A stretch of DNA of 64,000 nt. Origin: an uncultured Nitrososphaeraceae archaeon. Its GTDB lineage: Archaea > Thermoproteota > Nitrososphaeria > Nitrososphaerales > Nitrososphaeraceae. The stretch lies in NCBI GenBank assembly GCA_963837175.1, contig CAWIMJ010000018.1, forward strand, positions 1 to 64,000, given 5' to 3'. Position numbers and translations under genes: made by a program. Below, in pieces: positions 1 to 64,000 of the stretch; within the stretch, counting starts at the first letter, position 1; each line of letters starts with the position of its first letter. Under the pieces are notes generated by a model. That model was given only the letters and a program-made list of their open reading frames with translations. It ran no database searches and was not told the DNA's origin.

Positions 1-40
1 CATGATATATATTATTTATAGTTTTATGATGTGTTTTCTG

Positions 41-735
41 GGCTCTGTTCACTTAAGGTTAAACCTATAGCTTTCAATATACTAATTCCCTTTATGTTCA
101 AAAGAAATAGAACATCTTCAAAGTATATCTATTATTATGCATTAAAGTTATATTTTTCAGGTCTTTCTCTTAGGAAAACATCAGAACATTTGTCTGCATT
201 TATCAAAAGAAACCATGTTTCTATTTGGAACTGGATTCAACGATATAATAAGCCAAGTAAGATATCTCAAAAGAGAAAGAAGGTATTATCAGAATTTATT
301 ATAGATGAAACTTTGCTTAAAGTTCGTAATGAATTTGTATGGCTGTGGATTGCAATTGAACCAATAGATAAAATAATTCTTGGTATTCGTATTTCCTTTG
401 AAAGAACAATGCTTGTTGCTGAACGATTTCTACAACAAGAATTGGTTAGGAAATATGGAAAACATCCAGTCTCTACTGATGGTAGTGGTACATGGTATCT
501 ATCCACAGGCTTGTAAATTCCTGAATATGAATATCATCATCTGCATTCCTCCTATGAGAAAAGCATGATTGAAAGAACCATACAGAGTACATCAAAAGGA
601 TAGAACCGAAAGCTTTGATCATGACTACTTTCCTTTAGTAGAAAAGAAAAATGTAAACTACAACATATCAGAAATTGGTTCAATTTTTTCGTTGATTATC
701 ATAATACGGAGATGATGGCTTAAGTAAACAGAGCC
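41..735 (+). mobile_element. IS6-family insertion sequence, degenerate (frameshifted DDE transposase)
   Basis: Terminal inverted repeats GGCTCTGTTCACTTAAG (41-57) and CTTAAGTAAACAGAGCC (719-735) match at 16/17. ORF has LYFSGLSLR-HTH, IDET, WLWIAIEP and STDG motifs; the C-terminal part (YPQAC..EKS.IER) continues in other frames. Confidence 0.85.
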
Positions 736-1080
736 GTTTTGAATTTGAATTGATTTATATATTTGATGAATATTACCTTCTTTTAGTTGGGGTCGTTAAA
801 ATATACTGAACCCCTCTACCAGCAAAAATTCAAATCCCACTGGCACCACGACGTGTGTTTACTAAGTATTAGTATCAAAAATACCTTTATTTCTACTAAT
901 GAATTTCGTATTTGACTAATTTTTTGAATTGTTAGCTGAATCCACTCAACTATAGGGTTCAAGCAGATATGAATCCTATAAAAATGCAAAATTATATAAT
1001 TTTGCTGACTTACCACTACTTTATCAGATAACCAGTTCATCACTTAGGAATTAAAATAGATGTTTTGTTAAGTAATACAT

Positions 1081-1425
1081 ATGCAAAATTCGCAGTACAA
1101 TGTAGTGCACACAACAACAAATTCATGGGACAATGATGTATTGAAATCAGAGCTACCTGTTTTCGTTGATTTTTGGGCTGAATGGTGTGGTCCTTGCAGA
1201 ATGGTTGGGCCGGCTATAGAACAGTTGTCGCAGACAATGGGAGATAGAATAAAAGTAGCAAAACTCAACGTTGATGAAAATCAAGAAATAGCAATGAGAT
1301 ATGGCGTTCAATCGATTCCTTCGCTTATTCTCTTTAAAGCAGGAAAAGAAGTTGCAAGAACTATAGGAGCTGCTCCAAAGGAAAAATATCAAAAATTCAT
1401 CGAAGAGTCTCTTTTGAAGACATAG
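1081..1425 (+). CDS. trxA: thioredoxin
   Basis: VDFWAEWCGPC active site, cis-Pro motif SIPSL, 114 aa. Confidence 0.95.
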   Translation: MQNSQYNVVHTTTNSWDNDVLKSELPVFVDFWAEWCGPCRMVGPAIEQLSQTMGDRIKVAKLNVDENQEIAMRYGVQSIPSLILFKAGKEVARTIGAAPKEKYQKFIEESLLKT

Positions 1426-1714
1426 CGGACAATACTATTGGAAATCAGATTGAAAGTTGATACTCTTTTCCAAAAGTAAAGATGTTTTGGATTAAATCTT
1501 TGAACCCACTTCAGTATAGCAACATGGTTTCTTTCCTTTCTTTTTCCTCAAACTTAACCGAGAAAATATGAGTATAATGCATATAGTATTACCTCTGCGG
1601 ATTTTCTCTCAAGTTCAATATGCTCATATCCTTACATTTAGAGAAATATTGTAGAATAATTAATTATTTATGCGTCCAAAAAATACTGAGACCTGTACGA
1701 AGTAATGTCATTAA

Positions 1715-1997
1715 GGGATCCGATGATATGTAAGATAGATTTGACTCTATTATTATATCCAGAATTTCATTACTATTCGATAAACTAATACTGAATTTGG
1801 TAGATGTTATTTTGTTTGATCAGCTGCTAATTATCTGTGTGCTGTGTCTCATATCCCGGTCTATCTTTTTGAATTGGCGTCAAGTGTTATTGACCACCAT
1901 ATTTTAGTATATATGTGATACACTTTTAGAATTTTACTTACCTCCAAATAGCTTTCTAATATTCATTGAATAATCCGCACAACGAGAGTAGTGCTCA
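1715..1997. repeat. conserved non-coding block, copy 1 (copy 2 at about 6838-7128)
   Basis: Long identical stretches shared with 6838-7128, e.g. CTGCTAATTATCTGTGTGCTGTGTCTCATATCC and GAATTGGCGTCAAGTGTTATTGACCACCATATTTTAG. Confidence 0.85.
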
Positions 1998-2198
1998 AAA
2001 AGTCCTTGTATAATAAATTTCTTGCCTTTTGAATGAGATTAATGTGACTTAAAAACATTTTTGAATTATGTGATGGATATTAAAAATTATATATTTTTCT
2101 ATAATTTTATATCTACTATGTATCTATTAAATAAACTAAGTATTAATTTTTTAAAAATAAATAAACTATTGGTACATCCATCTTCATAAGAAAATAAA

Positions 2199-2438
2199 AT
2201 GAACAACTCAACTTTACTAATGATTGGAATCGTAGGAGCGGTGGCAATTCTGTCAGCAGGACTAGCTGTGGTACCTATTGCAATGCAACAACAAGCAAGT
2301 GCACAGGATTCGGATTTTAGTTTCGAACAAGAGCAAAAGAACAAATGTAGGGGTAATGCGGAATGTACTAACGATGGCACAATAACATTCGGTGAGCCGG
2401 TTATGGATGACTTAGTATCTTTCCCTCTGCAGTCGTAG
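2199..2438 (+). CDS. small secreted two-cysteine peptide
   Basis: Signal peptide ending QQASA; mature part FSFEQEQKNKCRGNAECTNDGTITFG; paralog at 7330. Confidence 0.8.
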   Translation: MNNSTLLMIGIVGAVAILSAGLAVVPIAMQQQASAQDSDFSFEQEQKNKCRGNAECTNDGTITFGEPVMDDLVSFPLQS

Positions 2439-2920
2439 CCTAACTTGATGAGCCAATACCACTATGCAATAACATTTGAATAGAAGCTAAATATTATTAG
2501 TAGCAGTTCTTCTATAGCCGCACCTTATATTTTTTATAAGACTAAAAGAAATTTATACTATTATATAGGATAAAACCTTCCTTTTCATACTTAGATGTTT
2601 TCCGAATCTGTCTCAATAGCTATTTTTGGAGTGCTACTGATATTCTCGGAGGCTCATTAGATTTCATTGATTATCATCAGCATATTAGGACTTTATTATT
2701 CTTCAATGTGCTAATTGAGATATTTGAAGAGAATATGGAGAAGTCAGTCAAAGAGGATAAAGCAAAAATGAAGCATTTTAGTCTGAGTAGCAAAATGAAG
2801 ATGACACAGATACGGTAGAATATGAGGCAGAGTTGACTTTGGCTTAAATGGGATACCTAATATTCCGAAGATATACTTTTCAATCTTTGCCTATAAATTA
2901 TAAACAATAGACCAAAATGA

Positions 2921-3364
2921 TTACGCAGATATTTTACCAAAGTATGACTTGACATCAGGTCTATACAGATAATACAAAATTATGCCACTGATAATTATGC
3001 CTACAATACTACCACTGTTAGCTGTAAGGAAGGTAGATATATCCATGTTAATAGCAACAGTAATAGCAAGACTTCCAAAAATAATCGAAGATACATTGAT
3101 AGCTATTCCAATAAACAGCAATACCACCGTTATAGTCCATGCCCATGTTTTTCCCTTTAATAATCCATAAGATATAGCAAGATATCCAATTCCTACTGCT
3201 AATATGATAGCACCAATTATAACAAAAACTAAGCCAGTGATCTGCGATATAAATAAAGATCCGACTGCAACTCCTCCAATTCCAGCCAAAAGTGATAGAA
3301 TACCACCAATTATAATTAAAACCGCAATAACAGTAACTCCAGTTGGACGCCTTTTTATTTCCAA
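2921..3364 (-). CDS. four-TM membrane protein (RPTGVT...YYLYRPDVKSYF type)
   Basis: Four hydrophobic segments; N- and C-terminal motifs typical of a widespread archaeal membrane family; TTG start. Confidence 0.8.
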   Translation of the reverse strand: MEIKRRPTGVTVIAVLIIIGGILSLLAGIGGVAVGSLFISQITGLVFVIIGAIILAVGIGYLAISYGLLKGKTWAWTITVVLLFIGIAINVSSIIFGSLAITVAINMDISTFLTANSGSIVGIIISGIILYYLYRPDVKSYFGKISA

Positions 3365-3756
3365 ATCTTCAACACTATCAGAAGGAGTTAATATACATAT
3401 ACATTTCTATGTATATATTACACAAGACATACATAGATATCTGTCTGGTTTTGGTATATTATCAATGTTTACGGCTAAGATTTTATAAATCAAATCTAAC
3501 TTGATTATTGTACTCAAATTGAGTCAGTCAAAGTATGCGAAGTGTTCAAGCTGGTTCAATATTGCCTATTATTATATTGAAAAAATAATGGTTAGAAGTG
3601 TAAAATAATAATATACATAATAATTTTGTTAGATCAAAAATTATCTGCAGTCACTTTGCAGTCACTGCAGTCACTACAATTTCGGATTAAAAAGAAGTAT
3701 ATAATAAAATTTCAAATCAGTCTGTTTAGGCACATTTTTAACAATTATATTATATT

Positions 3757-3906
3757 TTATTTCTGTTTTTTATTTTTACCTCTTGACTGGCCTCCTCCTA
3801 AATCATTTTTGATCTTTGCCATTCTCTTGTTTTTATTAGAGTCTTTGCTCTTTTCTTTGGCTGCATTCTTGTTTACTTGTTTGTTACCTTTTGATTTTCC
3901 TACCAT
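3757..3906 (-). CDS. 49-aa Lys/Asn-rich basic microprotein (not in ORF track)
   Basis: Hand translation: MVGKSKGNKQVNKNAAKEKSKDSNKNKRMAKIKNDLGGGQSRGKNKKQK*. Purine-rich coding strand, as in neighbouring genes. Confidence 0.6.
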   Translation of the reverse strand: MVGKSKGNKQVNKNAAKEKSKDSNKNKRMAKIKNDLGGGQSRGKNKKQK

Positions 3907-4187
3907 AGTAAAAGGTACACAAAATAATATTTAGAGGATACAAATATCACTAATGGGAATTAGCTATAAGAAGAAGGTTAAACGGATGAACAAGATCTAA
4001 TCAGAAATAATAGTTGACAGCATGTAATTCAATGACAGTTTGTTAAAATATAATATGTATAATATATAATACCAATTCTATAATTAGCAATAGGTTGAAT
4101 ATAAGACAGATTTTATTCATATTTGCAATACATATTATTGTAGGACGTAATTGATCGAACATTGCATTTATCATTTAAATATCTCAG

Positions 4188-4367
4188 ATGACACAATATA
4201 ATGCATCTATGGAGGAATGGGATCCAGCCATTAGTAATTTTGTACTGAGATGTAACAGCTGTTGGAGAACAAACAAAAGCAAGAATATAAAAATTATCCG
4301 TACCTCAAGGGAGAAATATTATTGTGAAATGTGTTTGACTATATATGATAATCTATGCCATTGCTAA
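4188..4367 (+). CDS. 59-aa zinc-finger microprotein (CxxC-x20-CxxC; not in ORF track)
   Basis: Hand translation: MTQYNASMEEWDPAISNFVLRCNSCWRTNKSKNIKIIRTSREKYYCEMCLTIYDNLCHC*. Confidence 0.55.
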   Translation: MTQYNASMEEWDPAISNFVLRCNSCWRTNKSKNIKIIRTSREKYYCEMCLTIYDNLCHC

Positions 4368-4524
4368 ATCCAAAGAATTGGATTTTTCATGTTTATCTCT
4401 TCTTTTTCTTTAGCCAGCCACAAAAGAGGCAAACTTCTATAATTATTACTTGGCTTTATTTTAGGTCAAATTTAAAATGATAATAATAATATTAGATATA
4501 ATAACGCGGGCACATTCACAGAAT

Positions 4525-4815
4525 AATGAAATCGATAATATTATTTGAATAAATGAGCTGGCGTAAATGAAATCTCATTACTTAAAATAGATGTGTAGAA
4601 GGTGCAGAAGTTTTAGCTCTAAAAGGTGCAATCAACACATTAACCCAACAGAAGATAAAGAATGTGGTAATTGAGTACCATTCGCTTGAAAATTATAATT
4701 ATATAATTAAGCTATTGGAGGAGAAAGTAGGATACAATAATGAATTCACAAGAACGATTTAATAAAGAGACAGAATTTGTTAACGGTCACATTATGTCAA
4801 TTTTGCAAGAATAAC
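4525..4815 (+). pseudogene. FkbM-family methyltransferase, C-terminal remnant
   Basis: Broken frames read ISLLKIDV/EGAEVLALKGAINTL..IKNVVIEYHS (KIDVEGAE motif); no N-terminus. Confidence 0.65.
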
Positions 4816-5188
4816 CTCTATAAGATATAATAACCATCATCCAAAATTGGTCTTATCTTCATAGGTTATCTTCACCTAGTTTCCATTTATGTACACAGGT
4901 ATCAGTATATGATTAAATATTCCTAGTTATAGTAATAATTCTGATAATCTAATTCCATGAAGAGACTAGGCGCTATCCTCAATGCGAAACAAGGTGTTTT
5001 TCAGTTTCATTATTAGACAACATTAGGTGGTGTTTCAGCATCTAGATTGTCATTATAACGACAGCAAGTATAGAAAGAATCTGTAATAACATAGTTAAGT
5101 GGTATTTAAAAAAGATGTTATATAGATTATAATAACTTTAGAATATTTGCAATAATGGGAAAACATAGTTCAAACATGGTGAAAAATA

Positions 5189-6585
5189 TTGGTTGAAGAT
5201 ATTAGAAGGGAACATGAATTAAGTAAAAATAATAAAAAAAAGGTCAACCTTAGACACCTATTCTCAATAAAACCACATTTACTGTCACCGAAGCTAAAAC
5301 AAATCTTAAAATCTTTAGGACCTGGAATAATAACTGGAGCATCAGATGACGATCCATCAGGAATAGCAACATTTTCACAAGCTGGTGCAAGGTTTGGCTT
5401 TGGAATGTTATGGCTAGTTCTATTCCAGTATCCTATTATGACAGTTATTCAAGAAATGTGTGCACGCATAGGACTTGTAACTGGTGGAGGATTAGCAGCA
5501 GTCATAAAGAAAAAATACTCTAAAAAAATTGTTTTTCCAATTGTAAGCCTTCTTTTTATTGCAAACACAATAAATATTGGTGCTGATATTGGCGCTATGT
5601 CAGCATCAGTCAGACTCATATTTCCTCAAATACCATTTATTGTTGCTACTATTTCTTTTGCAGCATTTATTCTTGGGCAGAAATTCGAGTTCCTTATAAA
5701 AACTATGTAAAGATACTGAAGTATCTAACGCTCTCTCTTTTTGCATATTTCATAACTGCAATAATTGTCGGTGGTAACTTGAACGAAATTATAGTTGCAA
5801 CCATAGTGCCTCACATAGAATTTACACCTGAATTTGCAATGATGTTTGTAGCTATATTTGGAACTTCAATCTCTCCGTATTTGTTCTTCTGGCAGGCTTC
5901 AGAGGAAGCTGAAGAAGATGTTGCCAAACATAAGATAAAAGAAATTAGTAGTGGTGATAGGGATAAAGCCAATATACCACACGTTAGCCAAAAGGAAGTC
6001 AAGGTAATGAGATCAGATATTGCAATTGGTATAGCATTTTCTCATTTTATTATGTGGACCATAATATTAACCACGGCAGGAAGCCTTTATGCTAATGGTA
6101 TAACGGATATACAGACAGCGGAACAGGCAGCAAATGCGCTAGAACCGCTTGTAAAGTCTTTTCCAAATGCAGGACAGATATCAGAAGTAGTTTTTGCATT
6201 AGGTATAATAGGTACCGGACTATTGGCAGTACCGGTTTTGGCTGGATCCGCTGGCTATGCATTAGCAGACGGATTTGGATGGAAACAAGGTCTTTATAAG
6301 AAATTCAAAAATGCCAAAGCATTTTACGTGACAGTATCTGCAGCAACCCTAATAGGATTATGTATAAATTTCATAAATATAGATCCAATAAAGGCTCTAG
6401 TGTATGCAGCCGTTATTAATGCAGTTGTAGCTGTACCTATTCTTATTGCAATCATGAAGATTGCTAATGATAAAAAAATAATGCAAAGTAAAGCCAATGG
6501 AAGAATATCAAATGTAATTGGTTGGATTACTATTTTGATAATGGGTGTGTCAGTTATGATTATGTTTCTTACTTGGGCCAAATAA
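5189..6585 (+). CDS. NRAMP-related divalent metal transporter, split by one frameshift near 5675
   Basis: GPGIITGASDDDPSGIATFSQAGA in ORF 5189-5710 and GTSISPYLFFWQ in ORF 5779-6585. The second frame is open from about 5678 (AEIRVPYKNYVKILKYL), so a single indel joins them. Confidence 0.85.
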
Positions 6586-6837
6586 CAAAAGATTTTAGTT
6601 AATGATGAAAGAAAAAAATTAAGGTATGTTATAATCTTGTCAAATTATTTCTCCAGATTCTTTTTATCGTTCTTGTTCTTTATGTTTATTCTGATCATCA
6701 TCATCTCGCTTTTTTATTCTGTAGGTAAATTTTGAGTAGATAGATTTTGAAATGTAGATGATGACTGATAATGATAATGTATGATTATATCAAGAAGAAT
6801 AGTTCACAGTAGAAGTAGTTGTAAAAAATTAATTCAC

Positions 6838-7128
6838 GGGTTAGGTGGAATATAAGACATAGATTTGCCTCAATTGTTATACCCAGAATTTCATTACATA
6901 TTGGATAAACTAATATCGAATTTTGTAGATGTTATTTTGTTTGATCTGCTGCTAATTATCTGTGTGCTGTGTCTCATATCCTAATTTCCCTTTTTTTGAA
7001 TTGGCGTCAAGTGTTATTGACCACCATATTTTAGCATAGATGTGATACACATTTAGAATTTTATTTTACTTCCTAATAGTTTTTCTAATATTCATTGAAT
7101 AATCCGCATAACGGGAGTAGTGCTCAAT
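6838..7128. repeat. conserved non-coding block, copy 2
   Basis: Direct repeat of 1715-1997; its left extension 6772-6895 also matches 14585-14700. Confidence 0.85.
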
Positions 7129-7329
7129 TTCATTATTGCTGGAATATTTTAAAAATTGTAAATATCGCGATTAATATATCTTATTAACTTTTTTGATTTA
7201 TATTATGTCATAAAGTAGTTTGAAAATTTTCTATACTTTCATATCTATGATATATCTATTAAATAATTTCAGAATTAATTTTTTGAAAATAAATATACCA
7301 TTAGTAATAACACTCACATAAGAAGTTAT

Positions 7330-7553
7330 ATGAAGAACACAACTTTACTAATGATTGGAATCATAGGAGCAGTGGCAATACTGTCAGCAGGACTAAGTAT
7401 AATATCAGTACAATGCAACAAGCTAGTGCAAACTTTGAAGAAGATGGAGACGGGGGCGATACAGGCTTCAGTTTCAAACAAGAGCAAAAGAACAGATGTA
7501 GTGGCGATGCTACCTGTACTAATGAAGCCACAGTAGAATTCGGCGTTACATAA
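7330..7553 (+). CDS. small secreted two-cysteine peptide paralog, frameshifted near 7410
   Basis: MKNTTLLMIGIIGAVAILSAGLSII, then in another frame MQQASANFEEDGDGGDTGFSFKQEQKNRCSGDATCTNEATVEFGVT*. Confidence 0.75.
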
Positions 7554-8319
7554 ATATCGGCACTTGTTGCTGTCATAACCAATATTTTTTTCATATAACT
7601 AAAGAAAAAGAAATTTTACATAGAAGATATAAAATAATAGTTTCTTTTACATTCTCACACAGTATTCAATATTTGTCAACATATGCAGTTTACACGTAAT
7701 CTAATTTGTCCACTGCTCCTGTGATGTTACAAATTATAAATTATATGACAATATATCAACTAGATCATCTAAAAATCAATGAACATTTACATCATCTTTT
7801 ATGACATCTGGTTCGTAGCAGACATATATGCATAATTACCAATGAAAGATTAATTGATTAAAAGTAAATGGAACAATTTTGCATCAATATGGCTACCGCA
7901 ATACCAAGTGATGGATATTGTAGAAAAAAATTACTCTTGCTGTGTTATAAATCAATCAGCAATATCCCCTTTTATTATGATAACACATAACATGAATCTT
8001 CTATTCTGTAGGTATCTATTTGATTATATTGACCTAAGAATACCGATGATGGCAATGATAATGTCGCATTGGAAGCACCTGCAGCAGCAGCCTCTATAGC
8101 ATTATCTATCAATGCTTCCACAATGTTTTCCTAATTCTTGCTATCCATCTTGTTAATAATATCCTAATTAGGTCTCTATTCTGTTCAATAGAACTTCCTT
8201 AGCTTATTGCTATTTGTATTGCTGACATATTTATGAACAGAGCTAATATATCTTATTTTAATATCGATATAATCAAGAAATAATAGCATAGAGGGAGATA
8301 TAATAATCTCTGAGGAGTC

Positions 8320-9219
8320 TTGAAAATAAATAAATTGTTGAGAAAATCAATTATTGTAACTGGAGCTTCAAGTGGTATTGGTAAAGCTACTGTTATAAAA
8401 TTAATAGAGTCAGGCTATCAGGTCTTCGGATTAGCGCGAAGATATGACAAGCTTGTTACTCTTTTTTCCTCTGAATCAATATCTAAAGAGATTAAAAAAG
8501 ATCTTTATATTCCAATAGAATTTGATATTACTAAACCTGAAACATTTAATGATGTCCTAGACATCATAATCTCATCAACAGATGATGAAAATATAATCTA
8601 TGGTCTTGTAAATAATGCCGGCTACGTGGAACCAGGTGCTATAGAAGATATAAGTATGAATAAACTACGAGACCAGTTTGAAACAAATTTCTTTGGTCTT
8701 GTAGGATTTACAAAAAAAGTATTACCATTAATAATGATACGAAGGAATGAAGGACTAGGAGGAAGAATTGTAAATGTAAGCTCGCTTGCTGGATTAATAT
8801 CACTTCCATTGATCGGAACCTACTCTGCAACAAAGTATGCATTGGAAGCGGTATCTGATGCTCTTAGAATAGAGCTTTGGAATAAAAACATCAAAATCAT
8901 AACCATAAATCCAGGAGTGATTGAAACAGGTATTTACGATGTTCTGAGAAAAAGGATAGATTATCTTATTAACAACAACAATGAATATTCCAGGTTTATT
9001 GCAGCTTACAATAAATATTTTTCTACTAAAAGAAATTACGCTGGCTTAAAATCAAATGTAGTTGCAGATGTTATCTGTCATTCTATATCATCTCCAAATC
9101 CAAAACAAAAGTATATCATCGGGTCTACCAAAGAAAAAATAGCAGTTAAATTAAAACCTTTCATTCCTGATAAATTGTTATCATCATTGATTGCTAAACG
9201 CATACATCATGAATGGTAG
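8320..9219 (+). CDS. short-chain dehydrogenase/reductase
   Basis: TGASSGIG, NNAG and YSATK motifs. Confidence 0.93.
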   Translation: MKINKLLRKSIIVTGASSGIGKATVIKLIESGYQVFGLARRYDKLVTLFSSESISKEIKKDLYIPIEFDITKPETFNDVLDIIISSTDDENIIYGLVNNAGYVEPGAIEDISMNKLRDQFETNFFGLVGFTKKVLPLIMIRRNEGLGGRIVNVSSLAGLISLPLIGTYSATKYALEAVSDALRIELWNKNIKIITINPGVIETGIYDVLRKRIDYLINNNNEYSRFIAAYNKYFSTKRNYAGLKSNVVADVICHSISSPNPKQKYIIGSTKEKIAVKLKPFIPDKLLSSLIAKRIHHEW

Positions 9220-9677
9220 TAGCATCATAGCTATAATACTTATTTGTGTTTGAAGCTTTTCTGCCCAAGCTTATTTAAAAATTGAGTTTGCAAAGTTTGT
9301 AGTATTTAGTTTAATGTCAACAATACTACAGAAGAGAGAAAAATTAAGAATATTGAACAGTTGATTTCTCCTAAAGAAGAAGGGAGTGGAAGCACATAAC
9401 AAATTCATACTTGAGAAATGTGGGTATTTTTAAGTACAGATTACGTGGTCTGATCAATGTCAGGACAGATGGAAGTAGGATTTACGATGCAATTCGCCGC
9501 ATAGATAGCATAATGAATAACAAACATTGGGTTTAGTGACAGTCAATTACTAAAATCACACACTGAACGCTCGATAATACTTGCCTTTCTTTCTCTTACC
9601 GAAGCTTGTTATACATTGAATTTATCAAAGCACGAATCAAAAAATGGATAATTGAGTATCATAAACTCGATTAATAC

Positions 9678-10046
9678 TCAAGATTTCCTAACCACAGTCT
9701 TACTGATTTGAGGATAAACTCTGACTTGTTTAAAATCGCTAATAATTTCATCAGTAAAGGATATTCCTTCTTTTTCAAGTAACTCTCTCTTTCTGGTACT
9801 GCCATAGGCGTACCCACCCAGTTTGCCATCCGACATCACTACTCTGTGACATGGCACAACAATTGGGTTTGGATTCTTACCAAGTATTCTTCCTATTGCC
9901 CTTGAGGCTGAAGGTTTTCCAAGTGCTTTAGCAAGATCTCCATAAGTGGAAATCTTTCCTGCAGGTATCTTTATCAGCAGTTTATAAACATCGCTGTCTT
10001 TTATAGTGCTTTTGGTGACAATCTTGCTTCTTGTAGTTGGGAGCAT
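9678..10046 (-). CDS. ogt: O6-methylguanine-DNA methyltransferase (MGMT family)
   Basis: TYGDLA..RAIG HTH and NPIVVPCHRVV active site; probable start at MLPTTRSK rather than 10115. Confidence 0.88.
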   Translation of the reverse strand: MLPTTRSKIVTKSTIKDSDVYKLLIKIPAGKISTYGDLAKALGKPSASRAIGRILGKNPNPIVVPCHRVVMSDGKLGGYAYGSTRKRELLEKEGISFTDEIISDFKQVRVYPQISKTVVRKS

Positions 10047-10527
10047 AGAGAATGATAGAAGCAACCAGTATTTAACTTCAAGTCTTCTGACTATATCAAG
10101 TAATTTGCACGTCATTTGGCAAGGTTATGAATACTGACTTAGTCAGGTGAGAAGACCAGAGTTATTAGAATCTGAAAACACACCGTCTATTGTATTAACA
10201 AAGTACAATTCAAACTTTAGAAAGTCGGACAAAAATTCTGATTGTAGAAACCCACTAATGGAGACTATGATAGAAGGAGTATTCCAAAGATGATGATAAA
10301 GACATGGTTGCCCAAGAGGTATTTCCATATATTGCTCGATATGATATTAGCACTAGCTTATATATATTTCAGGGAAACATCATTATTATTAATATTATAT
10401 ATAATACACAATCCTCTAAGACAATCCGACACAAATACCACGGTCAAAGATAAAAAGGCCACCAACTATTAAATTTAATATCACATATTACATTATTGAA
10501 TGTTTGAAGAAGTTCTTATAACAGTCG

Positions 10528-10880
10528 TATTGATTGGAATGAAGTTCTAAAGAAAAAAACAAGAGGGATTAATGATGAAAACTGGGAGAAGTAAGAGAAC
10601 GTACTTAAGATTATGTTTTAGTAGAAAAAGGAGCATTAAACAAAGAAAAATTTTATGTTCCACAAAATGAGATAGAGAGCTATGATGGCAATACATTAAG
10701 ATTTAAACTATCAAAAGAAGAAAAAGATCCCATTAAAAAAAGAAGTAGACGTTAAAAAGGAGTCCTATGTCAAAGAAGAAGTTGTTCTCAAAAAGAGACG
10801 CGTAATAGAAACGAAAACAATTACTGAAGAAGTGAAAAGTAAAAGATTAACAGATACAGATACTGTGGAAAACATGTAGA
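10528..10880 (+). pseudogene. degenerate YsnF/DUF2382-family paralog
   Basis: Fragments DWNEVLKKKTRGINDEN, DYVLVEKGALNKEKFYVP..ESYDG and YVKEEVVLKKRRVIETKTITEEVKS match the genes at 56547 and 61733; internal deletion and frameshifts. Confidence 0.8.
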
Positions 10881-11194
10881 ATAGATTAGGAGCAGAAAAG
10901 TGCCAATTCAAAGATGAAAAATCATTGTAAATAAGAAATGAAAAAGAAAGTTATGAGGCATCAAACAAAAATATATCTCTATATTATTATCATGATGGGA
11001 GTAGTTACAAAATCCTTAATGTGAAGGTGGAAATATATTCTGAATATGTAATAATTGGTTTCGGTGGGATATGGAACAGAATTGACTCTATTTTGCAACG
11101 GGGATTTTAGTGATATATACTCTAGTAGAAAAAATCAATATTACTATATAATCACTAACATACTGCCTGTATGATGTATTGCTGCTGACAACCT

Positions 11195-12262
11195 CTAAGA
11201 ATATTCTTCGCGAACAACTTGAGGAGAAGAGGCCTTGAATATGGCAAATAAATAATCATCTTCCTTTATTCCAAGATCGGTTCTAGATTCTTCTGTAATT
11301 CTTGATCTTATACGAAACCTATCTACAATCAGAAATATATCTGCTACCGCTGAGTTGCTTTGTTTGGTAATGTTTGTTACTTTGGCCTTTACAACATTTC
11401 TTGCGCTTGTTTTTACCATTTCTTTTGAAAGAATAATATCTTCTGGTCTGACCAGTATTCCAAGTTTAGAATCAACACTGTAGTCTCCTAATGTCTCAAG
11501 TAAATGTGAACCAACCTTAAAAGTAGAAACACCATCCTTTGAATTTACAACGTTTCCTTCCAAATAGTTGCCTCCACTAAAAATGTTAGATAAAAATGAC
11601 GAAGGCTTTGGATTTGCCAATATAGATTCAAGTCTACCTGTGTTCTCTATGACACCATTCTGCAATATAGAGACAGAGTCAGCCAGTGCATAAACATCAT
11701 CTTCAAAATGAGTTACATATATGGTTGGTACACTTTGCCGTTTAAGAACTCTCCGCAAATCCAGCCTCAACCTTCTTTTAGTAGGAGTGTCTAGATGGGC
11801 CAGAGGCTCATCCATCAGCATAATCTTAGGTTTAGTTGCGAGCATTCTTGCCAATGAAATCTTTTGCATCTCTCCTCCACTTAATCCTTGAATATTTCTA
11901 GAAGTTAGATGTGAGATGCCAAGATTGTTTAGTATTCTTGTAATCTGAAGATTATTATTATCATTCTTCCTGTTCTTCTTAGTAAGACCGAAAATAATGT
12001 TCTCATATACATTCAGATGAGGAAATAAACTTGGGTTTTGAAATGTATAACCTACCTTTCTAGATTCTACAGGTAGACTAGTTATATCTAATCCATCCAT
12101 AAGAATTGAACCATTGTCAGGCTTTAGCAATCCTGCAATGAGATTTAGAACGGTGGTTTTACCACTTCCTGTAGGTCCAATCATTACCAAAATCTCATTG
12201 TCATCTATTTTCAAATTTAAATTTCCTAATGTAAATCCAATAAATTTCTTAGTCAGGTTCAC
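11195..12262 (-). CDS. wtpC: tungstate/molybdate ABC transporter ATP-binding subunit with TOBE domain
   Basis: GPTGSGKT, LSGGE, MDEP motifs; C-terminal TSARN TOBE region. Confidence 0.85.
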   Translation of the reverse strand: MNLTKKFIGFTLGNLNLKIDDNEILVMIGPTGSGKTTVLNLIAGLLKPDNGSILMDGLDITSLPVESRKVGYTFQNPSLFPHLNVYENIIFGLTKKNRKNDNNNLQITRILNNLGISHLTSRNIQGLSGGEMQKISLARMLATKPKIMLMDEPLAHLDTPTKRRLRLDLRRVLKRQSVPTIYVTHFEDDVYALADSVSILQNGVIENTGRLESILANPKPSSFLSNIFSGGNYLEGNVVNSKDGVSTFKVGSHLLETLGDYSVDSKLGILVRPEDIILSKEMVKTSARNVVKAKVTNITKQSNSAVADIFLIVDRFRIRSRITEESRTDLGIKEDDYLFAIFKASSPQVVREEYS

Positions 12263-12267
12263 AAGCT

Positions 12268-13086
12268 CTAGTATCGTTCAGCCCCTCCAATCTTCAATAC
12301 AGCATGACGTGCTTTCCTTCTTGTAATGTAAAACATGATTATAGCTAAGATTGATAATAGAATAACTAAGATTATACCTGAGACAGCCTGCCTTAGCCCA
12401 CCAATTGCGTTATCTTCAAAGATTTGAATAGATATTGTGTGTGGGTTGTATGCCATCATCATAGTTGCTCCAAGCTCTCCAACTGCCCTAACCCATGCCA
12501 TTATAAAACCTATAACTATTCCAGTCTTAGCCAGTGGAAGTGAAATCATAAAGAAGGTCTCTCGTCTAGTCTTACCTAGTACTCTTGCAATCTTCTCATA
12601 CGATTCGTCAACTGATTCAAAAGCAGCCTGGCTTGCAAGAATCATAAAGGGAGAAGCCACATAAGTTTGAGCTATTATAACTCCTAGTATAGATTGCGTG
12701 AATTCGACTCCAGGAAAAGCTTGTCCTAATGGAGAATTTGGACCAAATACTCCTAAGAGAAGAGCACCACTTGCAAGTGGAGGCAGAACTAATGGAATGA
12801 TAACAATAACCCTGAGGAGAAACTTACCAGGGAAATTAGTAGTATGTCTGGCTAATAAATAGGCAAGAGGTATTCCAAATAAAGATAGAAGTAATGTAGA
12901 GATTGTTGCTGAAATTAAGCTTAGGACGAAGGCATCCCAAACTTGAGGTCTTGTTAGAGAATCTAAGAACTTTGAAGGTTCTACAAAGGTCAAGATAGTA
13001 GCAAGTGGATATGCAATGTATGCTATAGAAAATCCAGATAAAATCAGTATAATGACATTAAATCCTTGATATTTTATTCTCCCCAT
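12268..13086 (-). CDS. wtpB: tungstate/molybdate ABC transporter permease
   Basis: PLVLPP, EAA-like loop (YEKIARVLG) and RAVGELGAT motifs of ModB/WtpB. Confidence 0.87.
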   Translation of the reverse strand: MGRIKYQGFNVIILILSGFSIAYIAYPLATILTFVEPSKFLDSLTRPQVWDAFVLSLISATISTLLLSLFGIPLAYLLARHTTNFPGKFLLRVIVIIPLVLPPLASGALLLGVFGPNSPLGQAFPGVEFTQSILGVIIAQTYVASPFMILASQAAFESVDESYEKIARVLGKTRRETFFMISLPLAKTGIVIGFIMAWVRAVGELGATMMMAYNPHTISIQIFEDNAIGGLRQAVSGIILVILLSILAIIMFYITRRKARHAVLKIGGAERY

Positions 13087-13158
13087 TGATATACCCTACT
13101 ACTGCCACATGTATTGAGTTCTGTTATGTGTTTTTGTCATTCTGTTATATTATATTCA

Positions 13159-14259
13159 TTACGATGATAATTGTTTTATCGGTTCTAGCAGGTTCTTTAT
13201 AGAAGGAGGTACCTTGTCTATGTTTCCTTCGATAACTGGTTTGATGTAGTTTAACCCTTGGCTCTCTAGAATAGACTCACCTTTAGTGGAGAGTAAGAAG
13301 CTTACAAAGGAGATAGCTCCATCTGGATTTTTGACTGTTTTTGGTATTGTGACTGAGAAATAAATTGGTTCGCCAAACACTGGTTGGCCAGTATCTAAAG
13401 TATAGAAAGCCTTTCTATAAAAATTAGAAAATGTTGGATTGGCAAGGTTAATCTCGGGGGGTAATGTAATATATGGAAGTCCTCTAGCTACAGCTTCATG
13501 TTTGTATGCAGCTACTGCATCTAATTGGCCTTGTTCTAAAATGGTCTTGAGTATTTCTTCTGGGAAGATCTGTTTAGGGTTTCCATCATATCCTAAAATT
13601 CTTTGTTTGATAGTTGAATCGTTATAGTATATGTTGGAGAGCTTGGCAGTTATGATCATATAGTATCCTTTTGGATCCAACTTAGGATCGGTTCTTCCAA
13701 ACTTGAAACCTTGCTTAGACAGAACTTCATACCATGGCATTTCTCCTATCCTTGCTTTTTCTAAGTCACTGTAAAAGTGGCTAGTAGGTGAATAAGCGAT
13801 TACCATCTCAGCTGATGCAAATTTTACTAACCACTGTGCAAGATTAGCAGAAGATTTACCAACACCACCATTATTATTGTTACTAGCACTACTATTCATC
13901 AACTTCATGATAGGAATTGTACCTGCACTGACAAATACATCTGGTGTCCTTAGGCCATCAATGATCATATTTGCAACTTGTACCGACCCTCTTGCTTCTC
14001 CTTCATATGTATATCCAGTTTCTTTCTGAAATAATGGTCCGAAGCTATCCTCAAATGTCTTTATAAGGGAAGCTGCATACATTACAAAAACTTTTCCTTG
14101 ATTGGAAGAAAAAGTAGAAGAGAGTGGCAGGTCTTTTATTTCTGCAGTGACAAATGATTTATCTATAGATAAGGAGAATGTAAGAGCAAGAACAACAATA
14201 GTGCTTAAGGCTACAACAAGAATGAATTTCTTAGTGTTATAGACTAGCATATACATCAT
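13159..14259 (-). CDS. wtpA: WtpA-type tungstate/molybdate-binding protein
   Basis: N-terminal anchor; YAASL, GSV, DVFVSA, GRTDPKLDPKGY and AYKHEA motifs. Confidence 0.82.
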   Translation of the reverse strand: MMYMLVYNTKKFILVVALSTIVVLALTFSLSIDKSFVTAEIKDLPLSSTFSSNQGKVFVMYAASLIKTFEDSFGPLFQKETGYTYEGEARGSVQVANMIIDGLRTPDVFVSAGTIPIMKLMNSSASNNNNGGVGKSSANLAQWLVKFASAEMVIAYSPTSHFYSDLEKARIGEMPWYEVLSKQGFKFGRTDPKLDPKGYYMIITAKLSNIYYNDSTIKQRILGYDGNPKQIFPEEILKTILEQGQLDAVAAYKHEAVARGLPYITLPPEINLANPTFSNFYRKAFYTLDTGQPVFGEPIYFSVTIPKTVKNPDGAISFVSFLLSTKGESILESQGLNYIKPVIEGNIDKVPPSIKNLLEPIKQLSS

Positions 14260-14584
14260 GAATATTTCTGAATATATAATTATGAGTACAAGTCAAGTTT
14301 CGTTTGGTATCTGAATTATGTGATAATCTGTTTTATACTTATACTTAGCGATCAGCCAATACTAATGCTTGCTGCTAATTTTACTATAGGTGATGAATGA
14401 TAAGTCGCTACAGAATAAAACAAATAATATAAAATCAAATTTATTATCAATATTCTTTTTATTGTAAAGCTCTGCAATACATCTTTTTTACATTTTTCTT
14501 CAAGTAAAAAACTCCTCTGGTTCTTCTACCTGTAGACATCAATTTGATTGCAAGGATCCAAGAATATTGAATAGAATTAAGGCA

Positions 14585-14700
14585 ATGATAATGCTGGATT
14601 GTACGCAGAAAAATAATTCACAGTAGTGCATAAGAAATTGATTCACGGGTTCGGTGGAATGTAGGACAGAATGTCTCTAATTTACCACCCAGAATTTTAT
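14585..14700. repeat. dispersed repeat containing GGGTTCGGTGGAAT...CCAGAATTT
   Basis: Similar to 6772-6895; shorter copies at 1715-1770 and 11057-11108. Confidence 0.65.
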
Positions 14701-14901
14701 AATAATGTAAAATAGAATAATAATCATCGTCTAAATAATCCTACTGTCAGATATTTGGAGAACCTATTGATAGTGTTGAGACAGTAAAGTTTCACCGTAG
14801 AATGGATGAGGAGTCAGGACGTCATCTACCTGCAAGAGTAAGTTAAATTGGAAACATAGCAACAACGACTTTAAATTATGTTTGCTCTTAGATCTGATAC
14901 T

Positions 14902-15523
14902 ATGGAAAAAATAATACATCTAGTCATTGTATTAGCACTTTCAGTCGGACTATTTTCTTCTGTATCTATAGTAGGTTCGGGAGGCAGCACAGGAGGCAGC
15001 AAAGCAAGACGGTTCAACAACTGGTCAAATAACAGGAGGTAACATGACTAAAGGCGAATTAAAAGCGGGTAGTATAACAGCTGGTAATGTAAATAATGAA
15101 ACATTAACTGCAGCTGATATAAAAAGAGCTAACATAACTGGAGCTGAGATTAGTGGAGCAGATATAACAAAGGAAGTACAAAATTCGACTACACAACAAC
15201 CAGCGACATCATCATCAAGTGGTAATACCAGTTCAGCAGTAGGTCAAATAAATAGTGGACAGATATCTGCTGGAAAAATAGCAGGAGGTAACATGACTAA
15301 GGGTACTGTAACAGGTGGTAAAATAGAAGGAAATAAAATAACAGGAGCTAATGTTACAGATGCAGAGATAAACCAAGCAGATATAACAGGGGCCAATGTT
15401 ACAGGAGCAAAAATAACAACAGGGAGTGAAGCTGGTAAAGAGAGTCCGTTAAGCAAAGTACCCATTATAGGAGAACGCTGGAAAAGATTAATCCTTTAAA
15501 ATAAATGGAGAAAATGTCGTATA
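14902..15523 (+). CDS. secreted pentapeptide-repeat (beta-solenoid-like) protein, frameshifted near 14990 and probably 15478
   Basis: Signal peptide MEKIIHLVIVLALSVGLFSSV in one frame; ORF 15044-15499 has two blocks of (A/G)-x-(I/V)-(T/S)-(G/A) repeats separated by an S/T/Q linker. Confidence 0.7.
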
Positions 15524-15737
15524 AAATAAAAACACCTATTTTTTTGAATAATCATCATACACCACCAGCATCATTCTATTGAAGAGATAACGGTAAAATA
15601 TGCAGGATCCCAGGATTTTGATTTTCATAGTTTTCAGAAGTTCCAATACTCTTTTCACATAATGAAAAAAATTCACTAATAACATGTGAGTTCCTAGAAT
15701 TAGGTACAGTTGTGATATGACTTAATATTGTGGTTAG

Positions 15738-15993
15738 ATGGAAAGAATATTCCGTCATTTCGGATAGATAGTATAATAGAAGGAAATTAATGGAAGCCAT
15801 TTCGAAAGCGTCTTGACGAATCAGACAGAAATATATTTGACAGGATGTTTTCTATCGGTTATATGTACAATTCTGCATAGTCTTTTATTCTGCCATCCCA
15901 TAAGAATACATCCTATTTTTCACGTCTAGTATATTTCATCACTATAAGCAACCTACAAAGCTCACTGAACAGTTGAAAAGAATGATTGATTAA
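15738..15993 (+). pseudogene. degenerate small helical archaeal protein (MGRTIPSFR-type family)
   Basis: Fragments IPSFRI, WKPFRKRLDESDRNIFDRMFS and PIRIHPIF..IFHHYKQ with stops and frameshifts; distantly similar to 18391. Confidence 0.55.
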
Positions 15994-16096
15994 TCCCCTA
16001 ATGACATAATAATTACTGCAAGCTGCTACAATCAATCAGTGATATCACCTTCGCCATGTGTAATAAAGTTAAACAATTCTTATATAATAAGGTGTA

Positions 16097-17445
16097 ATGA
16101 CAATGATAATGAATACAAAAAAAATCGGTGTTTTTAGTGTTTTATTGGCATCAGTAATTGGACTGTTAAGTGCAACTGCTACTTTACAAGTAGCCAATGC
16201 GCAACTAGGACCTGGTGGACTAGGCGGAATTGGCGGATTAGGTGGCCTTGGTGGACCTGGAGGATTAGGTGGACTAGGCGGCCTTGGTAGCTTTGGTGGA
16301 CCTGGAGGATTAGGTGGCCTTGGTAGCTTTGGTGGACCTGGTGGAATAGGTGGACCTGGTGGAATAGGCGGAATTGGCGGATTAGGTGGCCTTGGTGGAC
16401 CTGGAGGATTAGGCGGAATTGGCGGATTAGGTGGCCTTGGTGGACCTGGAGGATTAGGCGGACCTGGAGGATTAGGTGGCCTTGGTAGCTTTGGTGGACC
16501 TGGTGGACTAGGCGGAATTGGCGGATTACGTGGCCTTGGTGGAGTTGGAAGCCTTGGTGGACCTGGTGGACCTGGAGGATTAGGTGGACTAGGCGGCCTT
16601 GGTAGCTTTGGTGGACCTGGTGGAATTGGCGGATTAGGTGGACTAGGCGGAATTGGCGGATTAGGTGGACTAGGCGGCCTTGGTGGACCTGGAGGATTAG
16701 GTGGACTAGGCGGCCTTGGTAGCTTTGGTGGACCTGGTGGAATTGGCGGATTAGGTGGACTAGGCGGAATTGGCGGATTAGGTGGACTAGCGGCCTTGGT
16801 GGACCTGGAGGATTAGGTGGACTAGGCGGCCTTGGTAGCTTTGGTGGACCTGGAGGATTAGGTGGAATTGGTGGAATTGGCGGTCTTGGTGGACTAGGCT
16901 CCAAAACATTACCTTTATTTACAGGTAATCAAAATACCACTACTTCTATCAAAGTTTCTAGTCTTATGCCTAATACACTAGCTTCCCAGCTAAAGACAAA
17001 TATAGGCAAAATCTCTGATACTGCAGAACAACAAGTAGGCAATAATTCTCGTACACTATCAGCTTCTCTAACAGCTCTCAATGGATTTGCAGTTTATGAT
17101 GTATTGGTAGCAGGCAATGGTGGTAACTTACATGAATTTCTACTAGATCCAGGTAACGGAAAAGTAGTTGCTCAATACGGATTAGGCGTAATTGGCGGTC
17201 TTGGTGGACTAACTTCCCAGCTAAAGACAACTATAGGCAAAATCTCCAATATTGCAGAACAACAAGTAGGCAATAGTTCTCGTACACTATCAGCTTCTCT
17301 AACAGCTCTCAATGGATTGCCAGTTTATGATGTATTGGTAGCAGACAATGGTGGTAACTTACATGAATTTCTAATAAATTCAGTCAACGGAAAAGTAGTT
17401 CTATATCGCACCAATCAGATGGACATGATGTCTAATATGAGCTAG
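16097..17445 (+). CDS. secreted (Gly-Gly-X)n repeat protein with two C-terminal PepSY-like domains; one-base frameshift at about 16790
   Basis: Signal peptide ending VANA-Q; [12 protein letters not shown] triplets over about 16205-16899; restoring one G (GGACTAG[G]CGGCCTT) fuses ORF 16097 to ORF 16966, which has two VYDVLV..LHEFL(L/I)(DP/NS).NGKVV repeats. Confidence 0.85.
16205..16899 (+). repeat. coding minisatellite of 9-bp units
   Basis: Recurrent units GGTGGACCT, GGAGGATTA, GGCGGAATT, GGTGGCCTT, GGTAGCTTT and GGTGGACTA arranged in higher-order blocks. Confidence 0.92.
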
Positions 17446-17566
17446 ACATTTCCAACCTTTTTTATTTCAAAATTATAGAAAATGTTTTAAATTTATCATA
17501 AGCAATCGTTTTAGATTAATATAGTTTTGGAATAGTAAAGTACATTTACATTTAAGAAATAAGATT

Positions 17567-17960
17567 TACTTTGCTATTCGATCTATGCTTGGTATATGTT
17601 GTTTCCAATGATCTACACAAAGCCAAACTTCTTTACAGTTACTGCAATAAATATTGGCAAATTCATTGCAAACGGAACTTTTACTTTTTGTATATTTAAA
17701 GTAAAAATTGGTTCATAAGAGTCAAGTCCTCAATTTTGATTTTGTCTTTTATACTCATAAACAGATTTACTAATTCACCTCTATTTCTTTGATATTCTTC
17801 ATCATCTAATCCCTATTGTAGCACTTTGATCAAAGTTTCTCTCTGTTAACGCATTATACACATCCTGAACATTCCTTATTGGAATGTTAGATAAACTTTT
17901 AGCTTTTCTTTATGCTTTGGCAATTTGGATAGATATTGTTTATAGAAAGAAGAAGAAATT
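17567..17960 (-). pseudogene. remnant ending in a B-box-like zinc finger
   Basis: Minus-strand frame SVCNEFANIYCSNCKEVWLCVDHWKQH; upstream part interrupted by stops. Confidence 0.45.
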
Positions 17961-18390
17961 AGTTAGGGCTGATCTTGTGTAAAATCACCAAAGTCAAGAT
18001 AGTCAGTCAGACCTTGATTAAGATTAGGACAGTCATATATTAGGTTGGTAAATAGATTATTAACATTCTCAAGTAGTGTTGTTGAATTTGGTGCTATCTC
18101 AGTCACATTTAATGTAGCATTTAAGCTATCTAGATAGATCAGAGTGACTGCGATATCAAGACAACTTGCGATTGTGGTATTTGGTTGTTATGCGTATGTT
18201 GTTGTCATTGGTACTACTACTGCTTCAATGATTTCCGCAAACAAGATTGCGGATATTTTTTGCATGCAATGTTTTCACAGGACCAATTGTATATATTGTT
18301 GGCTGTCAACTCCCTCTGTCCCTGATTGGTGTTTTAATTCTTAAATTAGACCTTTCAGAAGTAGAGGATTAGCAGGAAATATACACACAT

Positions 18391-18667
18391 ATGACAAAGA
18401 AAGAAGAAGAACAAAAAAATAACGTACTTATCAAGGAAATAGAATCTTGGGGTGATTTTGAATATGCTTTAAGGGAAGAAGACCGTATTCTTTTCAACAA
18501 GATGTTAAATGAATGTAAAAAAGAAGAATACGCTAAAGCATTCGACGCTAAAGGTGAATACAACTCTGCTGAATCACTGTTTATGGCTTTGATATTTCAG
18601 GCAGCAGGAAATGATCAGTAAGTTAATTAATAAACTTTCAAAAGATAAAGCGATCAAGAAGGAGTAA
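18391..18667 (+). CDS. small helical hypothetical protein; extra G near 18601
   Basis: KEIESWGDFEYALREEDRILFNKML..ESLFMALIFQ; removing one G gives QQEMISKLINKLSKDKAIKKE*. Confidence 0.65.
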
Positions 18668-18839
18668 TTGAAGCTATCCCAAGGAATAAGATATAAGATC
18701 TGCTAGAAATAATTCGCTCAAATTACGAGAATTCCCCGATCCAATTGAAAAGAAAGTGTCCATCTTCTCAGGGGGCGTGACTCAGATCTTAAATTCCTAG
18801 TCAATTAATTTCAGTAGTTCTATTATATAATACACATAA

Positions 18840-19418
18840 ATGACAACAATTGTTGGTATCAGAACTAAGGAAGGTGTTGTACTTGGATCAGACAAAAGAG
18901 CGAGTAAGGGCTTCTTTATTGGTTCGAAAATAACACAGAAAATTTCAAAGATTGATGATAGTTTGGCCATAGCAATCGCTGGTCAGCTATCAGATGCAGA
19001 ATATCTGATTAAAGTTGCAAAAGCAGAAAGAAAGTTGATGGAGTTAAGAAGAGGATTTATGCTAACAGTAAAGGAATCTGCAAGACTTATTGCAAATTTG
19101 GCATATTCTGGTCTAAAGAATTACCAACCATACTTTGTAGAATTGTTAATTGCAGGTGTTGATAAAGAAGGGGGACATGTGTATGTGGCAGATATGAGTG
19201 GTGCAATAACTAACGAAGATTTTGCATCTTCAGGTTCTGGCTCTCCAATAGCTTATGGAGTTCTTGAAAGCTTATATCATAAAGAAATAACTAATGAAGA
19301 AGCTAAAGAAATTGCAACAAAAGCAGTATCAGCAGCAATGGAACGCGATCCAGGATCAGGAAATGGCATAGATGTATTAATAATTCCCAATCTGTTAGTA
19401 GTGGAGGTGGCTAAATAG
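18840..19418 (+). CDS. psmB: 20S proteasome beta-type subunit without propeptide
   Basis: M-TTIVGI start; Thr1, Asp17, Arg19, Lys33 and Gly47 in register; SGSGS and RDPGSG motifs. Confidence 0.92.
   Translation: MTTIVGIRTKEGVVLGSDKRASKGFFIGSKITQKISKIDDSLAIAIAGQLSDAEYLIKVAKAERKLMELRRGFMLTVKESARLIANLAYSGLKNYQPYFVELLIAGVDKEGGHVYVADMSGAITNEDFASSGSGSPIAYGVLESLYHKEITNEEAKEIATKAVSAAMERDPGSGNGIDVLIIPNLLVVEVAK
19403..19409 (+). promoter_or_regulatory. Shine-Dalgarno-like GGAGGTG before the alpha subunit start
   Basis: Lies inside the 3' end of the beta gene, 11 nt upstream of ATG 19421; intergenic gap is 2 nt. Confidence 0.6.
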
Positions 19419-19420
19419 AA

Positions 19421-20137
19421 ATGTCAGAGAATAGTGTGACAGGATCAGCATCCAACTCTGGCTTTGGCAGTAGTCGATATCCATATTACTATGGGCCTGG
19501 AGGCAGATTAGTATTAGTAGATAGTGCATTAGAAGCAGTCAATAGAGGTTCAACTACGATAGGAATTAAAACACCAAACTTTGCATTACTCTCAAGTCAT
19601 ATCAAGCCGACTAATGCTTTAGTGGATCCTGCTGAAAAAGTATTTACAATTGATAGACATGTAGGTGCCACAGGCTCAGGATACATAGGTGATATCTTGC
19701 AACTAATTGATGAACTACGATTAGAAGCACAGAAGCATAGACTTACATTTGAAAGCCCAATTGATATAAGCTCGCTTGCAAAGCATATTGGCTCCTACTT
19801 ACACAATTTTACCATATATGCAGTCAGACCCCAAGCAGCCTCAATAATAATTGCAGGAGAGGATCAAACTGGAGTTCAGTTATACCAAGTAGATCCCAGC
19901 GGAACTTTCTTTAGAGGATCAGGATTTGCAATAGGGCAATCATCGGATACTGCGTTGGACATAATTCAACGAGAATATACTGCAGATATGGGTGTTGATC
20001 AAGCAATTGAATTAAGTATTAAAGCAATAGAAAGAGCACTCGGAGAAAAACCATTGGTGGAGACTGGTATAGTTATTAAGAATAAGAATGAAGGAACAAG
20101 AGGAGAAGAAGAAGTAGCTCAGTTCAAAAAGCTGTAA
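19421..20137 (+). CDS. psmA: divergent 20S proteasome alpha-type subunit
   Basis: GPGGRL..ALEAVNRGSTTIGI, EKVFTIDRHVG, AVRP, LYQVDPSG and AIG motifs; canonical YDR/FSPDG/QVEYA motifs altered. Confidence 0.88.
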   Translation: MSENSVTGSASNSGFGSSRYPYYYGPGGRLVLVDSALEAVNRGSTTIGIKTPNFALLSSHIKPTNALVDPAEKVFTIDRHVGATGSGYIGDILQLIDELRLEAQKHRLTFESPIDISSLAKHIGSYLHNFTIYAVRPQAASIIIAGEDQTGVQLYQVDPSGTFFRGSGFAIGQSSDTALDIIQREYTADMGVDQAIELSIKAIERALGEKPLVETGIVIKNKNEGTRGEEEVAQFKKL

Positions 20138-20150
20138 TAACCAAACCAAA

Positions 20151-20164
20151 TTCTTTCTATTTTT
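20151..20164 (+). terminator. T-rich archaeal terminator candidate
   Basis: TTCTTTCTATTTTT shortly after the tandem stops of the alpha gene. Confidence 0.4.
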
Positions 20165-20567
20165 GGAAGTCTAAAATGGAATTTTATTAGAGATAGATCT
20201 TCTGAAATTTGGCCTTTCGCTATATTAAAAAATCAATACTTATAGGTATTTCAGGTTAAATTGTTCAAAAGAAGAAAGGATTATTGCTTTCAAAAATATG
20301 CATAGTCTATGATATAAATCTAAATCTACCGCTATATAGAAATGCAATTGACTATGCGATATCATGCTTAAATTATTTATAAATAGATAGATGGTAACAA
20401 CATAGTAATAATGCGAAAATAGAAAGCGATGTGCTGCTGTCTTCTTCCTTTTGATAATTAGTTATCCTGCAGATGTCTAAAAAACCATATTTGGCTTTAA
20501 TATAAAAGATAATGATATTTTATTAAAAGGCCATGTATAATATATTATACTAATATATTATTAAAAT

Positions 20568-21503
20568 ATGCATAATAAGATAGCACATTCTGCTGAACAT
20601 GCTTTTATAGGATCACTTCAAAAGTTCATAGGTAAAACGCTAAATGTTAGAAAGGTAGAACATCGTAAAACGGATAACAGCGTATTTATTACAATTCCTT
20701 CTCTTGATTTAGAGTTAATAATCAGAGCAGAATCAGAAGTAAATTCGCTTATTAATATGGGAAGAAAAATTATAACGCATTGTTTTGAGTCGCTAACTGA
20801 AGCAAAGGAACATTTGCCTAGCCTGCGGGCAAATGAAGAGCGGATAACAGGATCCAATCCAGTAATGGTAGTAGAGATTGAAGGTCATGACTTTGCGGCT
20901 TGTGCTATGGAACACGTAACGAATCTCAATGAATGCAGTTTCTTTTTAGTAACTAGAATATCCAAAAATGGCAACGATTATGAGATTAATTTCGTGGTAG
21001 GAGAGCAGGCAAAAGAGACTGCAATTGCATTATCATTAAAACTACTGAAAATTTGCGAAGAGATAGACGCAAACCTTAACACAGTTGAGAATACAGTGAG
21101 AAAGCTAAAAATAGACAGTGAAATATACCTTGGCAAGTTAAAAAATATAACCAAAGAAAAGCTTGATAACATAATACCATACGTTACTGAGTATAGTAAA
21201 ATAACTATTATTCGTGGTATATTTTCCGATTTGCTAGATGAGGAAGTTCGCATATTTGCAGGAAGAAAAATTGCTGAATCTAATATGGTCGTCGTTGTTG
21301 CTAATATAAATCATCATTCTGATGATACAGCAAGTATTGTATTTGCAAGAAATGAGACCTTAGTGAATATTGATTGTAATAAATTATTTAGAGAAATATC
21401 TTCTAAGGATGGACGAGGTGGAGGAAAGCCTCATTTTATTACAGGTGTAGTTAACAAAGAAAGAGTAACGGATATTGTAAATAGCATTATTGCCAAGTTA
21501 TGA
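20568..21503 (+). CDS. AlaX-like tRNA editing protein with C-terminal DHHA1 (C-Ala) domain
   Basis: HSAEH (HxxxH) and CAMEH (CxxxH) Zn ligands; GRGGGKP DHHA1 motif. Confidence 0.85.
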   Translation: MHNKIAHSAEHAFIGSLQKFIGKTLNVRKVEHRKTDNSVFITIPSLDLELIIRAESEVNSLINMGRKIITHCFESLTEAKEHLPSLRANEERITGSNPVMVVEIEGHDFAACAMEHVTNLNECSFFLVTRISKNGNDYEINFVVGEQAKETAIALSLKLLKICEEIDANLNTVENTVRKLKIDSEIYLGKLKNITKEKLDNIIPYVTEYSKITIIRGIFSDLLDEEVRIFAGRKIAESNMVVVVANINHHSDDTASIVFARNETLVNIDCNKLFREISSKDGRGGGKPHFITGVVNKERVTDIVNSIIAKL

Positions 21504-21746
21504 GTAATAGTTTGTAACTATATGAATTACTTCAAGTAACCACTAAAAAAGCTACTATTAACAATAAAGAGATGAAAAAAACTCTTTCTTAGATAAACAA
21601 TAATAGATAGCAATATATACATAAAGCAAATAATAGTTGAAGAATATAATGAGACTACTGAAATAATTTCATTTATTGTTTTTTATAGACCATATTATTT
21701 ACCAAAATGAACATCTTGAAAAATAATAATAAAAATGGTTATATAT

Positions 21747-22478
21747 TTAAATTGTGGCAATTTTGGTTGTTTCATCGGGTCTGAACCTATCCCACATTGA
21801 GCCAAATATTATACCTATCATTCCCCAGAATATACTCATAGTGAATGCACTTGAAATTCTGAATCCAAGTACTAAATCCATAGGCACAGTTATTATCTTA
21901 TCTGGATTAGGTGGAAGGGCAAGATAAGCGCCAGCAATTATTGCTGCATACATTAATGGAAATATAATGTTTTTAGTTATCGTTGGTAACTTGTTTCCAA
22001 GTGTTCTATACATAAATGCTATAACTAAAGCGCTGAATCCAGATATAGCAATAAATGTAACATATAGACTCTGTCTATAGTATATTGTTTTTGGATCACC
22101 CACTGCAGGTGGATTTGCAGGATACTTTAATGCTGGAATTATGAATAACACAAGACACATTATTCCGGCCAAAGCTAATGCTTTCTTCTTATTACTCGAA
22201 CCTGGTAGTGAAGTTCTATTATATATGAAGACTATTCCAAACAATGCTGATAGGGATGTGCCTAGTATAGTTCCAGCAACAATTTCTCCACCTTTCTGCC
22301 ATATTCGATATCCTGCAAGTTCAGATGGATTAATTACTTTGCGTTCTGTGACTGCAGTTTCTATCCTTATTGCCCTGTCGATATATGGTTCTACAATACC
22401 TTGATTAATTATTCCTAGTATAGTTCCAGCGATTGCACCAGAAATCAGAGTTATTGCAAGAAAGAGAAGTGTCTTCAT
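21747..22478 (-). CDS. cbtA: CbtA-family putative cobalt transporter subunit
   Basis: VEPYIDRAI.IE and PALKYPANPPAVGDP.TI..RQ motifs; multi-TM; downstream of cbtB. Confidence 0.9.
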   Translation of the reverse strand: MKTLLFLAITLISGAIAGTILGIINQGIVEPYIDRAIRIETAVTERKVINPSELAGYRIWQKGGEIVAGTILGTSLSALFGIVFIYNRTSLPGSSNKKKALALAGIMCLVLFIIPALKYPANPPAVGDPKTIYYRQSLYVTFIAISGFSALVIAFMYRTLGNKLPTITKNIIFPLMYAAIIAGAYLALPPNPDKIITVPMDLVLGFRISSAFTMSIFWGMIGIIFGSMWDRFRPDETTKIATI

Positions 22479-22680
22479 TTGTTGACGTTTACATCCATAC
22501 TACTACTAGTGACATGGGAATCCTGCAGCATGTCTCATATCATGATAGAACTCATGCATCCACATAGTATCAAACGCCTGATCTCCTTGAGCTAGACTGA
22601 AAAGATTTCCTTGATCATATCCTACAATGAACAATCCGAATACCAATATTCCGAACAATACTCCAATTGCTATCTTTGGT
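22378..22680. repeat. about 300-bp near-identical inverted repeat, arm 1 (arm 2 at about 25948-26252)
   Basis: Covers most of cbtB, the intergenic spacer and the 5' end of cbtA; only a few mismatches to the reverse complement of arm 2. Confidence 0.9.
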
Positions 22681-22721
22681 ATTCCATTAATGTCCTTAGT
22701 AACTTGTTGACTACTTAACAT
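22506..22721 (-). CDS. cbtB: CbtB-family putative cobalt transporter subunit
   Basis: One TM helix and the C-terminal HEFYHDMRHAAGFPCH motif. Confidence 0.93.
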   Translation of the reverse strand: MLSSQQVTKDINGIPKIAIGVLFGILVFGLFIVGYDQGNLFSLAQGDQAFDTMWMHEFYHDMRHAAGFPCH

Positions 22722-22755
22722 TTAGCATCTACACAAAATGCTATTATTTAAGTTG

Positions 22756-22772
22756 TAGGTTAGTTTATCCAA
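22756..22772 (-). promoter_or_regulatory. candidate operator TTGGATAAACTAACCTA upstream of the cbtB-1 TATA box
   Basis: Matches the palindrome at 25851-25867 at 14/17 and lies 4 nt from TTAAATAA (22751-22744). Confidence 0.55.
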
Positions 22773-22861
22773 TGTAAGAGTTGTAATTTTGGATGAGTAG
22801 TAGCCTATGCTCAACTTTACGAAAGTACATAAATTTATTCAAGTTGTAAGAACATACAATA

Positions 22862-23160
22862 ATGCATCAATATGTTAAAAATACTTAAATATTTCACGCA
22901 GATATGCGCCCAGTAGAGTTCTTTCCTTTGACATGGTACATGTATTCAAGTATTACAACTTATAAAAAATAGAGGACTCGTAAGTAGAGATTTACTATAT
23001 CAGGAACTCGATCTTGGAGAAGGCACAATAAAGACATTGCTAAAACATTTGAAAATGCATGATATAATAATATCTACTAATGCAGGAACAAAACTTACTT
23101 GTGAAGCTACCACAATATTTTCAGAACTACTTTCTCATATTCCTATAGAAACGAATATTC
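22862..23160 (+). pseudogene. truncated, frameshifted copy of the DUF4443-type wHTH gene
   Basis: MHQYVK..ISRRYAPSRVLSFDMVHVFK..ELDLGEGTIKTLLKHLKM..STNAGTKL aligns with the N-terminus of 24584-25237. Confidence 0.85.
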
Positions 23161-23297
23161 AAGTATATTACTCGGTAGTGAGTATATACTTGAATTATAG
23201 ATTAGTGTCAAATATCATTATTATTATTATTTATATGCAAAACACAACAGAAAATAACTAATAAGATTGTTAATACAGTTAACCTGACTATTATCTA

Positions 23298-23720
23298 ATG
23301 TCCACAAACATCCTCAAACCTCCCTTTAATGAAGAGACAGCTCGTGCTAAAGTCAAAGCAGCTCAAGATGCATGGAACAGTCGTAATCCAGAAATTGTAG
23401 CTCAAGCATACACTGTAGACTCTCGATGGCGCAATCGTACAGAGTTCTTGACTGGTAGAGAAGCCATCATAGCTTTTCTAAAACGTAAATGGTCTAAAGA
23501 ACTGGATTATCGTTTAATGAAAGAATTATGGTGCTATTCAGGAAATCGCATTTCTGTGAGATTTGAATATGAGTGGAGAGATGCAGATAATCCAAGCCAA
23601 TGGATGCGTACACATGGTAATGAACACTGGGAATTTGAGGATAATGGTTTGATGCGTATACGTGATATGAGTGCTAATGATTATCCTATTAAAGAATCAG
23701 AAAGACGTTATCGCTTATAG
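23298..23720 (+). CDS. SnoaL/NTF2-like DUF1348-family protein
   Basis: PPF.EETA..KV.AAQDAWNSR, WRNR.EF, KELW, RFEYEW and GNEHWEF motifs. Confidence 0.9.
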   Translation: MSTNILKPPFNEETARAKVKAAQDAWNSRNPEIVAQAYTVDSRWRNRTEFLTGREAIIAFLKRKWSKELDYRLMKELWCYSGNRISVRFEYEWRDADNPSQWMRTHGNEHWEFEDNGLMRIRDMSANDYPIKESERRYRL

Positions 23721-24583
23721 TTTGCTGTTATTATTATATGGTGGTGATATAGAATTTAAAGATAATAATGTATATGTCTTATATATTTCTCTGTCTATCT
23801 ATCTTCCTCTATATTGATCAATCTTATTCTATTAATAATTTCGGCCGGTAAAAGCTGTTATTGATATTAAAAATATCTTTTGATTTGTGTTTTCGAGTAT
23901 TATAATAGAAAAACTACTTTTTTTACATTGATTTAGTGGCAAAATATTTATGATTTATAAAGTATCATCAATACATCAGCAACAAGCAACAGATGAACGG
24001 GTGTGTGATGAAGAACGAGATGCAAAATTTGTTGCCACATCTTTGTCATTGTCTCAGGTTGTGTGTCAGACACCAACGATCAGTTGCTGGGATATACCAC
24101 GACTTATGACGTGGTTATATCTAATTTTTTAAGATAATTGATAGTATTCTATTATCAGCAATTATTTATTCATATAGAAGCTCCTAATAATTATACTCTT
24201 TAACAAGAGAATTTAAAATAAATAGACGTTATCAAGATAATGCTATTAAATAGAATTCATATTCTAAAGATTCTATCTTATACATGTTATCGAATTAGTA
24301 TAAATATGATCTCTATTTACTTCCTCACTTGAATTTCAGTGACGATAGTTAAAACCACAATCATGAACCTTTTAACCATCATAAATTGTAAAGCAAAAAA
24401 ATAATAAGATTGAATGTTATCTCAGAAAAAAGGCATTAGTGTAATCTTAACAATCTTTTCTGTCGTTTCTTTGATGATCCTCTCAATAAATTTTTATAAC
24501 ATTTACAATTTTGGGTCATCTACTTCACATTCTATTCTAATGTTCGACAATAATCCAATTTTGTTATAATTATGTATGAAGTA

Positions 24584-25237
24584 TTATTTAGTATGCTTCT
24601 TGTGGTTAATTAGAGTTAGTAGAGCTGCATTCTTTGCAGCAAGCTCTGAAGTTTGTCTGTTGATATCATCACTTCCTATTATTATGACATCTCCTTCTAT
24701 AGGTTCTAATTTTTTAACTAGTAATTCATAAATAGAAGGTTCTTTTTTTAATGGATCTAACATAATATTAGTATTTGGCATCACAAATCTTCCTTTTGAA
24801 AATAACAGTGTAGTGGCACCGACAGCTCCCATTTTTATAGAGGCATCTCTTTGCTCTATTCCCGACTTGACGGCAAAACTAAATTGTTTTAGTAGAACAA
24901 CATAATTATATTTACCCAATGCAATAGAGCATTTTGGCAGGCTACATCCTTTTGGAAGACGTGTTAGGATTTCTGCGAAAAATTTTTTACCTTTATCTGA
25001 CATTTTTGTTCCTGCATTACTAGTTTCAATTAATTCTTTCATCTTCAAATGCTTTATCAACGTTCTAACTGCACCCTCTCCTAGATTAAGTTCCTGACAG
25101 AGCAAAGTCCTGCTTGCATGTCCTCTGTCTTCTATTATCTGTAGTGCTTTGAAGATGTGTGCAATGTCAAAAGAAAGAATTCTACTTGGAGCATACCTAC
25201 TCGAAATTGTTTGTAAAGTCCTTACATAAGTATGCAT
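24584..25237 (-). CDS. winged-HTH protein with DUF4443-like C-terminal domain, putative regulator
   Basis: SRTLLCQELNLGEGAVRTLIKHL wHTH; SGIEQRDASIKMGAVGATTL motif. Confidence 0.78.
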   Translation of the reverse strand: MHTYVRTLQTISSRYAPSRILSFDIAHIFKALQIIEDRGHASRTLLCQELNLGEGAVRTLIKHLKMKELIETSNAGTKMSDKGKKFFAEILTRLPKGCSLPKCSIALGKYNYVVLLKQFSFAVKSGIEQRDASIKMGAVGATTLLFSKGRFVMPNTNIMLDPLKKEPSIYELLVKKLEPIEGDVIIIGSDDINRQTSELAAKNAALLTLINHKKHTK

Positions 25238-25850
25238 CGTGTATATGGAGATATCGTAGACGATGTATTCATATTAATTTATCTGCTCTTCTTGTTGATG
25301 TCTTTTACTGTATTGCTTTCTTCGTAACAAGCAGCAACTTTATTGCCTTCTTTATACTTTTTTTATACTAAACATCGTTCTGATTACGCTTCAAGTTACA
25401 GATGTAGTTCTTCTAATAGCTGAAAGAATATGTCTATTGAACCATAAGCATTATCTATTAAAGTAAATATTTCCTCAAAGAGTAAACATATCAAGCAATT
25501 CTTGAAAGTTTCCTATATCCATTGTTCATCGATCTACATGAATTACCATAAGAAGCGTTTTCTAAATCTCGTGCAAATCTGGCGCATACAAATGTAAAAG
25601 CATTTGAAGAAGAACTGGAGTTGTTAGCAAAGGTTGGTGCCATACTTGGAGATTTATTATTTTTCTTGTTTAATACAACGTTTCCTAACATTCTGATAGC
25701 ATCGTTTTTGTATGTCATCATTGAAATAATATTCATGTATTATTTATGATCGGATGTTCTATTAAACGCGTCTTTATGAGCTCTAATTAAATGTGTTTTT
25801 GAGTATTACAAGTAAAGCATATGATTTATGATTATTTATAATTCTGACTG

Positions 25851-25867
25851 TTGGATAAACCATCCAA
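25851..25867 (+). promoter_or_regulatory. palindrome TTGGAT-N5-ATCCAA next to the cbtB-2 TATA box
   Basis: Perfect 6-bp arms; TTTATATA at 25871-25878; ATG at 25901. Confidence 0.6.
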
Positions 25868-25900
25868 TTCTTTATATATTCCCCAACTGTTGGAATTCTA

Positions 25901-26122
25901 ATGTATTATAATATTACAAAACAATTGACAAAGCGGACTCCTACTATTCCAAAGATAGCAATTGGAGTATTATTCGGAATATTGGTATTCGGATTATTCA
26001 TAGTAGGATATGATCAAGGAAATCTTTTCAGTCTAGCTCAAGGAGAACAGGCGTTTGATACTATGTGGATGCATGAGTTCTATCATGATATGAGACATGC
26101 TGCAGGATTCCCATGTCACTAG
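25901..26122 (+). CDS. cbtB: CbtB-family subunit, second copy
   Basis: Nearly identical to 22506-22721 except for the N-terminus. Confidence 0.9.
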   Translation: MYYNITKQLTKRTPTIPKIAIGVLFGILVFGLFIVGYDQGNLFSLAQGEQAFDTMWMHEFYHDMRHAAGFPCH

Positions 26123-26149
26123 TAGTAGTATGGATGTAAACGTCAACAA

Positions 26150-26670
26150 ATGAAGACACTTCTCTTTCTTGCAATAACTCTGATTTCTGGTGCAATCGCT
26201 GGAACTATACTAGGAATAATTAATCAAGGTATTGTAGAACCATATATCGACAAAGCAGTCAACATTGAAGTGTAGAATGCAAATAAAAAGGAAGGTGGTA
26301 AAGCAGTTGATCCTAATGAACTTGTAATATACAGAGCATGGCAAAAGAGTGGAGAGATTATTGGAGGAACTATTCTTGGTATTTTCTTTAGCAGCCTTAT
26401 TTGGAATAGTCTTTGCGTATGGTAGATCTCCTGTACTATTGCTACCACGTTCAGCCAATAACAAAAAGAAGGCATTAGTTTTAGCTGCCATAATGTGATT
26501 TATATTATTTGTAGTACCTGCACTCAAATATTCAGCTAATCCTCCAGCTATAGGAGATCCAGAAATGATATACTATAGGCAGAGTTTATACGTCGCTTTC
26601 TTGGTGATATCGGGATTTAGCGCATTAGCACTACCTTTCTTATACACAAAGATCGATAATAAATCACCAT
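26150..26670 (+). pseudogene. cbtA: cbtA second copy, inactivated
   Basis: Starts MKTLLFLAITL, identical to copy 1; TAG at about 26273, later frameshift and TGA, 3' truncated. Confidence 0.88.
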
Positions 26671-26739
26671 CCTTTTTAGAAATTGACATACAACTATAAT
26701 ATCACATAAATATAATATAAAGCAGTATAACACAATACA

Positions 26740-27273
26740 ATGAATGATAGTAGAGATATTAATTCGACTACTACGACTAAAAATGTCAAAAAGACAATAA
26801 CTATCATAGCAACAGCAATAATTGTGGCCATAGTGTCGTTTTCAATAACGTCATCATCTATATCATCAGTAACAATGGTACTGGCTCAACAAGCTGACAA
26901 TACCACTACCACTACCACCACTCCTACCACTACAATTACTCTTACCGAAAATGTCGTTCAAGTAAATGCAACAGAAATAAATGAAGTTTATAGATGGCAA
27001 ATTAATGGACAAATCAATCCTGACTTAAGATTGCTTGCAAATACTGCTTACACATTCACTCTTCAGAATCCAACAGATACAAAACATGAACTTATAATAG
27101 CAGACTCTCAAGGCAAAGAGCTTGCTACCAGTGGAGATATCCAACCTGGTAGCTCAGGCATACTAAATTTCAAAACGAATACGACAAGCAGCGGAGGTGG
27201 TAATATGCTCGGATACCATTGTGAATATCATCCTGATCTAATGAAAGGAGCTATCCAGACAGTCAATCAATAG
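26740..27273 (+). CDS. secreted or anchored cupredoxin (type 1 Cu)
   Basis: Signal/anchor, Thr-rich linker, KHEL and YHCEYHPDLM ligands (H, C, H, M). Confidence 0.85.
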   Translation: MNDSRDINSTTTTKNVKKTITIIATAIIVAIVSFSITSSSISSVTMVLAQQADNTTTTTTTPTTTITLTENVVQVNATEINEVYRWQINGQINPDLRLLANTAYTFTLQNPTDTKHELIIADSQGKELATSGDIQPGSSGILNFKTNTTSSGGGNMLGYHCEYHPDLMKGAIQTVNQ

Positions 27274-27737
27274 GTACAGTCCTGTTATCTTAGTTTTTTT
27301 TCTATTCATCAGGCTGCAGAAAAGAGATTCTATAACTAATTTTAAGGTAATTATTTGTCATTAGTTAGAATGACATTATATGAAAGGTTTTTTTGAGGCC
27401 GCACAATTAGATTTGGAAGCAGCAAAAGTTGCTAACAGAGAGAGAAGTCTATATCTACCTGCTATATATCATTTACAATAGGGCTTATGAAAAATGTATC
27501 AAATCGTACTTTGTCTTTAAGGAAGTGAGTATTAACCATACTTCTGAAGCCGATGTTTATAACAAAATTAAAACTAGAATACATCATGAAACAGAAGAAT
27601 CTAGAATCAGCCTATTGAAAGATTTGGCTGATACAGAAAGAGGTGCAAATGAACGCAAGCTTTCTACCACAATAAATCCAAAAGTAAGATTTTATAGATA
27701 GATGTTGTTGAATTATATTTTATAGATAGATGTTACT

Positions 27738-28124
27738 ATGTCATTTAAGAAACAAAAACGAATTCTAGTTGTAGATGATGATCCTGATGTTAATTTGACC
27801 ATGAAGGTTGCACTAAAAGATGAAGGATTTGAAGTTGATACATTTGATAGTCCTCAACTAGCATTATCTAGTTTTAAACCTAATTTTTATGATCTTATAC
27901 TCTTGGATATTAAAATGCCAAACATAGATGGTTTTGAACTATATGGAGAAATAAAGAAGAGAGACGATAAGGTCAAGGTTTGTTTTTTAACAGCTAGTGA
28001 ATACACCGAGTATGAAGAATTTTTGAAAGAAAATCCTAAAGTAGTTGTGAAATGTTTTGCTCGTAAACCAATACCAATAGATGAATTGGCTAAAATAGTA
28101 AAAGAACAATTAAAAGAAGAATAA
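27738..28124 (+). CDS. stand-alone response regulator receiver
   Basis: VVDDD, LLDIKMP, FLTA and KP motifs. Confidence 0.93.
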   Translation: MSFKKQKRILVVDDDPDVNLTMKVALKDEGFEVDTFDSPQLALSSFKPNFYDLILLDIKMPNIDGFELYGEIKKRDDKVKVCFLTASEYTEYEEFLKENPKVVVKCFARKPIPIDELAKIVKEQLKEE

Positions 28125-28349
28125 TACGATTATTAAAAAAAGATTGATTTGATATTGTCTTAACTATTTTATCAATATTATTATGATCGTTTTTCATTGG
28201 AATCACACGCGGTAAGTATCTGAGACATACAATGTTTCTACCTATCTGTCTATAGATTTTCCGTATGGGTTCCATTATGAAATCTGTGTAGGCTTTACGT
28301 GATGGTTGAACGTAATAGCAATTAATAACAATAATCGTGTTATCTATGC

Positions 28350-28620
28350 AATTACTATCATTTGGCTAAGATCTCTATATTTGTAAGAAACGTTTTTCCT
28401 TGTCTGTTATCCTATACTAATAGGAAGATCGTTGTTTTTTTCTTCTATTTGTTATTTTTCTTGCAGTACTTTTTGATACTTTTCTATCAAGCCTTTTTCC
28501 AATAGAACTAACACGTATTCTTACAACTGGCCATAAGTTAGAGTATCTCACCCATGGCCGGCTCCTAGCTCCAATACTTTTTTAGTTGCATTGTTAGCTT
28601 TCATATGATTAAAACAAAGT
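28350..28620 (-). pseudogene. juxtaposed remnants of a SAM methyltransferase and a wHTH protein
   Basis: Fragments KVLELGAGHG*DTL followed by LTYGQL*EYVLVLLEKGLIEKY..YRITDK..FLQI. Confidence 0.45.
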
Positions 28621-28835
28621 AAGGCAAAGTTGCTATGATGCTCTCCAAAGAAAGTGCTGTCTGATTAGTAGACTTTATTGCAGACTTTACTCATTGCTAT
28701 TGTTATTATCCTTCGTTTCCTTTCTCTCCTGTTTCTATAAAGCTTCAGCTGTTAACTAACTGGTGGTCATGTTGGCATAATAATAACTAATAAAATACAT
28801 TCAAACTTAAATATTTAAAATCACACTAAAATTAA

Positions 28836-29121
28836 ATGAAACAGCATCATTGAGATATATTCTGCAAACTGTCTATTATGTAAACATATCACAGATGATA
28901 TTCAAATAGGAAATGTAACGTTGCAATCAGATAATTTATGATATTAATAATATGACAGAAGAAATCAAGGTAAAGATGAGAGATTATGGTGTAAAAGCAA
29001 GTGCCCTACCATAGTTATTGATGGAAATATCAAAATTGTATGACTCCCTGATTTTCCTCGGATATGTAATGACGATTTATTCAAAAAATTGAAAAATGAA
29101 TATCCATTAAAAAGATATTAA
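28836..29121 (+). pseudogene. glutaredoxin/thioredoxin-like remnant
   Basis: IEIYSANCLLCK..DYGVKA/PTIVIDG..PDFP with several frameshifts and a stop. Confidence 0.7.
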
Positions 29122-29389
29122 AAAATTGTCAGCGGTGTGATAGTACCTGGATAATAAGATTAACCAAATTTTTCCTCGAAATATCCTTCATTGATCGGTG
29201 TTTTATTATCATCAATTATTTTTACTAATATAAATTACTAATTATTATATTGTTCAGTAAGATAATTCATTATATATTTGGAATTATCAAGATAATGCTA
29301 TCAGATACCATTCATTGGTATTAAGATTCTATCTTATAGAGATTATCGGATCAGTATAAATATTCTTAAGACATCGTAAGATAATTACA

Positions 29390-30053
29390 TTGGTTGAAGA
29401 AATATCATTTACAGGCAATTCAAAAAATTGTTGTGTATCATTTATTGATATAATAGATTCTACCAGAATTACTACAACTGAAATAAATGATGCAGAAAAA
29501 ATTAGAAGATATTATTCGATATTTATCAACACAATGGCTCGCTATTATTAGAGACTTTAATGCAAATATAATTAAGAATACTGGTGATAGCCTCTTATAC
29601 TATTTTCCAGAGACATCAAATAATTCTGCTGATGACATATCTGCATTCAAAGAGGTCTTTGAGTGTGGCTTGACAATGGTAGAAGCCATTACAATTATTA
29701 ATACAAGGATTCAAGAAGAAGGGTTACCACCTCTCAATTATAGGATTAGTGCTGATTATGGTAGAGTAGAGATTGCAAAGTCAATGAGTTCTACAAGCGA
29801 TGACTTATTTGGTCCTACAGTGAGTCTGTGCGCAAAGATAAACTCTTTGGCACCTATAAATGGAATGGTTATAGGTAGCGATTTATATCAAACTGTAAGA
29901 TCTTCCTTTGATAATGATTACTATTTCTCTGAAATAGGCAAATACCCAATTAGCGAGCTCAAATATCAGCAATATCCAGTGTATTCAATAATAAGAAACA
30001 AGAAAAGAGAGAATAACAGCAAGACTTTGAATCTGTATAAAAATATCCGTTAA
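29390..30053 (+). CDS. class III adenylate/guanylate cyclase domain protein, frameshifted near 29540
   Basis: Upstream frame CCVSFIDIIDSTRI..YYSIFINTMA joins IIKNTGDSLLYYF..RISADYG..DLFGPTVSLCAKINS. Confidence 0.8.
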
Positions 30054-30594
30054 TTAAAATACGTCTTGTCAGATTTGGATCGCTTACAATATAGAGTGCT
30101 AGCAGGTCTGTATCTGTTATGTCGCATCAGTTAACACACTGCCTTCAGCCCTCAACTGACTGCTTACATATGCATCAGCGTATAGCTTTGTCTGTCTGTC
30201 GCTTGCGAAAGAAAACCTTGATTATTTGTTCCAAACTTTGGTAATTGAATTGTCTAATTATAATAAACTGAACATTAGTTGGTACATTTTATGATAATGA
30301 AGACGGTAAAATAAAAGATAAATTCACTATTACAAAATCCTCTTCAGTTTCAACACCAACAGAAGACAACAACTACGACAACCAAATAGATAAAGAAGAA
30401 AATGGATAAGATAGTAGCGGCAATGATGATAGTGATACAGCTGATTCAGACGGATTATGATGAGGAGGAGGATGAGGTGAAGGTAAACGTCTACATTAGC
30501 CAAAATAACTATGTGCGCATTAATTTAATTCAACTCTACACCTTTAAATAGCATTATCAATTTATTATCTCATTATATCATAAACAGTCTATTA

Positions 30595-31278
30595 TCATGA
30601 TATTTCAAATGAATCAATCATCTTTTGAATAATTGGTAAATATGTAGAGAATTCTGAAGTTATTTGTGAGTATGATATAGTATATATTCTATCTCCTTTA
30701 ATTGTCCATATGGTCATGGTTTGAAATGGGGGGGAATGTAATGGATCAGCAAGTCCTGAATTAGTAAAAGTAGAAACTATTTTATATGCAGGATTATTTG
30801 CAAGGGTTGTGATATTTGATTCAATGAGTTTGAAATTAGGTAAAGTCTTGTTTGCTAAATCAACATTTTGTTTGGTCATCACATCGAGTGTCTTGCTCGT
30901 ATCTGACAAATTTTCAACAGACACACTCATAAAAGAAGAGAGAGGACCATGCTCAGACATTACCTTTTGTCTAAATTCAATTATAGTTCTATTGACTGTA
31001 GAAGTTTGAAATGGTTTCCAGTCTGATGGATATAGAATTTTAATTCCTAAACTAGGATTATCATATATTGAAAATTTAGTCGTTGTTATATTAGCATGGG
31101 GAGACACTTCCATTGTATGTGGTTGCGAAAGTGCTGGTTGTATGACAACAGTTGGTATAAGAATAATCCCATTAAACAATAAAAAAATTATAATGAGCTG
31201 AAATGGATAAGAGCAATTTTTTGTTGTCTTCAAAGATATGGATCTTCTTATATATAAATAGACATTCATTGAGGTCAA
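30595..31278 (-). CDS. secreted PsbP-like protein
   Basis: Signal/anchor; Y.NPSLGIKILYPSDW, TTLANNPAYKIV and YLPIIQKMIDSFEI motifs. Confidence 0.82.
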   Translation of the reverse strand: MTSMNVYLYIRRSISLKTTKNCSYPFQLIIIFLLFNGIILIPTVVIQPALSQPHTMEVSPHANITTTKFSIYDNPSLGIKILYPSDWKPFQTSTVNRTIIEFRQKVMSEHGPLSSFMSVSVENLSDTSKTLDVMTKQNVDLANKTLPNFKLIESNITTLANNPAYKIVSTFTNSGLADPLHSPPFQTMTIWTIKGDRIYTISYSQITSEFSTYLPIIQKMIDSFEIS

Positions 31279-31387
31279 TTAAACTGACTTTGTATATTTT
31301 TAACTATAATATCTAGGTATCTACAAAGAAATACAATAACAATAAATTGACATGGTAAATAGATTCAAATTTTTTCTACCATAATGA

Positions 31388-32056
31388 TTATTTGATGTCC
31401 TTGTTCGTAATACCAGAAAACAATTTATCAAAAATAGATGTTTGTGCTTTTACTATGTTAATTGTACCTGTTGTCCAAGGATGAATTAAACACATATATC
31501 TGTAAACACCTTCTTCTGGAAAATTAATAGTTATATCAGATAAGGAATTATTTCTATTATTATTTGGAGAAATAATACCACTATTAAAAATTGTTGCAGA
31601 TTTATTTAATGTGATATTATTTTTCTGTGAAGTTAATAATTCGTTATTGTTTGTTAAAAGAAATTGTGTTTCAGGAGTTAATTTCGTCTTAAGATTAGTA
31701 TTATTTTTCTTCAAAAAGTTTGATAGGCTGTCTATCACATTTGAAGAATCATTAAATTTTGATAATTTAGTGATTAGTGATTCAGGCATAAAAGTTACAG
31801 TGTGAGGTTCTTTTAATTCATTAATCCATCGTATGGGCTCGCCTCCAACTTTAATAGTTAAGTTGTTAGGTAAAAATTCTAACGATTTAGTTCCATTGGA
31901 AAATTCTCTACCAGTAAATACATTTGATACAATTGCAATATGACCAAAATGGTTCCCATAGGCAATTCCAAAGCTAAAAGTAAGAAGGAGAGACAATAAT
32001 ATAGATAATATAGATACAAGTATTATCGTTGACATGTTTAAGTAAAATGAGATCAT
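31388..32056 (-). CDS. secreted plastocyanin-like cupredoxin with Thr at the axial position
   Basis: FLPNNLTIKVG, EPHTVTF, FNSGII and GVYRYMCLIHPWTTG motifs. Confidence 0.8.
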   Translation of the reverse strand: MISFYLNMSTIILVSILSILLSLLLTFSFGIAYGNHFGHIAIVSNVFTGREFSNGTKSLEFLPNNLTIKVGGEPIRWINELKEPHTVTFMPESLITKLSKFNDSSNVIDSLSNFLKKNNTNLKTKLTPETQFLLTNNNELLTSQKNNITLNKSATIFNSGIISPNNNRNNSLSDITINFPEEGVYRYMCLIHPWTTGTINIVKAQTSIFDKLFSGITNKDIK

Positions 32057-32566
32057 CTTTTATATTATTTTTTGTCTTATTTAGGTTCGGCTAACTTAAC
32101 TATTCATATTATTACAAAACCTGTGAACCTGACTCTCTGGTTATTTCCCACAGATATTAGATAACACAATCAGCTATGCATCATATATTTTGCTCTCAAA
32201 ATAGAATTATTATCTTGTTTTCTGCGGTTTTAGTGACCTCTTTCTTGATAGAGTTTTCTATTCCTTCTTCTTCTTCCTCTCTACAATCATCAGTAATACC
32301 TCTCTCATCTTACAATTCTTATCAATAAATAATGACACAGATAACTATAATGCCTTTTCAGGGTAATATTACCACTGCTACAACAATATAGTCATATTTG
32401 ACATATGAAAATCTCATTTAAAGAATAAGAATACCATATCCTTCTGACTGGGAAAAAATAGAATTTAACAAATAGGTAGTCTCCTTTATATTGTTGTTAT
32501 ATTTCGCTCACTACCAGAAAACGCTTATGAATATTATTATCGTGAAAATTAGATATTAAACAGAAA

Positions 32567-33739
32567 TTATAACAGCCACTCTATTACCCTACTCCTTTCA
32601 AAATCAAGTTTCTTTCTATATGATTCTTCTGAAGGTACCTCAAGCCTTGTACTTGGACCTGTTATATCATACAAGTCAGCAGCCAAAAAACCTGCTTTTT
32701 TATTTCCTATTTCCATAAAACAAAAACCTCTACCATCGAATTTTACATTATGTGATTGATTTGTAATTTCATCAATAATTTGATAGCTAACTGACTTTGC
32801 TTGACCTTCTGCAAAAATTCCAGCTTTTGGAATAATGGCCGTTTGGTCAATCTTGATTTCTGTTACGTCTCCTATTGCAAAAACATTTTCATATTTTGTT
32901 TTAAGACTAAATTTATCAACATCAATCCAATTTTGCTCCTCTTTTATCAAGCCAGAACTTTTTATAACTGTAGGAACTTTGTGCGGTGGAATTCCTATTA
33001 GCAAATCATAATTTGTCTTATTTCCATTTTCAAATTCTATTATTTTTTTGTCTACCACTTCTTTTAATTTATGCAGCGGATGAAAGTTAATATGGTTATC
33101 ATTAAGCAAGTTAACAATATCTTGACTTAATTTTGGTCCAGCTACAGGTAATGCAATTGCACTAGGTGTATAGAAATCAATATCAATAGAATCTCTCGTT
33201 CCATTTTTAACTAAAATGTCGTTGATAAGTAAAGATGCTTCATATGGAGCTGGTGGACATTTATAAGGAATATTTGTTATACAGATTGCTATACGTTGAT
33301 TTTTTAATGCAACTATTTTTTCTCTTAATTTTGGAATTTGCTCAGCGTCATAAAGATTAAATCCTCCATTGCTTATAAATCCCCTAATATCTTCTGCTGC
33401 AAGTTCTGCACCTAATGCTATTATCAAATAATCATATTCTAATTTATTATTTGATCTGGTTCTAATGCTTTTCTGCAAGACATCGATTGCCGTTACTTCG
33501 TCATTCAAAAAGGTTATTTCTTTATTTTCTAATTTATTCAACGCAACCTGAGAGTCTTCCAAACTTCTAATTCCACTCAGAATCCATAAGTTTACAAGTC
33601 CCATCATAAAAAATTCCTTTTTATCAACAACTACAATTCGATGCTCGGGTGAAAGATTTCTTCGCAATAAATTAGCAGCGGTCAATCCTCCAAAACCTGA
33701 TCCTAAGATTAAAATACGTTTTCCTGCAGATGTAGTCAA
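32567..33739 (-). CDS. sulfide:quinone oxidoreductase-like FAD-dependent oxidoreductase
   Basis: GSGFGG, YDYLIIALG, PYKCPPAPYE, VFAIGD, PKAG and G.CFME motifs. Confidence 0.85.
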   Translation of the reverse strand: MTTSAGKRILILGSGFGGLTAANLLRRNLSPEHRIVVVDKKEFFMMGLVNLWILSGIRSLEDSQVALNKLENKEITFLNDEVTAIDVLQKSIRTRSNNKLEYDYLIIALGAELAAEDIRGFISNGGFNLYDAEQIPKLREKIVALKNQRIAICITNIPYKCPPAPYEASLLINDILVKNGTRDSIDIDFYTPSAIALPVAGPKLSQDIVNLLNDNHINFHPLHKLKEVVDKKIIEFENGNKTNYDLLIGIPPHKVPTVIKSSGLIKEEQNWIDVDKFSLKTKYENVFAIGDVTEIKIDQTAIIPKAGIFAEGQAKSVSYQIIDEITNQSHNVKFDGRGFCFMEIGNKKAGFLAADLYDITGPSTRLEVPSEESYRKKLDFERSRVIEWLL

Positions 33740-33896
33740 ATAATACTATCCGCATGATGATTGAAGCTCACGTAAAAAGATTGTTGTGTTTTAAGAATAC
33801 TAAAAAGGTAACAGTGGCAAAAAAGTATTATCAAAGAACCACCCTCCTTTATTTGATATGTATGTATCTGAGCCAAAAGCCATTGATGTGTTTATT

Positions 33897-34052
33897 TCAG
33901 CGTCCATGGCCTGTCAGTATATGATCCTTAAATGTGTCAACAACAAATCCATTGTCTTCTAAGGCCATTTCAAAAACTAAAGTATTATCAAATTCATTAT
34001 CTACAAACAATATTCTCTTATTACTATTCTTCATCGTTACTAACTTATTCAT
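33897..34052 (-). pseudogene. truncated receiver domain directly downstream of the kinase
   Basis: MNKLVTMKNSNKRILFVDNEFDNTLVFEMALEDNGFVVDTFKD, then stops before the phospho-Asp; homologous to 27738. Confidence 0.75.
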
Positions 34053-34055
34053 ACT

Positions 34056-35693
34056 CTATTGTGCGTGTTGCTGAAAGATCCAGGGTAGGCTAAATGCAAA
34101 CGTAGCTCCTTTTTCTTCTTTATTACCTGTAATAGTGTTATTATTTTCTGCCCACATCTTACCGCCGTGTGCTTCGATAATACTTTTAGAGATAAATAAC
34201 CCTAATCCAGTACCGCCTGTCTGAGATTTAGTAGCGAACTTTCTAAAAAGTTTCGGCAACATCTCTGGATGTATACCTGTTCCTGTATCCTTTATGCTAA
34301 CAACAATATTTTTGTCATTATCTTTTCTTTCTACAATAACAGTGATGCTACCATTATTTGTGAACTTAATAGCATTACATAACAAATTATTAACAACTTG
34401 ATACAGCCTACTTCTATCAGCCTCTATAATTATTGCATCATTCTCTCGAGATTCATAAGATAACTTTATACTGCTTCTATTCTTGATCTTTTGCTCGTAA
34501 TCACTAAAGATCTCTGTTATCATTTCTTTTAGATTGAACTTTTCTTTCTTTAAAACTAAAGATCCACTTTCGATTTTTGAAAGATCTAATATATCTTCTG
34601 TAATTTGCTGCAGTCTTTTTGAGTTTCTAACAATAATATCTAGAAGCTCCTCTTCTTTGTCTACGTTTATCACGGGACTCTTACTACTGTTTCCTCTGAT
34701 CTTTCTGAAGAGCAGGAGTTCAGATAGTGTAAGTATGGGCTGTATAGGGGTTCGGAGTTCATGTGCCGCCACATTTATGAATTCATCCTTTAATTGATCT
34801 TTATGTTTTAGTTCTTCATTTGCATTTTCCAGTTTCTTTGTTAATTCATTTTGTTTTTTGATATAGTTCTTTATAGAGTTCACCATAGAATTGAAGGACT
34901 CACTTAGAACTGAAAGTTCATCATTACCTCTGCTTTTAACTGATACTTCAAGATTTCCTCTCCTTACTTCGGACGTTGCTGTAGTTAGAGCAAATATTGG
35001 TTTTAATATCTTCATAACAAGGTAAAGCACAACAGCAGCAACTGAAATATTTAAAATCGCAAAGATCCTTTGCAGAACCATTGAATTCCGTGAAATATTT
35101 CCTGCATACTCTGCTAATTTTGTAACCAATGCATTTGATGAATCTACTAAAGATAATGCATTTGTTTCTAATGTTGTTTTCATAACTTTGTCTATTGCAG
35201 CTGTTGTTATTGTTGCTGCTGCAGGGTTAATTTTTTCATTTGGTTTGATTATATTGTTTGCTAAGATTGTTTTTAGTGACACCCATTTCTGATAAATTAT
35301 ATTCCAATCATAAAAAAATTCTGATGGCAACGGTTTTAGCTCTATATTTGATACCTTTCCGCCTTGTCTTAATGCCAAGATGTTTGATTCCAGTTGGTCC
35401 ATTGCAGAGTTGATTTTAGAAACATGAGTGATTTTAGAAACATCACTACTACCCGCCAAAAAATATTCTGACATATGAATCATAAGATTAGAGGTAAGAA
35501 ACCTATTCTTTCCTGCAATATTTATTGAATTTCCTAAATAAGTTCCTAGCGATTCGTAATAAGAGAGTATACTAAAACTAGTAATAATAAAAATAATTTG
35601 AATAACGACTAATACTCCTATTTTTTGGCCTATTTTAGAACGTATCAATCTAAAAGCATTAGCGTTATACTTCAACATTGACGATATATACAA
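34056..35693 (-). CDS. membrane sensor histidine kinase (PilJ/NarX-like sensor, HAMP, HisKA, HATPase)
   Basis: Two TMs; SINIAGKNRFLTS after TM1; HAMP DEL..L..SFN.M; AAHELRTP; NAIKF; DTGTG; GTGLGL. Confidence 0.92.
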   Translation of the reverse strand: MYISSMLKYNANAFRLIRSKIGQKIGVLVVIQIIFIITSFSILSYYESLGTYLGNSINIAGKNRFLTSNLMIHMSEYFLAGSSDVSKITHVSKINSAMDQLESNILALRQGGKVSNIELKPLPSEFFYDWNIIYQKWVSLKTILANNIIKPNEKINPAAATITTAAIDKVMKTTLETNALSLVDSSNALVTKLAEYAGNISRNSMVLQRIFAILNISVAAVVLYLVMKILKPIFALTTATSEVRRGNLEVSVKSRGNDELSVLSESFNSMVNSIKNYIKKQNELTKKLENANEELKHKDQLKDEFINVAAHELRTPIQPILTLSELLLFRKIRGNSSKSPVINVDKEEELLDIIVRNSKRLQQITEDILDLSKIESGSLVLKKEKFNLKEMITEIFSDYEQKIKNRSSIKLSYESRENDAIIIEADRSRLYQVVNNLLCNAIKFTNNGSITVIVERKDNDKNIVVSIKDTGTGIHPEMLPKLFRKFATKSQTGGTGLGLFISKSIIEAHGGKMWAENNNTITGNKEEKGATFAFSLPWIFQQHAQ

Positions 35694-35989
35694 TGAAGAT
35701 ATATTTCAATGTATTAAGATCATAGGTTAGAACTAAAGCCCCCAAAATAACTACATCCTCTGTTTCAAGCCAGATTTATACGTCTTTCATTATGGAATCT
35801 TCGGAATAATATTACTCTGTCATAGATAATGAGGTGTTTTTACACTCGTATCCATAATTGTAAGAAAGTTTTGATCCACCTGAATTATAGACGTAAGGAC
35901 ATAAATAAACTTCCCTATCGTTCTGTTATTAATTAACGATATTAAATACAACCTATGAAGATCGATATATACCCATTTCATGAATAGAG

Positions 35990-36412
35990 TTATCCCTTAT
36001 TATCTAATTGTAGAGCGACAGAATTTATGCAGTATCTGTTGCCTGTAGGATTAGGGCTATCATTAAATACATGTCCCAAATGTGCTCCGCATTTGCTGCA
36101 CATAACTTCTGTTATATGCATGCCATAACTCAAGTCTGATTTTTTGTCAACGTTTTCCTCTCTGGTTGACTGAGTGAAGCTTGGCCAGCCAGTTCTGAAT
36201 CGAATTTGTCATCTGAACTGAACAATTCATTACCACAGCATACACACTTCTATGTTCCCTTCTCTTTGAAATTAACATACTCTCCTGAAAATGGTAGTTC
36301 TGTTCCCTTTCTCCTACATACTTCATATTGCTCGGGGGTTATTTTTCTTCCATTCTTTATCTGTCTTGATCCTGTGTTCGACCTTCGACCATTTATTGCT
36401 ATCACCACTCAT
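35990..36412 (-). pseudogene. msrB: methionine-R-sulfoxide reductase, inactivated
   Basis: [47 protein letters not shown] and RYCINS motifs with frameshifts and an in-frame TAG; start overlaps the msrA stop (TAATG). Confidence 0.88.
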
Positions 36413-36945
36413 TAACTCCTCATACTATAGACAGGATAACAGCTTCCACCGCCTCTCTTTTGATAATATTTTTGGTGGTATTCCTCAGCTTTGTAAAAGG
36501 TAGAAGATGGCAAAATTTCTGTTACAATGTTCCTTCCTTTAAATTGTCCCGATCTCTCTAAATCCTCCTTTGACTTTTTTGCCAGTAACTCCTGTTCTGA
36601 AGAATGATATGCAATAATAGAACGATATTGTGATCCAATATCTGGACCTTGTCTATTTTTAGTTGTAGGATCATGAATGAACCAGAATATATCAAGAAGT
36701 TGTTGATATGAAACTTCGTTTGGATCAAATTGAACCTGCACAGCTTCCGCGTGACCAGTTTTATCGGTACACACATTTCTATATGTAGGTTTTTCTAACC
36801 AACCTCCAGTATAACCAACCATCGTTGACTTGACACCTTTTTGTTGTTGAAAAGCTTCTTCAACTCCCCAGAAACATCCTGCTGCAAATGTAGCTATCTG
36901 CAGGTTCTTCTGTATGTTTGGTTGAAGAATCTCCTTCTCAATCAT
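36412..36945 (-). CDS. msrA: peptide methionine-S-sulfoxide reductase
   Basis: [24 protein letters not shown] and AEEYHQKY motifs. Confidence 0.96.
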
Positions 36946-37344
36946 GTTACTATTAACTATACATTTTATCGTTATATGCTTTTTTCCAAGTTATTTTAGA
37001 TCGTTCTATCGCGAATATTCAATTATGTAACAGTCTGGATTGCGATAACCATTGGTTCATTTATGTAGGTTAGCTATGACTCTAAAGATGATACTTATTA
37101 TGTGTTGTTGCTTATGCATTACTCATATTTTTGGCCTTCTTTATTTTCTGATTATCAAATAATTCAATCTAGTTTCTAATTCTTTCTCCCTACGTCCTCC
37201 CTCAGTCTATTTGGTATTTTAAACCTCATTTTAGACTGGCCAGCTACAGCTCATAAATTGAAGGAATGACCAAACAATTACAACAATAAAAATAGAACAA
37301 ATAATACATGATAGGATTGAAGAAACAAAGCAGAAAATGTGTGA

Positions 37345-37466
37345 GTTTCATAAGGGATCCTCTTTTAACTATCTAATTTCAAAATTGATTTATATGACCT
37401 TGTTACTCTTCGCATCAATATTCCAAAGATGAATGGCTATAAATTATAGAGAGGAAATAAGGAGTC
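37345..37466 (+). pseudogene. receiver-domain fragment
   Basis: DPLL..SNFKIDLYDLV..NIPKMNGYKL*REIR resembles the middle of 27738. Confidence 0.5.
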
Positions 37467-37568
37467 AATTCCCTCTTGTATTCACAAGTCTTCTATTGTT
37501 ATATTTTATTTTAATAACCACAACTAAAACATTTAATTACACTAATGATAAGGGGGTAATTACAATAA

Positions 37569-40022
37569 TTGGCATCAGAACCTAGTCACCGAAGTAATGC
37601 CAATGATGTATCACAAACACCATTGCCAGAACACCTGCACGAGCGTCAATTAGTCCGCACTCTGGGTCTTGTTGACGTTGTTATGATTGGTATAGCTGGC
37701 ATGATTGGCGGAGCTATTTTTGTTCTTGTTGGTCCAGCAATAGGTCTTGCCGGAAGCGCTGTTATTATTGCGTTTATAATTAATGGAATAATCACACTGT
37801 TCACCGCTATGGGTTATGCAGAACTGGGTTCTGCTATGCCAGAGGCTGGCGGTGGTTATCTGTGGGTTAGGGAAGGACTACCACGTCCTAATGCTTTTAT
37901 TAGTGGTTGGATGGCATGGTTTGCACATATTGTTGCTGGAAGTCTATATGCTGTAGGATACGGTTCTTTTCAATTTAGCTTATTGCATATGTTAGGAATA
38001 GTTGGAGACCAGCCTCTTCTGGGAATTATTCCTTTGGATAAACTAATAGCTGTAGTTTCAATAGCTGCTTTTGCTTATGTTAATATCAGAGGAGCATCAG
38101 AGACAGGTAAACTTGGGATAATAGTCACCGTCATCCAACTTGGAACAATTTTTGCATTAATAGCTGCTGGATTTTTGTCCATAAGTAACAATCCTAATTG
38201 GAATTCTAACATGATCAGCAACTTTGCTCCTATTGGAATAGGTGGAATTGTTGCTGCCATGGGTTTGACTTTCATTGCTTTTGAAGGTTATGAGATAATT
38301 GTACAGACTGGTGAGGAAGTAAAGAATCCAAAGAAGAACATACCAAGAGCAATTTTCATTTCTTTAACACTTGTTGTATTATTGTATTGTCTTGTTGCGT
38401 TTGTGTCTATAGCAGCAATTTCTCCTCAAGACACAGGTGGTATTTATGCATGGAAATTCATAGGTCAAAATGGTGATTTAGGAATAAGTAAAGCGGCTGA
38501 ATTGTTTTTACCTTATGGATCTCTTATCATTCTTGCTGGTGGTATCGTATCTAGTTTAGCTGCATTGAATGCTACTACCTACTCTTCAGCCAGAGTCGCA
38601 TTTGCCATGGGTCGACACTATAATTTACCATATCAGCTAAGCGAAATTCATCATAAATTCAAAACTCCATACATTGCTACAATAATATCATCTATAATAA
38701 TGGCGGTTATGGCTTATGCACTTCCACTTACTGATATAGCTTTGGCTTCTGGTGTCATATTTTTGCTATTATTTACACAGGTAAACATTTCAGTCATTAC
38801 TATAAGAAGAATGTATGGAGATAAGCTTCATTATGGATTTAAGACTCCTTTCTTTCCTGTTATACCTATAGTAGGAGTCTTTTTGAAGTTAGGGCTTGCA
38901 ATTTATCTTTTAATTACACAGCCTCTAAGTTGGGTTATCAGTCTATTATGGATTGCAATAGGATTTGCTGTATACAGGATCTATACTTTTAGAAAAGAAA
39001 TTGAACACTATTCACCAATAATAACAAGTGAAGGAGATCTAACAAGAAAAGACTTCAGAATCTTAATCCCATACACTCCAGAAAATCCTGATAGGTTAAC
39101 AAAATATGCTATTAGAGTTGCAAAGGAAAATGATGGAGAAATTAACATCTTAAGAGTTATAACAGTGCCACACCAAACACCTCTATCTGCAGGAATTGCC
39201 TTCACAGAATCTGCAGCAAAAGCTTTTGAGCCATTAGAAAAAATATTAGATAAAGAAAACATACTAAACCATTACTTTGTAAGGATTTCACATGATACAA
39301 CTGAAGCTATATTATCAACAATTGCAGAGCAGAAAATTGATCTTTTAATTACAGACTATGAAGCCCTAAGGACTAACAAAGCCTTACAGACGCTTGCAAC
39401 TTGCAATATGCTTGCTGTTATGACACGTGGAGGTAGTGATGAGGAACTTGTACTTGAAGATTCAATTGCAAAAGGAAAAGGAAGAGTAGGAGAAGGGAGG
39501 GAACAAGTAGTAGGAACCCCATTTGAAAGTAGGAAGAAAAATTTGGTTGTCTTGTATGATGGTGGCGACCATTCAGATATGGTATTGAAGACAGCCAGTT
39601 GGCTAGAACATTCTGGAAAATTTAAAGTATCTGTATTGTCAATAAAGAAGAAAGAAGAAAAAGAACATATAGGTTACAGCAGAATTGATAACCAAGATAT
39701 AAAGAACAGAAAAGAGAAAGAAAAAGAACAGCATGTGCAGTATTTAGAGCAGATTGGTGTAGAATTCGTTGAGGTTTTTGTGTCAGAAAACACACAAAAC
39801 AGTGATGTAAAGTTTTCCCAGTTGATTTTATCTTCAATTAATGCTTCTCAGCCAGATTTAGTAGTAGTGGGCAAAAGAATTGCTAAGTTTAGTGTTTTTG
39901 ATAATCAATATTTTGTATCAATGCTATATAGACTAAATTGTCCGGTTATTGTTACAAGAAGTTTTGTTATTCCCGGTATAAGTCGAATAAGAGCTGCTCT
40001 TATGAAAACTATCCATAGATAA
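37569..40022 (+). CDS. APC-family amino acid permease with C-terminal USP-like domains
   Basis: GMIGGAIF, YAELGSAMPEAGGGY and FIAFEGYE..GEEVKNP motifs; soluble tail with ILIP and CPVIV USP-like strands. Confidence 0.92.
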   Translation: MASEPSHRSNANDVSQTPLPEHLHERQLVRTLGLVDVVMIGIAGMIGGAIFVLVGPAIGLAGSAVIIAFIINGIITLFTAMGYAELGSAMPEAGGGYLWVREGLPRPNAFISGWMAWFAHIVAGSLYAVGYGSFQFSLLHMLGIVGDQPLLGIIPLDKLIAVVSIAAFAYVNIRGASETGKLGIIVTVIQLGTIFALIAAGFLSISNNPNWNSNMISNFAPIGIGGIVAAMGLTFIAFEGYEIIVQTGEEVKNPKKNIPRAIFISLTLVVLLYCLVAFVSIAAISPQDTGGIYAWKFIGQNGDLGISKAAELFLPYGSLIILAGGIVSSLAALNATTYSSARVAFAMGRHYNLPYQLSEIHHKFKTPYIATIISSIIMAVMAYALPLTDIALASGVIFLLLFTQVNISVITIRRMYGDKLHYGFKTPFFPVIPIVGVFLKLGLAIYLLITQPLSWVISLLWIAIGFAVYRIYTFRKEIEHYSPIITSEGDLTRKDFRILIPYTPENPDRLTKYAIRVAKENDGEINILRVITVPHQTPLSAGIAFTESAAKAFEPLEKILDKENILNHYFVRISHDTTEAILSTIAEQKIDLLITDYEALRTNKALQTLATCNMLAVMTRGGSDEELVLEDSIAKGKGRVGEGREQVVGTPFESRKKNLVVLYDGGDHSDMVLKTASWLEHSGKFKVSVLSIKKKEEKEHIGYSRIDNQDIKNRKEKEKEQHVQYLEQIGVEFVEVFVSENTQNSDVKFSQLILSSINASQPDLVVVGKRIAKFSVFDNQYFVSMLYRLNCPVIVTRSFVIPGISRIRAALMKTIHR

Positions 40023-40183
40023 TACGCAAACGTGAAATTAGCAGAGTTGCAATGTAAAGAGTCTGATTTGTCTTTCTCTCTCACATTCCACAGCCTTTTT
40101 AATTCATATGAATGATAAATAATAATACTACACGAAAATCATATAAATACTGCATTGTTACTTGTTTAGTGTTTGTTCGTTTG

Positions 40184-40657
40184 TTACTTCGACTTTATAG
40201 TTAATACTGGGCAATGAGCATATAGTACTATATCAGATGCGACGCTACCAATTAGCAGGCTTTTGAGCTTAGATCTACCTCTTATTCCTGTAATAATTAA
40301 ATCAATATGTTTATCTTTAGCATAACTCACAACAGCATCAGCAATCCTAACAGAGGCAATAATCTCTGTTCTTATTCTTAAACTATTTTCCTTCTTACTA
40401 TCTTCTTCATGTATTTTTTCTGTAATTTTAACAAAATAAGCTTGTGCCTCTTTCCTCATCCCAATTATATGGCTTGGAGGATTTATACTATGCAAATTGG
40501 TATCAGCTCTAATAACATGTAGAATAACTAATTGTGCATCATAGTCTTGAGCAATATTTATTGCATAATCTACTACTCTATCCGTAGTAGATGTCGTTAA
40601 TTCATCTATAGCTAGAAGTATTTTGGAAAATGTTTTTCTTTCAATTATTTTATCCAT
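40184..40657 (-). CDS. universal stress protein
   Basis: FSKILLAID; DLIITGIRGRS..LIGSVA..AHCPVL. Confidence 0.93.
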   Translation of the reverse strand: MDKIIERKTFSKILLAIDELTTSTTDRVVDYAINIAQDYDAQLVILHVIRADTNLHSINPPSHIIGMRKEAQAYFVKITEKIHEEDSKKENSLRIRTEIIASVRIADAVVSYAKDKHIDLIITGIRGRSKLKSLLIGSVASDIVLYAHCPVLTIKSK

Positions 40658-41133
40658 TATTATTATTTCTAGTTTTATTTATATGCGTGCTTTCTAAAAA
40701 GTGATTCTCAAAGTAATTCCTTTAATACCCAGTAAAATAACAGATTAGTGGACCTTTCTATGGAAGACAGTAAAAATAATATTAAAGAAATTTTTATTCA
40801 GTTATAAGTATCGTCTAGGTTAATAATAATACTAGTCCCGTATCTTCAAAGCTCAAGTAGTTTACACTGTTTCCATTAGCAGAGAATTGTTTTAATTTCT
40901 GGTATGTAATTGAGTCAAGTCTGAATATCACATCCCAGCGCCTAATAATCAAATATGTCTTGAAGTGTACTTTAACTTATACAATGTCGGTAAAAGAAAA
41001 AGGGCTAAATATAAAAAAACAAGATCCCTATATATGCGGGGAATTAATCCCACTGAACCTGGAGAGTTTTCTATAACTCTAGACTATTTTAAAATTTGCA
41101 ATCACTATTGAATAAAATATTTTTTAAATGTTG

Positions 41134-42762
41134 TTATTGCTGTTGTACTATGGATTGAGGATATTTTTTCCATGTGGATTCATAGCCTTCTTTTATTAAT
41201 TTCTTAATCGTGTCTGATGTAAAGTCACCAATTTTACCAGAAATAGTATCAGTATTATCTCTACGTTCTATACTTTCTAGTTTGGTTATTTCAAATTGTG
41301 TTTTTATAATGTCTATGTATTTTTTTGGTATTTCGGTTGTTGTATCTATGCTAGTGATATAATTCTGTAGAATATTATTAATTTCTTTTTTTAATTCATA
41401 GTTGTTCTTTCCATTTCGGAGTTGAATAAGTTTCTCAATCAAATGTATATAATGTGTAATAAGTATAGATTCGTTGACATAGTACTGGTCATGTGATTTA
41501 ATGTCCGCGTGTCTTTCAGTTATTCCATCAGGATCAGAGGGAACGACTTTATCATCAGAATGCCACAGATTTACTATATATAATTCCAAATCTGGCACTT
41601 TAAGGCTTGCTTCATCTAATATTGAATCCTCCAGATCTTTTGAACCTATCTTATATTCCCAAAATTCTTTGTGGGCTTGGATTGTCTCTCTTATAGGTGT
41701 ATTACTTAGTATCCCTCCGTCCCAAAACTTCCGTCCATTTATTTCTTCATAATCATAAAATTCTGGCAATGATGCACTTGCCATCACGTGTTGTATTTTA
41801 AGACCCTCATTATATTCTATGACTATTGGCCCTTGAATAAAATCTCCATAAACTGTTTTTCGAATCTCTGTCCCATTTAGATCTTTATCTTTTTCATAGC
41901 TGTCAAATGCTACTGTTGTACCTTGTGCTACATCAGTACTTACTACAAGTAACCTAGGCTCCCCTTTATCGTAATTAGTTGCTATAGGAAATTTTACAAA
42001 CTTTTCTATACTTTTTTGTAAGGGCTGCTTGTTATACAACATTCTTTTATTTTGTTGATCAAAGAATTTCTCATCTTCTTTAGGTGGCAGTATTGGAGAA
42101 TATACCTTGTCTGCTCCTGACTTTAAAAATTCTTTTACAGAATAATATCTTCTGGCGGCCTCTGCTGAGGCAGCACTAGGATTATTTTTATCGAATTCTT
42201 TTTTCCAATTAGCTGAAATTTTGGTGATATCAGGAGTAGGAGAAGAGAGATATTCCCAAAATTCTACAAGTTTTTCTGCTGAACCCTTCCATGTTTTATT
42301 CTCACTAGCATAACTTACTAGCAGGGCAGCGTTTATTGCACCAATTGAAGTACCGGCAACTATATCAAATAATGGTCTTCTCTCATTTCCATTTTCTTTA
42401 TCTTCTCTTGTAAGCTTTTCATACAATGCTTTGAAAGCACCTGCTTGAAAAGCTCCGAGTGCTCCACCCCCTTGTAGAATAAGAGCCCTCATTTTCTTTT
42501 TCTTCTTATATATACTACGATCAGTAGGATTCTGCAATCTTACATTTTCTCTCGTTTGATCATCTTCTTTGGTTATCCATGAATTCCAAAGAGTATCTGA
42601 GCATAATTCAGACATTTTTTGTGAATATGCGCCGAATTCTTTGTATATTTCTATCCATGCTCTCGCAGATTGTTGATGCCAAAAAGACATACTTTTCGTG
42701 AGAAAAGGATTAAGCAGAGAGCTATTGAAGATATTCCTATTATTATTACTATTATTATCCAT
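41134..42762 (-). CDS. patatin-like phospholipase with N-terminal extension
   Basis: LQGGGALGAFQAG, GTSIG, ASASLP and WDGGILSNTP motifs. Confidence 0.92.
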   Translation of the reverse strand: MDNNSNNNRNIFNSSLLNPFLTKSMSFWHQQSARAWIEIYKEFGAYSQKMSELCSDTLWNSWITKEDDQTRENVRLQNPTDRSIYKKKKKMRALILQGGGALGAFQAGAFKALYEKLTREDKENGNERRPLFDIVAGTSIGAINAALLVSYASENKTWKGSAEKLVEFWEYLSSPTPDITKISANWKKEFDKNNPSAASAEAARRYYSVKEFLKSGADKVYSPILPPKEDEKFFDQQNKRMLYNKQPLQKSIEKFVKFPIATNYDKGEPRLLVVSTDVAQGTTVAFDSYEKDKDLNGTEIRKTVYGDFIQGPIVIEYNEGLKIQHVMASASLPEFYDYEEINGRKFWDGGILSNTPIRETIQAHKEFWEYKIGSKDLEDSILDEASLKVPDLELYIVNLWHSDDKVVPSDPDGITERHADIKSHDQYYVNESILITHYIHLIEKLIQLRNGKNNYELKKEINNILQNYITSIDTTTEIPKKYIDIIKTQFEITKLESIERRDNTDTISGKIGDFTSDTIKKLIKEGYESTWKKYPQSIVQQQ

Positions 42763-43078
42763 TTCTAATACGTGGTAATTATATCATATTAACAGTTGTA
42801 ATAGTTAATAGTTGTAATTAGTCGTATTACAATCTATAGTTAATTGGGATAAAACAAGTACAAAGATTATAATATATATGCCGTATTATTTCCAGGTTGC
42901 AAAATGGAGTCCACTCTCTCTTTTGCATTCCGTCGAATGTATTAACTCTTCTGATGATGTTTTTATTTTTCTAACAGGGAAATAGTTTGCCGAAGCATGA
43001 GTAAAAACTAAAAATAAACTATTGAAATCCTTTATATGCTAAAAATATATTTTAAAAAAATCAAAAAGTAGTTAGTTT

Positions 43079-43549
43079 TTACCGCTTGGAGAACGGTTGT
43101 TGTTGATCCACAGAGAAGACTGTACAGGCCTTTGCTATATTATTGCTAAATTCTGTTACTGCGTCAGCTGTTCGACTACAGATTTTCAGATTCTCTCTTG
43201 CAAGGTCTAATGCATTGATTGCTAGCTGATTGTTGATATCAACTGCTTTTAGTGTATTATTAGTAATTTCATTTGATTGTCTTGTAAATTGCTCTGTGTA
43301 TGATGTTGATACTGGGACGTTCCAGCTTCCTAAGAACTGCTTTTGAGCAGAAATTGTGTTCTGAATCAAGTTCTTTGTCGCCTGGATATAATCTAGCTGA
43401 AGATTAGATAATGCTTGTGCATATTGTGGTTGAACATTTGATATCTGATCTACTGCTCTGACAAAATTTTCCTTAACTGTGTCTAATACATGGGTTGCAT
43501 CAATTGATCCTACAGTAGTGCTTTCATTTTTTAATTTATTATCTATCAT
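43079..43549 (-). CDS. Gln/Asn-rich amphipathic helical protein, phasin-like
   Basis: All-helical pattern (QYAQALSNLQLDYIQATKNLIQNTISAQKQF); no TM; probable start MIDNKLK; upstream of the patatin on the same strand. Confidence 0.6.
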   Translation of the reverse strand: MIDNKLKNESTTVGSIDATHVLDTVKENFVRAVDQISNVQPQYAQALSNLQLDYIQATKNLIQNTISAQKQFLGSWNVPVSTSYTEQFTRQSNEITNNTLKAVDINNQLAINALDLARENLKICSRTADAVTEFSNNIAKACTVFSVDQQQPFSKR

Positions 43550-43829
43550 TTTTATACGCTGATAGTACTCGATATGAGTATATAAAGTCTGGTAACAAAT
43601 GGTAATGATTACCATGTAAAGCCCCTAAAATGTAATAATCACATTCTGGTAAATATGAAATCTAATGCTATAGCATGTGCATTGATTATGTTCTATGCCT
43701 GGGTTGAGTTATTCTCTTGTACGTATAACATTTTGCATACCATATACTTTATTTTAATGTGAATTATTCTTGTTATTAGGGCAATCAACTTCCTTTCAGA
43801 GATACATATTATAATCATTAATTCTCTTC

Positions 43830-45071
43830 ATGTCACGGCATACAGTCATGGCAACAGCAGCAATTGAAATTAGTAATATTTTGCAGGATCTTGTAGTTAT
43901 TATGGTAGTTGCAGGAGCCATGGCTATGATCTCATATCGATTCAAGCAACCAATGGTTGTTGGATATATTGGTGCAGGAATGATAATTGGGCCTCATACT
44001 CCACCTTTTAGTCTTGTACTTAATCTTGACGTCCTAAATCTATTTGCAGAAATTGGTATAATATTGCTCTTGTTTGTAGTAGGAATGGAATTTCCAATAG
44101 AGAAATTGCGAAAAATAGGAAGAAAAGCATTTGTTATTGCTATGTCAGAGGCTCTTGGAACCTTTTCAATAGGTTATTTTGTAGGACAGATTGCTTTGAA
44201 TTTCTCCTTTTTTGATAGTCTGTTTGTAGCATTAGCAATATCCGTCACAAGCACAGTCATTGTAATGAGAGTATTAGAAGAACTCGATATGATAAAAGAA
44301 GAAGCTTCTGTTCTTATTTTGGGCGTTGCAATAATTGAAGATATCATAGTTATTTCTGTGTTAGCGATTTTGCAATCAGTAGCGTCTACAGGCAGTTTGT
44401 CATTTGTAGATGTAGGAATTTCTATTGGTATAACTATTGCATTCATAGCTGGCGTTTTAGTAATTGGTTCAAAGACAGTACCCAAGTTAGTAGACTATGT
44501 AAGCAGAACAAATCAACACGACGTCTTGGTAGTTGTTATTTTAAGTGTAGCCTTTGGTCTATCCTTTATAGCATATCAAATAGGAATATCAGTTGCAGCA
44601 GGTGCCTTTTTTGCAGGGGTCTTAATTGCGGAATCTAAATCCCATGCTGTTTCAAGAGTCTTGGCAACTCCAATTAGAGATATGTTTGCAGCTTTATTCT
44701 TTGTATCCGTGGGAGCATTAATGGATGTTTCTCTTCTTCCACTATTCATAGTACCTGCTTTAGTATTGATAGCAGTATCGCTAATCGCAAAATTCTTGAC
44801 TGTATATATAGCTGCCAAATATCAACGTTTCAGTAAGTTAACTTCACTTAGAGCAGGGATTGGTTTGTCTTCTTCTGGTGGTGAGCTAGCGCTTGTTGTT
44901 GCAAAAGGTGGTGCGGATGTAGGTGTTACAAGTTCTTTTCTGCTACCAATGATTGGTGCTATGACAATAATTACAACATTCATATCTCCATATATCATTA
45001 AATTTGGTTGGAAGTTTGTAGAGAGTTCTGTTAATAAAAGCAAAAAAACTGAAAAAAATGAAGAAAAATAA
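43830..45071 (+). CDS. CPA2-family cation:proton antiporter
   Basis: QPMVVGYI.AG, AEIGIILLLF.VGME, IIEDI and GAFFAG motifs. Confidence 0.92.
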   Translation: MSRHTVMATAAIEISNILQDLVVIMVVAGAMAMISYRFKQPMVVGYIGAGMIIGPHTPPFSLVLNLDVLNLFAEIGIILLLFVVGMEFPIEKLRKIGRKAFVIAMSEALGTFSIGYFVGQIALNFSFFDSLFVALAISVTSTVIVMRVLEELDMIKEEASVLILGVAIIEDIIVISVLAILQSVASTGSLSFVDVGISIGITIAFIAGVLVIGSKTVPKLVDYVSRTNQHDVLVVVILSVAFGLSFIAYQIGISVAAGAFFAGVLIAESKSHAVSRVLATPIRDMFAALFFVSVGALMDVSLLPLFIVPALVLIAVSLIAKFLTVYIAAKYQRFSKLTSLRAGIGLSSSGGELALVVAKGGADVGVTSSFLLPMIGAMTIITTFISPYIIKFGWKFVESSVNKSKKTEKNEEK

Positions 45072-45133
45072 GAAAAATAAAAAATACTTTATGTTCATAA
45101 ATAAGTACCCCCTTTATGATTACAGTAATCTAA

Positions 45134-45496
45134 TCAGTCAAATATAGTACCATCATTATCGTATTTCTGCTCAACACATATTGTGAACCCTACATGTCCA
45201 CAGTCATCTGCATTACAACTTTTACATCTTGGTACTCCGTCATGTGTTTCAACTATTACATCATGACCAAGATTAGTATCATATATTACGGTATACTTAT
45301 TGTTAACAAATTCCTTTAAAATAATTGGATTATTTGTAGTAGTAGCAGATTTTTTGTCTTCCGAACTTAACCATTGGATAAATGCATTAGTACCCTGATC
45401 CAATGTATCACAATGTGTCCTTAGCTTAGGAAAGCTAACTGTATTCCTTTTTCTATTTATTTCTTGCTTCTTGTTATCTTGTTTATTATTGAACAA
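45134..45496 (-). CDS. hypothetical protein with SWIM-like Zn motif
   Basis: CKSCNADDCGHV; start uncertain. Confidence 0.55.
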   Translation of the reverse strand: MFNNKQDNKKQEINRKRNTVSFPKLRTHCDTLDQGTNAFIQWLSSEDKKSATTTNNPIILKEFVNNKYTVIYDTNLGHDVIVETHDGVPRCKSCNADDCGHVGFTICVEQKYDNDGTIFD

Positions 45497-45925
45497 CTTT
45501 TCTCTGATCTTTTTCTCTGAAGCTAATCACGCTTGTTACGTTTCATATCGGCAAGCAGGAATATAAACATACTTAATCTTACACAAAACGCAGGTTCATA
45601 ATCATGCTAAGATTACTACTAAGAAAATTATGTTGCAAACTTACTGTATATATTTCTCTATAGTCTTTGTTCGCGATGAAAAAATCTTATTCTTCAGATA
45701 AAGTTAGGGTAAAAGTAAATGATGATGCCTTCTCTATATACCTTTTTATATCAAACACTGAAAATTCCAACTCTAAGGAAGAATTAGATATGTAACAGAA
45801 TACTAAGAAATATTGCTAATGTATTATATGGAGTTAAGCACATTGTTTTATGGTGTATAATATTATCAATTCATGCCAGGTAATCTGATATATACATTTT
45901 CCTTCATTAATTTAATGTAAAATAT

Positions 45926-46290
45926 ATGGTAGTAGAGGAACAAAGACTATCTATGAGATTCATTTAAAGCAACTTCAGTAGGAATGCCTACTGAAAGTAA
46001 TTTTGAGCTTGTTAAAGTAAATGTTCTAGATCCAAAAGATGGTGAATTCTTGGTACGTAACATATGGATGTCAGTAGATCCCTATATGCATGGACGTATG
46101 AAAGAAACTAAAAGCTACATACCCTCATTCCAATTTGGAAAACCTCTTGAGAGTGGATACGTAGGTCAAGTTATAAAATCAAAAAAATAATCAATTTAGA
46201 GTAGGTGAATATGTCCTAGGGAATTTTGGTTGGAAGGATTACTGGCTTTCTAATGGTAGTAAGACGTTATGAAGATTGACACAAAGACGG
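45926..46290 (+). pseudogene. NADP-dependent oxidoreductase (CurA/PTGR-like), N-terminal remnant
   Basis: GMPTESNF..DGEFLVRNIWMSVDPYM.GRM..SYIP..GQVIKSK/NQFRVGEYV..GWKDY; frameshifted and truncated. Confidence 0.82.
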
Positions 46291-46384
46291 CTAGTATTAT
46301 CTATTATAAACAGAAATGTTAATGCAACAATTTCAAGTTCATAAGACCAAACGTTAATTGCCTTTATGACCTACTAATCATAAA

Positions 46385-46714
46385 ATGTCAGGCAGACAGA
46401 ATATAATAAAATATGTTAAACATAATAAAGTCAAGTTAAAAACAGGCAAAAGAGAAGAAAGTACTAAAATGCTTCTAGAGTTCTTCAAAGAACTTGAAGG
46501 AAAAGCAACAGGTATGAGAGGATTTATGGTAATGGAAGGCATACAAGACTTACAAGAATCGCTTGTTCTTACATTTTGGGAAACAAAAGAGGATATGGAT
46601 GCATTTTATCAGCCAGATAATATGGCTTTGTCTGATCTAGTTGAAAAGCTAAAACCTTCATTTGAACAACTACCTGTAAGAAAAGATTATCAAGTAGCCA
46701 AGTTTAAAGTATAG
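46385..46714 (+). CDS. ABM/dimeric alpha-beta barrel family protein
   Basis: KLKTGKREE..GMRGF..LVLTFWETKEDMDAF pattern. Confidence 0.72.
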   Translation: MSGRQNIIKYVKHNKVKLKTGKREESTKMLLEFFKELEGKATGMRGFMVMEGIQDLQESLVLTFWETKEDMDAFYQPDNMALSDLVEKLKPSFEQLPVRKDYQVAKFKV

Positions 46715-47242
46715 TAGTCAAGGGATATATCATCAGTCAATACTCATTTTGGCTTTGGTCAATCTATAGATAGTAAGTGTCTGTTTTAGAAAACAGTTTT
46801 AATATTAATTATGTTTCCTTTAATAGATACAATAGTATGGATATAGGTTATGGTTATTTGGAACCACTTAAGTGATATATTAATACACAAGTATAACGCA
46901 ACATTTGATACATCTATTGTCTCAAAATGAATAGTTTGTTGAAATAATTATAAGAGAATCTATTGAACCTCTTTACATGCAGGGACCAAATACCTCTGAG
47001 TGCTTCCGATCATGGCTTTGCAATTCTCATAAATTTATTGTGTTCTGATTGTATCTAATAGTAGATAAGAACAATCATGTTTTCAATTAATCATCCCAAT
47101 CATAATAATACTGCACTAACCTCTGCAACCTCAGGTCCTCCTCCAATGCTGCAATTCTGAAGGTATGGAGATCAAGGTACTCCTATCGCGGGACTTACCG
47201 ATTAAAAAGATATTAAAAATCAAGTGAAATACATAAAGAATC

Positions 47243-47965
47243 ATGGAGCTGGACAAGAAAAAGACTGCAATAATCACTGGTGCCGGCAGAGGAATTGGAA
47301 AGGAAACTGCTCTTCTTTTAGCAAAAAGAGGAATAAATGTAGTTATTTGCTCTAGAACTCAAAGTGAAATTTACTCAGTGATAGATGAATTTAAATCAAT
47401 TCCAAAAGATGATGTTAATATACTTGATATAAGATGTGACGTTAGTAAATCGTCAGAGGTATATTCTCTTGTCAAAGCAACAATAGAAAGATTTGGTGGC
47501 ATTGATATTCTTGTTAACAATGCTGGCATAGTTTTCGTCAAAGAATTAGTCGATACCTCTGAGTGGGAATGGGATCAAACTATGGATATTAATTTGAAAG
47601 GGACATTCTTGTGTACAAAGGTAGCTCTTCCTTTTATGATAAGCAACAAGTCTGGAGTAATTATCAATGTTAGTTCTGGTGCAGGAAAGACAGGATTTAC
47701 TAATATTTCAGCTTACTGTGCTAGCAAGTTTGGTATGATGGGTTTAACAGAAAGCCTTGCATTGGAAGTAGCGAATTACAATATAAGAGTAATGGCAATA
47801 TGTCCTGGAGAAGTAGATACAAAGATGCAACAAGACGTTGATCCAGAATATTATACATTAAATAAAAATAAAATGCTTAAACCCCAAACAGTTGCACAAA
47901 AAATTGTAGATATGATATTTGATGACAAGCATTATAAGAATGGCAAGTCAGTTGATATTGCTTGA
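47243..47965 (+). CDS. short-chain dehydrogenase/reductase
   Basis: [12 protein letters not shown] and YCASK motifs. Confidence 0.94.
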
Positions 47966-48914
47966 TGATATTTTCAATTATGATCCAAATGGATATAATT
48001 AATTTATGTGGTATCTTGTCAAGTGTATTCTTAGCCAAACCACTACCTACAATAATGGATTAATCTCTGATGCCTCTAAACCTCTTATCACAACCTTGGC
48101 AGTCACATGACAATGCTTGAGGTTAGGACGTAGCAGAGGTAACTTCCTATATAGAGGAGCGAACTGATATGAATAAGAATTTATAATAGCAACGAGGAAG
48201 CTTCGTTTCATAGAGTATCTTTTATGTATAAACATACAACCCTGAAAAATATTGATGACAAACTACCAGAAAATTATGACAAAGATTAGCGGATTAATCT
48301 GTTAGATATTATTCAATACAATATTTCAAAAGCAATTTACCATCTATATGTAGTACAATATGTGACAGCATTATTATACATACTCTGAATTCCGATACTG
48401 TATCACTATCATGGGTACAAAGTTTTCCACACGGTTCATCCACACATATAGTAGAATGTGGAAAGTTGGTATACCTATCTTATATCTAATTTACTATACA
48501 TTATAGCTAATTATATAATACTATTTTCTAAACAAACTGGATAAACAAAGAAGAAACTAAGGTATTATCAACAAAACTATCGATAGAATATTATAATGTC
48601 TTTTCATGCTGCTAGCCAAGCTTGAATATCAAGCTAGATTGATTAAAGAAGAAAGTACATCATAATTACTTAGGTTTACAATACATCACATATTAGAGCA
48701 AGTTCATAATCAGCCTGAACATCTTATATTCAAAAAACAACAGCAACAACAGAAACAAATTCAAAACAATCAGCAAAAGCATCACAATAACCAATTTAAA
48801 TTAATAACATAATGTAGTTATCTTCTGTAAATACTAATATGTAACTCCTAGATGTTATTATCATTAGATTCACTTGTTATAGCCTTAAAAATATAGAATG
48901 CTATAATATTACTA

Positions 48915-49061
48915 ATGGCTTTTAGTTGTCCTCAATGCGGCAAGACGATGGTCAAAAAAATAGCAGACACAAAATTGGGTTATAGAGAGGCATGGTACTG
49001 TGAGTTATGTGATGGATTCTATAGTGAGAAGAGGTTAAAGGAAATAATTTTTAATACTTAA
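48915..49061 (+). CDS. 48-aa CPxCG zinc-finger microprotein (not in ORF track)
   Basis: Hand translation: MAFSCPQCGKTMVKKIADTKLGYREAWYCELCDGFYSEKRLKEIIFNT*. Confidence 0.7.
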   Translation: MAFSCPQCGKTMVKKIADTKLGYREAWYCELCDGFYSEKRLKEIIFNT

Positions 49062-49371
49062 GGTGAATATTTAGATGCTCTCTTCTCAATCTGATAAAAG
49101 TATAATCGGTGTTTGGTGTATATGTTGTTTTTCTGCTTCTTTTGAATATTCATTTTACCTTTCATTATCTTCTTGTCCTATTGCTGTTTTTTCTTCGTTA
49201 TTTGAGAGCAATTGTATGTCAATAAAAAATTCTGATCTTATGTAATGTCAATTTGTGTCTTTATATATTGCAGATTAAGTCATTTTTCAGCAATTATGCA
49301 TCATTTTTTGATAAACATATTTTTTCTGTATTGTATATTTAAACAAGTAAAAATCTTCGTTAAAATTGTCT

Positions 49372-50568
49372 CTAGTCACTCATCTTAATATCTTTTAGTA
49401 TTTTGTTTGTCTTTAGTTCTCCGTCGTTAATTGATTCCTTTATAGTTTTTACAGAAAAATCTGCATTCTCGTATATATGAGGATGTTTCTCTTCTCTTAT
49501 TATGTAGTGAATGCTCTTAATTTCTGATCCGTGGTCCTCTTTAATTTTTTTATACTTTCTTTCAATTTTATTAACTACCTCCTTATCTAACTTAGCCAAA
49601 TCTACATTCTCTTGAAATATATCATAGAGCTCTTCGATATAGCTAAGATATTGAGTTATTACTTTAGACATCTTAACATTGTGCAATGTCTTATCACTGA
49701 ATATAATGTCTCTTGCTCTGTGAAAGACCTCAGAAAGATTTTGTGGCAGATGATCAATAGTTTTTGGATAATTTTCTACTAGGAAAATATGTTTATCGAT
49801 TATGGGAGAAGCATCTATTACTTCTCTCAGAGGAGTATTACTTAATAGACTGCCATCCCAAGCATACACACCTTCTTCTACTTCTACCCATGGAAAACTG
49901 TATAATGGATATCCTGAAGTAGCAAGCAAATGCCTAGGAGTTATTTGCATTTCCGAACTATCAAATGTCAACGGCTCTGCAGTTAAAACATTAACTGCTG
50001 TTATAATCAGACGTGGTGAATTAAACTTTGCATTGGATTGAATCTTACTATAGTCGATGTATTTTTCGAGTGTTCTTAGTAAAGGTGAGTGATCATATAA
50101 GTATGTCCATTTCCACGGCATAAAATACTGCGGATCAGTTAATGCGTATTCAGGTCTCCATCTCGGTACAAACATCTTGTCATTTCCATAAAATGCTGAA
50201 CTATAGAAGGAAAGAAGTGACTTAAATTGTAAATTCTGATGCGCGTTAGTCTGTGAGGATAAGTTTGCGGGTGCTAATGGGAAGGCGGTAGGATTATTTT
50301 CTGCCACCCATTCAGGTATAGGAAAATTCAAATCTACCGAATTTTCGGCTATTTCTAACCAGAATTGCTCTAGTGCTAGTTCGGGATGATCTTCTTCTTT
50401 ACTGCCAGCTATCAGAGCAGCATTTACACCACCTATTGAAGTACCAGCAATAATATCGAGATTTATCTTATTTTTTCTAAGGGCCTTGAATACTCCACAA
50501 CTAAAGGCCCCTAATGAGCCTCCTCCTTGCAATACAAGAACATTCTCAACTAAAGCATTATCAGGCAT
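49372..50568 (-). CDS. patatin-like phospholipase
   Basis: LQGGGSLGAF, GTSIG and WDGSLLSNTP motifs. Confidence 0.92.
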   Translation of the reverse strand: MPDNALVENVLVLQGGGSLGAFSCGVFKALRKNKINLDIIAGTSIGGVNAALIAGSKEEDHPELALEQFWLEIAENSVDLNFPIPEWVAENNPTAFPLAPANLSSQTNAHQNLQFKSLLSFYSSAFYGNDKMFVPRWRPEYALTDPQYFMPWKWTYLYDHSPLLRTLEKYIDYSKIQSNAKFNSPRLIITAVNVLTAEPLTFDSSEMQITPRHLLATSGYPLYSFPWVEVEEGVYAWDGSLLSNTPLREVIDASPIIDKHIFLVENYPKTIDHLPQNLSEVFHRARDIIFSDKTLHNVKMSKVITQYLSYIEELYDIFQENVDLAKLDKEVVNKIERKYKKIKEDHGSEIKSIHYIIREEKHPHIYENADFSVKTIKESINDGELKTNKILKDIKMSD

Positions 50569-50741
50569 ATCGAAATTGCATCTCCTTTGTTATCATTATT
50601 ATAACAATACCATATCAGTCTACATGATTATTAATTATTAGTCGATTAAGAATGTAATTGCTGTAATATGACAACTCTACTACTAGTATAGCACTAACTC
50701 TAGTAAAAGCTTTAATCTCTATTTTCTAATTTAAAGGTATC

Positions 50742-51230
50742 TTGGGAATAGATAGGATAGCTAAATTTTATTATTATGGCATATCACCTTTTGAGATCGA
50801 AGCTATCTATAGTACTCTAAAGAGATTCTTTGGAGCAGTAGAAGATCAACAGGTGCAAACTAACGATGCTTCATATGTTAGCATGATTGAAATTGGATTT
50901 CCTATTCCCTTTGATGAATCCTTTTTTCAATTACTTACGCCAGAAGGATGGTCTCGAATCAAGAGCTTGATTAAAGAAATGAAACGAAGAAGAGGTAAGA
51001 AAGGCATTAAAACATTCTTGCGTTTCAATGGTATTAGGGAAGGAATAAATTCTCAATTATTATTCTCACTACTAGATAAGAACGATAGGTATTTTGAAAT
51101 AGGTCTTGAAAAAATTGAATATCTAGTTGACATCATACCTGTACAATTGGACAAACTACCTGCTAATACAGAAATAGTAGAATATTCTTATGATGAAGTT
51201 AGTCACAAATGGAACCCACCTATTCCATAG
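50742..51230 (+). CDS. hypothetical protein
   Basis: 162-aa open frame with normal composition (KEMKRRRG, EKIEYLVD); no function recognised. Confidence 0.7.
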   Translation: MGIDRIAKFYYYGISPFEIEAIYSTLKRFFGAVEDQQVQTNDASYVSMIEIGFPIPFDESFFQLLTPEGWSRIKSLIKEMKRRRGKKGIKTFLRFNGIREGINSQLLFSLLDKNDRYFEIGLEKIEYLVDIIPVQLDKLPANTEIVEYSYDEVSHKWNPPIP

Positions 51231-51459
51231 TCATAGTTGAAATGGTTGAGGCATCATCATCAAGACTGATAGTACTTCGACAGATCGCTATTATGAAGGA
51301 TGAATGCAACAAATAATAACGCATATCATCATGATACTAGTAAATAAAATATTTCTATTTTTTATCAATGTTAGCCTGATATATCATGTACGCTTTATGT
51401 TCAAGTATCATGTGGATAGTATGCTAATTCCTCTTTTAATCTTAAGCTTGTCTTCGTTT

Positions 51460-51789
51460 TTATTTACCAATCTTCTCCATAACTGATTCTACTTTTTCCT
51501 CTAGGCTGCTTGATTTGTCTAATCTTTCATCTATTCTAATTGTTGACATTATTCGTTTTGCCCCAGCGGTTCGAACAACTTGGTGAGCAACTTCAATTGC
51601 TTGTAGAATGTTGGTAAAATTCTCTGATTCAATCTGTGTTCCCATCGGAGTAAGCATGGTCTTCAGACCCTTTATCTTCTGAATGGCATCAAATGCAGCA
51701 GCAATTTCCTTACTCATACTAGTTGTTGTTTCAGACCTTATCCCAATCGGTATAATACTTATCTCAGCATGTATTGAATTTTCACTCAT
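51460..51789 (-). CDS. MTH1187/YkoF thiamine-binding family protein
   Basis: AEISIIPIG, LTPMGTQIE and RIMSTIRIDERLDK..KVESV motifs. Confidence 0.88.
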   Translation of the reverse strand: MSENSIHAEISIIPIGIRSETTTSMSKEIAAAFDAIQKIKGLKTMLTPMGTQIESENFTNILQAIEVAHQVVRTAGAKRIMSTIRIDERLDKSSSLEEKVESVMEKIGK

Positions 51790-51871
51790 TATCCTAATAC
51801 CTATATGCTGTCTAACCTAGAATAATGTTAGCATATGCTCGCGCCATTCTATTATTGCTATTATCTTTGCT

Positions 51872-52678
51872 TTGATTTTTATTATCGTTAGAAATAAAAA
51901 AATAATATCATTGAATATTCAAGAGTTCATATCTTCACTGCCTCAATCGGTTGTAAGCAGTGAAGACATTTCAATTCCTGACAATGTGATAAGAAAATTA
52001 TTTAGGTTTGCTGAGCTCTGTAAAAATGATGTTTTCTATGATCTGAAATGTGGAAATAATAATGCTGTTAAAATTGCAGCTAAAGAGTTCACAGTAAAAA
52101 GGTCTGTTGGTATAGAAATAAGAAAGGCCTTAGCGAATAAAGCAAGAAAAAAAATTATTAGAATGAAAAATGCAGAGATAGTTAATGAAGATATTAGTAA
52201 AGCTTGCTTTTCTGATGCTACTGCCATACTATTTTGGTTTACAGATATTGATAATATTCAACAGATAATAGAGAAGTTTGAAAGTGAATTAAAAAACGGT
52301 GCTCGAATTATAACAATATGGTCTCCTCCTGACCTAATGCTCCCAACAAAGACTGAATTTCCGTTTTTTGTTTGTCAAAAACCATTCAAATACGCCAAGA
52401 ATATAAAGAAGCAAATAGAAGCAGTTTATGGAAATCCATGTATTGATTTTACTGCATCATGGTTACTCGCTGAAAAATATATTGATGCATTAGAAGTTGT
52501 TCCAGACAAGTATCATAGATTTGTAAATATGTTTCAGAGTATGATAATCTGGATAAACGCATGGAATATGGGGGTATCCTGTGAAGAAGAGATTCCGCCC
52601 CCCGTCCAAACCTATATAGGAATATTAAAAACTTTCTTTAACATTGATCTAACTGATATGATTTCGAAAACCCACTAA
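51872..52678 (+). CDS. class I SAM-dependent methyltransferase-like protein
   Basis: VFYDLKCG, VGIEI, EDI and GARIIT motifs; real start may be TTG 51911. Confidence 0.78.
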   Translation: MIFIIVRNKKIISLNIQEFISSLPQSVVSSEDISIPDNVIRKLFRFAELCKNDVFYDLKCGNNNAVKIAAKEFTVKRSVGIEIRKALANKARKKIIRMKNAEIVNEDISKACFSDATAILFWFTDIDNIQQIIEKFESELKNGARIITIWSPPDLMLPTKTEFPFFVCQKPFKYAKNIKKQIEAVYGNPCIDFTASWLLAEKYIDALEVVPDKYHRFVNMFQSMIIWINAWNMGVSCEEEIPPPVQTYIGILKTFFNIDLTDMISKTH

Positions 52679-52785
52679 CTTAGGCAACAATAAAGAAAAT
52701 TAGCTATGTAAAGCCTAAAGCAGAAAAATTCCACTTAAACCGTTTTCATCTTATCATTACCAATACTTATTTACCCATTGTGATT

Positions 52786-53808
52786 TTATATATCAATTGG
52801 CTGGCTGGAAGAATAGGGATCTATTCCTTTTATTTCTCTAGCTTCTCTATATCGTCTATAATCTTGATCTACTTCAATTGCTGCCTGTAGTATCTTACTT
52901 TTAATAGACTTTGATGAGTGCAAAAACATTTTAGTATCCTTTGGTAGACAATGTCCTCCAATTCCTTCTCTTGGCTCAAGAATATGTACATTCCATTTGG
53001 TATTTATAGCATCTCTTAGTTCTGAGAAATTTATGTTATTAGCCTGACAGTAAAGATAGAGATCTTCAGCAAATGCAATTTGTAAATATCTGTGTGCATT
53101 TTCAGCAATCTTACTTAATTCTGCAATTTCTATGTCTGAAACTGGATGCATAGGAATACCCAGACTTTTACCTTTACCTTTACTTTTTTCATTAGTAATA
53201 GATGTAGTAGAAGTAGTAGAAGTAGAAGAAGAAGAACTGTTCATATTCTCAGACTTTCCATCATAGAAATACATGGCTACTTTGAGACAACAATCACATA
53301 CTCCACCTATTACACGCACCTGATTTACACCATGTTCTTGCTCTTCTAAAGCATACCATCGGTGTGGTGCATGAGCTACATGCAATCTATGGTTAAGCAT
53401 TTCAAATACTTTCTTTGAAGTTCCTTTTGGAATAGTACTCTCTATAGAAACAAGAGCACCATTCTTTGCTTCCTTTGATATTTTATCTACTATTGATAAT
53501 AAACCCTCAATTTGAGGAGAAAACATATCATCAGGTTTATGGGTTGATATACACAAAATATAAACATCAAAATCACTAAAGCTAGTAGCTTTTTTTATTC
53601 CTGCTGTTGTTTGTGCACGGTCCATTGCCTTAGAACTAATGTCATATCCATAGACATCAAATTCTTCTTGTTCCTTTATAAATTTGGCCACAGGTAGTCC
53701 AAGTTGACCAAGTCCAATTACAAGTACTCGGTTAAGCGACGTCGTCATTTCTTGTGGTAGTATTTGGTATGATGCTGTTTTCATCATTTCTTTTTCTGTC
53801 ATTCGCAA
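52786..53808 (-). CDS. UDP-glucose/GDP-mannose dehydrogenase-family protein lacking the C-terminal domain
   Basis: IGLGQLGLP, IESTIP.GT, KIAEN..R..IAFA and GIGGHCLPKD motifs. Confidence 0.85.
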   Translation of the reverse strand: MRMTEKEMMKTASYQILPQEMTTSLNRVLVIGLGQLGLPVAKFIKEQEEFDVYGYDISSKAMDRAQTTAGIKKATSFSDFDVYILCISTHKPDDMFSPQIEGLLSIVDKISKEAKNGALVSIESTIPKGTSKKVFEMLNHRLHVAHAPHRWYALEEQEHGVNQVRVIGGVCDCCLKVAMYFYDGKSENMNSSSSSTSTTSTTSITNEKSKGKGKSLGIPMHPVSDIEIAELSKIAENAHRYLQIAFAEDLYLYCQANNINFSELRDAINTKWNVHILEPREGIGGHCLPKDTKMFLHSSKSIKSKILQAAIEVDQDYRRYREAREIKGIDPYSSSQPIDI

Positions 53809-54164
53809 TTTTTTGCGTAATTTTATTTATATGTACTAGCCAACACAACTATAGTACAGTTATACTCATATTTGCTAATCATAAAACGAATTAGTAATAG
53901 TTCTATTACACGGTAATATAATATAACTATAATTTAAAAAGAAAATTAGGATCTGGGATATATGCTTTATATATAGAGGTTATTTTGGATTCAAAGGTTA
54001 ACACAGGGAGAGTACTTAACTCCAGCCAAATGGAACAATATGTAATATTTTTATTATTTATTATAATATTATAATATTCTTCATCAAAATAATAGATGAA
54101 TTAATGTATGCTCGTTAATTATTAATTTTGCGTCAAATTTAATACATAGTATATAGTTGTTATT

Positions 54165-54398
54165 ATGAAAGTAATGGCTACACAGGCTTATTGTGTCAAG
54201 TGTAAGACAAAAAGAGACATGAAAAATGAAAAGCAGGTAACTATGAAGAACGGCAGAGGAGCTATATCTGGAACATGTTCCGTATGTGATACAAAGATGT
54301 TCAAGATTGGAGGAGCTGGAGATAAATCTAAGGCGAAGGTTGCAGTAAAGCAAGCCACAAAAAGTAAGGGCAAGAAAACTACAAAGAAAAAGAAGTAG
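54165..54398 (+). CDS. DUF5679-like Zn-ribbon protein with Lys-rich tail
   Basis: AYCVKCK..MKNGR.AI.GTCSVC.TKMFKIG. Confidence 0.85.
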   Translation: MKVMATQAYCVKCKTKRDMKNEKQVTMKNGRGAISGTCSVCDTKMFKIGGAGDKSKAKVAVKQATKSKGKKTTKKKK

Positions 54399-55190
54399 GC
54401 AGTAGCTGCCTATCATTATTCCTCATTTAGGGTAGCTACTGGGTTTTTATTTTAATATATTGCTAATAGATGAGATACTTTAAGCAAAAATACTCTAAAA
54501 TATTATTATCAGTTGTTATCATGCGTAAAAGCTTGCTACAGAAACTATCGCTATAATCATGACGACAACATTTTAATAGAAATGATGATTCAAGAATGAC
54601 AAGATACAACTTATAACTGAAGGATTAATCAAAATTTACAAAACTCTAACTCGACAATTAGATAGATACACTCTTACTACCGTTATTGCTATATTTGACG
54701 ATAAAAAAGAATTTACCAGTCTACTCTTTATTGTCGGCAAGCTACATCAAGGGATTCGTTGCTTATTAAAGCATTATAATCAACAAGCAACGATTACAAC
54801 TACACCCGACGATATCCCAAATTATCGTGATATTATACCATAGCATACGCTGTGTTATCCTATGCACATATGGATCAGGATATTATATCAGAAAGATGGA
54901 CGTCACTCTATTCTTCAAATGACTGTATTATTCCAATATCTTTTAGATCATAAAAGGAGATAAATGTGCTCTTACTTGTTGTAAATCCTGAATTATGGAT
55001 ATATATGAAAATGCACCTCCTGTCTATGCTAAGCACGAGATATTAATTGTACAATATGATATTATTTCAGTATTTATTGATGTAAATAAAATTTAGAAAT
55101 TATATAAAGTATGATCTCCTAGTCTGATTAAAGCCGATATATATCCACTTTGCAAAAAGACTATATGATCAATAATTTACCCTCTAGAAT

Positions 55191-55706
55191 ATGAAAGCAG
55201 AACAGTTCTCTAAAAATATCCTGGATCTTCATCCTGCCATCAGATTTGCAGGAATAGTGGAAAAGTCTGGACATCTTTATGCTGGTAGTATGAGGCCAGG
55301 TGTTGAAGAAGATCTTAAAGGAAGAAATCCAGAAATCAGTTTTTCCCAGACTGCATATATTATAGATTTGAGAAATATGTTCTCATCGGAGCTAGGCAAA
55401 TTGAATTCAGTTGTTTATAGTTATAATAAAGTAAAGATGATCAGTATTCCGGTGAAGGAGCATGTTCTCATGATTTCAGCTGATAATGCAGAGAACTCTG
55501 ACAAACTAATAGAAATAATCTTAAAATATATTAAATCAGTTGACTCAGAGTTATCGTTATATCCACCTGCTAATATAATAAATAGTGAAAAGAAACAAAT
55601 ACTGAGAAATCTTCATGAATCTGGAATTCCTGAAGATATGATTGCTGACCAGCTTGATCTGGATCTCAATACTGTCATGTCACTAGTTCAGGAAATAAAC
55701 AGATAG
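55191..55706 (+). CDS. roadblock/DUF6659-like protein with C-terminal HTH
   Basis: IRFAGIV..SG, LGKL..V.Y.KV; SGIPEDMIADQLDLDLNTV HTH. Confidence 0.72.
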   Translation: MKAEQFSKNILDLHPAIRFAGIVEKSGHLYAGSMRPGVEEDLKGRNPEISFSQTAYIIDLRNMFSSELGKLNSVVYSYNKVKMISIPVKEHVLMISADNAENSDKLIEIILKYIKSVDSELSLYPPANIINSEKKQILRNLHESGIPEDMIADQLDLDLNTVMSLVQEINR

Positions 55707-55900
55707 TAGAAAAACACAAGATATTGAAGTACTTTTTAAATGTCCCTATATTCTCTGTTTTCGTTAAGATTCTATAATTATTTGGTTCGAAAGATATTGA
55801 ACTCTTGCTTAACGAATATCTATTTAAGTTATTCTCAATCCCAACTATTATCTAGGTTTTAGTTTATTATTGCATCCAGTTCATTGAAAGACAGCAAAGA

Positions 55901-56362
55901 TTATTGTGGCACTGTGTCATATCTCATGGAAATCTCGTTTCTTCTAAATCCAATTTTTTCGTAAAATGGTACATTTTTCTCAGAACAATCCAAGATTACC
56001 TTGTAACAATTCTTTTCTTTTGCAAATGCCAGAGCAGCAGATACTAAGGCCGAACCTACACCCATGCCTTCATATTCTCTTCTTGTAACAACATCTTCAA
56101 TGTGCCCTGATTTGCCACCATCATGGATAAACTTCTGCTCAATTAATAAGGTAATTGAACCTATTATCTCTGTGTCGTCATTTTTTACTGCTACAAAGAT
56201 TTTATAAAGTGGATAGGACTTAATCTGTTGTAGAATTTTTCTGGCGTGCTCGAGATCATATCGTATTCTTCCTAGGGCCGATAGATTTGAGAGAGTTTGA
56301 AAAAAGCCTTTCTCTAAATCTGCCTGTTGTATTTCACGTATGATAAAATTGATACTTTTCAT
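55901..56362 (-). CDS. GNAT acetyltransferase, glucosamine-6-phosphate N-acetyltransferase (GNA1)-like
   Basis: LLIEQKFIH.GG..GHIEDVV and CYKVILDCS..NVPFYEK.GF motifs. Confidence 0.88.
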   Translation of the reverse strand: MKSINFIIREIQQADLEKGFFQTLSNLSALGRIRYDLEHARKILQQIKSYPLYKIFVAVKNDDTEIIGSITLLIEQKFIHDGGKSGHIEDVVTRREYEGMGVGSALVSAALAFAKEKNCYKVILDCSEKNVPFYEKIGFRRNEISMRYDTVPQ

Positions 56363-56546
56363 GCCTAGATTGATTAAAATAATTCAGCCGTTTATATTTA
56401 TAATATATATTTATGTGTATATAGGACTATTGACAACTGCAATCCCTAGATTTCTGCCAAATATTCTTAATGGTATCACATAAAAATTAAGCTATTATTA
56501 TTTGAATAAAACGTGATGGTAGCGGCATTTGATTTTTTATTAAATT

Positions 56547-57230
56547 CTATCCTATTTCTTCTTCTTTTTTCTCTTCTTCTTCTCCTCCCTCTTTTTCTTC
56601 TGTACTTCTTCTAACCTTAACTTTTTCGCTCTTTACTTCCTCAGTTACTGTACGAGTTTCTATAACTGGTTTCTTTCTAATAACAATTTCTTCTTTGACG
56701 TACGGCTGCTTTGAAATTTCTATTTCTTCTTTCATTAATGGAATTTTGATTTCTGTATTTGATTGAACTGGACCTTCTCCTTTTTTTTCTTCACCACTAG
56801 CATCATTTACAGGTCTTCTTTCTATCGTTGCCTCTTGATGGGCTACCTGTACGTGAATTGTCTGGGTCTCAGTTGTTGGTTCTTTTATGATTATTATTTC
56901 CTCTCCCGTTGTTTCTCTCTTAGATGCAACTAGCCTTTCTGTCATTATTTGTATATGCTGTACCTCTTCATCAGATGGAGGCGAATCTCGCATGTACATA
57001 TTCGTTGCTTCTTCTTCTGTTACACGAATCTGTAATGTAATTCCATCATATCCTTCTACAAGTGACTTTGGAATATAGAACTTTTCTTTGTTTAAGGTTC
57101 CTCTATGTGTAACTACGAAAGGCTCACTAAGTCCATGAACCCTGCCTAGATCTGCATTATTTATACCTCTTGCTTCCTTCTTTATTACATCATCCCAGTT
57201 TATAGTACTAGTATCTGTATTAGTTCCCAT
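56547..57230 (-). CDS. PRC-barrel-like plus YsnF/DUF2382 domain protein (gene A)
   Basis: WDDVIKKEARG..KFYIPK..YDG; IPLMKEEIEISKQPYVKEEIVIRKK..VTEEVKSE. Confidence 0.85.
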   Translation of the reverse strand: MGTNTDTSTINWDDVIKKEARGINNADLGRVHGLSEPFVVTHRGTLNKEKFYIPKSLVEGYDGITLQIRVTEEEATNMYMRDSPPSDEEVQHIQIMTERLVASKRETTGEEIIIIKEPTTETQTIHVQVAHQEATIERRPVNDASGEEKKGEGPVQSNTEIKIPLMKEEIEISKQPYVKEEIVIRKKPVIETRTVTEEVKSEKVKVRRSTEEKEGGEEEEKKEEEIG

Positions 57231-57377
57231 GTTAGAATAACTATATAATACATAAAATTTAATACTTGATAAATTTCTTCTTCTAAAGGATAATAATTTG
57301 CTAATAACATATGGGAGATTTTCTTCTAAAATATTGTTTTGTCTGACAGAACCAAATAATAATAGTAATAATTTTGA

Positions 57378-57914
57378 CTATGTCGTTAATTGTTTCTTAC
57401 TTCCGTCAGGATATCTTATGGTTATCTTCTCTTTTTTAGTATCTATATCAATTTTTTTCTTTTCAGATACCTTTCTTTTCGTGATTACAAGGTCTTCTAG
57501 TCTGACCATTTTTTTATTGATTGTTATCTGCTCGCCCCATAAGGGAATGACTCTTTGATTTTCCTTACTCTTAGGAAATAATGGAATTAATTCTCCCCGT
57601 GGCAAACTCTGTCGTGAGTTCGACTCTTGATTAATAGTTTTGATGGTTGGAATGCCATTGTCTGACATAGAGGTTTTTAAATCTGTATTTTCTGCCAATT
57701 TTACTTTCTTATCATTAAGATAAATTTCCTCGTAGGTTATAGGCACTTTGAGGATTTTGGTTTTTGTAACCCATCTTTTTTCTATTTTTACGTCTTCGCT
57801 AACAGTTTTCTTGTCAATTGAGAATTTCTCCTCGACGATTGGAATTTTCTGTTCAAAGTTAGTTCCACGAAGGTTACTTTCTTTCTCGGATCTTTTATTA
57901 TTTTGAGTTGTCAT
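57378..57914 (-). CDS. YsnF/DUF2382 domain protein (gene B)
   Basis: IPIVEEK..IDKK, VPITYEEI and IPLWGEQI.INKKMV.LE motifs. Confidence 0.8.
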   Translation of the reverse strand: MTTQNNKRSEKESNLRGTNFEQKIPIVEEKFSIDKKTVSEDVKIEKRWVTKTKILKVPITYEEIYLNDKKVKLAENTDLKTSMSDNGIPTIKTINQESNSRQSLPRGELIPLFPKSKENQRVIPLWGEQITINKKMVRLEDLVITKRKVSEKKKIDIDTKKEKITIRYPDGSKKQLTT

Positions 57915-58573
57915 CTCTCATTATTGTAATATATAGGTTATAATCGTAGGCAAATCATATTAAGCCGGTATTTTTAGATTAGCGCTATATATTCTATAAT
58001 TATATTAGCCCATAATCAAGAGATTAGTCCTTTCATAACAATAAATTGATATGATGTTCTAAAATATAGGGCCGCTCGCCTAGAGGCTTATTTCTGTTAT
58101 TGACACAGATTGTCGAAAAATGACAGATATCGAGTTACAAAATAAGAGTAGTTTTATCACGTTCTTGAATAAGACGAACTTCCTTCTATTTCATGGCTCA
58201 AGGTTGATTGTGTTATTGGTAACATATTATTCCTATTTTGTAATAGTTCATCAGCAAGTTCGGCAGAAGTGAATAATAATGAAAAGTCCAAGCATTATTG
58301 CAGTACAATATCTAAAATTTGTCTCTAATTCCTCGAACCTATCTATCGCATCTTCAAGCATTCGCTATTTCATACCACTTGCATTTTACTTTATAACTAA
58401 TTCGCCTTACATCGTTCCGCTTATTATTATAAATTTATCATATTTAGAGATAAAAATGAAATAGACATAACATTTGTACTATATTGCAATAAATTTTAAC
58501 TCATTATAAGTTAATACCTTATCTTTAGAAGGTAAAACTAAATTTAATACGATAAAGATAGAGAGTATGAGTA

Positions 58574-59227
58574 ATGGATAAATACCCTAATTTTCAAGAA
58601 GAACAATTGTCTCTTAATAAAACCAATGGCAGCAGACAGTCGCAGAAGAATGATCTTTCTAGACTAGATGACAAAACCGACGAGACTAAAGAAAACCCAC
58701 GCCTAAAAATTTCAGGTGACGAAAATTCTTCTAATGTGATGAGGATGAATAGAGAGGAAAACCATCGTATATCACCAATTCCTAGTAAGGGGGAGGATGT
58801 TCCTGAATATAATGAATCTCACATTCCAGTAATAGAGGAAAGATTGTCAATAAATAAAGTACAATCTATTATAGAACTTACTATAACAAAAGAACCTGCT
58901 ACTGAGACTACATCGCTTGAAGTACCAATTACATATGAAGAAATAACTATCCAAAGAAGACCTGTAAACGATGCTAGTGGTGAAGAAAAAAAAGGAGAAG
59001 GTCCAGTTCAATCAAATACAGAAATCAAAATTCCATTAATGAAAGAAGAAATAGAAATTTCAAAGCAGCCGTACGTCAAAGAAGAAATTGTTATTAGAAA
59101 GAAACCAGTTATAGAAACTCGTACAGTAACTGAGGAAGTAAAGAGCGAAAAAGTTAAGGTTAGAAGAAGTACAGAAAAAGAGGGAGGAGAAGAAGAAGAG
59201 AAAAAAGAAAAGAGAAAACGAACCTAG
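58574..59227 (+). CDS. YsnF/DUF2382 domain protein (gene C)
   Basis: IPVIEERLSINK, VPITYEEI.IQRRPV; C-terminus shared with genes A and D. Confidence 0.85.
   Translation: MDKYPNFQEEQLSLNKTNGSRQSQKNDLSRLDDKTDETKENPRLKISGDENSSNVMRMNREENHRISPIPSKGEDVPEYNESHIPVIEERLSINKVQSIIELTITKEPATETTSLEVPITYEEITIQRRPVNDASGEEKKGEGPVQSNTEIKIPLMKEEIEISKQPYVKEEIVIRKKPVIETRTVTEEVKSEKVKVRRSTEKEGGEEEEKKEKRKRT
59021..59218. repeat. 198-bp identical inverted repeat with 61736-61933; overlaps a near-identical inverted repeat 58953-59175 / 56599-56821
   Basis: Base-by-base comparison of the 3' parts of genes A, C and D. Confidence 0.9.
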
Positions 59228-60045
59228 GATTATTTCCTTTTCCAATGTCAAAGGCAAATTTGTTTTAATTTTTATATTTCTATTGAATAGATATTATCAT
59301 AAGCCATATTCTAAGGAAGCAAGCATAATAACCGAAACATATGCAATATAAAAATTCAAATATCGAATTAATTTATAATATTAAGATAACTGTATATATC
59401 ATTTAAGATGAAGAGAGAAACGAAAGATAAGTTACACTAATTAGATTTAAGATAAAAAATACAGATGTCAATGAAATTGGGCAGTGGAGAAATTATATAA
59501 AGATAGTATCTTTTGCTAATGACTTGTTATTCTTAAGGTTGAATTTACTATTAAATCTTGTATAGGTATATGTCTGTTTCATTTTAATCTAGAAGTTTTA
59601 ATAATAGAGATAATACAATTTAGCTGCCTATTTATTATGATACAAGTTGACATAGATTTTTCATCTTACTGCAGTTTTTAAAGGCTACTATAAGCAATCT
59701 TCGATGGGCAGGTACCGATAGTCATCATTATGAGAATCCAATTATCATTCTATGCATTCTATGATACTACTGAATTCCATGACTACGCATCCAACAGATT
59801 TTTCCACCGAATAGGTCAATGATTATAGAAAATTTCCATACTTCATTCTACACATTCATAGAATTAGAAAAGCCGGTATACCTAAGTCTACCATAATAAT
59901 TTTATAACTTAAGCCACGTTTAGTTGCAGCCAATGTATACGTCAATAATAATCTTAAGCGTTATTCAATGAAGATAAAAAGAAATTTGGATTAATACTAA
60001 ATACATAAAGCATTAATCTAATTTGATGTGTTATTATCACTTTGA

Positions 60046-60294
60046 TCATGATTGCTGACTTTCAGCAGCCATTTTTACTTCAGTAATCCATTCACATTTA
60101 ATGTCGGCTTTTGTATGATGTTTTTCAACTGCATCTTCATTTGGAGCATCGAGCAGACAGAAACATACGTTAGCCTCCTTATTATAGAACAAGTTCACGT
60201 GTCTAACACCGAATTCATCTGTAGGTGATCCACAGAGTTCCTTTAAATTTTCTTCTGAAAAGGGGACTTTATGGACATCAAGAAAGATTGGCAA
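60046..60294 (-). CDS. DUF4242/SCO4226-like metal-binding protein
   Basis: MPIFLDVH..FCLLDAPNEDAVEKHH..CEWITEV. Confidence 0.8.
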   Translation of the reverse strand: MPIFLDVHKVPFSEENLKELCGSPTDEFGVRHVNLFYNKEANVCFCLLDAPNEDAVEKHHTKADIKCEWITEVKMAAESQQS

Positions 60295-60591
60295 TGTAGG
60301 AGGATCGTAATTATATTCATATTTAAATAATTCGTTATAAGTCCTTTTTATTATTCTGAGACTAGTATATAATGCATAAAAATCTTGTTAGAAAAAAAAG
60401 ACAGGTTGTTTGGAATTTCTGTGTGGTAGTATTTTGGGAATGACTAGAAACCTGACATGAATCATGAATCAATATAAATTTAAGTCAAAAAGATAATCTC
60501 CTATCAGTATTACAAACAGTTATTTCTTGATTTCTTATGACTTTCCATATGAATTTATATTTTTCAAACTTATTAGTAACTATGAACTTGT

Positions 60592-61650
60592 TTGACAACA
60601 TCGTCAAATATGGCCCCTGAACAGATGGAAGTAGCAAATGGCGTTGAAAACGTAGTCAAGTTAACATTACAGATTATTTCTGGAACAAAGAATACACTTG
60701 ACTGTTGTTTTGAACATACTGGACCATCAGTCCTAGATAACGGACCGATATGGAATGAGATAATTCAACTGAAAGACAAAGGTATAAGATTAAGATTCAT
60801 TACGGAAGTTACAAAGGAAAACATGTCTTATTTTACAAAAATAATGAGATATGTTGATGTTGGTCATATTGATAGAGTTAAAGGTAACTTTGGAATATCT
60901 AATGGAAACGAATATCTTGGTTACATAATTGAAGAAGGAGGACAGCTTGCAAAACTGTTGCATATCAATATCAGGTCATTTGTAGAGGCGCAGAAGTATC
61001 TTTTTGATAATCTTTGGAATAACGCAATTCCAGTCAGGGAGAGAATAAAAGAAATTGAGGAAAGTCATAAGAGACAATTTATAGAAACTATTCGAGAGCC
61101 TTCTGAAACACAGAAGCTCGCTCACCATCTTCTAAAATCAGCTACATTTGAAATACTCTTATTATATTCTACAGCCAATACATTCCGCCGCGCAGAGAAT
61201 GAGGGTATATTAGAATCATTGGGAAAAGCCGCAGAACATGGTGTAAGAGTTAGAATTTTAGTACAAATGGACGACGAGAACACAGTAAAAGAAACATTAC
61301 AAAAAAAACTTAAAGAAAAATATGGACAACAAATAAGTATTCAGTACATGCGCAGGCCTTTACAAAATAAAATTACAACACTGATAATAGACCAAGCTAT
61401 TTGTCTAGCGGTAGAGGTGAATGATGATACTAAGGAGACTTTTGAGGAAGCAATGGGAATGGCCACTTGTTCAAACAGTCAGTCAACCGTCTCCTCTAAT
61501 GTTTCAATATTTGAGACACTATGGATACAATCTGAATTGGATAACCAAAATAGAATCAAACAAGTTTATTTTCAACTGTTTAAGGGTTTCAAGCTTAAGG
61601 ATGAAACTTATAATCGTACCTGGTCAACAGAAAAAAGACGGACAGACTAA
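60592..61650 (+). CDS. soluble sensor-like protein (two TrmB/PLD-like domains) with no kinase domain
   Basis: GIRLRFITEVTKEN, KGNFGI, QKYLFDNLWNNAIP, GVRVRIL and IFETLW.QSEL as in N-termini of Nitrososphaera histidine kinases; no H-box follows. Confidence 0.72.
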   Translation: MTTSSNMAPEQMEVANGVENVVKLTLQIISGTKNTLDCCFEHTGPSVLDNGPIWNEIIQLKDKGIRLRFITEVTKENMSYFTKIMRYVDVGHIDRVKGNFGISNGNEYLGYIIEEGGQLAKLLHINIRSFVEAQKYLFDNLWNNAIPVRERIKEIEESHKRQFIETIREPSETQKLAHHLLKSATFEILLLYSTANTFRRAENEGILESLGKAAEHGVRVRILVQMDDENTVKETLQKKLKEKYGQQISIQYMRRPLQNKITTLIIDQAICLAVEVNDDTKETFEEAMGMATCSNSQSTVSSNVSIFETLWIQSELDNQNRIKQVYFQLFKGFKLKDETYNRTWSTEKRRTD

Positions 61651-61732
61651 TAGTATGTATTTATGAATGTATTTTTCATATTAGAGTCATGATCACCATT
61701 GTACGGCAAGTATAAAGAGATCTTATTCTGTC

Positions 61733-62398
61733 CTATTTTCTCTTTTCTTTTTTCTCTTCTTCTTCTCCTCCCTCTTTTTCTGTACTTCTTCTAACCTTAA
61801 CTTTTTCGCTCTTTACTTCCTCAGTTACTGTACGAGTTTCTATAACTGGTTTCTTTCTAATAACAATTTCTTCTTTGACGTACGGCTGCTTTGAAATTTC
61901 TATTTCTTCTTTCATTAATGGAATTTTGATTTCTTTTATGGTTTCAACTGGGTGTAATGATAAAGTTGCCTCCCCCACAGCATTTTTATCAATAATTGCT
62001 TCTTCATGTGCTATCTCTACTTGAACTGTCTTGATCTCAGTTGCTGGTTCTTTTATGATTATTATTTCTTCTCCAGTAGTTGTTCTCTTGGATACAACTA
62101 TTCTTTCCTCCATAATTTTGATGCGTTCTTCTTCTTCATCTATTTGTGATGAACCCTCCATGTATGTGTTCTTTGCTTCTTCGTCGGTTATACTAACATG
62201 TAATATATCTCCATCATAATATGCAACAAACGACTTTGGAATATAGAACTTTTCTTTACCTACAGTTCCTTTCTGTGTGAGGATAAAATTCTCATCAACT
62301 TGTTGTATTTCTCCAAAATCAGCATTATTTATACCTCTTGCTTCCTTCTTTATTACATCATCCCAGTTTATAGTATTAGTATCTGTATTAGTTCCCAT
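61733..62398 (-). CDS. PRC-barrel-like plus YsnF/DUF2382 domain protein (gene D)
   Basis: Paralog of gene A with near-identical ends and a divergent middle. Confidence 0.85.
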   Translation of the reverse strand: MGTNTDTNTINWDDVIKKEARGINNADFGEIQQVDENFILTQKGTVGKEKFYIPKSFVAYYDGDILHVSITDEEAKNTYMEGSSQIDEEEERIKIMEERIVVSKRTTTGEEIIIIKEPATEIKTVQVEIAHEEAIIDKNAVGEATLSLHPVETIKEIKIPLMKEEIEISKQPYVKEEIVIRKKPVIETRTVTEEVKSEKVKVRRSTEKEGGEEEEKKEKRK

Positions 62399-62442
62399 GT
62401 TAGAATAACTATATAATACATAAAATTTAATACTTGATAAAT
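62322..62442. repeat. about 120-bp direct repeat of 57154-57274 (promoter plus 5' coding end of genes A and D)
   Basis: One mismatch seen. Confidence 0.88.
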
Positions 62443-62736
62443 ATTATCTTCTAATGAATTCGAATAAAATTCAATAGGCTTGGCTCTCATTTTACAACAA
62501 GTTTCCTGTAGAGATTCTTCAGAATATTGTACTACACAGATATTCATTCGAATTATTGAGTTTGTTATTGTCAATATTGTCTTCGGATAGGATACAAAAT
62601 TATGTTTTCTTATTGAATCAAAGTATTTTGTGCTACTTTTCTCAACTACGATAAAGTGATTCTAACTCAACTTCAGTGATGTAAGACAACAATATATATA
62701 AGAAATGCTTATTGCATCACTTTTAGCATTGCTCAT

Positions 62737-63498
62737 ATGGACTATTCGAAATATATGTCAGAAATATTGACATATGAAAGAATAGAACTTGATGATGCAG
62801 AAAGGTCATTCCTTTTCAAAATTATTAATGGTCAAGATTCAGTTTACAAAATACTTTCTTATTTAAAGTTAAGACGTCAAACGATGTCTTACAAGAATGT
62901 TCAATTGATTCTCAGGAGACTTCAAGAACGATATTTTATTGAAGAAATACGAGGAAAACTTTTACGTGGAAAAATATATTACAGAATAACCACACTTGGA
63001 TTATTTCATATCTTTTCTACGATGGCAAGTTATCCGCCAGAATTGTTAGTAAAATATAAAGACAATATAATGTTAAAAACTCTTCTATATCCATACTTTG
63101 AAGAAGAAACTATAAAACATTGTACAGCTCGTTTTTATTCTGCAATAACTCAATATCTACGTGAGTGTTGTCAAACAACCTTACATGCTCTGGAAAACAC
63201 TAAATCTACATCAAATATAGAAGACAGAGGAATGCAAGCAAAACAGTTAGAATTTGATTTAGAATGGCATATTAAAGCTTTGGGGTTTAAACTAGTGGTC
63301 ATGTATAATGAGTCAAATATGCTAATTACCAATCCTGACATTTCAAATGATAATGCTAGAATTGCATTATATGAGGTTGAAAATGAGATGAAAACATTGC
63401 TCTCAAAAGATGATAAATTCATGGGTCTGACTTTGGCTCTTAAAAAAGAATTTGAAGACGGATATAAAGAACTAGCTGATCTAAAAAAAGGCAAATGA
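62737..63498 (+). CDS. winged-HTH-containing hypothetical protein
   Basis: MSYKNVQLILRRLQERYFIEE..YYRITTLGLF wHTH pattern. Confidence 0.72.
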   Translation: MDYSKYMSEILTYERIELDDAERSFLFKIINGQDSVYKILSYLKLRRQTMSYKNVQLILRRLQERYFIEEIRGKLLRGKIYYRITTLGLFHIFSTMASYPPELLVKYKDNIMLKTLLYPYFEEETIKHCTARFYSAITQYLRECCQTTLHALENTKSTSNIEDRGMQAKQLEFDLEWHIKALGFKLVVMYNESNMLITNPDISNDNARIALYEVENEMKTLLSKDDKFMGLTLALKKEFEDGYKELADLKKGK

Positions 63499-63765
63499 TA
63501 TAGATTAATAAATTAGTAAATAGATCTCTAAATTTTAATAAGTGTATATCATTTTTTTCTTTTTATTATCAATAAAAAGATATATAATCGGTCTATCTTT
63601 TATTCAATCAAAATTTCTCTAAAAAGTGATCGTCATGTACTGTATTTGTCTATTGAGTAGAGTATTTAAATAGGCGAAAAATATTAATTAGGTAAGCCTA
63701 ATGATTTGCTCTTTGACAGGCGGAGAACTTTCAAAACGATAATCTATATTAATGGTGATTGAAAT

Positions 63766-64000
63766 ATGTCAATAAGTAAACTAAAAGAAATAAGAAATTT
63801 GAGCAATAAGAAAATGTCTGCATCTTTTGTTGTTATAGTTTTAGTTATAACTTTGCCTGTGTTGAACAATAACCTGTCTTCTGCTCAACAACAAACGGCA
63901 GGAGAATTATATAATAATACCCTGATCGTTATGGTCAATCTTGAAAGAATAAGAACACAACTTTTACTAACTGAGAAAAGTCTCGATGACGGAAATAAAG
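63766..64000 (+). CDS. secreted protein, truncated by the window end
   Basis: Open frame MSISKLK..SFVVIVLVITLPVL..SSAQQQ..NLERIRTQL running off the edge. Confidence 0.6.
   Translation, partial: MSISKLKEIRNLSNKKMSASFVVIVLVITLPVLNNNLSSAQQQTAGELYNNTLIVMVNLERIRTQLLLTEKSLDDGNK

Follow-up and report, generated by a model that had tools for sequence, protein, structure and literature searches.

Do the adjacent beta and alpha proteasome genes in this DNA, here called beta2 and alpha2, supply subunits to the cell's ordinary proteasome, or do they encode a second one? They lie in a window of 64,000 nucleotides (the whole stretch that was analysed) from an uncultured Nitrososphaeraceae archaeon. This soil archaeon is an ammonia oxidiser, one of a group that plays a leading part in soil nitrogen cycling and whose protein quality control has, to our knowledge, hardly been studied. 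We lean, with modest confidence, towards the view that the pair encodes the core of a second, accessory proteasome, in which alpha2 and beta2 would assemble by themselves and be separately regulated. No description of the beta2-alpha2 pair was found in the full-text literature within our scope, which lay outside most subscription journals, supplements and the proteome tables of ammonia oxidisers.

The two genes are organised as a compact unit (Table 1). Only 2 nt separate the beta2 stop from the alpha2 start, and open reading frame calls and direct reading agree with the anatomy described in the initial annotation, including the GGAGGTG inside the beta2 3' end and the T-rich stretch after alpha2, which is possibly an archaeal oligo-T terminator. 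The neighbours of the pair in the window are AlaX/DHHA1-like, CbtA/CbtB, PepSY and DUF1348 genes. A role in handling oxidised or stress-damaged proteins had been read from this neighbourhood; we rejected it as evidence because these neighbours are conserved within the genus only.

Table 1. Features of the beta2-alpha2 locus (window positions)
Feature	Position	Strand	Description	Basis
Candidate promoter element, conserved	18777..18809	+	GTGACT, 17 nt, then GTCAATTAAT; 63 nt upstream of beta2 ATG	Cross-locus comparison
beta2	18840..19418	+	Proteasome beta, 192 aa, M-TTIVG..., complete catalytic set, without propeptide	PF00227, E 4.7e-50
Shine-Dalgarno-like GGAGGTG	19403..19409	+	Within beta2 3' end, 11 nt before alpha2 ATG	Direct reading
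alpha2	19421..20137	+	Divergent proteasome alpha, 238 aa	PF00227, E 2.9e-41
T-rich stretch ttctttctattttt	20151..20164	+	3' of alpha2 stop	Direct reading

Besides beta2 and alpha2, the window's genome holds one canonical (housekeeping) alpha and two housekeeping betas that carry propeptides, which makes five PF00227 genes. Since three further proteasome genes lie elsewhere in the genome, the pair is extra, as had been supposed. One of the housekeeping betas carries G|TTT; in the other, Thr1 is replaced by Ala, a change seen in 7/15 housekeeping betas and belonging to one beta type. The same pattern of three genes plus two occurs in all five Caldarchaeales- and Methanomethylicia-type genomes checked, and relatives without the pair have three PF00227 matches.

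Within the order, alpha2 is present in 109 of the 401 sampled genomes (25/82 genera), and it is also found in relatives from Caldarchaeales and Methanomethylicia. Cultured carriers exist, since one of the orthologues is identical to a protein assigned by name to Nitrososphaera gargensis. The gene pair is conserved: in 33/33 loci examined, beta2 immediately precedes alpha2 in the same orientation, and the single locus without a beta2 open reading frame has a frameshifted beta2. In 17 of the first 19 loci the gap measures -4 to +5 nt, or else the genes overlap.

An IQ-TREE analysis of 74 rows, in which the bootstrap had not fully settled (correlation 0.984), recovered clades for alpha2 (100/99), beta2 (99/97), the inactive-type housekeeping beta (100/99) and the active-type housekeeping beta (90/83). 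Each of the four contains Nitrososphaerales, f29 and f27 members, and a quick tree of 124 rows agrees with the smaller one. The pair thus stands apart from the housekeeping orthologues, and alpha2 and beta2 appear to be old paralogues, distinct from the housekeeping subunits with which they share a genome. Two conditions under which the initial annotation would have been refuted, a sole or housekeeping-type gene set and a pair that is not conserved, are not borne out. Three alphas (P0233, P0234 and P0236) adjoin the alpha2 clade (97/93); their termini are canonical and they are uninformative on its origin. A fusion protein of 495 aa (P0215) is a tandem eukaryote-type alpha unrelated to the pair.

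Beta2 matches PF00227 over residues 2-182 and reaches 208.4 bits on the archaeal beta equivalog TIGR03634, just below the cut-off of 224; on this model the lineages' housekeeping betas are no less marginal (217 and 224.5 bits). Its nearest solved structure is the Archaeoglobus fulgidus beta 1j2q_H (143.9 bits), and the HslV models TIGR03692 and NF003964 give 27.1 bits (cut-off 157.75) and 26.1 bits (cut-off 137), respectively. Counting Thr as residue 1, Thr1, Asp17, Arg19, Lys33, Ile45 and Gly47 are all present. In Thermoplasma numbering (offset +3), which we take as the reference for the catalytic residues, the counterparts of the G-S-G at 131-133 and of D169/S172 are Ser129, Asp166 and Ser169. 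The initial annotation had called Thr1, Asp17, Lys33, Gly47 and the SGSGS and RDPGSG motifs intact and had read residue 45 as Ile; in the alignment all the residues listed here are kept in 30/30 or 32/32 beta2 orthologues.

In the window a TAA stop immediately precedes the beta2 ATG and leaves no space in which a propeptide could be encoded, and the start codon directly precedes Thr1 in 30/30 orthologues. An additional in-frame start is found 3-36 codons upstream in 9/30 of the genes, which makes a short leader possible in those. We regard the propeptide as absent, as first proposed, because the start abuts Thr1 throughout and the promoter element described below keeps a fixed distance to that codon. 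By analogy with HslV and Anbu, methionine aminopeptidase alone would expose Thr1. If removal of Met frees Thr1, beta2 could do without an autocatalytic maturation step, and ring assembly would be the sole remaining requirement for activity.

The PF00227 match of alpha2 spans residues 40-218. Alpha2 scores 156 bits on TIGR03633 (cut-off 287.35) and 163.7 bits on NF003075 (cut-off 219), against 299.4 and 327.4 bits for the genome's own housekeeping alpha. Its best solved relatives are archaeal alphas, and the actinobacterial alpha model TIGR03691 gave no alpha2 match at E 0.01 or better. The N-terminus is disordered and Ser/Gly-rich, followed by RYPYYYGPGGRLVLVDSA where the same-genome alignment has a different housekeeping-alpha segment, with RYPYYYGP replacing the YDR gate segment. 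Ser-Ser-Arg stands at the positions of Tyr8-Asp9-Arg10 and Ser at that of Tyr26, while the equivalents of Pro17, Gly19 and Lys66 are kept. In canonical alphas the Tyr8-Asp9/Tyr26 cluster stabilises the open gate, and Lys66 is the docking-pocket lysine. Across 79 aligned alpha2 sequences the activator-pocket positions K73 and G28 are invariant and P26 occurs in at least 90%; together with the retained catalytic residues of beta2, this is consistent with purifying selection on function.

At the other end of the protein, the alignment stops after strand S10, without the C-terminal helix H5. The AlphaFold2 model (pLDDT 90.1) likewise has a strand at 235-237 as its last element, and it retains the whole alpha fold, with a helix at 31-42 (H0) ahead of the sandwich. 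An insert at about residues 220-234 is specific to the genus. The lost gate residues, the kept Pro17 and Lys66 equivalents and the early end had all been read from the letters of the window, and each holds up in the alignments, the last in the model too. Because alpha2 has lost both the Tyr8-Asp9/Tyr26 cluster and the last helix, its gating and its coupling to an activator would be expected to differ from those of the housekeeping particle. The alpha2 of Methanomethylicia retains the canonical YDR and Tyr26, and gate remodelling is therefore a later feature of Nitrososphaeria rather than a defining trait of the pair.

Upstream of beta2, the pattern GTGACY-N17-GTC (N16 in one locus) is found 55-75 nt before the start in 28/29 loci from three lineages. 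A looser form of the pattern has only 35 matches in 318 kb of the same loci, both strands counted and the 28 included, and in the window's genome the strict form occurs at beta2 only. The element resembles an operator built as an inverted repeat, its right half adjoining an AT-rich, TATA-like box, suggesting that it acts as the promoter/operator of beta2-alpha2. It also suits the role of core promoter better than another TATA-like run immediately before the ATG, which probably does not serve as one. GTGAC/GTCAA half-sites were absent from the 160 nt upstream of five Cdc48-like genes, an AAA gene and an Hsp70 gene. In four soil RNA libraries from four studies, contigs cover 18844-20049 only, and three of them bridge the beta/alpha junction with 0-4 mismatches, which records presence in RNA libraries and is not proof of transcription or of a single transcript. 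That no contig extends past 20049 is not evidence of where a transcript ends.

A winged-helix gene, X, adjoins the pair in 17/33 loci and is unlinked to it in the window's genome, where neither the promoter element nor its GTGAC/GTCAA half-sites lie upstream of X. Per family, the counts of X equal those of alpha2 (6/9 in f4, 13/112 in f13 and 5/15 in f15), and the 13 f13 genomes with X are the same 13 that have alpha2. Weaker X-like genes are also present in groups that yielded no pair, in 73/97 genomes of f10 and 12/12 of genus g13. The N-terminal half of X resembles MarR proteins in fold (3hrm_A, Z 12.3, 75 residues, rmsd 3.2, VIA-align); Pfam MarR exceeds its cut-off in 1/7 members scanned (25.3 against 24.6), and a Foldseek search of the X model against the PDB returned nothing at E 0.001 or better. 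Judged only by synteny, X is probably a dedicated regulator of the pair; a predicted complex of X with alpha2 and beta2 (locus L023) scored 0.00, which speaks neither for nor against binding. What is new here is the GTGACY-N17-GTC element with its AT box upstream of beta2, and a winged-helix gene beside the pair in most lineages.

As for other partners, no PAN exceeded the cut-off in the window's genome. Five Cdc48-like open reading frames are present, one of which ends in FYG, and a Cdc48-like ATPase is possibly available as the activator of a second core. A dedicated PAC2/Pba chaperone was considered and rejected, as PF09754 counts (1, 6, 3, 3 and 2 in carriers; 4, 4, 3, 3 and 3 in non-carriers) show no association with the pair.

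We envisage the second proteasome as follows. Its own promoter would give one message, on which the 2-nt gap and the internal Shine-Dalgarno-like sequence suggest coupled translation. Beta2 would be synthesised without a propeptide and function as an active threonine peptidase. Alpha2 would form the outer ring, with the docking-pocket lysine and the Pro17-Gly19 turn kept and the open-gate cluster and last helix lost. The two would assemble with each other, most likely as an alpha2(7)-beta2(7)-beta2(7)-alpha2(7) particle beside a housekeeping particle composed of one alpha, one active beta and one inactive-type beta, and the winged-helix regulator X would probably switch the second core on. The analysis establishes the gene anatomy, the conservation of residues, the paralogy, the distribution, the promoter element and the presence in RNA libraries; Met removal, assembly of the two with each other, altered gating and control by X are our inference from these. 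More tentatively, and at less than even odds, we propose a second 20S older than the split between Nitrososphaeria and Methanomethylicia, with a propeptide-free beta, a gate abandoned in the ammonia oxidisers and a single-target winged-helix switch acting on a 33-bp operator-promoter, all in a separate particle. If true, this second 20S would be a prokaryotic counterpart of the inducible, specialised proteasomes, in the form of a particle of its own.

Alpha2 and beta2 could instead be alternative subunits, induced under certain conditions, that enter the housekeeping cylinders and yield mixed or ring-swapped particles. Such particles are reported for the alpha2 of Haloferax, with immunoproteasome subunits as an analogy, and archaea with extra alpha or beta genes are described as building mixed particles (PMC13022661). 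The housekeeping beta ring appears to be heteromeric already, given the frequency of Ala for Thr1 (7/15) and the likeness to the inactive Saci_0662, and the archaeal beta model places beta2 no further away than the housekeeping betas (208-215 against 217-224.5 bits). However, a complete alpha and beta set that is co-inherited and co-lost as a tight operon over a deep split exceeds the needs of a subunit swap, and the divergence of alpha2 (156 against 299 bits) goes far beyond what a ring-compatible paralogue requires. We regard mixing as a serious but doubtful explanation.

It is improbable that beta2 forms an alpha-independent double ring like those of HslV, Anbu or BPH, leaving alpha2 to act other than as a gate, for instance in assembly or regulation. 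The missing propeptide, an M-T-T start shared with HslV-type proteases, and the loss of gate residues and last helix from alpha2 would all suit such an arrangement, but the model scores place beta2 with archaeal 20S betas (208 bits) and not with HslV (27 bits, cut-off 157.75), and alpha2 keeps the whole alpha fold, H0 included, and is always co-encoded. We give very little credence to the idea that the genes are decaying or functionless duplicates, or that they were recently acquired by horizontal transfer and serve no role. The patchy distribution (109/401 genomes, 25/82 genera) and the one frameshifted beta2 are what decay might leave behind; against this, frames are intact and catalytic residues invariant across lineages that are 40-60% identical, the promoter is conserved, both genes are present in RNA libraries, and the clade structure parallels that of the housekeeping paralogues.

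A complete second core whose beta lacks a propeptide and whose gate is re-engineered would serve as a natural experiment on two long-standing questions about proteasomes. One is the purpose of the propeptide checkpoint; the other is how gate residues are coupled to activators, here in organisms that have no PAN and depend on unfoldases of the Cdc48 type. Through the conserved promoter element and the regulator beside the pair, the timing of production of the second particle would be directly open to experiment.

Compared with the canonical archaeal PsmA and PsmB (1pma of Thermoplasma acidophilum, 1j2q of Archaeoglobus fulgidus), the pair shares the PF00227 fold, the beta catalytic set and, in alpha2, H0, Pro17-Gly19 and Lys66. 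It differs in being a beta-alpha operon added to a canonical set, in a beta2 without propeptide, and in an alpha2 that lacks Tyr8-Asp9/Tyr26 and H5 and falls far under the equivalog cut-off. HslV also starts M-T-T, its Thr being exposed by removal of the start Met. In Anbu, too, the catalytic Thr is exposed by start-Met removal alone (PMC5666114); neither HslV nor Anbu has an alpha ring partner, in contrast to beta2 with its low score on the HslV model.

With actinobacterial PrcB/PrcA the pair shares gene order only. A closer link to prcBA, suggested at first by the beta-alpha arrangement, falls away, as the bacterial 20S beta model gives beta2 73.9 bits (cut-off 191.9) against 208.4 bits on the archaeal one. 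The proteasome betas of Rhodococcus erythropolis carry long propeptides. This species resembles the present case in having two complete alpha and beta sets in one genome and the beta-alpha operon order; PMC13022661 describes two prcBA operons with two alpha and two beta types, and leaves mixing of the sets unclear. That system is bacterial. The proteins of the present case are archaeal in type, only one of its two sets forms an operon while the other is unlinked, and its accessory alpha has been strongly remodelled. Extra core subunits also go into alternative particles under changed conditions in the case of Haloferax volcanii alpha2 and further archaeal alpha/beta paralogues (PMC13022661), but those are single extra genes, unlike a co-inherited alpha and beta operon with its own conserved promoter. 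In Sulfolobus, Saci_0909 is active and Saci_0662 inactive (10.1101/774273), a pair of beta paralogues that the two housekeeping betas of the window's genome resemble in their Thr1 regions; beta2, in contrast, belongs to a third beta clade, active-type, propeptide-free and linked to an alpha of its own.

The beta2-alpha2 proteasome pair is real and conserved, and it is probably expressed. Its two genes lie 2 nt apart in the window, and both products match Pfam PF00227 (beta2 at E 4.7e-50, alpha2 at E 2.9e-41). By the NCBIfam models beta2 is beta-like (TIGR03634, 208.4 bits vs a cut-off of 224), and alpha2 is alpha-like and far under its cut-off (TIGR03633, 156 bits vs 287.35). The genome's own housekeeping alpha reaches 299-327 bits with archaeal alpha models and housekeeping betas reach 217-224.5 bits with the beta model, so that beta2 comes about as close to the canonical type as the housekeeping betas do, and alpha2 is the strongly diverged partner.

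Coordinates of the pair, its signals, matching RNA contigs and other features (window positions unless a contig or locus is named)
Feature	Position	Strand	Details
Putative promoter element	18777-18809		GTGACY-N17-GTC then AT box; upstream of beta2
beta2	18840..19418	+	ORF, 192 aa, start MTTIVG
GGAGGTG	19403-19409	+	within 3' end of beta2
alpha2	19421..20137	+	ORF, 238 aa
T-rich run	20151-20164	+	3' of alpha2 stop
RNA contig X1 (not gene X)	19350-20038		bridges beta/alpha junction; 4 mismatches
RNA contig X2	19262-19675		bridges beta/alpha junction; 0 mismatches
RNA contig X5	19320-19540		bridges beta/alpha junction; 0 mismatches
Glycine-repeat ORF	16097-16816	+	239 aa
AlaX-like gene	20568-21503	+	311 aa
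CbtA/CbtB cobalt-transporter pair	21747-22721	-	PF09490 E 2.2e-51; PF09489 E 1.7e-10
Gene X (winged helix)	contig C37:4708-5520	-	duplicated on C22
Active-type housekeeping beta	contig C46, locus L002 1429-2010		193 aa
Small ORF in beta2-alpha2 gap	locus L015 2151-2384	-	weakly alpha2-like (28 bits); one relative
Hsp70 match	contig C12:133878-135615	-	three pieces; internal TGA and TAG stops

The initial annotation had treated the pair as an addition to a housekeeping proteasome, and this is what the genome contains. The assembly (91% complete, 58 contigs) holds five PF00227 genes, namely the pair and three others: a canonical alpha of 245 aa and two betas with the leaders ...KKG|TTT and MAFQFMPG|ATAVG. 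The active-type beta of this genome is short and ends early; its orthologues have 219-220 aa and its Pfam match stops at 171 of 189; the gene may be frameshifted or truncated, or the assembly may be in error there.

Beta2 was also proposed to lack a propeptide, and its 5' end bears this out. In the window the ATG comes right after a TAA stop, and the reading frame spans exactly 192 codons, making a propeptide impossible. ATG, GTG or TTG stands immediately before Thr1 in all 30 complete 5' ends of beta2 genes; a second in-frame start lies 3-36 codons upstream in 9 of these 30 genes. For residue comparison, 32 beta2 orthologues (two cut at a contig end) were aligned by MAFFT with 15 housekeeping betas. 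Thr1, Thr2, Asp17, Arg19, Lys33 and Gly47 are present in 30/30 beta2 sequences, and G-S-G (131-133), Asp169 and Ser172 in 32/32. At position 45, 26 sequences have Ile and four have Val. Position 49 is Leu in 30/30 beta2 vs Val or Ile in housekeeping betas, and position 53 is Glu in 20/30 vs Gln in 15/15; judging from known structures, Leu49 would narrow the S1 pocket.

The remodelled gate ascribed to alpha2 holds for the window but not for the whole lineage. Alpha2 carries RYPYYYGP(E/G)GRLVLVDSALEAV where the housekeeping alpha has its canonical N-terminal segment; the Tyr8-Asp9 and Tyr26 equivalents are lost, Arg10, Pro17, Gly19 and Lys66 are kept, and in the alignment the chain ends 0-8 residues past the last strand. 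An AlphaFold2 model (79 input sequences, pLDDT 90.1) predicts the complete alpha fold, helix H0 (31-42) included, and no terminal helix; N-terminal residues 1-22 are disordered, and an insert specific to the genus, near 220-234, is modelled with low confidence. Methanomethylicia alpha2, however, retains YDR and Tyr26 in the alignment, along with a short piece of the final helix, and this indicates that gate remodelling arose later, in Nitrososphaeria.

The two genes are tightly linked. In 33/33 loci beta2 directly precedes alpha2 in the same orientation. Among the first 19 loci, 17 have gaps between -4 and +5 nt, with single cases of 16 and 238 nt; the gap is 0-3 nt, or a short overlap, in the Caldarchaeales-type (f29) and Methanomethylicia-type (f27) lineages. 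The sole locus without a beta2 ORF has a frameshifted beta2. The 238-nt gap contains a small ORF (see table). Within the window's genus alone, the pair is adjoined by an AlaX-like gene whose product is similar to the editing/DHHA1 region at the C-terminus of alanyl-tRNA synthetase (TIGR03683 and NF040865 match weakly; DHHA1 24.4 bits, below cut-off). The window also encodes a cobalt-transporter pair and a product with a signal-like N-terminus and a long GGLGG/GGPGG repeat run, which may be a secreted glycine-rich protein; a mirror ORF of equal length occupies the opposite strand.

Using alpha2 as query (E 1e-50 or better), an orthologue was found in 109 of the 401 genomes sampled from the order, in 76/267 high-quality genomes and in 25/82 genera. 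By family, the counts were 71/111 (f1), 6/9 (f4), 11/13 (f7), 13/112 (f13), 5/15 (f15) and 0/97 (f10); they take in three unpublished genomes (G272, G283, G126), on which the conclusions do not depend. In a phylum-wide sample of 401 genomes (E 1e-45 or better) only two families matched beyond the order, f29 (11/17, 47-51% identity) and f27 (24/32, 40-45% identity), and the same 3+2 gene complement was present in all five f29- and f27-type genomes checked, the paired beta and alpha being neighbours. Exact-sequence look-ups named identical beta2 proteins from Nitrososphaera gargensis Ga9.2, Nitrosomirales, and Nitrosotalea and Nitrosopumilaceae MAGs; for f29 the names were Caldarchaeum subterraneum and Caldarchaeales, and for f27 Verstraetearchaeota, Methanomethylicaceae and Methanosuratincola. 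Organism names further assign the genus of the window to the Nitrososphaeraceae. A scan of 1.84 billion representative proteins gave only 21 matches at E 1e-30 or better, comprising clade members and fragments, then ordinary alphas at no more than 131 bits.

Trees separate the pair from housekeeping orthologues. A careful IQ-TREE analysis under LG+C20+F+G4, with 74 rows over 242 columns and the genome's own truncated beta excluded, gave UFBoot/SH-aLRT of 100/99 for alpha2 (15 rows), 99/97 for beta2 (14 rows), 100/99 for inactive-type (7 rows) and 90/83 for active-type housekeeping betas (7 rows), values that are rough given a bootstrap correlation of 0.984. Each of these four clades has Nitrososphaerales, f29 and f27 members, and the housekeeping alphas of the same genomes fall elsewhere, among archaeal alphas. 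A quick tree of 124 rows agrees (alpha2, 22 rows, SH-aLRT 99). On these sequences, the accessory pair is most simply read as an old paralogous set that would predate the split of Nitrososphaerales, f29 and f27 and would later have been lost many times.

In 28/29 loci the putative promoter element is found 55-75 nt before the beta2 start, with a 17-nt spacer in 27 and 16 nt in one. A looser pattern has 35 matches on both strands of all 318 kb of loci, these 28 sites included; the strict pattern has a single match in the 3.8-Mb genome of the window, at the beta2 promoter, and 0-5 in shuffled genomes. The right half of the element adjoins an AT-rich box that precedes the ATG by about 31-37 nt, a position that would suit the TATA box of a message with a very short leader. 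Gene X, which combines a winged-helix N-terminal half with a C-terminal domain of about 100 aa bearing a GRWF..RWLG motif, adjoins the pair in 17/33 loci; in every f27 and f29 locus it directly precedes the pair in the same orientation. By eye (non-exhaustively), most carriers have X and alpha2 no more than about 5 kb apart. Across loci L019-L046 the winged helix is MarR-like and the second domain alpha/beta with an invariant W..RW and L.W motif; eight f27/f29 loci (L037-L038, L041-L046) have a metallo-beta-lactamase-fold gene near the cluster. In f4, f13 and f15, X and alpha2 have equal counts, and in f13 the 13 genomes are identical. X-like genes of weaker similarity are also present in groups that yielded no pair (f10 73/97, g13 12/12), so the role of the X family may be wider. 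The X of the window genome is unlinked to the pair and lacks the element upstream. The identical copies of X (C37/C22) and of a PAC2 gene (C10/C11) may be redundant assembly or real duplications.

Of 24 sequencing runs listed, 17 are RNA on record; none reaches half of the sampled words (best share 0.44). Contigs from four soil metatranscriptome runs of four studies, at 92% likeness or better, cover 18844-20049. Such contigs cannot prove a single transcript, and DNA carry-over is possible; the empty flanks in these four runs (18700-18843 and 20050-20300) argue weakly against carry-over, and expression of the pair is probable. As to partners, no PAN homologue reached the cut-off in the window's genome, which has five Cdc48-like double-AAA ORFs, one with an HbYX-like C-terminus (...KAFYG). 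PAC2/Pba gene counts fail to track the pair's presence. The sole Hsp70 match is split, either because the gene is broken or through an error of assembly.

In the literature searched in full text, with partial coverage, there was no description of a co-inherited, complete beta-alpha operon with a propeptide-free beta, of a gate-remodelled, helix-less alpha, of the conserved putative promoter element and syntenic candidate regulator, or of a spread over ammonia oxidisers, Caldarchaeales and Methanomethylicia. Archaea are already known to carry additional alpha or beta genes and to build alternative particles (PMC13022661). Among the 15 housekeeping betas collected, seven have Ala at the Thr1 position, and these fit the inactive structural beta described for Sulfolobus (bioRxiv 10.1101/774273).
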